64,000 nucleotides of DNA from Klebsormidium nitens. Its lineage: Eukaryota; Plantae; Klebsormidiophyceae. The notes under the pieces were generated by a model. It did not search any database. It saw nothing but the letters and a program-made list of their open reading frames with translations, and had not been told where the DNA came from. This document shows, in pieces, positions 1 through 64,000 of the stretch. Location: NCBI GenBank assembly GCA_000708835.1, contig DF237357.1, positions 19,805-83,804 on the forward strand. Direction: 5' to 3'. The position numbers and the translations under genes were made by a program. Positions within the stretch are counted from its first letter, which is position 1, and each line of letters begins with the position of its first letter.

Positions 1-275
1 ATGAGAAGACATCGTCTTAGAAAGAAGGAGTAACTTTGTACATGCACGGCAAAGAACAAACTGCAAGTAGGGAAAGTGCTGATCATTGCAAACATTGCAT
101 CATTCATGACTTCGCCAGACACTAGAAAGAGAACCCCTGCATGATCAGTGTGTGTGAAGCTAGCTTTTGTCAACACCACAAAAGATCTGAACTCGAATGA
201 CGTAACAGGCCTTGAAAACAACTATTCCTCCTTGTACAAGCAAGCGTTCAAGGCTTTTCTAGGACTGAGGCTCAC

Positions 276-2371
276 CCCCTTGGGTCACAATTGTGTTAAG
301 GCTGGAGTCAGTGGCAACCCGGAAGTAGACCAGAGCACGCTGATCAGAGGGCACAGGAGTGACACGTGTCCAGAGGATGACCTGGTTGGGCTGCAGACAT
401 TGAATACAGAGATCGAGTCAGGACTGGTACATCAACCACAACTGGAGTTGAGGAAAATGGTCATTCAGACATGGAAACCTCAGAGCAATCTGATAGTGGA
501 GGGCTAGACTCAACTTCATCAGGCTTTTACAAAGCTCAGAGTCTACTTATGTGTTGTTTCACTGAGTTGGTCAGGACAAATGAGTGAATACAGGGACCTT
601 CATTTGCTTGTTCTCAGTTCTGGAGAAGTGAATCGACCTTCATTTTGATTCATGTCGTCGGATTCATTGTTGTTTAAGATGAAAGGGGAAAGGCCCCAGG
701 CAGAGCAATCTAAGCCTGCCTTTCTCATAAGAATATGACAATTCAGAAGGAGGACTTCTGAATCAAAGTCACCCTTAAGAGCTTACACCCCAAAAACTGG
801 ACAAATACAAGGAGGAACGGACAAGAGGGGACAGGGAGAATGCAGTAAGCAACTTTCATACTGTCCTTCATCTGTCAGGAAGCTGTCAAAGAATGCATAT
901 AACACAAGCACAAAACGGACTCCCCAATCAATCATCTCAAATCCAGACATAACAGATGCGTACTATGCTGCCTCTTTGCAACAGTTAAGGAGCGACAAAC
1001 AAGGCCAACGATCAGGGGTACGATCATAATCAGAAATTGAATGATTGAGTGTGGAAAACACAAGAGGAAGGCGGTTGTTGGGGCGTCTCTCTTACCAAAG
1101 GATCACCACTGGCAACCCCGTACTGGAAGGAGCGGGGAACGGTGAGGTCATCAACAAGGGGGCTGCTGCATAATGTCAACAAGGGGGAGGGGTTCAGAAG
1201 GGTGGGCAAGACCAGTCGATGGAGTGTCTTACCAAGGGCAAAATCACGCAGCTGCTTGATTTAGTACTCTTGTGACCAAGATCAGAAGATTTGTCTGGAA
1301 TCTGTCACAGCGTTAAGGCTGAGGGTTTTGTTGACGTTGGGGTACACGGGGTTGATATGCGAATGTACAAAAGCATTCCTGGAACATAGGACAGCTTCTA
1401 CGACCTGTATTGACAGGACAGGGTCTCAAGTTCTGAACTGGCACCTGCTGTATTTTGCTCTGTTTCAGAACGTGGGCTAAGCAGCTCGATCAACTTGCAT
1501 GCAAGGAATCCAGCATCCTCTTGTTGCTTCACTAACTTCCAGGAAGCTTACATAGATACATGGTCAGCCAGGAGTGAAACATGATACAGCCTCTCTTTTC
1601 TTTGAACGATCAACATGAACTTCTGCTTTTGTATCTTCAGAGCTTCTTCCTTAGTTCCCTCTGAAGTAGCCACGCATTGGCCTTCTGCTTTCAGCTTCAC
1701 TCTGATGCGAGGGCAAGTAATGCCGATGGAGGGAAGGATTAGTGAGTCAAGCTCGTTAGGAACAGCTTTTATAGTTATTATTGCTCATATACAGCCAGGA
1801 ATAAAGGTTAAGAGTAAAACCCCTCAAAGTCAAGTGCTGCTGTTCTTAGTGCCTAGAGAAACCCTCAGAAACATTCAGCTGCCATCACACCAGCAACGAA
1901 ATGTCAAAAGCAACGAGCTTGGGATTTCCAATCCCTGAGCTGAAAGGGTTCAATCCTCAAGGGTTTGTGACCCCTGAAGCAGCTTGCGACCGGCCCCTGC
2001 CCAACGATTGGCTCTTACTTCCAATCAAAATGACTTCAAACTAATAAGCTTCGAGAGAGGTAGCCCTTTCAATGTATCAACCACAAAGCAACGAGTTTGG
2101 ATTCTCCGTGGATCAAGAGGACTTGATAAGCATCACACTCTTTGGCTTGAAAGCAGCACTAGATACTGAGGCGGATTTGATCTTACGTCTGCAGCAGTTT
2201 GCGCCCCACACCTGCCCCAGCAACGGGCTCCTGAACCGCCGCAGCGATGTCTTCAGCAGCATTCACGATGGGCTTCAAGTAGGCCATGTTCTGGACAAGG
2301 TCGATCTCGGATGCCACGGAAGCAGCGCACACAAGGGCCACAAGGGCCGCCAAAGCGGTGCGGGCCGCCAT
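276..2371 (-). CDS. phoD: Secreted PhoD-family alkaline phosphatase, 5' portion (gene continues beyond the window start)
   Basis: Exon 2371-2187 encodes a signal peptide (MAARTALAALVALVCAASVA) and ends RKLLQT before a GTAAG donor. The exon ending at 1096 encodes SFQYGVASGDPL followed by GTAAG. Exon 390-276 encodes PNQVILWTRVTPVPSDQRALVYFRVATDSSLNTIVTQG. GVASGDP...VILWTR is the PhoD N-terminal signature. The junctions between exon 1 and the GVASGDP exon (about 1380-1165) could not be resolved unambiguously. Confidence 0.85.
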
Positions 2372-3605
2372 TGGCTCAGCTGGGGAAGAGCACCACAGCT
2401 GATCACCAGCTGAAGGGAAAATGCAGAAAGCTACCTTAAAGAGTGGGCCATCTATTCGTGCACTTTATACCCTTCCTACCAGCTGCGCAATCCCAGCTGC
2501 AGACCTCATGACTTTAGAAGCTCGCCAATCTTGCTGTACCTACTGGTGTTAGTCCTGCCTACTTTGGATGGCGTACTTATGTCTACTCAGGTGTACCGTG
2601 AATGTGATCCTGAACCAACTTTCAAGGTCCACCAAGCTAACTTATCTGAGTGACCAATCCTAGCTCAGATTCCACGAAAGGATTCCATCCGTCTTGAAGT
2701 CCGAGGCACGAAAGCTTTGTCCCGCTTCAGCCTTCGAAGACCAATGCGAAGGAGAGGGATTCGGCATCGAATGATGCGCAAAATTACGCTAAGATTCAGA
2801 CGGACGGAGTCATCCTCATCATGACTCGTGAATCATGATGCATGCATGAGCACTCCAAGCAGCCAGCGGGCCGGCATTGCTGGGCCGGGCGCCAGCTGTC
2901 AATTTGGATCAGTCCAGCTGCCAATACCGCACCAGGACTAGAAGAGGTCCGCAGGTAAGATCAGCAATGCGGATCTGAATTCAGCGAATCGAGCATCATT
3001 CATAGACTCAGCTGGAGGCCGGCCCAAGCCTAACATATTGTCAAGCCCCCCGGTGCCCAATGCAAGCCGCCCAAATCTAAACCTAGCTCTAGACGCTAGT
3101 GTGGATCTGCATGGATTGGTCTAAAGTAACAGGGGTATTAGGGCTCTTTTATAAACATCAGGACGGGTAGATTTATTCAGGTGCACGAATGCGAAGCAGG
3201 TAAAATGTTTTCCTTCGCCTCATCAAGTAAGCTAAAGATCTGCATTGATTGGGCCCGGGGACACAATGTAAGCGCTGTCAGCTCGCCTGCAGTAAATGCT
3301 GATGTGCTGCGGGCAAGGACGGAGCTGCAAGATGCAATTGCTAGGCATATGGAGTCGGGGGCCTGGACTAGGGAAACCGGGGTAGGTAGCTGCCTATGCC
3401 TCTTCTACGCCTACCGAACTGCCACTGGTGCAAGGCAGGCCGGCATAGATTCTTTCGATGTTCACATCCTCCGGGCGGCTCCGAAGCAGGTCGAGCTCGG
3501 ACACCCGGGGGGCCGGAAGGCGAGTACCTACCCGCTGCCTGGGCTGAGCTCAGCTAGCAAACCTCACCGCATAGGATCGACCACAGCGCAAGCGAAGTGA
3601 CTTCC

Positions 3606-3794
3606 ATGACTCTCAAGAAAGATAATAGTAAGCCAAGATAATAGTAAGCTCCGACTAACACTAAAAAACCCTAACCATAATTGAAACACCCGCTCCGCAC
3701 CCGTACCCACCCTAACCACCATACTAACCCTACCCGTCACAGTACGGTTACCTTACTATTATCTGGGCTTACTATTATTTTTCTTGAGTTTCAT
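3606..3794. mobile_element. MITE-like non-autonomous DNA transposon with about 43-bp terminal inverted repeats and a 9-bp target-site duplication (Mutator-like)
   Basis: The left end ATGACTCTCAAGAAAGATAATAGTAAGCCAAGATAATAGTAAG matches the reverse complement of the right end ATGAAACTCAAGAAAAATAATAGTAAGCCCAGATAATAGTAAG. GTGACTTCC flanks both sides (3597-3605 and 3795-3803). There is no ORF, and the core has CCCTAA-like hexamers. Confidence 0.8.
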
Positions 3795-3895
3795 GTGACT
3801 TCCCATGGGGGGAGTTGTGAAACTCGATCGAGTAAGATGATCCCCCTGTTCTCCGTTCTCCTTTGGACTGTCGAGATTCCCCGGGACGGCATCGC

Positions 3896-3903
3896 GAATA
3901 TTC
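3896..3903. promoter_or_regulatory. P1BS-like (GNATATNC) element
   Basis: GAATATTC inside the perfect palindrome GCGAATATTCGC (3894-3905), between two divergent phosphatase genes. A single match is not statistically unusual on its own. Confidence 0.3.
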
Positions 3904-4177
3904 GCATTCCCGGCAGCTTTCCCGTCACTTAGAATCTGCCCACGTCATGGAGCGTCATGCTGTCCTCTCATAGGCTGCCACGTGATATGCAGGGGCCAAG
4001 ATTCCCTGAGATGTCGACATACCTTCCATGTGAACAAGGATAAATCATAAACCCTGGTGGCCTAGGCAGCATCGCGAATCATCAAAGCAAGGCTGAGCGC
4101 ACACTGCGCGCATCGCGAGCAAGCATCTGGTAAGCGAGCTACCCGTAGTAGTCCTATGTAAGTACGGTAGGTACTTC

Positions 4178-4185
4178 TATAAATA
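4178..4185 (+). promoter_or_regulatory. Candidate TATA box of the metallophosphoesterase gene
   Basis: TATAAATA upstream of a likely 5' UTR exon ending at CAAG|GTGAG (4579). A CAG acceptor at 4985 lies just before the ATG at 4996. Confidence 0.35.
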
Positions 4186-4995
4186 CCAGGCTCGGTACTG
4201 TCTTCAGGGTTGGGCAAACGACCGTAATGGAGGTTTCTCACCTGCTCAATGGCACACAAGCAGGCACATCAATCCTGCAGGGTCTTACCTCCGACTCTTA
4301 CATATGCATACAGTACCGGTATACTCCAGGTCCACCCTCCAGCCTGCTAAGATTGGTCTACCGGTTGATGTCTTGCTCGAAAAACCTCAAGTGCTACGTT
4401 TGCTGAGCTCTCGTGTAAGAATTCAGCAACCAAACAAGTCTCTTGAATCTTCTCTATCCAAACGCATGCTGCTCAGTGCGACGTAGTAGTAGTGGCGGAA
4501 GGGCAACAATTGGCAAGCTAGGACGGCTAGGCAGCACCACTCTATCAATCGGAGCAGATTGTAGCTAGCTTACCTCAAGGTGAGAATTGTTTTGTTGAGG
4601 CTGTCTGTGTGTGTTTTGAGCAAGCTGCTGGTGCCTTCGGCAATTCTGATTTCTGAAGTCTTCTTTTTTGATTTGATGCAACACGCGCACATTAGAATCT
4701 GGCTCATGTAATCAAATTATCGAAGCGATTGACAATGTCCAATGAGACGGAACCCCTGCAACCAAAGTCACCTTATCTTAAAGGAAGCGTCAGCATGGGA
4801 AAAGCTTTTTGAGTCTGACATGGTAGTCTTTTGGCAGCCTAGCAATGAGACGTGTCCTTCCGTTTTTTTGTGTCTTGAACATGTCCGAGGCAAGTTGAGA
4901 TCCTACCAGATTGGTTTAGAGCAACTCTTGGGGTTGGCCTTGTGCTGCAATCTTGAGATAAGACTCGTGCAACATGTTCACGCAGATTCGGCGCA

Positions 4996-7900
4996 ATGGC
5001 TGTCACAATGAAGACTCTTGTCCTTCTGGCGGGGGTCTTGGCCGTCAGCATCGGTTTCGCAGGTAAGTCAGCTCAGCGAACTAAGCATTTAGCATCTATG
5101 CAGACTCCTTTGCTACGGTTCCACTAGAGCAGCTCAAACAAACCTTGTCAATCTGCGCAGCGAGCTGATCCTGATTGTTTGTGTCCAACATCATGCAACG
5201 TTTTTCTTTGACTAGCTTACCAGATGTTGAGATTCAACAGAGTGTATAACCTTCAGTCTGGGAACAATCACGCTCTCAACACCACTGAGGTCCCAGGTTT
5301 TCCTCCTCCTCCTCATTGTTAAAGGTTATCGATGGATACTCTGTAGGATCAAGATGTCCATGGATGTTGTGCGTGGTCGTCAGCTCTCATAAGTACAGTC
5401 AGCTTCGAGAATGACCATGAGAATGCATCCAATTTTACAGGCGCACAAGGCCCTGCGTCAGCCCCAACCACAACCCGGTCCTCCAGCAACTCGTCCGCTT
5501 TGACGCCCGAGGAACAAGCGTACTTGCCGTACACCGATCCCCGCCTGGCCTTTTCTGCAAACAAGACCAGCTTCAAGATCCTCCAGGTGAATGCAACAGA
5601 TATTACCAGACAATTTCAAGCACAACACTGAAAGATCCCAAGAGGAAAAGCTTGCCTCAGCTTGGATAGATAAATCATCGACAATGTTTTGTCAAGCAAA
5701 TCAGGATTAGTCTGGGAAAGAAGGTGAAGGGCATCAACAGTGACCTGTGGGAACCTTGCTGAGGTTATACTCTCATCTCAACTGCAATGAGCTCGACATG
5801 TGTTGAACAGGTTGAAACGGAGTACAGTGGCAGTATAGGCAAGACGAGATTGGAAAGAGACTTCTAGAACCACCTCTCTGAGTCATGATCATGACACAGA
5901 TTCCCAAGAGCGTCATATGAGCAAACTGCCTTTCTCTCTGATAGCTTAGGTAAGTAATGCCAATTGGCATCTCGCTTCCTTCGGGTCAAGGAGCTAATGG
6001 CTCAACCTGGGAATACTCTACACATTGCTGAGCCAGCAGCTCACACACGAGTAGTAAAGGCAGTGCCACACTCATCTCATAGACCACATCCCCTGCCAAA
6101 CAGTTCTCGCTGATTCTAGCTCCAGCTTTGGGAGTCAATAAAGAGAGGGCCAAACAAGTTCTGCTTCATTCTGCAGATATGACAGTGTACGGTACTTGGG
6201 GGATGCTTTGAGCTGATAAAAAAGATTGTTTTGAGTACAGCAGGCCAGGACTGTCACACATGATAGCTAGAACCCTGTTCGCTTTTACACATCCAAGTTT
6301 CCTGTCATCCTTACGGCTGCCAGGACTCTAACTTATTGGCTGCTGTGCATACCTGGATCAGGTTTTGACTGCTTTCTCAGGTCATTGAAACAACATCTTT
6401 CCATCTCCTCAAAGACTGGCCACATGTTACTGCTATGCTGTACGCACTTAACAACTCAAGCGCCGTGCCAAGAACTTTACTTTCCCAGGCTGCCAGTAAA
6501 TCCCATGAGGCATTCCAGGAGGCTGATTAGAGATTGGCGCTTCTCGCCGCCTGGACCCTCTCTAACTTGAGTCCGAACTTCGCATCCCAGACATTGGGGG
6601 CCTTTCACACGCTTTGCATCTCGTACTGCTCTGCAGGTAGTTGTGATGACTTCGACAATGGCACCCCAGTGCCTGGATTCACTCCCGTCCAGCATGCAAC
6701 TTTTGAGCGTCCAATCTCGTATCTGGCGATTCCATCGCTTATGTGCTTCTGCAGGTGGCTGATATGCACTACGGCAACGGCACTTCCCGGTGCCTGAACC
6801 TTCTGCCTGAGTGGGCCGCTGCCGGCAGCTGCAGTGACGTCAACACCACCGACTTCCTGGGCGTCCTCCTTGACCAGTCAGTACAGGAAGCTCATATGCA
6901 AATAGTAATTGAATCACAGTCTCCTTTTGGAGACTGTGCATTGAAGGCTGCAAAAGCCTTTGAGAGTAAAGAGCCTTCATAATCTGCAAGAAGCATCTTA
7001 CGATACTCGGAATGGGAGGTAGATCATAGTAACCAAAGACCACCAAGTCCACCAGCAGATGATTGAGAAACCAGTCTTCGATCAGATGAGGTCCTCAGAT
7101 GGAAAAAGAGATTTCGTATGGAAACCTGAGTCGCCAATCAAGATGAGGCCCTCGGATGACAAGAAAAGGTTTCGTTTCTGCGGGATCTCAGACCAACTTG
7201 TTGCATTGTTGCAACATTGTGAGAATGCCCTAACCTCTGACCTTCAACTCGAGCACTTAGGCGTAATTGCTCTCCTCAATTCACCTCATGAGAGAACATC
7301 TCGCACAACAGGTGGTGTTCCTTAATTATCACCTGAAAGGCAAGCTTAGAAAGCACGTTCCAGAGGTGCTGGCGCAATAGTCTCTCACCTTAGCCCTAGC
7401 ACATTCTGACTCCTTGACGTATGTCTCAGGGAGAAGCCCGATCTGGTGGTCTTCACTGGGGACAACATCATGGCTCCTGACGTCAACGACCACGCCGTCA
7501 GCCAGCGCGCATGGAGGAAGCCGGTACGACTTGACGAATTAAAGTTAACAACTTCAAGAATCTCTGTTTGCACTTGTCGTAGTAAGCTATGACTGACTCT
7601 GCAACTATTTGTTGTGAACCCAAATGTAGCCCGGCATCGTTACATCATCATCAGCTGCTTCCGGAAAGACAGCCATCTCTGCCGCCAGATTTTCGTGCTT
7701 GCAATCCGGGTTAACTCATGTATCTGAGATTCGCATGCTCTCATCATTTATGCAGAACCGAACATGGAAGGGCTGAGTCAGGGCTCGTAGTAAGATACAA
7801 CCGTGTCCAAATGGACAGTCGAAGTCAAACAGGTTCAATTCTTTTGCTCTCGATGCAACAGGTTGAGGCGCGCAACATTCCTTTCATGACCATCTTCGGC

Positions 7901-10900
7901 AACCACGACGACGAGGTGGCAAAGGCGACCAACGCGACCGTGACACGTGAAACACTTATGACCGTCGATATGGAGAGCCCGATGAGCCTCTCCAAGCCGG
8001 GGCCGAAGGTGAGGGCTGATGATTTACATGATTGATCCAAAGGCTTGGACCTGCCGTAACCTTGGCCTTGAATCTTGAGCATGGGGGCTTGGTTTCAATG
8101 ATGGTTCGAGCTTTCCTTTCGTAAGGGTTTTGGGCGTAAGTGTGTGGTGAAGCCGGCCCTACAGCTCGTGATAGCATGGAACTGGGAATACTAGGCAAAT
8201 TGAACGGAATCCGGGCGGACTGGGCACAGGTACTCAAGAAGTTACTGGACCATTGAAGGCTTTAGAAACATCGTCAGCTAGCTCTTAAATGGGTGGCCTA
8301 GAGACGTGCTAAAGCTTGGGGTCTGTGGTCCTCTGCCTCGTAGCATAGGCGTCGAGGATCCGTGGTGATTGATTCGGCTTGGTGGAGTTTGAGCCAGTAC
8401 AATTGCTCGCTGGTGGCAGATTTGTCAACCTTGGAAGACAGGGTCAGCAAATCTACCGTTAATTGTCGTCAAGGAGGCAGATCTGATCGCTTGAAGATTG
8501 GATTGTGCTGTATTAAGCATTCAGCGCATCCTTTCCCGCGGCTTTAGATTTAGTTGAGATTCCGCCCTCTTTCCAAACTCGTCTCCTAGAGGAAGTTTGA
8601 ACGATGTCTCCAGATTCGCATACAGCAGATGTTCTGAGTCGGACCCGCGATTTGATTTAATCGACACAGAAGGCATAGACCGGACTAATTCTGACTAGCG
8701 ACTTCCTTCTGTGACTCGACAGGGCCTCTTCGGAACCGGTACCTATGCTTACGCCATCAATGACGCCAGCGGCAAGCCCAAGTTCGTCCTGTACCTGCTG
8801 GACAGCGGCAGCTATGACGTCACCGGACGTCTGAAGGGCAGCTACGGCTGGATCCATGCCAACCAGATCACGTGGTACAACCAGACGTCACGTGCCGTTG
8901 AGAAGCAGGTAAGATCCGCTTCGACTTGGACAATCGCCATTTTGCTTAGGTTACGCCCTCAATAGCCGTCTGTGAAGCTGCCATTTCGGCGAAGTATCAT
9001 AATCAAAACTTCTTTCAAAGATGCACCCGTCTCGACATTGTTATGCGCGGCTTTAATCCCAGTGTACTGGAAGTTGTGCGACGGCACATTTTGCCCAATG
9101 CAATATGAGCTTTGACGAGCTTAGGAGCACTCCTATGAGTTAACGCACTGAGTAATTGCACTCGTTCCGGAGTCGTTCACTTTGGTTGATTCCATTTCGG
9201 CATCCAGTCGGTTGTCGCTTTCTTCAGAAGCCGTTTTGGTCGTCCCTGCTTCAACTAACCAGCTGGAACCCATAGACAGAAGATGCGTCTTTTGCCTGAC
9301 AACTCACTTGCGCCGTAACGCTTATGCAGAACGGCGGCCAGAACGTCACCGCCGTCGGCTTCTACCACATCCCCATCCCCGAGTACGAGAACGCCTTCAC
9401 CTGCGCTTGCACTGCCGTCAGCAACGGTCAGCCCAGCAGGACCTCTTTCGCCGACTTCGGAAACGGAACCACGCTCGCCGGAACGGGGCTCAAGACCCAG
9501 ACCGGTTGCACTAACCAAGTAAGGAGTCATCCTTGAGCAACAAGGCTTTTTCGTTTAGGGGGTTCCCCTTGGGTTCAACTTTTGTGGGTTAAAACACTTA
9601 ATTCAAGTCACCAAGGGTCCAACCAGCATGACGTCTTTTGCCGATTTTGGAAACGGCACCACGCTTGCCGGACCGGAGCTTAGCTGCATACCTTAGATCT
9701 CAGACTGGTGGCGCTAACCACGTAAGCAATCATCCTACAAAGCCCGCGCCAGTCCCCCCTTTCAATTTCCGTTCCCTTCGCGTCAATCGAAGCCCGCCAA
9801 ATTCAGGCTTATCACTTTGACACTTCTCTACGAACCTCCTACGTCGTCGTTTGGCAGAGATGACGTCTAAATCTCCTGCTGCAACTCTGTTTTCTTGCCA
9901 ACGACAAACTTATCATATGAGAACGACCCGTCTCAATGTCTCAAGGCCCGTTCGTTTGACATTATTTCCCAGGCCTGCTACGGCATCAAGCAGGAGGGCG
10001 TCTACAGTGCCAGCGTCCACTCCCCGTCCTCTTAGCGCCGGTAAAACTGTGTCAATAAAAATTTATGCCGCTGACGCTTGTCCTTTTGACACTGTTTCCC
10101 AGACCTGCTATGGCGTCAAGCAGGAGGGCGTCTACAATGCCAGCGTCAACTCCGGTCTGTGGACACCTTAACCATAATCCTTCTTAACTCCGGTTCGCTT
10201 GACACTTTTTTGCAGACCTGCTATGGCGTCAAGCAGGAGGGCGTGTACAGTGCCAGCGTCAACTCCGGTCTGCTGGCCGCCATCGTTGAGCGCGGTGACA
10301 TCAAGATGATGAACGTGGGTCACGACCACGTCAACGACTACTGCGCCTCGTTCCAGGGCGTGCAGTTCTGCTATGCCGGCGGGTTTGGATACCATGCGTA
10401 CAACACGGAAGGTGAGCGGAACGAACGGAACTGGAAGAACGCCGTTGCTGCAGCGGAGGAACGCTTGTTCCGCGCGTTCCTCGCTTTTGCCTTTGCGAAT
10501 TTTGTCTCTCCGTTTACTTTCTCGCCCCGCATACCATTACACTAGCAATTTCTAAGTGGAGGTTCGTAAGGGCTCAAGCTTTGTGTGTGTATCTGTCCCC
10601 ACCTCAAGGTTCTGCAGAAGTCCAAGCACAGCGAAGCTTATAGCCTTGCCTGTTAACCTTGCGGCCTCTGTGTGGCCCTTTTGTCCGTACTAGTTCAATG
10701 ATAAGAGACGGAGAGCCCATGATGCTGAATCGTTCAGAAACGCTTCATAATCAGTTATTCTGGGCTCTTAAGTTGACTCAATGCTTAAGGGCCAGACAAT
10801 CCAACTCAGTCAGGATTTCTTTGGTAGAAGGCGCTCTGGCTAGCAGCTGCTAAGTGGGCTAGGTTGGCAGATTGTGTGCAGGTTTCCGCAGCAAAATTGG

Positions 10901-11052
10901 TCTTCTTTCTCGCAGGCTTCCCCCGGCGCGCACGTGTGATCACCCTGTCGGCCAACGGCACTATCTCCACATACAAGGCCCTCGATGCGTTTGCCACGCC
11001 GCCTTACGCTACCCAGGACTTCCAGCAGATCTACCCGTCCCCGTCCGTCTAA
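4996..11052 (+). CDS. Secreted calcineurin-like metallophosphoesterase, Dcr2 / plant PAP14-16-28-29 type (about 427 aa)
   Basis: Phase-consistent exons 4996-5062, 5441-5586, 6755-6876, 7430-7523, 7862-8008, 8723-8908, 9330-9518, 10216-10411, 10916-11052. Signal peptide MAVTMKTLVLLAGVLAVSIGFA. Motifs FKILQVADMHYG, EKPDLVVFTGDN, IFGNHDDE, YLLDSG, YGWIHANQITW, FYHIPIPEY, GVKQEGV, VGHDHVNDYC, CYAGGFGYHAY. Confidence 0.92.
9431..9727 (+). repeat. Diverged tandem copy of the end of coding exon 7 plus its donor site, inside the following intron
   Basis: 9619-9727 (CCAACCAGCATGACGTCTTTTGCCGATTTTGGAAACGGCACCACGCTTGCCGGA...GCTAACCAC|GTAAG) parallels the real exon end ...ACTAACCAA|GTAAG. Donors are at 9519 and 9722. 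Confidence 0.9.
9940..10290 (+). repeat. Three tandem copies of acceptor site plus start of exon 8
   Basis: TTGACA-pyrimidine tract-CAG|(A/G)CCTGCTA(C/T)GGC(A/G)TCAAGCAGGAGGGCGT(C/G)TACA(G/A)TGCCAGCGTC, with exon-like starts at 9973, 10103 and 10216. Only the third continues into the rest of the exon. Confidence 0.93.
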
Positions 11053-12581
11053 GATGCAATGTTAAGCTACAAACTTTATTGCTCGGAGGTGATTACTGTC
11101 CGGTCAAGTTGACTGCAATTCTTGGATCCAAAAACGTATAAGATATTTGAAGAGCCTGTGACCTCCACCGAGGCTTTTCAAAGAGTCAATTAAAACCAGC
11201 GTATATGGAATAGTCTTAGGAAGTTGATGTGAGTCCTGTAAGTCCAGCAGAAAGGTGCTGGCCGTATGTTTTTACTGTAAACCGAGACAAGGATATGAGG
11301 CGTCTTGCAGCCTGGCAGGAAGGTGCTACATCTTTGTTGAGGTCGTACAAAATCAACCTGTCACTTCCGAATTGATATGTTGTGCTTTTCAGGAGCTCGA
11401 GTTATAGTAGTACTACTACAACGTACACGTCTAAAGCAATGACATTCTTACCATCGTTTACGAGTTTCTATCATGCGAGCTGTCGGACGGTCACTCGCTC
11501 AGCTAGCTGGCGGCCGGGGCCGTGCGTTTGCAGGTGATACGGATTCCAAGATGTTCTCAGTTGATGTGGGAGTTCATCTCGGGAGCAGTTCTGATCAGAT
11601 TAAACATGGTGGGTGCACGTAGCTGCCGCCGCTCTTCATTCGGTAATCGGCCGGCCCCGTAGAAGAAGAATTGGATATGATGTACCACCACTGGTAACAG
11701 CTAGCTCATGCCCACTCAGCTATAGAATGCATGGTAGTGCAATCATGCATGCGATTGTACGTCACATGGTCTCGGTCACTCTCGGGTACGTACAATTTTC
11801 TGCCAGTGCACATGTGTGACATGCTTTATTTGGCTTGCGTGCCAGACATGCGGCCAATTCCTCACACGTACCGTCTGCATGCACGCGGCGCTAGGCTGCA
11901 TGATAAGCTGCAGTGCGCTATGTTCGATCATGCATTCTACGTACGTGTGTATATATGCCATGATGAGAGCTGATTCAATCCGATTACGAGGGTTCTCGAC
12001 CCCAGGCTGTAAGCCCAATCAATCAGTTCAACTGATCAGCAGCCTAGCTCGTTACAAGAATGATTATGCGACTGTGCAGTGCACATGAGTGGTGCGCGGC
12101 GACCAGGACTCTAGAATGCGGTTGACAAACGTTGGTCATGTATGTAGCCTAATTTTACGGCTGGCCGCGCGGCGAGGACTTGCAGCGCAGTGAAGCTAGG
12201 CGGTCTACTAACGAACTAAACGTGTATCAGCATAGACTCAAAGATTAAGCTTGGAGAAGGTCTCTCCGTTGGCCCTCAAAGACTCGATTCAACTTGGTAA
12301 GAGCCCTAACCTCCTCAATCCGAGGCCGGCATCCACTACAAGAAGTCTCCGATTGCGGCGGGGCAACCAGCCGGCTTAGCAAGACTACAGCAAAGCTACT
12401 TTGATATAAAAGCTTGTCGATAATGTTTTGGTGCGCGAAAGCCTGCATTCAAACACCTACTGAACTTTAAAACCTTGGCTGCGGCAAATTATGGCAAAAG
12501 ATTATGTTTGGATGCTGTACCTATACACATTTTCAAAGCTACGCGCGAGCTACACAATTAAGTAATACCTACCCTAAAGAA

Positions 12582-15500
12582 TCACAAAGTTCGAGCCGTA
12601 TGTCTTTGTCTGCTTCGCGCCCTCTGCAGGATGATCCGAGCCTGGTCGAAAACGCTGGCGAAGTCATTCAAAGGAATCGTGAGGTGCTCCCCATGATGCT
12701 CCATGAACTCCGGGTTCTCCCCAAGAGTCTTGCAACCTTCGTCGAGTGCAACGACCTGCGACAAGTCACACGTGGCCTTGAATTTGATACTGCAAAGCGC
12801 CTAATTCAAGGCTACTTCGTGAACGAGGACACAAAGGGTTTCATAGATCGTTCTGATTTCAAGAACGGCATCGAGGGAGAGCAACGGACAACCATTTAAT
12901 GACAGAACGAGTAGAAAGTCTGCAAAGAGAACCGCGTATTGAGATGACGTCCCTGCGGGAACAAGCACACGAAGATCGTACTTCTTGAAGGTAGAAGGAA
13001 GATTCAATTCGTGAAACGTGGTAACAGCAGGAACCCAGGAAAATTGATTGATCGAACGGATTCAAAAGAACAGGGGCTATCGGAATATCGAAGACGAGCA
13101 ATTACCGGCACTTTCAGTCGGCCTGTTCAGAAAGGAAGCAGTAAAGAGGAAATATGGCAGCATGAAGGGAACGGAGAACCCCCGATAGACGGGTAACGAG
13201 CACGCAATCAGCATGAGTACCACGAGTACTCAGGAAAGAGCTGGAGAAGAATATTTAGGCACCTCACCGACTCCAGGTAGTTCTTTCCGGTCAGCACGGC
13301 CAGGTTCCGGTACAGCGGAATCCGCCAGTAGCAGTTCGTGACCTCGATCACGACTGCGTCCGGCGCCGCAAAAATCGCGTTCGTCAGCCCCGCGCCGTGC
13401 ATCCCGAAAATGATGCTCGCGTTCCTGGTCATGCCAATAATCTCCCTCAGCCGTTCCCTATACGTTCGGGTACTGCTTCCAGGCGCGTAGATCGAATACG
13501 GCACCGGGAACGCCGCCTCGACTTCCTTCGTGTTGAGCAGCGTCCTGACCGTGTTTTCCCGCTTGAAATACAACACGCGGTCCTTTTCCGGGAGCGGCGG
13601 TTTGCTGCCAAACCCGAGCGCCTCTGTGACGAGGTTAACAAACCCGGCGAGCATGGGGTCTTCGCTCGTGTCGGTCGTTCGGCAGTGCCACGGCCACCCC
13701 TCGTTCCCGACAAAGTAAACGCTCTCGTAACATCCCAAGTGCTGCGATGTGTTCTGCAGTTCGATGTCGACGAAATTGATGCTCGCGGGGCGGAATGCTT
13801 CCATAAAGACCGTGTGCCGTTCTCGGGCTGTTGCAATAAGTTCGGGGCTCTTGATTTCGTTCGGTTTCCCGGAGAGACACTCGTAGAATTCCACGTGGAT
13901 CCCCTCTAAGGATTCGAGCCCCAGCTTTTGCAAGGCAACATAAGTGGAGTAATAAGCGAGCCCCATCGAGTGGAAAAAGTTGTAGTCGCACCTGTAAGAG
14001 GAATCTTGGTCAGCACCTTTGGAGTTATCATGTCAATGACGCTGATTACGGAATTAGTGGAGTAGATCAGTCGTCGATTTTTGCACACTAAAGACACCGA
14101 AAATGTGATGAGCGGTTGGGGTTTCACCCATTCCAATCAGGAAAAAAGTCGAAAAATAGAAGCTTTGCTTTTGTCATCGTAGTGAAGAAACAATGTTTTC
14201 AGAATGCTCTTGTTCCTCATTCTCATGGCAGTAGGCTGGTTATGTTACCGTGTTGGCCGTGAGTTTCACCTGTCCTCTTACAGGGCTGGTCGGCAACTGC
14301 TGGAGCTAGCAAGGATCAAGCAAGCTGCTTTTATAAATGTTGGGCTTTTGATGCAGTCCACGTCTGATGTGTCACTTCTCTCACGACTGGGCATACTATT
14401 CCTTATCGCGCCACATCTCGAAAAGATGCAATTGCAGCTCTCTGATAGTGTGCAGTCCGAAGGCTTGGCATGCACTGTTGGTAGAAGCGATGCAGAGCGC
14501 AATAGCTGTCCTTCAAATTGCGCGAGACTTAAAGATCGATCTTCTGTACATCTGTCAATCTTATCACGAACCAAAGTTGACGAGGGCCCTTGCTTGTTGC
14601 CAATTTCAGTCATGAGAATGGTTTGAGACACGATTCTTGAGCTCGCCTCTTATGTAACCAAGCCCTTTCTTGTCGCAACTCCACCTCTTCCGACTCAACG
14701 AGCTTCTGCTAACCTCATTCTTGTTCTTCAAACGCTGAGGCTGGCTAGAAGATGCCCTTGCCCTTTTCCAGAACGTGCTTTTTCCGTTGCCTTAGGACCT
14801 ACCTCTTTGAGGAAAGACTTGAAGGAGAGAGTCGTCTGCCGAATTTCCACTCATTCGCTGTGGCAACTTGAAGCCTTTTCAACAAATCTCTTATAGAACT
14901 ACAGAGGGTGCATATGCTTGTACTAAGGGAAGAAAACGCAAAAGCAAAGAACCTTTGGCAACTACACAGGTATCTGACTTCCTGATGAAAACGCTTCAAT
15001 TCTGTAAGAGGAAAGAATAGAGACATTCAAGACTGTTTAAAAGGAGCAGCAAAAGAATTATATCAAGTCGTCAAGCAGTCACTTTGGCCCATTCTGAAAT
15101 ATCGGTGTAAAGTCATATCAAGTCACTGGCCATCTTACCCTTTCTGGAACAGATTCCTTTCAACAAGCGAATGAAAATCCAAGAACCAAGAACCAAGAAC
15201 CAAGGACCAAGAACCAAGAAGCAAGAACCAAGAAATCCAAGAACCAAGAAATCCAAGAATCAACAGTTAGCCAAGAAGAAAGAAGGGAAGAAACACCGCT
15301 GGTAGAAGACCAACAAAAGATCAGTATCAGCACCTGTTGCCTCACCCTTCTTGTGCGCAGTACACAATGAACGTCTTTGGCTTCCAGATGATACGCTGTC
15401 CCTCGGGCTGCAGCACCCCCCCCTCTGGAAGGGGACCCGCCATGTTGATCGGCAACCGTTTCCCCATGTGCCAACACGAGCGACCACCATACATTGCCGC

Positions 15501-16028
15501 CCGTCCTTGCACCTGTGCGCACTCCCGACCTAGTCCTACTACGTCTATGTAGGGCTGACCTGCCTCATAAGAGCTGGCGGTCGGGTGCGGCGGACTCAGG
15601 TCTCGGCGGGTCAGGCACACTTGCTCTAGTTGCATCGCGCAGAGTTCATCTTGGTTGCAGAAGTCATTCGGTCTCTTTAGACGGGGGTCCGTTTTGCCAA
15701 TGGCTGGGATGGAATGTGGAACGAAGCGACAGGAGGAAGGAGATGCCAATGTTGTTTCTTGATGAAAGAACTGGTCCCCGCTGCATTCGTGAAGTGTCTC
15801 CCGTCTTCCTTGGCGCTTGTGCGTTCCATCTCCTTGGAAGCGGTTGCTACTTGTGTCATTGACTGGGTCCAAACGAAGACTTATGAACCAGCAAAGCTGA
15901 TAGAACGCAGCAAGCACTGCCAGCGACAAGGTTATGCGCCTGAGGTTCACCAAGAACAGGCGTTTGGAGAGCAGAACATAACGTCGAATGCGGAAGCCCT
16001 TTGCATCTGTCTTGGAGCTTGAAGCCAT
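12582..16028 (-). CDS. Glycosyltransferase family 61 (DUF563), type II membrane protein (about 526 aa)
   Basis: Phase-consistent exons 16028-15346, 13991-13268, 12755-12582. Basic N-tail followed by a hydrophobic anchor (ITLSLAVLAAFYQLCWFISL). Motifs CDYNFFH, RVLYFKRENTVRTLLN, and the GT61 hallmark IFGMHGAGLTNAIFAAPDAVVIEV. Confidence 0.88.
15179..15259. repeat. (CCAAGAA)n 7-bp minisatellite in GT61 intron 1
   Basis: About 11 direct copies of CCAAGAA with occasional substitutions and AT insertions. Confidence 0.9.
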
Positions 16029-17228
16029 ACAGGACCACCATCAGGCAGCTACCTGGACGAACTTTGTAGTTCTTGGTCAACTGTCAGCTGCACGAGCTCT
16101 CCGTAGTCACTACGGTATCAATGTCATATTATAAAGATAGTGGCGCGCATTGGGGGCGCCGCAGCCTTCGGCTCCGAGTCCTGACTCCCGAGTCCTGAGT
16201 CCTAGTCCAGGACCGGCGGGCCAGGGCCTGATTCAGCAGTGTGCACATACGTCAGGCATACGTCTGGCAGGCATACGTCAGGATCGAAGTAGCACTGAGC
16301 AGGTTTGATGTCAGTGGCACGTGCGGTAGGTTGCCACCCGGGCATCGAGGCCGACTGTACACAAAAATATGACACCGGTGATAATCAGCCGGGCATACAT
16401 AAGCGCTGGAGCCTGGCAGCGCTCATGCCCGGGGTAGGTAGCTTGGCCTAAGTTCTGTATCTGGCCGAAATAGCAGCGGCGAGCGCATCTGCCATCCGGC
16501 CGCAAGTGGGCCGCGCCGGTCATGCAAGCCTCGCGCCGGGCGGCCTGCACTTTGCAGCTTCGCCCAGGACCGGACCCCGGTGCTCGCAGGTCACTAAATA
16601 TAGACGGCGAATTGACAAGGTTTGCTTCGTACCAACGATGAAGATGGTCGAGCTGCACAAGGACATCCCGGTAAAATCCTTGTCCTAGATCGCTAGAGTT
16701 CTAGGCTAGCCTGCTAGACTCTAGAGCCTAGACCGCTATAGGACCGTCTAATAGCTAGAGAGAGGGTGGACCGTCGACCTCTAGATGCATGTACTTTTTT
16801 TGCGACTTTCCGCAAATAAGTCATCCAACGTGTAATGGGCAATCATTAGTTTCGTCGCGTCATGTCCAACGTACAGTACTTGTTTCTTTGCTGACTAAAA
16901 CTGCACTTATAGTACCGGACTGATGCAGTACCTAGTCAACAAGAAGCCGCCAACGTACACCGCCATCGACAAACCCCCAATTCGCGTTTTATGCTCTCTA
17001 TGTGCTCGTCAAATCCCGGAGGTGAAGATCGACAAGAGCCACTAATCCGGACCAACCTTGTGCACCTACACCCTCAATGCAAGTGGATACCCGAAACGTA
17101 TTTGACCAATCCGCTGATCATGCAACTACTTGACCATTATGCAGTGCACCTGTACTCACAATTGAGTTTTGACGCTTCCGCTATTGATGACATTCACTTA
17201 CTTACAATGCACCTATACCTGATCTTCG

Positions 17229-20200
17229 TCAAGTCTCCCTCTTCCTGTCTTTAATGACTGATGTCAAAGTTGACACAAGGTCTTTTTGTAGGATGGGTTT
17301 GCTAAGGTAGCCGTCCATGCCGCATGCCAAGCATTTGTCTCTGTCCGACGCCATGGCATGTGCCGTGAGCGCAATGATCGGAGTGTAACGCCCCAAGCCG
17401 GCTTCGGCCTGCCGGATCGCTTCTGTGGCTTGATACCCGTCCACGTTTGGCATCTGGCAAGGAGCAGAGGGGATATAGATGTTATTGTCTGAATTGTAAT
17501 TCGTCCTGTAAGTGCAAAGCAATCCGAGGAGGTTCTGACGCAACATCCCACGGTGATGCTTAGATCTTAGGTGGATCTGTTCGCTTGTCTTTTGCCAGAA
17601 TATCCGATATGAGGTAAAGTGCATTCTCAATTCCAAAATACACCATCAAGCGCAGCATCTGATCACCAATGTATGTGCCCTGAGCGACCCCCTAGACTAT
17701 GTTCTTTGATGGTGCATTTGTCAGTCTAATTCAATGCAAGCATGTCATGCACAGCTCGGAAACAAACTCGCACACTCAAAGCTGCCGTTCAAAGTCATCA
17801 CGCAGGGTTCTGGAGTCGGTTTAGAACAAGCCCCAATCAGGGATGACATCGGCGGGCGCAGTGGATTATGCTTCTCCTCACCTGACAATCCATCAAAACC
17901 GCATCGAATGCATTTTGATGGTTCGCTTCGCCCGACCCAATGACAGCCGCAGCTGCCTGTTGCCCGTCCTCAACGCAATGCACCGACGCTCCCAGCTTTG
18001 TCAGCATCTTAACAGCAAGCTTCTGCACAAAGATAACGAGCGACCGGCGTGAATACAATGAACGCCCACGTTTCGTGGTGAGAGGATAATTTGATAAGCG
18101 TTCATTGCGGAAGGACGGAAAATGACTGCATGGAATTGGCGAGACTCGCACAGGCTGCGAGGCAGATGCTCCGATGCGCTCGGGTTCCTAAGGGGGGTCG
18201 CGAGCGAACACTGGCTCCTGTCCGAAGTCATGCCTATTAGTGGTTTGCAAGGGGCTGCAATGCTCGGGCCCTTGCATGCGTCGGACAATGGAATGCTGAC
18301 TCCGTTGCAAATGTCTGGCACTCAATTAAGATTGTCTCCTATTCAGCACACTGAATGGACGGTCTTCGGGGCGAAACCCCTTGCCCCGAGACATTCCGAA
18401 CCAAAACAAACGCTGGGTCCTTCTGGATTTTGCAAACAAAGGGTGACCGCCTACAAGAGCCTTCTACTGATGAAAAGCAAGCCCAGATTAAAGAATCTCA
18501 TCCATTCAGAGACACCACTCACCTGCAAGATGGGCGTATCTTCAGCGACAAGGACTCGCAGGCCGGCCAGGGGTTGCGACTGCGCACGTCGGAGAGGGGT
18601 CTGACGCCCGCCTGCTGCTAAGCTTGACGCCTCGGCATGGGACGAGGACCTCGGAGCTGGCTTTAAGTGTGTGCCTAAAGCTCCTCCTAGAGGCGATATT
18701 AGCGGTGATGTAGGGAGAAGGCTCGAAGTTTCCGTAAATCTTGAGGAGTCGCTTCCAGCACTTAGTTCTGAAGCCGTGTCGGCTCCGGAAACGGCTCCGA
18801 ATACGTTACGGTTCTCTAGGGGAAGCGTCTCTTCGTGCTGAGACTCGGGAGTGTTGCAGAAAGGCGAAGCGCCTGACCGGGCGATCATCAAGCGAAGGAG
18901 AGTTGAGAGGCGGGTATTGTAGAGAGGTTTGCTTGCAACGGGGAAGGCGGACTTCAGCAGCTGCGAAAGACAAAAAGACAAAATATGATAAGTTGCGATT
19001 TCTCGGCTTTTACACCGTGAATATATTTGGACAACTTTGGAGAGAAAACGATTTCCTTGGACAAGACTGAGGATACAGGGCGGATGGTCACAACACAGGG
19101 TGAATGCTTCTCGTTCAAAATGGATTCTTCATCAATGGAATCGTCTTTGCAGCAACGAGCTTCTTTAGGACAGCAAAAACGCGGTAACGAAAGGGCTGGA
19201 AAGACAGGCTGCGATGGGAGTGGGTGGGTGTTTTGGCTAAAGAGACCCTTCTAGGGGAGAAATGAGTATTGAGGGAGAGACAAGAAGCGAATCCAGGCAG
19301 AGACGAGCTCAACCACTCGGTGCATGACGGAAGATCCTTGAAAGTGCCCACCAGGGAGTAGGCGACTGACGTCAGCAATAGGGATCACAAGCATCCCACA
19401 TGTGATTCTCCTTGACAGTTGCTCACCTTTCTGAGAGGACTACGGTCAGCACTAGGGAACAACAAGAACTAGCATTGCCACGTGTGTTCCTTCTTGACAC
19501 TTCCTTACCTAGTGAACAAGACTGCGGACAGTAATAGGGAACAACAAGAAGTAGTATTGCCACATGCGATCCTTCTTGACAGTTACTTACCTGTCTGACA
19601 GGACTGGGGGTAGACGGCGAAGTTAGCCAAGCGATGCTTGCTTTGTGTTGAAGCGCAGACAACTCAGCGAGAAACGCTTGTAAGTTGCGGAGGTCGCCCA
19701 AGATCGCGCCGTCGAGAGCGCTCGCATCAAGAAGCATAAATACCGGCTGTCCCGCTGTAACGGAACAAAGGCGAGAGTTTTAGCTGGACTTGCATACTTA
19801 TCATCAGCCTGGATGTGCAAAGTTGATAATGATCACTGTACGGCAGTTCTGTGTGGATAGAAGAGATACACCAGGAACTGCGCAGAATCCTGGCGCGCTA
19901 ACAGCGAAGTTGTAAACTTTCCGGCTTCGCCCAGGTGGCCACATCCGCACAGAAGATCAAGATCGGCATCTCAAATGACTGGTCCGTCACTGACTTCGAC
20001 CTTGTCTGCTTAGCATTCACCGAGCGTCTTGGTAGCGTTTCGAACAACATAAGTGTAGAGATTTGTCAAAAGAAGATGTGTCACACGGATGATCGGGTCG
20101 CAAGCACCGAAGCTAAATAACTTGCGCATTCCAATCATTGCTTACCTTCCACATCATGACCGGCAAGAAGCTCCGACGGGTGTGCTCCCAGCGTTCGTAC

Positions 20201-23200
20201 CGTTTGCACAGTCAGCCCCTGGGCCGTCAGGTACCTGGAAAGAAGCAGCAGACCGACACGATAAGCGATCGCGTATACAAATTATTCAAGATTGCTGGGC
20301 CGGCTCCAATTGATCAATAACCTCGTCGCACCTTGGACGACCGTGCACCAATTCGCTCAAAAGATATGACGACCCGGATCCTGATCTCAAGGTCGGTCAG
20401 CACGTTTGACGAATCAGCAAGGCAGAGTCAACGCGAGCGTCCTCTTACGGAGCCCTATTTCTGCCGTCCATACGCGGATCTTGCTGGACTTTGATTCCGT
20501 GCCGCTACTGTCAGAGGGGCTCCCGTGACTTGCACATGAGAACTATTGATAACCATAGTTGAGCTACCCCGCCTGAGAAAGAAGCCGCTGGCGCCTTCAC
20601 ACAAGGCATTTTTGGTCCAAGCACGGACGATATGCAAAGCTTTTAGGAAACTGCCAGACCAATAACGGCTTTTATTAATTAAAAAGATACCAAACGCCAA
20701 GGTGGGCCCGCCAACCCAACCAAAACCTCCTAGCACTTCACATTTCTTGTGTCAAGGCGACCAACCTTTCGGCAATGCCACGCCCGACGTCGCCCTCCAT
20801 CGCCAGAAACACGTGGCCCTCTCTGACGTCATCCAGGCTTGTTCCCGGCTGTTCCGCTGCCGTTTCTGACTCCTCAAAGTAGATGGTGAACCGCATCAGC
20901 GTACCCGGCCCGTCCTTGTCTACGATCTGGATGTCTCCACCCATCATTCGAACTGCAAATGAACGAACGAACTTTCAGGGTTCGGATACATTGACAAATG
21001 CACAATCCCACGTTGAGACACAATGGTGAAACCCTGAAGAAGGAATCTAGTCTTGCCGTTGCCCTGAATAAGCTGAGATCTGTTCGTGCATGATTGAGCA
21101 TGAGCCCCAGACCTACCAAAGCTTTCCGAGTGAGAAAAATCATCCACTTATCGTGGGGCGGAACGAGCCCCACGACACGAGTATGATGCTCAATGACGGG
21201 CTTGCTGCCCAAATGGCAACAGGCCCCGGAAAAGCATTTCAGCCAAGGCGTCAAAACGGCCCTTGTCCTTACCAAAGTGGACTTTGACAGAAGCACCATA
21301 TTCCTGCATCCTTTGACTGACCCTTGAGCACTCACTGCAGCTTGCCTTCCATTCTCTTTCGCATACGCCGGTGCTTCGACACGTACACTTACGCAAAGGA
21401 GTCTCCAAACTTGCACAGGATGGTCTACTTTGGCCGTAACTTTTGTCAGAAGCTCTGCAACCAGATGCTTGGGCCCTTTGACCAAAACTCACCAAGCGAC
21501 CGAACGATGCCCAGTCCAAGCCCCGTCCCGCCATGCGTTCGCGTGGTAGAGGAATCTGCGACCAAAGCAGCAGTCGGGTTTGAGCTCCCGCATCGATGCG
21601 CTTTCTTGTTCGCTAGCCGCAGGTTTGAAAGACCTTTCCAGAACGGAGCTCAAGCGGTAAGAAGAAAAGTCCCTTTCGACTGAGGCTGGCATGGGGTGAG
21701 AAGTGTGTACGCAACGTGTGATGGTGTGTCGTCTTTGTTTGCAGGGGTAGACAGTTGCCTAGGCTTGAGACGCCGTCTCAAAGAGGCTGCCTTCGTCCCT
21801 GCACGTCTTTCAACAAATACCCGCCGAAAGATGCTTTGTGACAACCAAGTGCACGCGCTCGTGACAAAAGCTCGCGATTCTGCCACCTCAGAGAAGGGAA
21901 AAAGCAGCGGAATCCAGCCATTCGATACCTGCAGTCAATCCGACTTCCCTCAGATCTCCTTAACATTTTCCAGGTTTTAAATCTTACCCTGAGCGCTCTT
22001 GCTGACGAAAAATCATTTCGATGGCTTCTGTAGCGGACACCTTCATGAAACAGAGATAAGACCAACCCATTCATGACCCAAGGGCTTCGAACAGATACAA
22101 CCGTTCCGTCGTTGTTGACTAGTAGAGGAGTCTTTCATAAGAAGCAATCTCCAAGGTTTTTCGACCTAAAGAAAGGCGCACACGTGGACACGACCTTCTC
22201 ACCGGCTTGCACGAAGTTCTCAAACACCTTCTCCCGCTTTTCCGGGGGGATCCCTATCCCGCTGTCGTCCACCTCAAAAGTGTACCCCCTTTTCGCCGCG
22301 GAAGGAACCGGGGGAGCCGATTTTGGGGATGGGGAGCAGGGCGAAAACCACCCGCCGTTTTCTCGGGGGGTCTTTGCGTTGGGCGAGTCGGGGGGGCCGG
22401 CAGGCGCAAGCTCGGTTTGGGGAAAGGGGATGGGCCATGCCCTGGGAACAAGAGAGCAGGAGAAAGGGTGAGACAAAGAAGGCAAAAGGAAGGAGACGAA
22501 CACAGAACACAGAACGACGAGACAGGCAAGACAATGACAAGCAATTGATTGAAACAGGAGGTGAGCAACCCTTTCAACGGCACGGACAAAGACGGAACAG
22601 ACTTCAGCGTGACGCAATGAACGCAAGGCTTTGACCGGCAACTCGCGAAACGGAGAAGGAAAGAGGGAGTAGCGGAGAAAGGGTTGCATCAAGGTCAGCG
22701 ATCTCAGATATACGAAGGTGCCCACCTGACGAGAATGTGCCCGCCAACCGACGAGAACTTGACGGCGTTCGACAGCAGATTGACGACCACTTGTCGCACC
22801 CGAGCCTGGTCGCCTTTCACTAACCGGTCCATGTCCCCGGGCAAATCAAGACCAATTTCAATACCTTTCTTGCTACATTGCACCGCGAACATGTCGACAA
22901 TGGACTCGAGCTCGGCCGTGATGTCGAAGTCGGCCTTCTCTAATTCTAGACGCCCCGCTTCGATCTGCGAGGAAATGAGATAGGGTGTGAAAACTTTACA
23001 GGTCCAAAATGTAATGAGGACCGGCCAGACCTTCCCGTCTAACTTTTGTAAGTGTTGGGAATGAGAAGTTCACTGGTTCAAAAGGTTCAAAAGGTTGAGA
23101 CTCTATAGACTGATGCTTCAAGGTTCGCAAGCTTTGAAGGGCGCTTAAATAAGTAGGACTACTGCAAGCCTCATCGATTTCGGACGACTTGTACCTACTG

Positions 23201-26200
23201 AAGAAATGCAACCACTGGATCCGCAGGAGTTAGCCACGGAGACAGAAAATGCCTTGTCACGCAAGACGGACAGTCGGCCAAGAACAAGTCTCCCATGTCG
23301 AGGACCATGCCATCGCTCTTTAATACGGGTGAGTGAAGCTGAGTCAGTCTGCAGATCTATAACCAGGAAAAGGTGATGCAGAACGCAGTCACAGCCAGAA
23401 GTCTAAACCTTTCTACCAACCTGCCTAGCTCGCTGTCAAGCGAGCAGCCTCAGAACTACTAAATTTTGTACCATGGTCCAATGGTATTTTTCATTATAGC
23501 AGATCCACGAAGATCTTGCAGCGTTGGCTTCTCAAAGCTTCCCAAGCAATCCGTAAAAGTCCGGAAAAGCATTATCAAGGGAACGAAGAGAAGACGACAG
23601 GACCGTATCCTGTTCCATTCCACAGTTGGCGCGCTGCCTGCGAGTTCCGCTTACCTTTCCGAGATCCAACAAGTTGTTGAGGAGGCCCAAGAGGCTCGTT
23701 GCACACTGCTTGATCTGAGCCACGTTGACCTGTAAGACCCCACAGCAAACGCATCAACACAAGTGATGAGACATGTTAAGATCGCAGTTCCCGACACGCA
23801 TGTTTCAAATGCTGGAACATGTGGAGACTTGACAAACTGCGACGACAAATGAAATCGAGATCGTTCCAGTGAGCGTTGCGAAAAGAATCCGCTAATTGGG
23901 ACTTACGGCCTGTTCTGGCTGGAGCTCTTCAGCTGCTAAGAGGTCCAGCAGCCCCATGATCCCCGCCATTGGAGTCCGCAACTCGTGGGACACGTTGCTC
24001 AGGAACATGCTCTTGGCCTGCACAGCACAATGCCAAGGGAATTAGCAGAAAAGCTTGCTGAGCAAATCAAATCATTGTGCAACAAATCAATGTGCCCAGA
24101 ATGAGTCGAGAAGCAGCTTGCTGGGTAGCCAAAGCTTTGCACCAGATCGAAGGCCGTGCCCACTCGGTTGGTAGGACTACTCCGCCAACTTGAGGAAGGG
24201 TTCACTCGTCTCACTGAAGAGAACAGGTTTGAGCTCAAAAGATGCCCCAATCTGACCTAGGAAGGGCAAAGTTCAAACCAATAGTGACGAAAACGGTCAC
24301 ACATACGGAAGTAGTGGACCTTCAGGAACATCAGCAGAAATGAAGGTAACCGAATCGGATTGGGGCTTCATTGGCAGCTCATTAAAAACCGCTACTCACC
24401 TGACTGTGCGCTTCCGCCCGCCGTTTCGCCGCGTCTAGTTCGGCCTTGAGCTTCACTTCCCTTGAGACGCGCACCGTGAAGAAGACCACCAGTACGCACC
24501 CCAGAGCGAAGATGGCAACGGACAGAGAGACGAGGAAGATCACGGTGGCGCGGCTCCGCTCGTCGATGACCCCCATAATGCTTGTTCTGCAAGAATGTCG
24601 GCACACATGAGCAAAATAGCCCAACTGCGTGCTCAAAACGAAAGATAGCCGGAGTCGCGCAACTTCGCGCATTGATGACCCCCAAAAAAATTTGCCCTGC
24701 AGAGATATGGGCGCATACTGAGCCAACATGAGTGTCTGCAATCTGGGCACATATTGAGCCAACACGCGTGCCTGATGTTGGGGCCGCTTATAAAACCAAC
24801 ATACGTACTTGATATCGAGCGAAACTTGAGCCAGTAACGTGCCTGATATAGAGCGCAGTGACCCCCCGAAGCTGCGTCTCTTGCTGCTTCTGAAAATGCA
24901 AAGGCAGCAAGAAGTAAAGACGCAAAATGCCTCTACTTACTTCCAAAAAGCAGGTAAATCTCCAAGGACTTCGCTGTGAGTCTGCAATGGACTTCGAAAA
25001 TTGCGCAGAACTGGCAGGAAAGACTGCGAGTGACCGTTCCTTACTCAAAACAAGCATCCTTCTCTGCATCACTCTTCTTGAGAGGTTGGTCGCACCAGAC
25101 CCGACCAACGTCGTCAATGTCCCAGATCCTTCATCTCAAAACCCGAAGCTGCATAGATAAGATTCAGGATACGCATGACTCGAAAAACTGAAAAGAAAAA
25201 ACCGTGTCAATGCGTACCGTGGGATTGCTACCACAGCGACGACCATGAGATTGTTGAGCCGAATAGGCACCGTGTCTACATAATATCGCAACTTGCCCAG
25301 AGTCACGTCAGCAGCTTCCGTCCTAGTAGAGAGCAGGTGCTGCAAACCCCACCTGCAAAGGTGAGCGAAGGGCAGCGGTGAGGTCAGTGTCAAGATGGAG
25401 ATTGAGGGCCGGGTTATGGAGAGGGTTTTCAAAAAGAAAAGAAATTCATTTGGTAATTGACGACCGAATAGTTGTGTCGGTGGCTTCCCTCGGAGTAAAG
25501 AGCAGGTGCTGCATACCCCACCTGGAAAGGTAAGCGAAGTGGCAGCAATGACGTCACTCAAGCCAGGAGTTCGAGGACCGGGTTGTGAAGGAGGTTATTG
25601 AAAGAAATGGGCAGCAGGGTGTACGAGGTTCGACAACCCAACAGATTTGAATCGGTGCCTTCTGCCGGACGTGCTGCATACCCCACCTGCACTTGTAGCG
25701 AAAGGGCGGCAGTGACAGCATATCGGCTGGAGGTGAAGGACCGGGTTGTGGGGAAGGTGATAACAGAAAGGGGCGAGGCCAGGAAAGAGTACAAACGAGG
25801 GACTAAACAGTGACACGGGGCTATGCACTCAAGCATCCCTCGCCGCCTTTCAAGTGCCTTCGAGATGGCCTTCCGAGCATTGCAAGACTAGGTGCTCGTA
25901 ATGGCAGGTGTACTCTGCAGATTACGAGGAGATAATCTCATATTCTTCTTTCCAACAAAGGAAGACATATTTCCTCCTCATTGACCAGCACTCAACCCCT
26001 ACCGCACGTGCCAGCAACTTTCGAAGCGACCCTTACTGAAAAGTAGTATAACAGAAGATGCCTTCTTGCATCATTGCCCGCCAGCTCCGCTTTTGGCAAC
26101 GTCTTCACAAGTTCACGTCATTACATCTCCTAGCTCGATTAGCACGGACCGTACAAAGAAACGAACCAAACTCTCAACAGATCCAGAGCCAGGCAAATCG

Positions 26201-29200
26201 ACCTCGGATGCGATGGAAACGACAACGAGTGGCTCCAACCACCTGCTCGGGCCCCTTTTGATGTGTCCGCAAAGCACTTAAGTTTTCACAGTAGCAACAT
26301 ACGTTAACCGGTATGCAACTTCTGTCAGAACGCTGATTAATCGGATGGAGGCTGCCGACAAACTTCAGCAGCAGCAGCGACAAAGTTCTAACGACAGGCG
26401 CCCAGGACCAACAACAAGATTCTTGCATCCAGCTCAGCGTCAAAATATCTCGGAGCAAGCTCATGCTCTTTGAAGCAAGGCCGGAAGATGCTTACGTCTC
26501 CGTCACGAAAGCCTCTGCAGCCCGAACAGTAGGGTTTAATGACTCGTTGGCCCTCCGCAGGCGACCTCCTATCAGAAAGTCGTCGATCGGCCCCGATTTC
26601 GCGAGCAGAACGTCGTCGGCCGTTTTGAAGTACAATACTCCTGATGAACGAGGAGGCAAAACGTGAGGAGGCAGAATAGTTAGTCAGCAGGACGTTTCAA
26701 TTTTGGTCTGCAAGCATCAGGGAGAGTAACGGTGCAAGCCTCAGCTTGGTGGGGATTCTTTCAGGGGGTCAAGGGTGGGTACAGGTCCGGAGCAACCCGA
26801 TCGATGTAGTGAACAGTAACGGCCAGTGAACAGCAACGGAGACGGGTAGGGTCAGTTAGGGGGTTAGGGTGGGAACGGGTGCAGAGCGGTTGATCTTTTA
26901 GATTAGGGTTTCCATTGACGCAGAAGGCTTACTGTTCACTGGGCTTATTGCTCACGAAATTGAGGAATGCTCCCGAAGCAGGTGGATACAAGGGTTGCTG
27001 CTTTTAGTGTAGGGTTTCGCTTCTGTTCGTGTCTAAGGTGAGGAGCTTCATGATTGAGATGTTATGCAAAACACAGCGTTGATCATGCGGTGGAAGGGGT
27101 TGAAACTTGCAGAGTGACAGGTTGAGTAGGTTTAGGAGATGAAAAATACTAGCAGGCTTCCAACCATAAAGAAAAGCCAACGGCACCGGGCCACCAAGCT
27201 TCTTCATGAAGAACGTTCATAGATTTAAAGTGGCAGTATAATGGTACTGCTCTTCAACTCTGTCCTCACAGAATCTCGAAAAGAGCCGATAGTGAAAGGG
27301 GATGAAAGCAGGCAGTCGCTATTAAACAGCACTTGATTCAAGGAGGGAGGGACGGGCATCACTTACCCCCTTTGAGGTCGAATAGTGAACTGTAGTCGCT
27401 CAGGTCTCTGAGCGCCTGCGAAACGGCGTTGACCCCCAGGAAAGTCCCAGACACGTTGTCCCTCAGGGGAGTGGAAGCGACCATAACGGGAAACTGCTGA
27501 TCTGAGTAGAGAGTGCTCCAAAACACGTCCCCAGCGGACAGATTGTGAGCGCCTGTGTAGTACGGTCTCAGCCGCTTGTCGGGAACGGTCTCAAACGGTG
27601 CGGCTTGCCCCAGACGCTGGCCATTGGCGTCAAGGGAGACTTTGTAAGCCATTTGCCACCCCCCGAGGGGCGTACTGCAGAGCATACGAGGATAGAGATG
27701 AGGGGAAGTGCGCAATGGGGCGACTCTGTGCACCAAACGGCAGAAAGGAAAGAGAGAAGGTGAAGTCGAGGAGAGCTTTGTAGGCCATTTGCCACCCCCC
27801 CAGGGGCGTGCTGCAGAGCATACGAGGTTAGAGATGAAGAGAAGTGCGCAGTAGGGCGAATTGTGCACAAAACGAGGGGAGGAAAGTTGGCCAGTAGAGT
27901 CAAAGGTTACTTTGTACAGTTTGCCATTCGACCACCCCTTAGGGGCGTGCTGCAGGGACCAAGGTCCAAAAATGGAAAGGGAGTCCTCAGGAAGGCGCAT
28001 TTGTGCGGGATACGGAAGAGAGAAAAAGTTGGCCAGTGGAGTGGAGGGAGACTTTGTAGGCCATTCGCGATTCCCCCCAAGCGTGCTGCAGAGCTTAAAA
28101 AATGAGGGGAATGATGCTCTGTAGAGCGCGTTTGTGCACAATGCGGAGGTAAGAATAACTGGCCAGCGGAGTTGAGGGAGACTTTGTAGGCCATTTGTCA
28201 CCCCCCCAAGGGAAGTACTACAGAATGTCAAAAAAGACACCAATAGGAGGGGAGTGCTCTGTAGGATGTACTTCCTTCCAAGGATCAGAAGAGAATGACG
28301 AGTCTGCACTGCTGAGTACAGCGGGGCAGTCTGTTCTGCCAACGCCGCAGCTCAATCCCGGTATAAGAATCAAGATTTCATATGAATGTATCGGTGCTGT
28401 CTCTGATGTTTCTACCTGTCTTCCGGTCCGCACGCAAAGATGTTCCCAAGGGATGTAGTTCACTGCTTGCTTATGTTATATGAGTAATTCCTGCGCTGCT
28501 ATGGAGCTTGGTGTCTCCTTTTAATTCCTGCTCTGAAAGAGGCGGGCCATCAGGCTCTTTGAGAGATTCTGACAGCTTTTAGAAAGTCTTTTACCAGCAC
28601 AGCATTGTCATGTCCACTCAACATCTGCAACGCAATTCCTTTCGGACTAACAAGTCCCTCAGCTTCTGGCACAAGTCTGACAACTTTCATCGACCGTTCC
28701 GCTCTAGCATACTTGGCAACAGAGAGAACCTGTGCACATCCAGATCGTAGAATCAACTCACGTCGTGTTTGAGAAGACCTCTGTGTATCTCCGCACCCCG
28801 GATACTGTTTCTGGATTCACGTAAGAGTACTTGCCCGACCCATCATGCGTTGAACACTTCAGATCGTAGTTCCGGTTGGATACGACACCCCAGACTTGCC
28901 TCCGCATCTGGAAAACAAGCATAATAGTTGACATCTGGCTTTCATACAAGTATTGGGCTGTATGGCCGCACCTATGTGTGAACCTGTGCTCAAGTGAAAG
29001 CGGTTTGCCCCTCAAAACGTATTTCTGAAAGCTAGCTCCTCGAGTGCCACAGTCTAGGCTTAGCGTGAGGACCCTCTTCTTCTCGGCCAATTTTCTGATC
29101 ATAGTAAAAGTTTGATTGTTAGCGAAAGCTATCTTTACAAATCAATAAGCCACTGTCCTCAAAGACGGGCCGGGTGCAATGAGGCTGAGACCTTTAGCAT

Positions 29201-30901
29201 GAATAAACTGAGGGACGCGACAGACATAGCAGTCCAACTTGAATCATAGTTGCTCAGCACTTCTTTCATCTGGCATCTACTCGAAGGTGCCAAAGCCGAA
29301 GGCTTTCCAGCAATATACCACAATCCTCTCAAACTTTTAACCTCTTCTGGTTCATCCCTACGACTAACACAGAAGGCTTTGCTGCTTACCTGCTCGCCCA
29401 TGACAGCTCCCGTCAGCTGATACTGGTAGTAACATGCCTCTTCAGTCGAATGAAGTGCCGCAGCCTGGTCAGACAATACCCGGAGCATGTGTCCGGCTGA
29501 GCGGTTGAGGATTTCATGCCTGCGCAGAAAAGCATACGTTTCTTGATATAGTCCAGTGCTTTTATGCGCAAAAAAGTGTAAAACCAGAATCCTTGTCAAA
29601 ATGGCCAAATGTGGCTCCAGCGGAGCGCCAAGCATGTGCCAGCTGTGCGGTTAAGCACCTTGCATCAATATAATGCCTTCTTGATTAACTTGAAGCGGCA
29701 CTAGCAACCTACTGGATAGAGGATTAATAACATGGTAAACAGTTATTATGAAACCTTGCGGGCTTGTTCCAGAAGCTTGTGACCACAGGTAACCAAGCAC
29801 CATTCTGACAAAAGCACGGAATACAGCAATGTTCCGGCCATGTTCTGGACTCGTTGGCATTTCTGGAATGTTGAAGTAAGTAAGTAAATGCTTCCAAGCC
29901 GAATGACGCAAATCTCTCCATGTGCTTGAACTCCCAGATTGTAGAGAGCAAAAGTCGGGTTTCTACAGAAGATTCTGCTCTCAGCAGCATGTCTGCTTAG
30001 ACTAAAGTAAGGGTCCTCACCTGATAGACGACCCGAGGCTGTTCACAGCATTCTTCGTGCTCTGAGACGTCCAGAACCACGTGAATATGGTTAAGAGGCT
30101 GACGGACACAGCAAAGAGCGTCTGCACACAAAAGAGGAATGTCAGCTTCACTGTGGATGAATGGTGGCTTTCAGGAGCAAAGAGCTTTGCATTGTTAAAA
30201 AGCTTCTGAGTTGTTCTAGGCTCGAAGTTACTAGGACAGCAATGAATCGACTTTGGCAGAACAGAGCGTCCTTGACCACTGCAAAAGTCCATAGAGAGTC
30301 TGCCTCTGCCAATGCAAGTTGAGCACACCAAGTGGTCACTTGTTTGCAAATTGCAAGTCTCCGGTCAAATCACCGTCTGTCTTGTATTGCATAGCTGAAC
30401 AGTGCTTGGTGCACACTTTAACCAAGAACTTCTGGAGACTGACGTGCTGTTACGAAGGGACGCGTACTCTGCTACAGCTATGGGTACACTCAAGAAGCTT
30501 GACAGGATGCCACGAGCTCCAACACACAGCGGTAGCTCTCAGCCTTACTCTTTGCCTGATGTACGCGAAGACAGATTGGGCAAGTTGCCGAATACATTTC
30601 AATGATGCCCGGCGATGAGGTACGCAGCCAGCACAAAGGAGAACAGCAAGAAGGCCCGAATGGTTTAAAATGCCCTTAGAAGTGAATCTACAATTCAGAA
30701 GACAGGTGCATCAGGCCCAAGATGACTTACGATGATAGCGAGTCTGGCAACGAGCACCGAGTAATTTGGACGCGGCCCGGTTCCTTGCTTCCCCTCCGCT
30801 CCTGTTGACGGCGCCTCTTCCTTGGGCGACTGCGCTGCACTGCGGACTGGCATTGGTGTCATCCCAGATCCATTATCCACGATTACCTCGAGGCTCTTCA
30901 T
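17229..30901 (-). CDS. AHK1: AHK1/ATHK1-like membrane-bound hybrid histidine kinase (two TM segments, extracellular sensor domain, HisKA, HATPase, C-terminal receiver)
   Basis: Exons encode TM1 ARLAII|TLFAVSVSLLTIFTWFWTSQSTKNAVNSLGSSIR; sensor segments WQMAYKVSLDANGQRLG...PVMVASTPLRD and RYYVDTVPIRLNNLMVVAVVAIPR; TM2 MGVIDERSRATVIFLVSLSVAIFALGCVLVVFFTVRVSREVKLKAEL; H-box FLSNVSHELRTPMAGIMGLLDL; N-box VVVNLLSNAVKF; G1 VDDSGIGI; G2 THGGTGLGLGIV; receiver LRVLVAEDTPILQ...VLMDCQ|MPNVDGY...IIALTAHAM...MDGYLSKP. These segments follow Arabidopsis AHK1 as I remember it. The start codon at 30901 is tentative. Confidence 0.9.
19385..19620 (-). repeat. Three tandem copies (about 82 bp) of exon end plus donor site in the kinase gene
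   Basis: On the minus strand: AGTCCTGTCAGACAG|GTAAGTAACTGTCAAG, AGTCTTGTTCACTAG|GTAAGGAAGTGTCAAG, AGTCCTCTCAGAAAG|GTGAGCAACTGTCAAG. Donors at 19590, 19508, 19426. Confidence 0.9.
25330..25790 (-). repeat. Three tandem copies (about 165-169 bp) of acceptor plus exon start in the kinase gene
   Basis: CAG|GTGGGGT(T/A)TGCAGCAC recurs with exon-like starts at 25686, 25521 and 25352 (the real one). The upstream intron sequence (ACAACCCGGTCC...TCGCT) is also repeated. Confidence 0.9.
26808..26956. mobile_element. Second, diverged member of the MITE-like family seen at 3606-3794, in a kinase intron and in opposite orientation
   Basis: The core GACGGGTAGGGTCAGTTAGGGGGTTAGGGTGGGAACGGGTGCAGAGCGG aligns with the reverse complement of the 3606-3794 core (GACGGGTAGGGTTAGTATGGTGGTTAGGGTGGGTACGGGTGCGGAGCGG). 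It has inverted ends built from GTGAACAGTAA repeats. No clear TSD. Confidence 0.7.
27620..28290 (-). repeat. Five tandem copies (132-139 bp) of acceptor plus exon start in the kinase gene
   Basis: CTG(C/T)AG|(T/C)AC...GGGGGGTGGCAAATGGC(T/C)TACAAAGTCTCCCT-like units with exon-like starts at 28217, 28085, 27949, 27810 and 27674 (the real one). Confidence 0.92.
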
Positions 30902-32712
30902 GACCGCCTGCGAGAGCAGAGAGGTGCCAACAATGAGGGTTTGTCAAGAGATCCTCCGAGGGCCCTACGACAAAAGGGAGAACAGTGAGTGAGGTGGCAT
31001 GTCAACCGAGAGTTCATTATAGATGGGAGTCCGATTCTGCCACAGCCTAGACAACGAAGCAGTCCTGAAGTCCCAGCCGCAACAGAAAGGCACAAGCCTG
31101 ACTGAACCCTAATCGAATATGCTATATACGTGCGGTATACGTGCATAGACTATAAGCTGACCACCCTCTTCAACCCACCATCCAAAAAGCTCTCTAGTCA
31201 ACTGAACCCTATTGTTCAGCATGGCCGGACTCCTTTACATCACACTTGAGTGGCTTGCTCATATTCAAGGCTACTTGGGAAGCACACAACATTTTAAACC
31301 CTCGCACAAGGCAGGTTGGGCTCCTATTGAGGCCTGGCTCCCATTGTGCCTCGCAGACATTACACACTGGGAATCTGTCAGTCTGGAATTAGAAGCTGAA
31401 GCTTCTCAACTTCCATTAGCTAGGCATTTCAGTGAGTGGGAACCCCTCAGCGGAGGGTTGCTAACTTCCCAGAGCACGGTGTCGGCCTGGAGTGATCACA
31501 CTCACCTTCTGGTGGATAACAACAGGGCCAATACTACTATCAAGCTCAGTCAGTTGACCAAGGCCCGACGAGAGACTCTAGGCATCGGTCCTGAAACCCA
31601 TGAGCGTCAAGCGTCTCCAGATCCAGCAACCGCTCCAACTCAAACCACACACTGCTGCCGTCTAGGTTAGATTGCAACACACTTGTTGCAGCCTCGTTTC
31701 TGTCAGGTGTCTTTCAACTAGACAAGCAAAGCTCTGCGCAAGAATCAGCTTTTGCATCCCTGTGGAAGATTCACCTTCTGCATCCCTGCCCCTTCAAATA
31801 CTATCCCCCGCCCAAAGATAGGGTTCGTCTCCGAGCTACTTGCTAGCAAGCACTTTGCCAACCTGAACTAGTGCTGTTGGCATCAGGCAAGAGTGTTCCC
31901 TCACTAGCCTGTCACAAATGAGCACCAAGTCCCACGAAGCCCTGCACCGACTCCACCCTGACTGGACCAATCCTTGTTCAGACCATATTGGTACCTGCCA
32001 TCTTTCTTGCTGGCGCGCCCTGCCAGTGTACCTACTTGGCACGATACCGGTATGCTTGCAAAGAAGTGCGCCTGCGTGCGCCTTTTGCAGAAAGTTTGAG
32101 CGATCTGCTTTTTGATCGCTTTTTGGGCGCTTTTTGCGGTGGATGGAACCCGCAAACAACTAACCACGCTTCAGAGGCCGACACCTGTCTGTCTGGTACT
32201 CTCCCTGTCTGGTACTTTTCAAATAACCTGCTCTTGCATCTGGTGCTGCCACGTATAGAGGCAGTACGACTTTTGTTGAACCATTTATGGCACCGGCGAT
32301 CTGCTGACGACCTGTTTACGTCAGGCAAATCCGAATGTTGCGCTGAAGAAAGTCCGGAGTCCGTTGTCCGTTGTCAATTGTCCGTCGCGGATGTCTCCAG
32401 AATCACTCCAGATCCTTACCAAACGGTAATGGTATCTGTCGATAATGTTGAACCTCTGTGAAGATCAGCGCCACGTCGACAACTTCACGGATATACCGTA
32501 GGTAGCTCGGAACAGGCCATGGCCCTCGTGATCTCCCTGCATGGCGAGCCGTGAAATGGCCGAGCGCAGGTCGAGGAGCCACTGACGTTCGTAGGAGACG
32601 GCAGCTGGGTTTCTCCTAGGTACCGTAGTTGGGCTTGCAGGTGAAGAAGAGGGCATACAGCTCGTGCTTGACACAGGCAGGGTTGCCCAGAGATTGAGCT
32701 TGCGTGTTGGGA

Positions 32713-35700
32713 ATGGCGGGCTCGTCGGTATGTATGCGGGTTCAGCCCGCTTTGCATGTGGCACAGCGGGAAACTTGGGGCAGGCGTCATGTGGGGGATA
32801 GGCTTTCAGAACATGGCACTTGCAACAGGTAGGATGTAAAATCTGGTTGTAACCTTTGAACTCTTAGGCGAGATGCGGTTAATCAGTGAGCAGAGGAATT
32901 GTTTTTGCTGCCGGTCTGCAACAAGCAGACCTTGGAGGATTATCTGCACTTTACCATGTTGTTGGAGTGGGAGTTTGGAACACTAGCATTTCAAGCTTGC
33001 GCGAAATTGACCAATGTCCGAAGAATTTAGATGGTACAGAAGGCAGCTGAATTGAGCATTGTGGACTAGTTTGAGGAGAAAAGGTGGCTTTCAAGTATGG
33101 GAGCGTTTTCTCTGAGGGATTTGGATTGCAAGATTTTGGTTCTCTTCGGTTCAGAGACTGTAAGCTCCTGTTGTGGTCTGGTGCTCCTTGCAATTGTGGA
33201 GAAATAGTAATAAGTTTTGTTGGAAACTGTCCTTGCTTTGGAAGCGGTTGGGATTGCTGGATGGAAACTGTCCTTGCTTTGGAAGCGGTTGGGATTGCTG
33301 GAAAAAAATGTACTAGGGTCTGTTTCCATAGCGTCCTTTCTGATTTTGGACTCCAGATGTTGGGAGAGTTTTTCTTGAGTTGCTCCTGTGGACTCCTTTC
33401 GAAATTTCTCATTGAAAACAACAACAGCCGAATTTACGCAGTGCGCCACATCAAGAATGGTCGAGTCCTTGAGGCTCCAGCAGATTTTTCTCTTTCTTTG
33501 GAGGCCACTGTTGGCAGTAAAAAGTGTGCCATCTCTTGCCCCGCTTCGCCTAGTCACCTGGGTATCTACCTCTCAGAGCGTTGTTTTCTTTTACACACGA
33601 GCAATAAGAATTTGAAACAGAAAAATTTCCAGCCGTTGCAACCGGAAGCTATCCAAGGACAGTTTGTGAAAGCGTTGAGACTTCTGCAGGCCCTTTCGCC
33701 CTGCGGCGCGCAGGCCGCAGATGGTGACGCACAAAATTCACCAGTTCCAAACCACAAAAGCAGCCAGCATTAGGAACTTTCCTCGTGCCGGCACGGCAAA
33801 GTCGGTAGTTCCAATACCTTTGGCCGCTTCTCGGGAGCTTTCCTTAGGCAAGTCCGAGTCTGTGTTTCAAAAGACACAGCTGAGGTCAGGATTTTTAGGG
33901 GCGGGGCTTCGCTCCCGGAATCGAGGTCCAAGCCATGAATCAGCAACGAGGGGTGTGGGGTTTCTAAGAGGAGGGGTCCCCTGCTGCCGGCTGTCAGACT
34001 CGCTGGAGACACATGAGGGGTTAGAAAGTGCGAGAGGTTTAGGGTTCGGGTGCGCGCCTCTGCGGGGGCCCCAAAGAAGGAGGGATGTCGTAGTTAAGGA
34101 TAGTCGGAAGACGGGGTCCGGGGGGGCAGGGAGTGGGGCAAAAGCGGAGGGGCCGGTGCCCCCCCTGCACGCGGTGGCGACGCTACAGGATAATAGCACT
34201 AGGACTGAGTACCTTGATTCAGAGGTAGGTCGCACTCTCGTGATTGAAGCCGTCTCATGTCTCGTCCAGTTTGGGGGCGCCAAGATGCGTGTAGCTTCAC
34301 AGTGATGACCGGAGGACGTTGGTGACCTACCCCTTGCATGTGTGTTGGCAGCTTGAATCGTGTGGGCAACTTTTGTGAACTGGGCGACAGACTTTCAACT
34401 TTTATGTTCGAAGAGAGTGGGCTCCTGAGGTTTAGAAGATGGTAAGGTTTCAGGGCAACAGTCCTTCGCTGTGAAGAAGTTTCATTGCAGAGGCCTGTTG
34501 CACGATGTTTGGAGAGGGGGAGGCTTTTTCGGCCAATTGTGTGATATGCCAGGCAGATTTAGCAGCAGCCCAACGGTCTCCATCAAAGTCTTCTTCACTG
34601 GATAGCAGGATGTAGCATTCGCTTAGCACCACAGGGTCAGGGGGAAGATCCTAGGTGCCGCTTCACTAGCACTCCCGTGGTGCCCCTTTCCCTGCATTTT
34701 CTGATAATTCTGACATTCGACGGCCTCGTAGAATCCTTCTCCGTGTGTATCCCTGTTTTCTTCCCTTTTTGCAAGGGCGATTCGGGGCATGGGGCATCTC
34801 ACCAGGTTGGATGTTTCGGGGCAGAGTGTCAAACTTTCTTTTGTTGCCTGTGCCCATACGGTAGCTGTGAAGAGGATCGGGTTACACCAGATGCGCTTCA
34901 CAGGATAAACCCCTTAACCATAAAGCCAGCATTTTCTGATGTGGACCCGTTTTGTTTTCTTTCAGATTGTCGACAACACAAACTGGGAAGAATTTTTGCA
35001 CACACCGCTGCCGACACACCCGCGGCTCATCCGAGGACAGCTTGACAACGGGCTTCGCTACGTGATCCTTCCGAATGCGCTGCCGCCTAACAGGTATGTT
35101 TGCCATTTGTTCTTGAAGTTTCATTTTTGAAAAACAAACGATTCTTTTGTCGTCTCCTCTTGCTCCCTTTTTTCTCAAGATCTAGACTCGGTGAGAGATG
35201 CATGTAGGGAGCGTCACATAAAGTTTCTAGACTTGATTGACGAAATGAGCTCGTCATGATTTGCGTTCGCGCTTTTAGGTTCGAGGCCCATCTGGAGATG
35301 CACGTGGGGAGCGTCGACGAGTTGGACCACGAGCAAGGCGTCGCGCATCTGATCGAGCACGTGACGTTCCTCGGGAGCAAGAAGCGGGAGCGCATCCTGG
35401 GCACGGGGGCCCGCTCGAACGCATACACCGATTTTCACCACACAGTGTTCCATGTACACAGCCCGGTCAAGTCGCAGGAGACGGGAGAGGCGCTGCTGCC
35501 GCTCGTGCTGGACGCGCTGCACGAGGTAAGCAGAAACGAGCATGAAATGCGGTTCCAAACCATGAGGAGATGGCGGTTGTGTCGCTTTTCGTCCGTTCTC
35601 GGAATGCTATAGCACAGTCAAAACGTCACCGCTTCAAAGGCACTGTTTTAATCCGCTGTGGAGGTGGTTCTGCTGCGAAGCGAGTGCTAGTTTCCCTCTG

Positions 35701-38700
35701 TAAAGCCTTGCTGCGCCTTCATATGGCCCAGATGTTGGGGTGGGGTGGAAGTTTCGATGAGTATGCGCTCTTGTGTAGTCTGGCGGTTAAGGTATTGAAT
35801 TCTGCTATCGGCCCCTCGCAGCGGAGCGAAAGACACGGATTGTATCTTGCAAGATTCCGGTTGAGTCGGACACTTCCGATTCTGGATCAGTTATGACCCA
35901 GACTTCTTCCTTTTTCAAGCAAGTGCTTAGTAAAGCATGGCGGTTACTAGAGATGATTCCTTACCAGACTACGTTCTTGAGAGCTTTCAACACCTTGATC
36001 TTTCTTTTGCCTGACTCTTTACACTCTCGCTTCCATCAGATTGCATTCCAGCCCGAGTTCCCCGACTCTCGGATCGAGAAGGAGAGGAAAGCGGTGCTGT
36101 CGGAGCTGCAAATGATGAACACCATTGACTACAGGGTAGACTGCCAGGTGAGTCCTCTGTTCACGCAGCAGTTTAAGAAACGGCGTACGTATCATGCAGC
36201 AATTGTGATTGACATCGTGGAGTTCGTTGAGTTCGATTCTCCTGCTGTGTAGTTGTTGCAATTGGTCAAATGTCATGATCAAGTGCGCTTTGGGCTCTCA
36301 GCTCATCAGGGCTTCAGTCCCAACTACTCTGGTCTTCTGCATGATCGACGCTCCTCAAAGTGTTCAAAGCGACCAGAGAATAATGTCTAGTAGAGCGACT
36401 GCCGAATTGGATTGTACTGCTGTTTAAGCAGGCGTCGTTTTGATCTTTCTTATGCTTCAGCATCTCCCTATCATTGCTGCTTGGTGCGGCAGGATTTGCG
36501 TCCTGTCTTTGCTGGGCTGAGAAAATCATGTTACAGGCACTTGTTGCTTATTCACTCGTAATTTCGGTTTCTGTTGACCTAGACAAACTTAACCCAATCT
36601 TCTGTAGTGATATCTTTTCCTGCCGCGCCGTTGGTAGTGCTACGGCTTGGCACTTACAAGCAAGAACAAGCTCATTCTCCCTCTCCTTTCAGCAAGTACT
36701 GGATTTTCGTTTAGGAATGAGCTTATACGTGCCTTTTCATTATCTTTTACTCTCTCGCGGTTTCTTCAGCAGCTGCTCAATATGAACAGGGCACAGCGCG
36801 CCTGTTCACACTCTCCCTTACTCCCTGCAGCTCCTGCAGCACCTGCACAGTGAGAACAAGCTCGGGTGCCGCTTCCCCATCGGCCTGGAGGAGCAGATCA
36901 CCAAATGGGACTCCGCCACCATCCAAGCTTTCCATAAGCGATGGTACTTCCCCGGAAACGCGACGCTCTTCATCGTCGGCGACTTCGGCCCCGTGGACCA
37001 CGTGCTCGACCTGATCCACAAACAGTTCTCCAAAGTCCCGCCCGCCGTTTACTACCCGAACCGAAACCCCGCGACGTCCCCTGCCGCCGCGAGCCTCCAC
37101 ACCCCTAACCCGGAAACGCAGAACCCCAAACCCTCGCTTTTTTCCGGATTCTCCCCGTCGCGATCCCCGTCCCATACGACTTCCAACTCCCCAAACCCCG
37201 AAACGATCAAACCCTCGCACGCGGCCCTGCAATCGCTCAGCTCTCTGTTCAACTCGGTTGGAAACCACCAGCCTAACCCGCTGTCGAAAAAGGAGGTTGC
37301 GCCTTTTCCGCCGCTTCCGGAGCCGATCCGGAAGGAGCGGCACCCGATTCGGCCGCCGGTGGAGCACCAGTGGTCGAGCGAGAGTATGCTCAAGTACGCA
37401 AAATCGGGTTACCCGGCGAAACGGGGTCTGGAAGTGGTTCCGCAGGTGTTCCAGCACGAGTTGCTGCAGCACTTCTCAATGAACGTCTTCAGCAAGGTAA
37501 GGATGCTTAGCATCGAGCATTTGGGAAGGGTTTGGAATTACAATATCCGAGGGATATGAGGGAAATAGGGGTGAAACTTTCGTTGGTGTTTGAGAACGAT
37601 ATTGCAGCCCTTTCCGACAATTGTCTCTGGCAAGAATAATAGGGATCGGATATCTAGGGATTCCAGATTTGAAGGATTTGGAACCAGGGGCTTGAGACTC
37701 GAGGGTCGGGGTTGGCGGAGAATGGGTTCAAGAGGTGGTTTCGGGGTGTCCAAAAGACCCAGTGCAGCGTTGTTTACTGAACCTGAGAGAGATTTCGTTC
37801 GCACACTTGTACAAAGGCTCAAAGCCTATGCACTCTTTAGACTGATCTTGCTCGCCCTTGCTTGCGGCTTGCTTGGGTATTTTTATGAAATGTATTCTCC
37901 CCAGACAGCATCTTAAGGCTCTGACAAGTTCCACCTAACGTAGCCGGCCATGTCCAGTGATGGACTTGTCACCAATCTCTGACCCTTTCACCAACGCCGT
38001 CAGGGACGTTCACTCGATTAGCAAAGTCTCAACGTTCACCCGGCGCTTCCTTCCAATTGCTTGCTCATCAGCCCTTAGTTTCGGTCGCTCTTTATCAATC
38101 TTTCGTCTGCCCGCTTTTCATCGCCTTTTTGTCTCAACGAATGGTTGCTTGCTAGGGTTTTCCTCTGGAATGCTGTCACACCAGCTAATCCCTACTAAGT
38201 CCTTGCTAAAACTCGTTCTTGACCGCTGCAGAACCCCGTTCGGCCCACTCGGACGTACCTGGACCTGCGCAACGTCCTCATGCAGAGGATTGTGCTGTCC
38301 ACCTTCCAATTCAGGATCAACACCCGCTACAAGGTGAGCCTTCGATATTCTGGAGACTTGCTTCCCTGTCTTCAATATTTGCAACCAGGTCCGCGCTGTA
38401 AGCATGTTAGGAGCCTGTTAGGCAAACATTGACTACTCTATGAATCTTTTGAAGTCGGTTAACCTTATCTAAGGCAGCGTATTAGAAACACCATTTGAAG
38501 AACACTATGCACTGACACCCTGTCCTGTGTGTGTGCAGAGCGCTAACCCTCCCTTTAGCACCATCGAGATGGACCATTCCGACTCTGGGCGGGAGGGCTG
38601 CTCAGTTACCACACTGACAATTGTATCCGAGGCGAAGGATTGGCGGGGAGCCGTCCAGGTTGCGGTCCAGGAAGTGAGTTGCATTAATTGCGGCCTTTCG

Positions 38701-41700
38701 AATGTCTGAAGAAAAAATGTAGGTCGCAATCGGAGGTCTTTGAAGCCGTGATGAGGTGCTTTGACCTTTTGAGGCGGGTTGATGTTCTGCCTGGCACCGC
38801 TAGGAAGGACTCCCGATAAGCCAGCTGCGAGAGGTTTGCTACACACAACCCTAACGTTGGTCCCCTATTTTGCTCCAGGTGCGGCGTCTGAAGGAGTTTG
38901 GCGTGACGCAAGGCGAGCTGACGCGCTACCTGAAGGCGCTCCTGAAGGACAGCGAACAGCTGGCCGCGATGATCGACAACATCCCGTCGATCGACAACCT
39001 GGACTTCATCATGGAGAGTGACGCGCTGGGGCACTCCATAATGGACCAGCAGCAAGGGCACGAGTGCCTCAGCGCCGTCGCTGACAGTGTGACGCTGGAA
39101 GACGTGAGGGGTCCCCCTGTGGCACGGCTCATTTTTTCCCTTCTGATCAACGTCTGGTTGGCCTTCAGTTGTTGACCAATGAGGTGTAGGCTTAATTGAA
39201 GGATCATGAGGGCCGTTGCTCACAGTGTAACGCTGGAAGACGTGAGATTTGCGAAACTTTTCCGTTTTTTGTCCCTTTTGTCCTTCGTTTCTGACGGAAT
39301 AGACCATCCGTTTACGGTCCGCTTCAGTGGGAAGAGAAGTGCCTGAGCGACGTCGCTGACAGTGTGACGCTAGAAGACGTGGGAATCCTAAACTTCCTCC
39401 GCTTCTGTATGCTCTCCAGCGCGTTTGAGTAGTTGCACCAGTTACTCGTCTTCCGGTTTCATGATACCAACTGCTCACCGCGGCTGATCGTGACGGTTGA
39501 GATCGTGACAATGCGACTGTCCCGTTGGTGGACTCTGCACTTAAGTCCGCACCTGAGTGTAGCCCACCTCGTCTTTTGAGAATGATTACTTTTCATCAGA
39601 AGAAGATAAGGGATCAGGCAGTACAAGTAGCACAGGTGACGCTGGAAAACGTGAGGCATTCGAGCTTGCAGTCTCTGCTTTGATGGCACATCTGTATCTG
39701 ATTGGGCTTTAGGTTCACGTTCATCTTAGTACTCGCACTGATTGCTATTTTGTGAGCTCGCCTCTTAGGCAATTCACATTTTAGGATCAACCATGATTGC
39801 TCCAAGTTCGTCAGATTCTCCACCAAAGAACTTTTCGTCATAACAGTGCTCGAATGTTTCTTCACACTTGAGCAAACTGTCATCATACTACCGTTTCTGA
39901 GTGCCGGTAACGCAAATCAACCCCAAGGTCAACTGCGGGTTAATGCTATGGCCGTCAATTCGCTCGACATTGTGTCCGACCGCGCCACCGTAACACTCGT
40001 TAAGGAACTTACCCTCTTGTAGCACCCGGCAATTCCCGAAATTTAAGCTCCGCATATCCTCACCAAGAGTCTTCTGAAAACGTTTTTCAGCAGAAACGAG
40101 GCTGTTGAATCCACCAAAATAAGAACCTGAGTTAACCTTCCTATGCAGGTTAACGCGGTCGCCGTCAACCTGCTCGAGTTTGTCTCTGACTATGGCAACT
40201 CCTCCGCTCCAGTCCCCGCCGCAGTGGTCTGCTGCGTTCCCAAAATCATCAGCGGCGACGCGGGCTCCCCCGACGAGCCCTTCTTCATCACCCCTGAAGA
40301 AATCAAGGACACCATTGTTAGGTACGGATCCGGTGCTAGCCATTCCGGTATTGGTTTCAGTTCCGGCCCTTGTCGTTCAGAGCCGGCCACTTGTTGGAGA
40401 AACTGCAGGGCAAGTGAACGGAGTTTGCAAGTGGTTTTCTTCCTTAAACAAGCTCTTAATCGCCACAAAATTCCAGGATAGCTCCCAATGAGACTTTTTT
40501 ATCCGTGGCCTTCTGAAGTCGGTCGGATAATCAACCTTTTCGACATCCAACTTTGACTGCCGCTTCACTATTATGCTTGCATTGATGATTGAGCACTTGC
40601 CCGTACGCGTATTCAAGTTCCGCAACCCTTCGTTCATTGCAGCGGGTTAGCGGAACCCATCGAGGGGGAACCCGATCTGGACGTGCCTAAGAGCCTGATC
40701 CCAATAGATGAGTTGGAAGAGAAGATCAGGACACGGCAGCCAGCGTTTGTGAAACTGGAAGGAGCGGAAAAGGAGGGGCTTACAGCGTACAGGACATACG
40801 ACGAGGGGACGGGGGTCGTGCAGCGGCGGCTATCGAATGGGATTCGGATCAATTATAAGGTGAGGAAACATAAGGGGAAAAGGTTGGTTACGTAGATGTT
40901 AGAGCGTCTTCGCTGGTAGTGTGAATATTTCAACGACGCTATTTTCATCTTCTAGCTGTCTCTAGATGGCGATGATTCGATTGAACACGAAAAGATCTTC
41001 CAACCAGAATGCGATTGACTGACTGACTGCTTCGTAAAACCCTAACGCCGCTTCTCGGCAAAGCTGAAGTTCGATTATCCCCATCATGTTCCGCCTTTCT
41101 ACGCGGATCATTTGCTATCCATTCTGAGTCTATCCATTCTGAGTTCGGTGCTTGACGACGAGGAAGACAATCACTGGCGAAAGTTGCGTCAAGCCTCTCA
41201 GAACTGGAAAAAGCTGGCATATCAAAAACGCGCGTTTAGACTACGAAGGAGTGAGAGCCCCATCTTAATACGATTGCCGTGCTCCTGTCCGCAGATGACA
41301 CAGAACGAGGCACGGGGAGGAGTGATGCGATTGGTCGCGCCAGGCGGCCGTGCTAGGGAGACGCAGAACGCGAGCGCGGCAGTAGCCATTGGAACGAGGA
41401 CGCTCTCCGAGGCGGGCTCCGTGGGGAAATGGTCCAGAGAACAGGTGCGGGAATTGCTCGGGACTTTTTGCTCGGGACTTTTTCCTCGTTTGTCAAAATC
41501 GTTTCGTCTCTACATGAAAATGTTAGGGTTGCATCCGACTTTTGCAGTCGGTTTTCAGGTGGAAGGCCCAAGTTTGCATACTTCAGGGCCCTGAGATACA
41601 TAGCGAAACGGAAAAGAAGCGGAGGCAGATGATCTGTTCCGTCTGTGTTAGATAGGTTGCCCACGCACACCAGTCTTCAACTGAAGGTTGTCCCGATACA

Positions 41701-44700
41701 CATATCTCAAGGTAGGATACGACTTTCCAGTCAGTTTTTGCGAAGAAGGGCCAAGCTTGCAAACTCAGCGTTTTACGAGATATCAACGACGAAGTGGAGC
41801 CGAGACACTTGGACCACCTCGGCCGACTTCGGAATGTGTTTATTAAAGAAAACAACTCCACTTACGCACGAGGTCGAAGTGGGTTAAGCTTGGGACGTGC
41901 AAACTCCGGCTTTCAAGGCCTCAAAGCAAAGGGAGAATACAGATTGTAAGGCCGAGCCAGACAGAATGTTTGGCAGTCATTATCAGAATAATGCCAAGCC
42001 CGAGGCGTCTCCCAATTGAGGCAACATAAAAGGTTAAAACCAAGTAAACGACCGGAACAAACAGTCGAATCAAGACACGTCCTAACATGAAACTTTGAAT
42101 TTGTTTCAGGTTGAGCTGTTTTGCGTGGGCAACCTGATCAACTGCATCCTGGAGACCGACGAAGAGTTCATCTGCCTCGACTTCCACTTCGTGATGCGCG
42201 ACAACGGCATGGAGGCCGCGTTCCAGCTGATGCACATGGTTCTCGAGGAGCCGGTGTGGCGGGACGACGCGCTCGACCGCGCCAAGCAAATGTACCTTTC
42301 GTACTACCGGTCCATGCCCAAGGTACGAACCGCTCTTCTTAGTAATCTCGAGGATTTTGTTAGATTTCTTGCTGCCGCTTTTTCCGTCTCGTGGCCACTG
42401 CCGAAAATGGTAATGCTTGATTCTGCCAAGCAGATATTTCTGTCGTGTTACCACTGCATGCCCAGAATACGAACCGCTCTTTACGTTCTGGATTCATCCG
42501 ATATGAATTTAGGTTTTTAAGAAGCGTAGCCTAGAGGTACCTTCGCTAGTTTTTCGGAACCTTGACACATTACTGCTGGGTGCGAGCCGCTCTTCACTTT
42601 TTTGGAAGCCACTTTTCGTTTTTTGCGTCTCATAGCCCAGACTTTTCTCTGCGAGTGTTTCAGAAAAGTGAAGAACAGCCGCTCCATGCCCAAGGCATGA
42701 GACGTCCGTCATAAATTGAGCTTTGCCCATGTTTCTTGCTGCCTTTGTCTCGGACTGTTGCTCGACGCCCGAAGCTGATAAAGCTTTGCTTAAGTTTCTT
42801 GCTGTCATTCTTGAACGACCTGTATTTTTCCGTACAATTTTCGTACAGCGCTCGCCGATTCTTGGATTTGATCTGCGTATTGTGATCGCTTCAGCGCTTG
42901 TTCGTTTATCCTGCCCGATGTACTTCCGTATCGTTGCAATCATTGTCCTTCCCGACAACCTTTTCCTCTGACGAGCTGAGTTCACGTTGACCACGACTAG
43001 AGCGTCGTTATTTTAGACGTCTTCACATCACTGTCTACGAAAGCATTCCTTGATTCAACAGCTTGATATAACGTTCCGGAATCGATGATTGACCGTTCTG
43101 CATCCTTCTTTTGCCAGTCCTTGGAAAGGGCGACGGCGCACACTCTGATGAAGAGCATGTTCAAGGGGGACGCGCGCTTCATGGAGCCGACGCCGGACGC
43201 AATCGCCAAGCTGGACCTAGAAACCGTCAGCAAGGCCGTGTTCGACCAGCTCAAGACCGGGGATATGGAGGTGAGCGATCAGAGCGCATGAGATTATAAG
43301 CTCAGAAAGTGATTGTTTTGGCACAGATAGTTGCGGGCTTGCAATAGTGCGGTTAGAGCAGTGTACCAGCGAGGTTTTAACAGTAGGTGTTCTCCGGTCA
43401 GCAAGGCAGCCTTCAACCAGCTGAGACGGATGGCTGCTTCGAAACTGCGCGAACGACTCAAAACTCGTTTTCGACTTTACCTCGTGGTTAGTGAAGGGCG
43501 TTCCTCACCGAACCCTTGGGCGAAGACCTCGTGAAAAAGTTTTTCTATGCTTTTTCGTGGAACTTCCTGGTGCTTTCAACTCGAAATTACAAAGAGACCC
43601 TTTCAGATCTCATATTGTAGAGAGTTTTAACTCGACCCGCACAGTGGAAAAGGGCAGGCGGTTGACACCTTTGCGACTGGGAGACGCGTCCTCTTTTCAG
43701 ATGAGGGGAACTGGGGTCTAGGGTCTGCTTAAATCCTGTCTCAAGTCCAAGCCGACTAAGAAAATAGCAGAACGGCTTGAAAGAGGAGCTGCCGTGCTGC
43801 CAAGTCCCTGTCCTCCGGGCAGCCACTCCTTCTCGGTCGGTTGTTGCACGATCTTGCCAATCATGGACTGCTCGTCAGCAACTTGGGGTCTAACATCGGA
43901 CTGAAACACCAAAAGACAGTTGCCCTGATAGTCTTACCGCTTTCTCCCTTTCAGGTGTCGGTTGTAGGTGACTTCACGGAGGAGGAACTAGAGCGGTGTC
44001 TGCTGACGTATTTGGGCACGCTTCCGGCCAAGCCGGCAACGACGCCTGAGGAGCTTAAGACGCTGGAGGTTCCGTTCCAAGTCGTAACATCCTTCGATGC
44101 GTCACGGCGGAATCAAAAGGTGAGGGGCGACGCCATTTTCTTGAAAAGTCCTTCTTTCTGGACTTTTTTGGAAGTTATTAGGAGCATGACGAGTACAACC
44201 CTCAGACGTCCACAAGAGGGTAGACATTCAACAAACACAGCAGATCTCAATAATGTGACACTATATCTGGACTAGCTCGACACCAGCAGATTTTGGTATT
44301 CCCAGCACGTGGAACCATCCCATTCGTCGACTCGCAAGCCCTTGTTTTGAAAGATTCGACATTTCTGGTGAATGATAGGCCCTTTATTGTCGCACTTGAT
44401 CGCCGTCAGAGTTGTTTGTCTGCAAGCAAGCCTCACAACCAATTGCACTTGGTATGTAGAAGAAATATAGACAGCCGAAGTTGGGGTCTTGCGACCAATA
44501 AACGCCAGGCTTTTTGGTCGTTTCCGTTTACGTTTCGTCTCGTTTTCTTTGTGCCAAGGTTTTTTTGAAGACACGGACGTTTTTCCCGCGTTCAGGTGTT
44601 GCTGAAAGACACCGACGAGAGGGCGTGCGCTTTCATCGCTGGCGCGGCACCCAACCGGTGGGGCTATACCGCCGACGGTGCAGATTTGAACACCATCAAC

Positions 44701-47700
44701 CAGCCCTGCCCCCCGGGTCTCTCAGGCAAGCATTTCATCCCAACTTTGCATCCTTTCTGCAATCTTCGTTTGAAAAGTAGTCATGGCGCCCCTCTTCCGG
44801 GTTGGTCGATCTTCCATGCGGCGTTTTCAATGCGTTGAAAGTTTTGAGCTATCCTTGAAAATGTGCTGTTTCGACTCGTCTCTGTTTGTTAAGTGCTTTA
44901 AGCCGATTATTCGTTCCCCTCTGCCTGGGTCCAAAGTCGTCGACTCTTCATGGCCGCCTTCTTGACGCATTAAAAAGTGCTGAAGCTGCGTTTGAATCTT
45001 TTTGCACTGGAAATTCTGGGGTTCCGTGTGTCGCGATGCCTTGCGGGACCCAAAACGAGTGTTTTTGCCTCCAGCACTTTCAAGGCTTTACTGCAGTCTG
45101 CAAAGCTGTCCGTTGCAACTTTTCTCCACCGATTGCGCGTGATGCTGCCAGACCCTAGCACATACCTTCCTCACTAATAAACGTCCATCATACCACATAC
45201 CAGAGAAGACGGTAGCGGCTTTTTTAGATCCATGCAGGATGCACTGTTCAAAGTTAGATTTTGGGTGTTATCGTACGGTTCAGGCAGTCCCTCATTTTAG
45301 ACATGTACCAGCTCACTTCTTGTCGCCTTATTAGGCACTCCCGTACTTCAAGGTCTTCTCCGATTTCAAGCATTACGTGGATACGTACAAATATATGCGT
45401 CAGACCATAAGCTTCTAGCTGACCCTCTCTCTGTCTACGTTGCAGTCCAACAAATCCACGCAATGGCCACTTTCGGCTCGCGCGTGATGGTCGACGACGA
45501 GGGATCCCTCTACTGGCAGCGCAAACGTCACCCCCTCTACGCGAGCGTCGCGCTTGCGATCCTTGCTGAGATCATCAACTCCCGGCTCTTCACAACGGTC
45601 CGCGACGCCCTCGGGCTGACGTACGACGTGTCGTTCGAGCTCAGCTTGTTTGACCGGCTCAAAACCGGGTGGTTTGTGATTTCGGTTACCAGCACCCCGG
45701 GGAAGATCGAGGAGGCGGTGAACGCGTCCCTGAGCGTGCTCAAAGGGCTGAACGACGACCGGATTAGCGACCGGGAGCTGGCCCGGGTGAGTCAAGTTTT
45801 TACGCTTTGCTGGATTAGACAGAAATATATCAGTGTGCGTTGGTCAGGCTTGCTGCTGACCTCGTTCCTGTAGCAATCTAGTTAGGCTTCCTAACATCAA
45901 AAAACATCTTCTTCAAAGAACAAAGTGGCCAGTGTCCTGTTATCCTTCCGTAAGCTGAGCTTCTGTCAACTTGCTGACGTTAATAGCCTCTTTTCCGGGG
46001 GGCCGATGCTGACATCGTCGCTTGGCTTTTGGAAACTGCCGACTTCGTTGTTTTTCTGCTGACGTCATCGCCCCCCTGCCTGCGCAGGCGAAGCGGACGC
46101 TGCTGACGCGCCACGAGTCGGACCTGAAGGACAACGCCTACTGGCTGAGCCTGATGACGCACGTGCAGACGCCATCGGTCCATCGCAAGGTGGGTGACTC
46201 ACTTTTTCGTCCTTTGTTCCACACTCCAGCTTCGCGACCAACGAGCTGGGAAAGAGAGAGGAGACGACTCCCGTTGACGAAGAGCAGGCAAATTTAGCTT
46301 GAGGGTTTCGGATATCTAGTCTGGCGGTTGTGCCTGAGACTTACTGATAAACAGCTTCGGTCAACTCTGGGAGAAAGGGACGGCTGGTTATTTATACCGT
46401 TAAACAGCTCTAGCCCTCCGCTGGCGTCGGGACTGTTTCGTTTGACCATGCAGTTGGCGTTTCGATAAGATCGAGAGAACGATTGACGAGGTCTTGGATG
46501 AAGGTAACTTTCAGCATGCGGGAGCATGACTTGTTTCAACGACCTGGACCAGAGATCCAGCGTCGCCCACAAATTGTAGTTTAGAAATAGGACAACACCA
46601 TTGCTTCCACCCACCAACTTCTGTGTTGTCAAGTTTGTACAGCTCATCCAGTCGCACTCTGTGCAAAGTGCAGCTTAGCTTTAGGTGCCGACTCGACGAG
46701 TTTCTGCCTGCACTTTGCGCTTTTTGAGTGTGTCCCCGAAATCGTTGTGTCAAGTTCTGCTCAGCTTCGAGCAAAGAGTCAAAAGACGACCTTATCTTGT
46801 GTCCAGTGTACTTCCTTCGTTTCGCTTGTCCATGGCCTGATGACGTCCAAAATGACGTTGCTTCTTACCCCGACAGGACGTCGGGTGCATACGCGACCTG
46901 ATCTACCTGTACGAGTCGTGCACCACCGAGGACGTATACAACGCATACGACTTCCTGGCGCTGGAAGACGAGAACCTGTACACGTGTAAGGGCATCGCAG
47001 GCCCGCCAGAGCTGCTCCAAAAGCACGCTGACGTCGAGGCGATGGTGATCGAAGTCGAGGGGGAGTCGGACTCCGAAGGTGCGTCTGGGGTGGTTCTTCT
47101 TTGGTGCATTCGATTGTGTTAATTGGATCCGCATTTGTTGTGATGGGCGACACAACTTGGGCGATGACGAAAGCTTCTCCATTTTTGCCATTGAAGTGGT
47201 GCGGAGATTGGATGCCGAAGGTGAGTCTGGGCTCGTTTGTCAGTTTTGACTATCTTGACGCCCTTGCTTACATCTCAGTGTTCTGAGGTATGAAACATCT
47301 ATGCTCGGAAAATCAAGGTCAAGGAAAGTCGGATGCTGAAGTAGAGTTTGAGGCTGGTTTCACCTTGTTCCATTGCTGGGTCGTAGTCTTTATTGGGTTT
47401 GCGAGGTGCTGAAATGGCATCTGCGATGAAGAGACTGCTTTTAATGCAGTTGCGGTCATGCTGTTCTTCTTATCTATGCATGGATAGGGTCGTTTCATAT
47501 GGATGCAGGTAGAGCACGTTCTTGGCTTTTGCTTCGTTATGAGGATTATGGTCTCAAACGTGAGCTATGGCCTGGCATACTGGCGTGATGGGTTCTTTCA
47601 GTTGGCCTTTCAAGAAAGGCGTCTTCTGGGATACGATTGCCGACACTTTTGAAGCCTTCGCAAGGCACAGATTTCAATATTCCTGAAGTGGAACACAGAC

Positions 47701-47895
47701 CTTGGCTTTCGCGTTGAGTGCGTGGATCAGTTGAAACCCTTGCTTCTGCTTTGGGTACTTGTTGGCTTTTCCGTTTAGAAGGTAAAAAGTTCTAACGATG
47801 TGCTTGCTACTTGTACAGATGGGCAAACGGACGCTCTTCTATTAGGAGCTTCTAGCGGGAGGGGTCGTTCGACTGTGACAAGACCAACAACGTAG
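32713..47895 (+). CDS. SPP: Chloroplast stromal processing peptidase (M16 insulinase-family metallopeptidase)
   Basis: Exons encode LPTHPRLIRGQLDNGLRYVILPNALPPNR|FEAHLEMHVGSVDELDHEQGVAHLIEHVTFLGSKKRE (inverted zinc motif HxxEH), GARSNAYTDFHHTVFH, IEKERKAVLSELQMMNTIDYRVDCQ, KERHPIRPPVEH, RRLSNGIRINYK, VELFCVGNLINC, DTDERACAFIAGAAPNRWG, IINSRLFTTVRDALGLTYDVSF, and the C-terminus GRGRSTVTRPTT* (stop 47893-47895), matching plant SPP as I remember it. The start (MAGSSVCMRVQPALH, 32713) and the transit-peptide exons before about 34970 are tentative. Confidence 0.93.
33221..33302. repeat. Perfect 41-bp tandem duplication in the 5' intronic region of SPP
   Basis: TGGAAACTGTCCTTGCTTTGGAAGCGGTTGGGATTGCTGGA occurs at 33221-33261 and 33262-33302 with no mismatch. 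Confidence 0.95.
39060..39660 (+). repeat. Four to five tandem copies (about 137 bp) of exon end plus donor in SPP
   Basis: CAGTGT(G/A)ACGCT(G/A)GAAGAC|GTG with donors at 39104 (real), 39242, 39379 and 39651, plus a very degenerate copy near 39505. Confidence 0.88.
42285..42700 (+). repeat. Diverged copy of SPP exon end plus donor, donor mutated
   Basis: Real: GCCAAGCAAATGTACCTTTCGTACTACCGGTCCATGCCCAAG|GTACGAACCGCTCTT (donor 42323). Copy: GCCAAGCAGATATTTCTGTCGTGTTACCACTGCATGCCCAGA|ATACGAACCGCTCTT (42467). A short third remnant lies at about 42682-42696. Confidence 0.85.
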
Positions 47896-49639
47896 GGTAG
47901 TTCTTCGTCTTCCTAGTTTCACCGCGTTGCATCTAAAGATAGGTTCGTTCGAAACCTTCTGAGAAAAGGATCGGGACACTATTCACAAGGACGCGTTAGA
48001 GATTGACTTGCGAAGGACGGCGAAGGACGGCTTGCTTGAAACCTTTGGTTCGAAGTTTGATTCAATTGCTCGAGGCTGTTATTTATGTTGGATGTCACTG
48101 GTTCTACGAGACAGCTTTGTTTTCTCACAATCACTGCCAATTGAGCGAAGTGTTTCTTCACGGTACTAATTTACAGAAGTGGCATGCACGCCCTCTCAAA
48201 GACATTGCAGACTCCCGGCGCTGCACTGACGTTTCACAACGGTTGGTTAAGATTCTAATCTTGATTGGAATCTCAACTATTGTGCACTCGAGTCAAATGC
48301 TATATGGATCGAACGCCCCCTAGGCCAGTACTAGACGCGGCGCATGCACTCCCAGCGCATGACTGCTAGCCTAGGACCCGACGGTCGTCATTTCGGCTTC
48401 GGTGTTCACGTGTCTACGTGATGGCCATGCAAATGTACGATTCAAGTGAATGATCGAATATTAAGTACGTTTTGGATGACCGGACCCTAAGACATCTATA
48501 AATTGTGGCGCAAGCCTGGCTGTCGGAAGGCCCGACCCGGCCGGATCAATTGGCTCATGTATGCATGAACGAATTGTAGTGACTGCCACTCGAGTCCGTG
48601 TTAGTCAGTTCCCGCTCTAGGTGGTATAACATGCAAGATTAGTTTTTGCGTGAAAAGTTGCACCTGAAGTTTGTGACCTCCAGCGCAACGGGCCCATGCC
48701 AAATTCAAGAATGATATAGTCCATACAACGCACTCGCATACAGACCTAGGAAAGTTGGGCCACATGTATTATCAACATACATTCATACCGCAGTGCCCCT
48801 GTATCCACTGGCAGTCGTTGGGCCGCGGGCTGCGCAGCGCCGAACGCGCCGTACTTCCAAATCTAGAAAGTCAGCTTCGAATGACTTGGAAATGAGTCAG
48901 GATGAGTCAGGCTGAAGTGAGCCTGGGGCCACTGGCTAGAACTCAGAACAAAGCCAGTCGAAGTACAGCATGGGAACCACTGGCACAGGGATTGTGCATC
49001 TGTTTGAACCACTGATCGAGCCGCCACGGAGTTATAAAGCCAGGCGAGCAGCGTCAAAAGCCTCTTGCAGAATGCAACCAGATGCAACTTACCCAGATCG
49101 TTGTCACATTCGCGCAAAATAACCCGGACTCAAAGACGCGAGCCTGCTGATTTGAAACCACACCAATCCGATCATCAGCGCTCGAAAGCCTCTCACTGAC
49201 CTGAATGATACCGCCACGTTTTGACAGTGCCGCAGAGGAATTCTTCCAAGGAGATTTTCCGTTTCTGTGTCACTCAAGCTGAGTATGTCAGCGGAAGCGG
49301 CAACCTGCGAACCGGGCGCCGAACTGCACACCGGACCGCTTCCACGTTCTGACTTCGCTCTTCAGCCGTCCGCCTGCGCAATCGCGCACGGCTGCCCATA
49401 CCGGACGAACCGGAGAAAGCCGTTCTTCCCCTTGTCGTTTGTCAGCTCTCCTTTGATTGACAAGAAAGGATTTGTTAGACGGCAGCTTTCCCCCCGTTGG
49501 CGCATCCTAGATCTCGGATCTTCCGCCGCTGAAGGGCAACATCTCGTGATCATAGGAGGAAGATATATATTGTTATTGAATTCAAGGGGGGAAATATTAC
49601 CCCTCCGGTGGATCTGCCGACGACCACACCAAAACTTGA

Positions 49640-49812
49640 TCTCGTATTCGGGCGCTCGGTGCGCTATCCCCGGTGCTCGAGTTAACGCAACCGGGTGCCA
49701 TCTTTGCGCTCGAGGGCTATCCTCGGCGCTTTCATCGAAGCAATCCCGTAAACTGTAGTCCTCGGCGTTATCTTCAAACGTATCCTCGACGCTCTCCGAA
49801 GTGCGGGCCGTT
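49640..49812 (+). promoter_or_regulatory. Cluster of TATCCTCGGCGCT-like motifs upstream of Cys-rich gene A
   Basis: About 6 near-copies ending in TATCCTCGACGCTCTCCGAAGTGCGGGCCG. The regulatory role is inferred. Confidence 0.5.
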
Positions 49813-50409
49813 CACCTACCTGGCCTCGACTTCGAAGCTCTTCTAGCGTTGGCAAACGAGGGAGGAAGGATGCTCCTATGACGGGACGGTTACTCGTATG
49901 TTGTGCGTCTCACTTGTCGGAGGCCTTCCCTGCGTGTCTTGTCTTCCTGGCTTTAACTTTGACCACATTTTGGGAAGCGAACTGCGCCGCGCCGCACGCT
50001 TTTCAATGCTCTCGCAAGTCAAGTAACCAACCTGCATTACTGTAATCCACAAATACCAGAGCGAGCATTGCAATGTTCAGCAGGAGGGCGCTTTAGGAGC
50101 AGAGCGACCGGGCTTCACAGTTACTTCTTTGAAACACTTGCAGGTATTCTTTCCTTATGGCTTGACATTTGTTGAGAGGTTTCAACGGTTGTGCCAGCGC
50201 TCTGACAGGAACCTTAGCCCGCTAGCCCGCCGCACAAGTCGCCCCTTTTGTTGGGCTCGGGGGCACTCAAAATCCGTTTTGTGGAGTACAACAGTCGACG
50301 AAGCATGAGAGGGCAAAGCTTGGGGAAACGGGAACCTAAGGCGGTGCAAAGCAGCTTCGCATGACTCCGCGACAAGGAAAGTGACACCAAAACTTCTAAA
50401 ACAGCAAGC

Positions 50410-53214
50410 ATGTCTATGGCACCGGCCTTTTCGATGCCGAGTACGTTGAGAGTGCTACTGGCTATGCTGGTTCTACTGGGGGCCACGCAGGGAGCGTTAG
50501 CCCAACAACACGGTAAGTATAGTATACTCACAATGTGCTACTATATAAACGTCAGGACAAAAATATGCAGAAGGTCAAACTCGAGTCCAGAGTTCAGATC
50601 GTAGTTATGATGCGGGGTGAAAATTCAGTTTGACCCCGGAATTATGCCTCTTAAAATATTAAGCATGATCGAGACTTGCCTGATCTCCCCGCTGATTGAT
50701 TGTTCAGACGATAACCTGCAAATCGTTATGAACTGAACCTTGCCCTTTTGGCACTCCTGCATGCCTCTAACATACCTAGTTAAGGAAGGCATCTTCGTGT
50801 ACCAAGCTTCGATGGTTCTGTATTCAATGTCTAATTCGCAGACACTCGGCACAGAATGCTAGCGCTATCTCAAGATCACCCTTAAAGGGTTAAAATCTCT
50901 CTCACAGCTGTCATCTAATAGAAATGATCCGTCTGATAGGCGATGTTTCTGGAAGGGTGATAAGCTTGACCAACGCCGCGGCAATCTGACGCAGTGCTGA
51001 AACGAGCCAACCCTGGGGCCCCCGTATGACGGCAGTCTCTCTGAGAATCCTGATCGAAACCAGATAGCATACCATTTTTTGGAATCCTCGTTTCTCTTCG
51101 TTTCAGCAACTGGGGGTTGTCCAGCAACCAATCCCGCATCAGCCATTCTCACCTACACCGTGTGCAACTTCGGGACGGCCCGCGTTGGGGGCGTTGTCGC
51201 CGCTTGTGCATATGACGCGGCGGGGAATCTTGACTATTCAAGTACTTTCGGCGTGGGGCAGTGCCCATCCGACGCTTCAGGTCATTTCTTCAAAGAAAGG
51301 AGGCTCGCTTCAAGTTGTCAGGTTACAGTCTCTTTTGAGCAACTTTCTAGTTCAGTGGAAGATGTTGTCTAGTCAGTCTGATGCATAGTAAGATTGTTCA
51401 AGATGACACGAAAACAAAAACTTTGCTCGGGATAGGCTTCAAGAATTGGGCGAAAAGTGCAACAGAAATCCCAATCTCTGCGAGGAACGCTCGTCCTTTC
51501 AAGGAACGTTCTTTCAAGAAAACACGCATGAAGTTTAGAGCCCAGCATAACAGAACTTAGCCATTTATTTTCTTCGGTTTCCTAGTATGGCATGCTTGGA
51601 GGATCTTCTGTTTCACTGCTTGCTGAACACAGCACGTGCCTGATGTTGGGCGACTCTTGCAGGCATTGTTCTGAGTCTTGTCGGGAACGCGTGTCCGTTG
51701 CCTGGATACGCGACGCTCGGCGAGCGTCGATTCCGAACCCTGTCTGTTGAATGTATTTACCAAGACTACGGCTTCGATGTCTCGTTCCGGTGTACCTATG
51801 ACGTCATCGCTGGAGCTTTGACACCTCCTCCAGTTTTTGGAGCCGTCTATGACCAACCTTGTCCCGGTGAGCGATTCCCGTACTCACGGCCTTTGCAAGG
51901 GACGGTCGAGAAATGGCCGCTCCGCTCATTTTGGAAAAAGAAGCTTTTTGTGGTCCGGGTTTGTTTTCGCTGGCTGCAAACCAAAAGATACGAGGCGTGC
52001 ACTGCACGAGCAGATATGCCTGCATTATGGCAACGTCATCCACATGCTCGTAGGCTCACTCTCTTATCACACGCATCATCGTGAAAGCTTGGACGCGACC
52101 GCCACTGACAAGCATATCCAAAAGACAAAAGCCTGTTTCTGTTGATCTGCTTGCCTGACATCTTCGTTGCTTGACACCTTTCTTGCAGCCGCTCTCGTGG
52201 CCCCACCACCGGTTCCCCCTCTTCCTTCGACTCTGCCCAAACCTTCTTCGACGGTCATCTATCTACCCTCCCCTGTTCCAACTGGCCCCTCTACGGTCCC
52301 CCCTTTTCCTTCTGTGCCGCCCTCTACCCCACTGACGGTCCCCGCTCTTCCCTCCCTTCGCCCACTTTCTCCCTTACGGTCGACAATCTTCCTTTCAGTT
52401 TGCCCACTCCTACCCCCACGCCACCGAATGGTAAGGCGCATACACGTTTTGTTTTCCTTTCCCTTTTGTTTGAGCGGACTGTCTGGTGAAGCTCAGTGCC
52501 CATAAGCTTTGTTGGTTCACCTTCCTCCACTTGGTGAGAGCCTCGTCCCTTAGCAGACAAAGCAAATTTCATCCATGCATTGCGAAACGAGAGATTTGCG
52601 TTGACGGATTACAAGGTTTACATGTATCACTCCAAGAAGATGAGACGTGGTTCGCAGTGCGATGGGCACTTCTCTTGGAGCCCGTACGTTGGAGCAAGGT
52701 TATACGTATAATTGCTACCAGTAGTTGGGGTTGACTGGATTCCTGTCAAACTCAGATTGTATGGTCGCCATCCGGCCGAACCCTAACTCTGGAATTAACC
52801 TCACCCCGGTTTCCGTGGGCAGTGTGTTCTCTCAAGGAAGCTTATCTCCAACTCAGAATCCAGCCCCGGGAATACTAAGACGTGACGAAGATCCTGATTG
52901 CTCACACAAGAGCTCCGAAGGTTAGAGCTCTTGAGTTTTGACAGTTTTCTGCCAGAAAGGTCGGCATGTATCAAAAGTCTCCTTAATCAACTGATCTGTA
53001 TACTCTGCCAGGTCCGACGTCCGTCTGCCAGGCAAACGTAACATGCGCCAGCTGTCTCACTGGCTGCAACACCGACCGGAACTGTTCCGCCGGCTACATT
53101 TGCGCTGACGGCTGTCGCGGCGCTCCTCCCCCGACGTCTGTGATGATGCAAGGTTTCAAGGGCATATGCCTGCCCAATTGTGGTACCAAGCCGAATGCTA
53201 CTAACGGCTGTTAA
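50410..53214 (+). CDS. Secreted Cys/Pro-rich modular protein, paralog A (signal peptide, two 4-Cys modules, Pro-rich linker, 10-Cys C-terminal domain); linker exon is not a multiple of 3
   Basis: Exons 50410-50512 (MSMAPAFSMPSTLRVLLAMLVLLGATQGALAQ), 51107-51280 (GGCPATN...VCNFG...ACAYDAAG...QCP), 51663-51866 (NACP...ECIY...RCTY...PCP), 52189-52430 (Pro/Ser/Thr-rich, 242 nt) and 53012-53214 (CQANVTCASCLTGCNTDRNCSAGYICADGC...CLPNCGTKPNATNGC*). All have canonical AG/GT. Confidence 0.75.
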
Positions 53215-53879
53215 ATTTAAGGGCAGCGACATTAAGAGCTGGGCTTGCGTGAGACGGAGCCACTGCATGAACTTTACTAAATGTTGTGCGGAAGAAACAA
53301 AACGATAAACTACGAGTTCGCCGAGACACGTCAATCCGATTTGGGGCTTTAGTTGCGCCGGACCAGTACTGTATTGCTTCTAGGAAGTCATTCATTGTTC
53401 ACCTCTAGTAAACAGCGTCAAGATCTGAATGTACATACGTCGCTTCATGTGGCTGTTCTGTGGATGGCTGAATGTTCGAATCATGGAAGATGTCTTTTGT
53501 ATGTAAAATCCAGCGGAAAGTGCACAGTGGACAAGCGTGGCCAAATTGCATCGTGCACATGTACTTGCAAAGTATCTATAATGCCGATCGCAATATCAAT
53601 GATCCATAAGTCGACCATCATACTGGTCGCGGCCCTCGGTGAGCTTGAGGCGTCTCACATTTGATTTCAGGGACGCCGCTTAATACCACCATCATCAGGT
53701 AGAACGGTCAAGAATCAAAGTACCTTTGAATCAGAAGACAAGCGTCGACGCGCAAGACATTAAAGCGCCCCGCATCTTCCCTCCGTCCCCTAATTTCTCA
53801 CCGCAGCAAGGTCTCAAGCACGCTGTGCTGCCGCTTCAACGCGTCTGCGAAGTCAGCTTGCACTTGGCCACTAATCTCG

Positions 53880-55640
53880 ATTGTCTCGTTCCGCTCCTGC
53901 TTACGATAATAACCGCTTCAACGCCTCGGCCGAGAACAGCCTGCGCCCAACTTTAGTTTTGTGAACTCCAGTTTCTCACGTCTCCTCATATCATTCAAGT
54001 CGTAACCTGGGTCGCCCACCTTTGCCATCAGGTCTTTCGTCATCTTGGCAACCCGGAACTTCATAAAGCCGCGTAGTTGTCTTGAAAGATCGTCATTATT
54101 GTCGCTCCTAAGACGCGGCCAGACTCTCGCGATCCTGGCGCGCTTGAAAACACAGCTTTTCGTAAGCCTAGCAGCTGGATCGCATCGCGCAACGCGCGGG
54201 CGTCGCCGCTCAATCTACCGGAAGTAATTCCGCCGGAATCTTGCCGTCTTCCAAAACAGAAGCGCGCCAACTTCTAGCGCCCGCGAGGAAAGGTTGTGGG
54301 AGGCGCACCACGTGTCCTCGTCCAGCGCAGCAGCCGCACCCCGCCAAGCTCACCCACTCGATCCGCCGTCTTTTGGCTGTCAAAGTCGCTCTAGTTTATC
54401 GGCTTCTGCTTGACTTGATCTGCTTGACTTCTGCTAGGCGAGCGGAACAACCAACCAACCGGGCTAGCGCCAGACGCTCTTCCGTGTACCGTGACCATCC
54501 ATTGCCATCCGGAACGGGCCGCGAGCTAGCGGAACAGCTCGGTTCAGGCTCGCGCGCAACGGACCGGCGTGCTCAGGGGGTGCGTGCAGCTGAATGGCCG
54601 CCCGGGACGCGTCGCAACTTAATCGGCCCCGGTTCGGAACCGGAATGGCCTGCGACTTCGCGCAACGGACTGGCTGAGGTTTTCCGCGCAACGGATTGGC
54701 CCGGGTGGCCCGAGGTGCAGCGGAATGACCGACCAAGAAGCGCTGCAGCAGAACCGGGCCCGGTTCTATTGAAGATGGAAGGAGGCCGTTGGCTATTGTT
54801 GGGTCGCTTGAGACTGGGTCCGGTTGAGAATCTGTGGAATGGTCCGTGGCCGCCAGCTTTCATTGGAACACAGCCACTCATTAAGGACTGGAATGTATTG
54901 GCGCTGAACAATCTGGTAACGTACAGATTCTTCCATCAAGGCGTCTGGTCTAAAAGCCCAGCCGGAGTTCAGAAACGCCCGCGGAATAGATCTGCCGGAT
55001 CCTTTCCACTCCAACTAGAGTGGAACGATGGGCATGCCAAGCGGAGGAACGGCTTGGCCGTAAAGGGCCGACTTCTATCCCCGGCGCTCGGCGCTCTATC
55101 CTCGACGCCCTATTAGAGCTCAGCGGCCGACGTTGGCGCTCGTATCAAAGCAATCCTTGCCGCTATCCTCGGCCCTATCCTCGCAGCTAGCTGAGGAAAC
55201 TTTTCTTGGACGCCCTATTCAACCCTATTCTAGGTAGGCGCTATCCTTGGCGCCTCTTCCAGAGTTTCCTTGGCGCTAATCTCAGAGTCATGTCCTCGGC
55301 CCCCTGAATCTCGACTCTCTCCTAGGCGCTATTCTGGGCCTAAACTTGATCCAACTCTCCTTGGCGCTAATTGCCAAAGTATCCTCGGCCCGAGGGCCCG
55401 AGTCCCGGGGCCTCTCTTTCAAAGTATCATTGGCGCTGGATTCCAACCCATCCTAGTCGCTGATCTCCAAGCTATCCTCGGCGCTACTCTAGTCCACAGT
55501 ATCCTCGCCCCTATCCTCGACGCTCGCCGAGGTGCGGGCCGGTCATCTGGACTCAAAACTAATTTCATGGTGGCTTCCGAGGTAGGAAGGCTGCTCCAAG
55601 AGTTGGGACAGTGTCTCGTCCGTTGTGCGTCTCACTAGCG
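53880..55640 (+). repeat. Upstream non-coding block duplicated with the Cys-rich gene unit (homologous to about 61330-62760)
   Basis: Colinear shared anchors: GACGCGGCCAGA...CGCGATCC, CCCCGCCAAGCTCACCCACT(T)CGATCCGCCG..TTTTGGCTGTCAA, CGGAACGGG, GGCTGAGGTTT..GCGCAACGGA, GTGCAGCG.AATGACC, then the TATCCTCGGCGCT array. Confidence 0.85.
55076..55545 (+). promoter_or_regulatory. Cluster of TATCCTCGGCGCT-like motifs upstream of Cys-rich gene B
   Basis: About 15 near-copies ending in TATCCTCGACGCTCGCCGAGGTGCGGGCCG. The regulatory role is inferred. Confidence 0.55.
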
Positions 55641-55986
55641 CCTACCAGGGAAGGACGCATGTGCTCCTGCGTGAGTCAGCTGAGTCACCGAGTCAGCTTG
55701 GCTTCATCAAACCTGCTTACAGGCTTGCTCCGGTGCTAAGCTGGCTGATAATAATGTAGGGCTTGCGACCTTTCACTCTTAAGGGCGTTGGTATCAAGAG
55801 AACGGACCGCAAGATTCTTTTCATAGAAACCCCTTCTCCCTCAAAAGCAGAGCTAGCAACGGGACGGCACTTCAAGACGAAGCCTCAAAGAAAATAGGAA
55901 CCCTAAGGCCGTGCAAAGCAGCAGCGCGGAATCTCTTCAAGCCAGGTGAAGGTCTCGTCGACTCCTCTCAAGCAGCTGACGTGACT

Positions 55987-58900
55987 ATGGCAGCGGCGGT
56001 TCCGGTGCCCACTACGCTCGGCATGCTGCTGGCACTCCTGGCCATTCTGGGAGCTGCGGGGGGAGCGTCTGCGCAGACTTATGCATGTATGTGATATGTT
56101 TTCCGACAAGAGGGAACTTTGAGGCCGTACACGAGGTTGGATTCAATTTTAAGAGCGCAATGTTTGGAGTGTTTTGATATCAGTGACCGCTCTATGATTG
56201 TGTCTAAGATAGTAATGCATCCAAGAGTCATGAGACCCACCCCAGAAACCACCGTATGCTTTGTGGTATTGCGTCGCCTCACTTCCCGTTGCTTCATCTC
56301 TCGAATGATACATAGCCTGCAGATTGTACTCGGAAGAACTTAATCGTACTTAGAAAAAGTGCGTCTTGCTTGCAGATATTAAGCTAGCCAGAGACTCATT
56401 CGATCTTTGGACCGTTTGGCAAGGGATGCTATCTCAAAAATACCCGTTCAAAGGTTCAAGCTTGTCCAGCAGTTGCTTCTCAATCAAGGAAACCGGTTTG
56501 ATGAGGAGTTCTCATGGGAGAAGGGTCGAGCTGACCCACATACTTCGACGCCGTGCTCAATCATGACTTTGGCCAGTCGTAAATTAAGGCGCCCTATGAT
56601 GACAACACAGCTTCTTCTAAGCAAACTGCCAATTTCAGTGAAAATCTTAGTGGTCACTTAGTCGGTCTGTTGCTGAGTGAAAGTGTTGAAAGTAGATGAC
56701 ACCGAAATTGGCAGGTTGTTTGGGAGAAGGTGTATTTGTGAAGGTCCTTGAAATCAATTTCTCAAACATCCAATCTTTGAAAAAGTTCCTCTCCGTTTTT
56801 GTTGTCTTTGATCCAGCCGTTGGAGGGTGCCCATCCACGGGGGCCTCAATAGGGGTCCGGGAATCCATTCTCTTCCAGGTTGGGTGCCGCTTCGGCACAC
56901 CTCCAAACAACGACAACTGTTTCTATGACACAAACGGGGATCCAACCGATCCACAATGCCCATATGCGGTTGATACATCAGGTACTGTTCTCAAACAAAT
57001 GATGCTCGCTTCGACGTTAGTTTGCTTTACCATTGAAGCGGGAGAAACTGCACCATAATCACCATGACAAAATCCTGCGTAGTTATGCATCGAAGGACGT
57101 CTGAGTCGGTCCAACAGGCTCCACATATCCAGGCACTTCTTTTCTTTCTAGATCACTTCTAGCGACGGTATGTTTACAAGTTTTGCCGTCCACTGCAAAC
57201 GAAAGACGTGGTTGTTCTTGTCAACATTCGGTGACTCTCGCAGGCAATCTGAGAATCGTGAGGAACGCGTGTCCGTCTGTAGCGTATGTGGGCTCGACTC
57301 CATACCCAATCCAGGGTATCGCCTGCGTCTACAACTTCTATACCATAAGGGAATTCTGTTACTACAACTCTCGCTCTGGACAGCACATTCCGCAAATGGG
57401 GGTCTCACCGAGCGGCCAAACTGTCACTATTGGCGGCTGTCCCGGTGAGTCGACTGTAATAGTCCAGACCTGGCAGTGCCAGATAAAGAGCAGTACAGCG
57501 CTGCCGCCCATTTCTAAATATATTGGACGATTCTTAGACTACCTCATTGCCGGGTCTGCGATGGCTTGTTGGATTACTAGGAACCGAAAAGCGTATCTTG
57601 ACGACGCCCAGGCTAAAATCGCAGACGAAGAGCCATCATTGTTTCAAGATTTGAATGAGAAAGGATGCAGCGCACCCATTCTGCTTCGCAAATCGCTGCG
57701 TGTTTTGATTGGACACGTGTCAGACGCAGCGTCCAAGCGGAAAAGCGGCTTCGAAGATAATTACGTCACCCAGTCTGTTTGGAAGACATACGATGTACCG
57801 AGCAAAAAGTATCAATTGATTGCGGGTTTCCCTGTGCTTCGAAGCGTCAAAAACATCTGACTGGTTTCGGTAATAAGGAATGTCGCCTCGGGCCAGACGC
57901 GGCTTTCTTGAATGGCACATGCGAAAGAATTGTCGACACGTGTCGGCCTAATTTTCCCAATGATTAGTGGGGGGTTAAGTGGTTCAATCTGCTGATGATT
58001 CAGATTATTTTAGTGTGGGCCTTGACCAGGTCTACTTAGAATATATTTGACAAAGCTACAGCCAGAAGAAGGGGTCTTTGACCTTTGCGTACTCCCTTTG
58101 GACGGAAACCCGCAATGAGCCCATAAGTTTCATCACCTGATCTCGGTATTGCAGGCGCTCTTGTACCCGTGCCACAGCCCGCTCTTCCTACCCTTTTGCC
58201 CACTCCTACCCCCACGCCATCGAATCGTAAGGCGAACACACGCCTTGAGCTTAATTCCGATTAGTTTCAGCCGACTGTCTGGTCAAATTGGGTTTCCCAT
58301 TTCTGTTGGTCCGACTACGCCATATGCATCGAATGGTGAGACAGACACACGCTTTGATTGTTGTCTCCAAAAGTTTCAGCCGACTTTCCGTAACGCTTAG
58401 CTCCCAATCCGTATATATGTTGGTTTGCTTTCCTCTACAGGGCGAGAGACTCGTCCCTTTAGGCAGGCAAAGAAGATTTCCCGATGCCTTCATAGGAACG
58501 AGCAGCATCCAAGAATCATAGATCAATTACGGACCTGCCTAGCTCGAGGCTTTGTAGACTTTCAGCGCAGTCAATGCCCCCGTTGCTTTCATTCTCCAAT
58601 TGATAGCGTGCACTTTGTTTCCGGAACCCTCTCCCCCCTTGTGAAACTGCTGTCTATGCACAATCTGGATTGTGTGGGCATCTTAAGCTGCAGCAGCAAG
58701 CTCTTGTACGGTTTTGCAGGATCTGTGAAAACTTGCACGAAAATTGGCACGAAAATTGGCACAAAAATGCACGAAAATTGGCACGAACCAGTGCTGTCAA
58801 GCTTGACCCACCTGGCTCGACGACGTGCTCAACAATCAAGAATGATATGAGCCAATCCTCTAGGCGACAATATCTTGAGGCTCCTCAAAAACCCGATCTC

Positions 58901-61005
58901 GGACATCAAATCTCTAACATGTTCCTCGTCGACATCTCATTTTGTCTTTGGTCCAGCGATCGGAAGCTGTCCATCCACGGATAAGTCGCTGCAAGCCAAC
59001 CTGACCAGTGTCGTGTGCGGCTACGATGAACCTCCAATGTACTGTACATACGACACGAGCGGAATTCCAATATCGGATCCGAGATCATGCCCAGCCGTCC
59101 AAGTTGGTCCCACAGGTAATACTTTGAACCACGGAGGCTTGTTTTGTGCCTCGCTTTGCCTTATTGAAGTAGACGACTAGTCAACCTGATGATTATCACT
59201 TCAATGACAATATCTTCATATTTTCGCGCAAAGACACATTTAAAGTGCGTCTAACGTCAAAAAGCTTCATATCATTTCCCTTCAGCCTTGTCAACAAGCT
59301 GACTAAAGGTTCTGAATCCTGTAACAATCTGCACAATATTTCTGCTTACTTTTGCGAGGCACGAGCGTGATCCCGCCGCTTTTTTGGTGACAATTGCAGG
59401 CAGGCCGAGGATGAATCCGAATCTCATCGGAAATGCGTGTCCGGTGTATGGGTACTACTCCGCCCTCAATAAGGTTGCAGTGCGATATGCTGCTTGCATC
59501 TACAATTACATGAACACTTCATACACCAATTGTGCCTACGTCCTCACGTCCGTAGTCAACAACGTCTCAAGTGGGCAAGTGACCCCTCAAGCTGGCAACT
59601 TCCCCAACTGTCCCGGTGAGCGAAACTGCTTAAAACTACTTGGGATATATACGGACGTAATCGAAGAATTCGAACGCTGCATCTCGTCTCGACTTCCAGA
59701 AACGGACGCAGGCTTCGTCTGTCTGGGAATTGACTCCCGGTTTCGCTGTGGCTTGCGTCTGAAGTTTTACAATGAGAACCATACGCTTGATCTGCAAAGG
59801 TAGATCTCCTGATCGGTCCAAATGTGGACGGAACCGCGCCACTACCATTACGAGGTTCCTGAATTTCCATGTTACTTCAACATTTCTGATACATAGACAG
59901 TAGCAGCTGCACATGAGTGGTCAGATCAGATTTCGCACGGAACGCCTTTTCAAGAACCGTCTTCTCGAACAAATTGTTCGCTGTTCTCTCATCAGTCTGA
60001 CAAGAGCATAGTTGATGGAAATATATACAGCCTGCAGCTAAACGGCCCAAGTCGACTGAAACGAACGACTCGTTCTTTTAACAAGACAATACACAAGAGC
60101 GTGACCATATAACGATTCAAGACCCAGTGAGATCTTTGCTGCAGACGCTCTCATACCCTTTCCACCCCCGCCTGCTGCCGCCCCTCTTCAAGCATGTACG
60201 TTGGGAAACAGAAGCAGCGACGCATGCCCTGCACAGGACTGCGTTTGCGGCGGTTACGTGGGCCGCACTCTGCCCGGTAGGCATCAATCTCTCAATTCCG
60301 CATCAAAAACTCGTCTGACATACAAGATGTCGATCAACAAGTCGCAACCAGATGGAGAGTTGTTCTCGAGCTCATCCGCTGACGGAAGTTATGTTGACAT
60401 CCTAAGAGCCGAGGCAAAAGTATTATCCAGAACTCCAAACCTGAAGTTGATATGCTCGCGCAGCTCTCGTAATACCCAAAAGTCGTCCTCAGTGCCGCAC
60501 CGCGACGTTCCCTGCGCTCAAGTGATCAGCTCAAGTGCCTTACTTTTCATATCACTTGAAACCTTACCAGGGAAATTGATGTTCAGCGTTGGGCAATCGC
60601 AGTCATAATAGTTTTGCGTGATACTAGTCAAAGATCCGTAAGTAAACCTGCACACTGCATGCTTGGTCACAATCAAAGTGCTTCTATTAAGGGCACATAG
60701 ATCAGTACTTGGAGACAAACCTCAACTTCCGTCTCGGTTGACTTTTCTGACCTGAACGACATGAAAATGTTTGCCAGAAACATTCCAACTCAAGATCATC
60801 TATCCACAATCTGCCAGATACTTCGACCGTCTGCCACGCAATCGTGACCTGTGCCAGCTGTCTCACTGGCTGCAACTCCGACCGGAACTGCTCCGCCGGC
60901 TACAACTGCGCCGGCGGCTGTGGCGGCGCCCCTCCCCCGCCAGGATTCAACGGCACGTGCCTGCCCAACTGCGGCACTAAGCCGAATGCGACCAGCGGCT
61001 GTTAG
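55987..61005 (+). CDS. Secreted Cys/Pro-rich modular protein, paralog B (about 383 aa): signal peptide, [module 1-module 2-Pro linker] x2, 10-Cys C-terminal domain
   Basis: Exons 55987-56086, 56817-56981, 57244-57444, 58155-58226, 58957-59115, 59400-59615, 60145-60195, 60818-61005. All introns are phase 1 and all internal exons are multiples of 3, giving one uninterrupted frame from MAAAVPVPTTLGMLLALLAILGAAGGASAQ to CLPNCGTKPNATSGC*. Confidence 0.88.
58200..58390 (+). repeat. Diverged copy of exon end plus donor in Cys-rich gene B
   Basis: Real: CATCGAATC|GTAAGGCGAACACACGCCTTG...AGTTTCAGCCGACT (donor 58227). Copy: CATCGAATG|GTGAGACAGACACACGCTTTG...AGTTTCAGCCGACT (donor 58336). Confidence 0.8.
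58727..58786. repeat. (GAAAATTGGCAC)n 12-bp intronic minisatellite
   Basis: About 5 near-identical direct copies. Confidence 0.85.
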
Positions 61006-62449
61006 GGAATGCGTGGAGTGACAGTGAGAACGAATTACTGCTGTCGAGTAGCATACATGAACAGAAGCGTGACGCCCGAGAGAATGTGGAAGCAATTAAG
61101 GGAGCTTGGAGTTGGGGAACGGATGCTCCAGACTGGTTTCGAAAAATCTGCAGTTACGAAGTTTAAGGCAGAGCAACCACGTGAAAACACTTCAACAGTG
61201 AAAGCGACATAATGAGTGACCAGGATTTGAGTAGGTGCGCAAGTCTCAGGATTTGGGCCTCCTAGCAATCAAGGTGAATAACGCGTTCAGACCGTAGTAC
61301 TGCGATCGGTCGATATCGATTTGTGCCGCAAATGGCTCAATCCCAACTTTCAGTGTTAAATCCATTCTCTCACGTACCCTCTCGTTGTAATCTGGATCCA
61401 GATTTCTTCATCAGCTCTCTCGTTATATCTCAAGCCGCGTGGCTGCCTTCAACCCCCGTTGACTTAATAATGGCACGCCAATCGTCGCTCCACGACGCGG
61501 CCAGAGCCCGCGATCCCGGCGCAAACTGAAAACTTCTTGCACGCGTAGCGTCTGCTCGCGGCTTGCATAAGGTTCGGCTTGCCCAACGCGCTTGCGTCGG
61601 TGCTCAGATTCTGTCGTCGCTCAAAGGCGGACCGCGCAATTCTGTACCGCCCGCAAATATTGTTCGTGAGATGCGGGCCACGTGTGTACGTCCTCCGCAG
61701 CAACCGCACGTCCCCGCCAAGCTCACCCACTTCGATCCGCCGCTTTTTGGCTGTCAAGTGGCTTCTCAGCATACTGATTCTGCTTGGCTTCAACAAAGGC
61801 GTCCAGTCAGAGCAGAACACCAGCCGGGCTGGCGCTAGGCGCTCTTCCTCGTCTTGGAAACTCTTCACTGCCAGCGGAACGGGTCGAGACCTTGCGTAAC
61901 ACTTTGGCTGAAGCTCGCGCAACAGAACGGGTGGGCGGGCGGAGAGTGGGTGACCAGGGCGCGCCGCAGCTAAACCCCCCGAGTCCTGACCGGAATGGCC
62001 TGCGGATTAGTGGAACGGATTGGCTGAGGTTTGTGCGCAACGGAAAGGCCTGGATGGCCCGCCGTGCAGCGAATGACCAATCGTGAGCGCTGCAGCAGCT
62101 AGATCGCGCGCTAGGAGCGGGCCCGGTGCCTTTAAATCCGGAAAGGAGGCCGTTAGCTAGGCTGACCCCAGCCGGTTGAGCGTCCGGTTGAGAACCCGTG
62201 GAACAGCGCGTGGCCAAAAGCTTTCATTAAAAGCAGCAACTCCTTAAAGACATCGGACCAAAATGGGGCGGCACGGCACAATCCGCTCCTCGTTACGAGT
62301 CGGCCCATCAGGACGTCTGGTGGAGGCCCCGGCCGGAGTGCAGCAACGCCAGCGGAATACATCGAGATCCTTTCTACCCCAACAAGGAGCGGAAGGATGG
62401 GCATGATAAGCGGCGGAAGAGCGGAATGGGTCGGCCGTAGAGCGCCGTC

Positions 62450-62682
62450 TTTGTTCCTCGGCGCTCGGCACGCGATCCCTGGGCGCTTTGATCGACGCGA
62501 TCCTCGGAGCACTCCCTATATTCTCTTAGGCGCTCAGCAGCGGCTATCGTAGGTGCTAATATCCCTTGGCGCTACGCTATTTGTCATCCCCGATGCTTTT
62601 CCCGGCGTTATCATCCTCGGCGCTCTCCTGGGGCGACATCCTCGGCCCTATCCTCGACGCTTCCCGGGGTGCGGGCCGAATT
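62450..62682 (+). promoter_or_regulatory. Cluster of TATCCTCGGCGCT-like motifs upstream of Cys-rich gene C
   Basis: About 12 near-copies ending in TATCCTCGACGCTTCCCGGGGTGCGGGCCG. The regulatory role is inferred. Confidence 0.5.
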
Positions 62683-63058
62683 TTCAATACGAGGCTCACC
62701 CAGAGATGGCCAATGAGGAGAAAGCTCCTTTTGCGACGGGACAGTCTCTCGTACTCTTTGCGCGCACTTCTTTCTACCATGTGTCAGCTTGGCAATGTCG
62801 CAACGGCTTACGGACTAGCTCGTTCCAGTGCAGCTAAGCTGGCTCAAGGCGGCTTGCAATGCATCGGTATAAAGGGCGTTGGGATGGAAAAAAGACTTCG
62901 AGCTTATCTCTCTTGGACGCAGTCTCTTCCCTCTCAAAAAGATAGGCAGACGGAGGGACACTTCAAAAAGGAACCTGTCAAGGCGTGAAAAGGTAGCAGC
63001 GCGTGACTCTTTTCAGGCAGGTCTCGGCAATAGTACATCTCAATCAGCGGAAGTGACT

Positions 63059-63827
63059 ATGGCAGGGGCGGTTCCGGTGCCCACTTTGGTGGGAATGCTT
63101 CTGGCACTGCTGACCTTGCTGGGGGCCGTGCGGGGGGCGTCTGCGCAGTATGCCTGTAAGTAATCCACTTTTCAGGGGGAGGGCAATTTGAGACTGTACT
63201 GAAGGCCAGAGATGCGTGGAAGGTGCAATATCTTGATCGTTTCGATCATGCGGATGCTTGCAAAGGTCAATTTGCTGCCTGTGCACGTATCAATACTATA
63301 TACAGGTGTCCTTTTTTCTCAAGGTGTTCAAAAAAATAAACTTCCCAACCCTGCTTTTTCCGAAGTCTGGCAAATCCTACTATCAGCTTAAGATCATCGA
63401 AAGGTCCAGGATTGTCTTAGATTCTCCATATTGTCATGAAACCTGTCCCACAGTGAGCTAATATTAATTCCATTTGGGAGAAGGATCACGATTGACCGAA
63501 GTGATCTGACGCAGTGCTGAACACGCTAGACTGATGTGATTCAACATCCCATAATGTTATGCGGCGCTCTATAATATCTGAGGATCCTTAAAGTCCAATC
63601 TCACGCGTCCACTGCTGATCATGAACATCTTCTTGCGTTTTCCCCTTCTTCATTCCAGCCGTCGGAGGGTGCCCGTCCACGTCCCTAAACCCGGCTTTCC
63701 CTCTCCTCACGGTTGTGTGCTCCTTCGGAACACGTCTGAGTTTCTACGAATGTAGCTACGACGCAAACGGGGATGTTCTTACCGGTGAAACATATCCGGC
63801 GTGCCCAATATCGGTAGATCCAACAGG
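63059..63827 (+). CDS. Secreted Cys-rich modular protein, paralog C, 5' portion (continues beyond the window end)
   Basis: Exon 63059-63155 (MAGAVPVPTLVGMLLALLTLLGAVRGASAQYA) and phase-1 exon 63658-63827 (VGGCPSTSLNPAFPLLTVVCSFGTRLSFYECSYDANGDVLTGETYPACPISVDPTG) are homologous to the first two exons of gene B. Confidence 0.85.
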
Positions 63828-64000
63828 TAGGGGTTTTTGAGTAGCGAAGACCACTTTTGCAACTCGCTCTGTCCTCTAAGCACTGGCAGGCAGAAGTGCA
63901 ATAGCGTCACCGTGACAACAACTTCTTTTGTTCATTGATGCAACGAAACAAGTATAAGAGTCAGTCCAAGAGGTCTACATTATCAAGCTGTTCGTTCCTC

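Follow-up and report, generated by a model that had tools for sequence, protein, structure and literature searches.

Little is known of the extracellular proteins of Klebsormidium, a key model for green-algal adaptation to land. In a 64,000-nucleotide stretch of K. nitens DNA, the whole of which is called the window here, positions 50410–64000 hold a series of small cysteine-rich and proline-rich coding segments. Do these segments form genes of one family, is that family a described one, and does it have relatives outside the alga? Our analysis shows that they belong to three genes forming a tandemly duplicated cluster for what are predicted to be secreted, disulfide-rich modular proteins.

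Three co-oriented genes share a modular architecture

Three neighbouring genes of the same orientation, designated A, B and C, are each opened by a signal-peptide exon (Table 1). These exons are paralogous at the DNA level (at 50395, 55966 and 63038), with start ATGs at 50410, 55987 and 63059. Using the pattern CP..CxY/F..CxY/F..CP and counting stop-free matches only, we found seven Cys modules, of which four are M1 and three M2; every one lies on the + strand, in the interval 51118–63807, whereas each of 30 shuffles of the window gave no match. HMM scans in six frames detected no further copies in the window. Every one of the seven has four Cys, CP at both ends, Cx(Y/F) and CxY(D/N) in the middle and a length of 45–60 residues, and each is a single GT-AG exon with phase 1 at both ends. 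Each internal exon, whether it holds one module or one linker, is of phase 1-1, and GT-AG is used at all splice sites. Such symmetric exons allow a block to be copied while the reading frame is kept, and the exon structure of the locus explains how the family expands. Gene B itself has an internally duplicated M1–M2–linker block. The resulting architecture consists of a signal peptide, one or two M1–M2 pairs, each followed by a Pro/Thr-rich linker, and at the C-terminus a conserved domain with 10 Cys (the tail).

Most of what the earlier note on this DNA had described was borne out. It had claimed tandem, co-oriented paralogs with signal peptides, and Pro/Thr linkers, both of which are present. 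The 10-Cys tail it reported is found in genes A and B, its last Cys being followed immediately by the stop codon, and on direct reading the C-terminus has no hydrophobic stretch, in agreement with its statement that no TM or GPI signal is evident. The spacings in its module formulas fit, except that one gene B M1 spacer has 15 residues where at most 14 were allowed. Its view that M1 and M2 are versions of a single ancestral 4-Cys domain is no more than suggestive: in an alignment the four Cys and the CxY motifs of the two modules fall at matching positions, but profile–profile comparison gave an hhalign probability of only 2.9–6.7% (P 0.005–0.015).

A conserved intergenic element was rejected as a second gene, having no codon periodicity, many indels of a length not divisible by 3 and no Pfam match. 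When introns and exons were compared by global DNA identity, shuffled sequences gave equal scores.

Table 1. Exons of the three genes (window coordinates)
Gene	Exon	Content	Position	Strand	Remarks
A	1	signal peptide (hydrophobic core, ..ALA|QQ)	50410..50512	+	donor gtaagt, ends phase 1; DNA paralog of B and C signal exons
A	2	M1 (4 Cys)	51107..51280	+	phase 1-1
A	3	M2 (4 Cys)	51663..51866	+	phase 1-1
A	4	long Pro-rich linker ending PTPTPTPPN	52189..52430	+	242 nt
A	5	10-Cys tail + TAA	53012..53214	+	phase-1 acceptor
B	1	signal peptide (..ASA|QT)	55987..56086	+
B	2	M1	56817..56981	+
B	3	M2	57244..57444	+
B	4	Pro/Thr linker (..PTPTPTPSN)	58155..58226	+
B	5	second M1 (M1')	58957..59115	+	copy nearest bacterial P0007
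B	6	second M2 (M2')	59400..59615	+
B	7	short Pro linker (FPPPPAAAP)	60145..60195	+
B	8	10-Cys tail + TAG	60818..61005	+
C	1	signal peptide (..ASA|QY)	63059..63155	+
C	2	M1	63659..63826	+

Reading frames and public annotation

The gene B model comprises 1152 nt in eight exons (383 codons), and its frame is closed, with the sole stop at the end. In gene A, exon 4 is one base short of a frame-keeping length. Its start (ALVAPPPVPP.., like B) reads in one frame and its end (like B) needs another, so that in the assembled sequence the tail falls out of frame, and no internal GT..AG intron exists that restores the frame. The break lies in a C-rich low-complexity run, and an assembly error there is plausible. 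The window ends within gene C, whose remainder lies beyond it. The public K. nitens model KFL_004080080 is an A–B chimera and runs into an intron; being chimeric, it lends no support for expression of the gene models proposed here. The public annotation hides a family of presumptively secreted proteins with an undescribed disulfide domain.

The frame break in gene A, the chimeric public model and the fact that literature searches for the gene identifiers found no paper would fit a decaying or silent array, made up of gene relics with little or no expression. We regard this as very unlikely. In gene B the eight exons, every splice site and all 26 Cys are intact and the one stop is terminal, and the defect in gene A has a plausible technical source. 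Moreover, the tails of A and B are 79% identical and their dN/dS of 0.21 shows that the tail is under purifying selection.

The modules match no described family

Database searches were done exon by exon. Pfam gave no match for any module, tail or public-model sequence at E <= 1 (or at E <= 5 in a second scan), NCBIfam gave none, and PDB sequences gave nothing significant with the M1, M2 and tail profiles, the best match to the tail being heteropodatoxin 2 at E 1.7. Word-index protein searches, one with gene B exon 3 (M2) and one with the M1+M2 region of protein P0001, matched only the public model itself. In the ESM Atlas, M1+M2 had no usable match and the tail retrieved only sub-threshold Myxococcota Cys-rich clusters; a search for the tail in metagenomes found none. 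AlphaFold2 modelled M1 with one beta-hairpin, at a low confidence (pLDDT 56 with 4 aligned sequences, 65 with 6). Since the best fold-search scores were E 3.6 (Foldseek against the PDB) and Z 2.6 (VIA-align, wide search), no fold was assigned.

In leave-one-out tests the M1 profile scored 32.4 bits, the M2 profile 7.6 and P0001 alone at most 23.5. The full library of 1.84 billion proteins was therefore searched with the M1 profile only. A composite M1+M2 profile anchored on P0001 was discarded, as the MAFFT alignment placed M2 over M1, and in hmmbuild the chimeric N-terminus would have ended up as profile positions. The M1 search gave no fungal protein at E <= 1e-3 and did not support the similar repeats that the earlier note places in agaricomycetes. 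By contrast, its statement that the modules belong to no recognised family stands: no characterised domain matched them in Pfam, NCBIfam, PDB sequences or fold searches. Judged from sequence, M1 is a member of an undescribed domain family, and on present evidence the locus represents a new domain family, not a new kind of system.

Several named families were weighed individually. The M1 core, xYDxxG(D/N)xL(T), resembles the hairpin of YD/Rhs repeats (PF05593), and the beta-hairpin of the M1 model is predicted at that position; Cys-free YD-repeat proteins were also the commonest spurious matches of the M1 profile. However, M1 is a stand-alone 4-Cys domain and not a run of 20-residue repeats, the likeness is confined to the motif, and assignment to RHS_repeat was rejected for want of a Pfam match at E <= 1. 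For the tail, a DUF7107 (PF23416) or Dickkopf_N-like (PF04706) identity was rejected because Atlas feature scores of 0.79–0.86 fell below 0.9, the level at which a lead becomes usable, and Pfam gave no match at E <= 5. A knottin or inhibitor cystine knot was likewise rejected on sequence, heteropodatoxin 2, the best PDB sequence match, being not significant and Pfam giving no match.

A bacterial protein carries a similar module pair

Outside the alga, the M1 profile gave one credible match, P0007, a metagenomic bacterial protein. It contains two M1 matches of nearly full profile length, with scores of 21.9 and 24.3 bits and an E of 3.6e-4 over the whole library; the highest score of a shuffled control was 10.3 bits. 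In the reciprocal direction, an HMM of the bacterial modules scored 32 bits on gene B M1'. The other matches of the M1 profile were YD-repeat or repeat-sum artefacts; P0002–P0006, P0008 and P0009 were rejected as relatives because their scores were added up from many partial repeat matches, each of <=12 bits, and the module pattern was missing. P0007 thus appears to be the only credible relative outside the alga, a marginal link that depends on one protein and the first of this algal module to a bacterial one.

In P0007 the module pattern fits twice, as a C-terminal tandem pair behind a Pro/Thr linker, with Cys spacing identical to that of M1 and all invariant positions in common. P0010, a relative of P0007, also has the pattern, although the M1 profile by itself does not detect it. 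Both come from ENA metagenome contigs of uncultured bacteria. They share with the algal proteins an N-terminal export signal and the tandem CP..Cx(Y/F)..CxYDxxG..CP pattern and spacing after the linker, but differ in being single open reading frames with an unrelated N-terminal domain, no M2-type module and no 10-Cys tail. Both are uncharacterised and belong to no named family. Their N-terminal domain is common to many bacterial proteins with differing C-termini, including MAGs labelled 'uncultured delta proteobacterium', and the bacterial module pair occupies the slot in which relatives of P0007 carry other, interchangeable C-terminal domains. A search of 10 related bacterial genome and metagenome loci (L001–L010) turned up no additional modules. 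The CBM-type arrangement of bacterial secreted proteins likewise places a small disulfide-rich module behind a PT linker, with swappable C-terminal domains; no CBM family matches, however.

Such similarity could also arise by convergence on a small, disulfide-stapled YD-type beta-hairpin, with the module family confined to Klebsormidium. The marginal E value of P0007 and the failure of the M1 profile to find P0010 are consistent with this, as is the tendency of the CxYDxxG core to draw Cys-free YD-repeat proteins. We nevertheless consider convergence rather unlikely, given two full-length matches in one protein with the same Cys spacing and invariant positions, a reciprocal score of 32 bits, and shuffles reaching at most 10.3 bits. 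A bolder proposal is that M1 is a cross-kingdom mobile binding module, horizontally shared between soil delta-proteobacteria or Myxococcota-type bacteria and a streptophyte alga living on land. In the alga, phase-1 exons would have captured it, and duplication of exons and genes would have multiplied it into a diversifying family of extracellular recognition proteins with a conserved Cys-rich anchor domain. This would be a speculative extension, and we hold it to be distinctly improbable.

Module divergence and a proposed role

The modules are only 29–47% identical, against 79% for the tail. Their dN/dS values range from 0.26 to 0.92, the highest being that of M1 of B versus C, and never clearly exceed 1 on these short alignments. 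The difference in identity suggests that the modules may be diversifying, with dS saturated or noisy for most module pairs.

As a whole explanation, to which we assign a probability of about 0.5, the algal proteins would be exported to the wall or extracellular matrix, where the conserved 10-Cys tail would serve all members for anchoring or assembly, and the M1/M2 pairs, which diverge fast, would bind glycans or surfaces as their ligands. Tandem gene duplication and duplication of phase-1 exon blocks, as seen within gene B, would expand the family. Extracellular binding or wall association of the proteins is an inference. If they do bind wall polymers or foreign surfaces, they would become candidate players in adhesion, in building the wall or in contacts with microbes, in a lineage that diverged early and is adapted to land.

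The same divergence could reflect an arms race, in which secreted defence or competition factors against soil microbes (cysteine-rich antimicrobial or anti-adhesion proteins) were driven to duplicate and diverge. The tandem array, the B–C value for M1, the land-dwelling habit of the alga and the knottin-like Cys spacing of the tail would accord with such a role. The toxin-like match is not significant, however, no known antimicrobial family matches, and the dN/dS ceiling noted above also argues against it, leaving defence a slim prospect.

Instead of specific binders, the proteins could be structural wall glycoproteins, with Pro-rich linkers that would be hydroxylated and glycosylated and Cys modules that would serve as knobs for cross-linking or packing, in the manner of chimeric hydroxyproline-rich glycoproteins. 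Consistent with this are the signal peptide, linkers rich in Pro and Thr (that of gene A spans about 80 codons), sequons for N-glycosylation in the tail and the many Tyr adjoining Cys. Pherophorins and other chimeric hydroxyproline-rich glycoproteins of green algae, and PAC-domain (Ole e 1) wall proteins (PMC7177597), are similarly secreted, with Cys-containing globular domains, Pro-rich linkers and tandemly expanded families, but differ from the K. nitens modules in Cys number and spacing. No profile match was obtained to pherophorin (PF12499), to Pollen_Ole_e_1 (PF01190), whose six conserved Cys compare with four in the modules, or to any other wall-protein family. Read directly, the linker exons show PTPTPTP, one PPPP and scattered PP(P) but neither SPPP(P) nor other Ser-Pro(3-5) repeats, so extensin was rejected, and the gene B linkers have just 17–24 residues. 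A purely structural function seems unlikely to us, since it does not predict fast divergence of modules beside a conserved tail.

A tandem cluster of secreted four-cysteine module genes

The window is of eukaryotic character and rich in introns; its G+C content is ~50%, and it contains no Rfam match. Its final part (50410-64000) carries a real, mis-annotated cluster of three co-oriented genes, A, B and C (C being cut by the window end), which encode an undescribed family of secreted proteins built from two kinds of 4-Cys module, M1 and M2. A search with the regular expression CP..Cx[YFW]..Cx[YFW]..CP gave seven stop-free matches, exclusively on the + strand (51118-63807), compared to none in 30 shuffles. 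Direct repeats showed that the signal-peptide regions at 50395, 55966 and 63038 are paralogous, as are the linker regions and those of the tail, a 10-Cys C-terminal domain. These results confirm the tandem cluster described in the earlier note. The module spacings proposed there also fit, with the exception of a 15-residue spacer in the M1 of gene B. Export signals are present on all three genes. A and B have no hydrophobic C-terminus; the end of C lies outside the window. Profile scans in six frames revealed no further copies of M1, M2 or the tail in the window.

The exon of each module was delimited by the closest acceptor that has a polypyrimidine tract and by the closest good donor. Gene B, which carries second module copies (M1' and M2'), comprises eight exons totalling 1152 nt (383 codons, 26 Cys). 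All split codons are sense, internal stops are absent and the sole stop directly follows the last Cys. Every module exon is in phase 1 at both ends, and four gene B boundaries agree with the public protein mapped onto the window. Single exons of the three genes served as queries for all searches and fold predictions. A 62-nt unit, found once in gene A (52422-52483) and twice in gene B (58218-58279 and 58327-58388, 109 nt apart), holds the linker-exon donor (..CGAAT/GTAAGG) and a downstream TTTCAG/CCGACTGTC; the splice-site-bearing segment was thus copied locally, and it may create alternative mini-exons.

The exons of gene A total 926 nt. Its C-rich linker exon (242 nt) opens in the frame that matches the start of the B linker, and the closing frame that it requires matches the end of the B linker, so one base must be missing somewhere in the exon. 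No internal intron that would restore the frame was found, and the break may be a genuine frameshift or a mistake in the assembly. It would fit a silent or decaying array, a reading that is improbable beside the uninterrupted frame of gene B.

Exon models of the three genes (window positions)
Gene	Exon	Position	Strand	Model
A		50410-50512	+	
A		51107-51280	+	
A		51663-51866	+	
A	linker	52189-52430	+	
A		53012-53214	+	
B	1, signal peptide	55987-56086	+	GT-AG
B	2, M1	56817-56981	+	GT-AG
B	3, M2	57244-57444	+	GT-AG
B	4, Pro/Thr linker	58155-58226	+	GT-AG
B	5, M1'	58957-59115	+	GT-AG
B	6, M2'	59400-59615	+	GT-AG
B	7, Pro linker	60145-60195	+	GT-AG
B	8, tail	60818-61005	+	GT-AG
C		63059-63155	+	
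C		63659-63826, gene extends past window end	+	

The public gene model is a chimera

In a word search, the exon-bearing open frame at 57105-57857 matched a single protein, KFL_004080080 (GAQ88199.1) of Klebsormidium nitens. The public gene model is wrong at the cluster: KFL_004080080 (window 48092-58261) is a chimera that joins an upstream exon (48092-48163), the gene A linker exon (52190-52432) in a frame different from that following the M2 exon of A, and the first four exons of gene B, followed by read-through ending in the fourth intron of B. The gene A modules, the second module pair of B and both tails are absent from every protein returned by the word and M1 profile searches.

Relationships of the modules

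As the earlier note had suspected, the family is not a recognised one, with no match in Pfam, NCBIfam or PDB sequences. AlphaFold2 models of M1 were of low confidence (pLDDT 56 with four sequences, 65 with six) and contained a single beta-hairpin that spans the CxF and the CxYD motif. No fold match to these models was found (Foldseek best E 3.6; VIA-align best Z 2.6); weak models and a missing fold match are no proof of a new fold. In an alignment of M1 with M2, the four Cys and the two CxY motifs are all in register, but profile-profile support for the pair is weak (probability 2.9-6.7%, P 0.015-0.005). Descent of M1 and M2 from the proposed single ancestral 4-Cys domain is plausible. In an ESM Atlas feature search, the nearest neighbours of the tail (60820-61002) were small Cys-rich Myxococcota proteins, including DUF7107/Dickkopf_N-like clusters, with scores of 0.79-0.86, too low for a usable lead; Pfam gives no support for this likeness.

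In leave-one-out comparisons, the M1 profile scored 32 bits on a held-out paralog. The M2 profile reached 8 bits, and the single public protein as a query 23.5 bits at most. Because the M1 profile generalises best, it was used to search 1.84 billion proteins exhaustively, and nine proteins were returned at E <= 1e-3. Seven were rejected, their scores being sums of many short matches (each at most 12 bits) and none showing the module pattern. The seven are repeat proteins, most of them of the YD type ('TYDANGNLLT'), which lack Cys or are in other ways unrelated. The M1 core, CxYDxNG(D/N)xLT, resembles a YD hairpin in its motif; its closeness to the bacterial YD-repeat consensus is why, through summed partial matches, Cys-free YD-repeat proteins (P0002-P0006) top the search. 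The M1 of gene C reads CSYDANGDVLTGE. The search returned no fungal protein at E <= 1e-3, so the similarity to agaricomycete proteins suggested earlier is unsupported for M1.

The sole credible match, P0007, is a 371-residue protein on a 1333-nt ENA metagenome contig. It contains two near-full-length M1 matches (21.9 and 24.3 bits), compared to at most 10.3 bits for its shuffled C-terminus; its modules keep all invariant residues and have spacing identical to M1'. Reciprocally, M1' scored 32 bits with an HMM of the bacterial modules. Bacterial relatives of the N-terminal domain of P0007 number in the hundreds, some of them in MAGs titled 'uncultured delta proteobacterium'; the C-terminal domains of these relatives differ widely behind a Pro/Thr linker. 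Among these relatives, the 4-Cys pattern occurs in P0007 and P0010 only; P0010 was not picked up by the M1 profile alone, and a search of ten related loci turned up no module. On these sequence comparisons, a link between M1 and bacteria is probable but marginal, and the resemblance to P0007 may be convergence. P0007, P0010-P0062 and loci L001-L003 form an unnamed bacterial family, with MAGs labelled delta proteobacterium among its sources. Its members share a conserved N-domain of ~230 residues (motif MGECCGCPLTPAGIETFSV) and a Pro/Thr linker; the C-terminal domains vary greatly, and some carry Ice_binding/DUF3494 or DUF1554. The N-domain has no match in Pfam or NCBIfam.

Divergence and proposed role

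The tails of A and B are 79% identical (dN/dS 0.21) and the modules 29-47% identical (dN/dS 0.26-0.92), values that come from short alignments with dS saturated for pairs involving gene A. The least saturated pair is M1 of B and C (dS 0.54, dN/dS 0.92). This pattern agrees with constraint on the tail and fast change in the modules; the likeness of the two tails may also stem from gene conversion. Intron and intergenic identity offered no yardstick for these values, as shuffled sequences gave the same scores.

The module-per-exon design, in phase 1 at both ends, permits in-frame duplication, as exemplified by gene B, and the conserved Cys-rich tail sits behind a Pro-rich linker. With a probability of about one half, we propose that the proteins are exported to the wall or matrix, where the tail would serve as an anchoring or assembly unit and the M1/M2 pairs would bind variable ligands. 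The bacterial module pair follows a PT linker and occupies a position that other domains fill in relatives; this is the usual place of a binding module. Structural wall glycoproteins, which such linkers bring to mind, are a rather unlikely alternative to these putative ligand-binding proteins, and defence factors, a role for rapidly changing modules, are less likely still.

A G+C-rich element of ~830 bp lies downstream of A (54275-55101) and B (61645-62478), with 69% identity and a partial copy at 49781-49914. It has no Pfam match, shows no codon periodicity and contains numerous indels whose lengths are not divisible by three; it is probably non-coding sequence that either was copied as part of the duplication unit or is a dispersed repeat. 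Elsewhere on the - strand, one exon-sized open frame (13208-13966) matches a GT61-family glycosyltransferase (E 1.4e-10), and another (22135-22725) matches HATPase_c, a domain typical of histidine kinases, at 24.5 bits, under the Pfam cut-off of 26.4. Both appear to be ordinary neighbouring genes.
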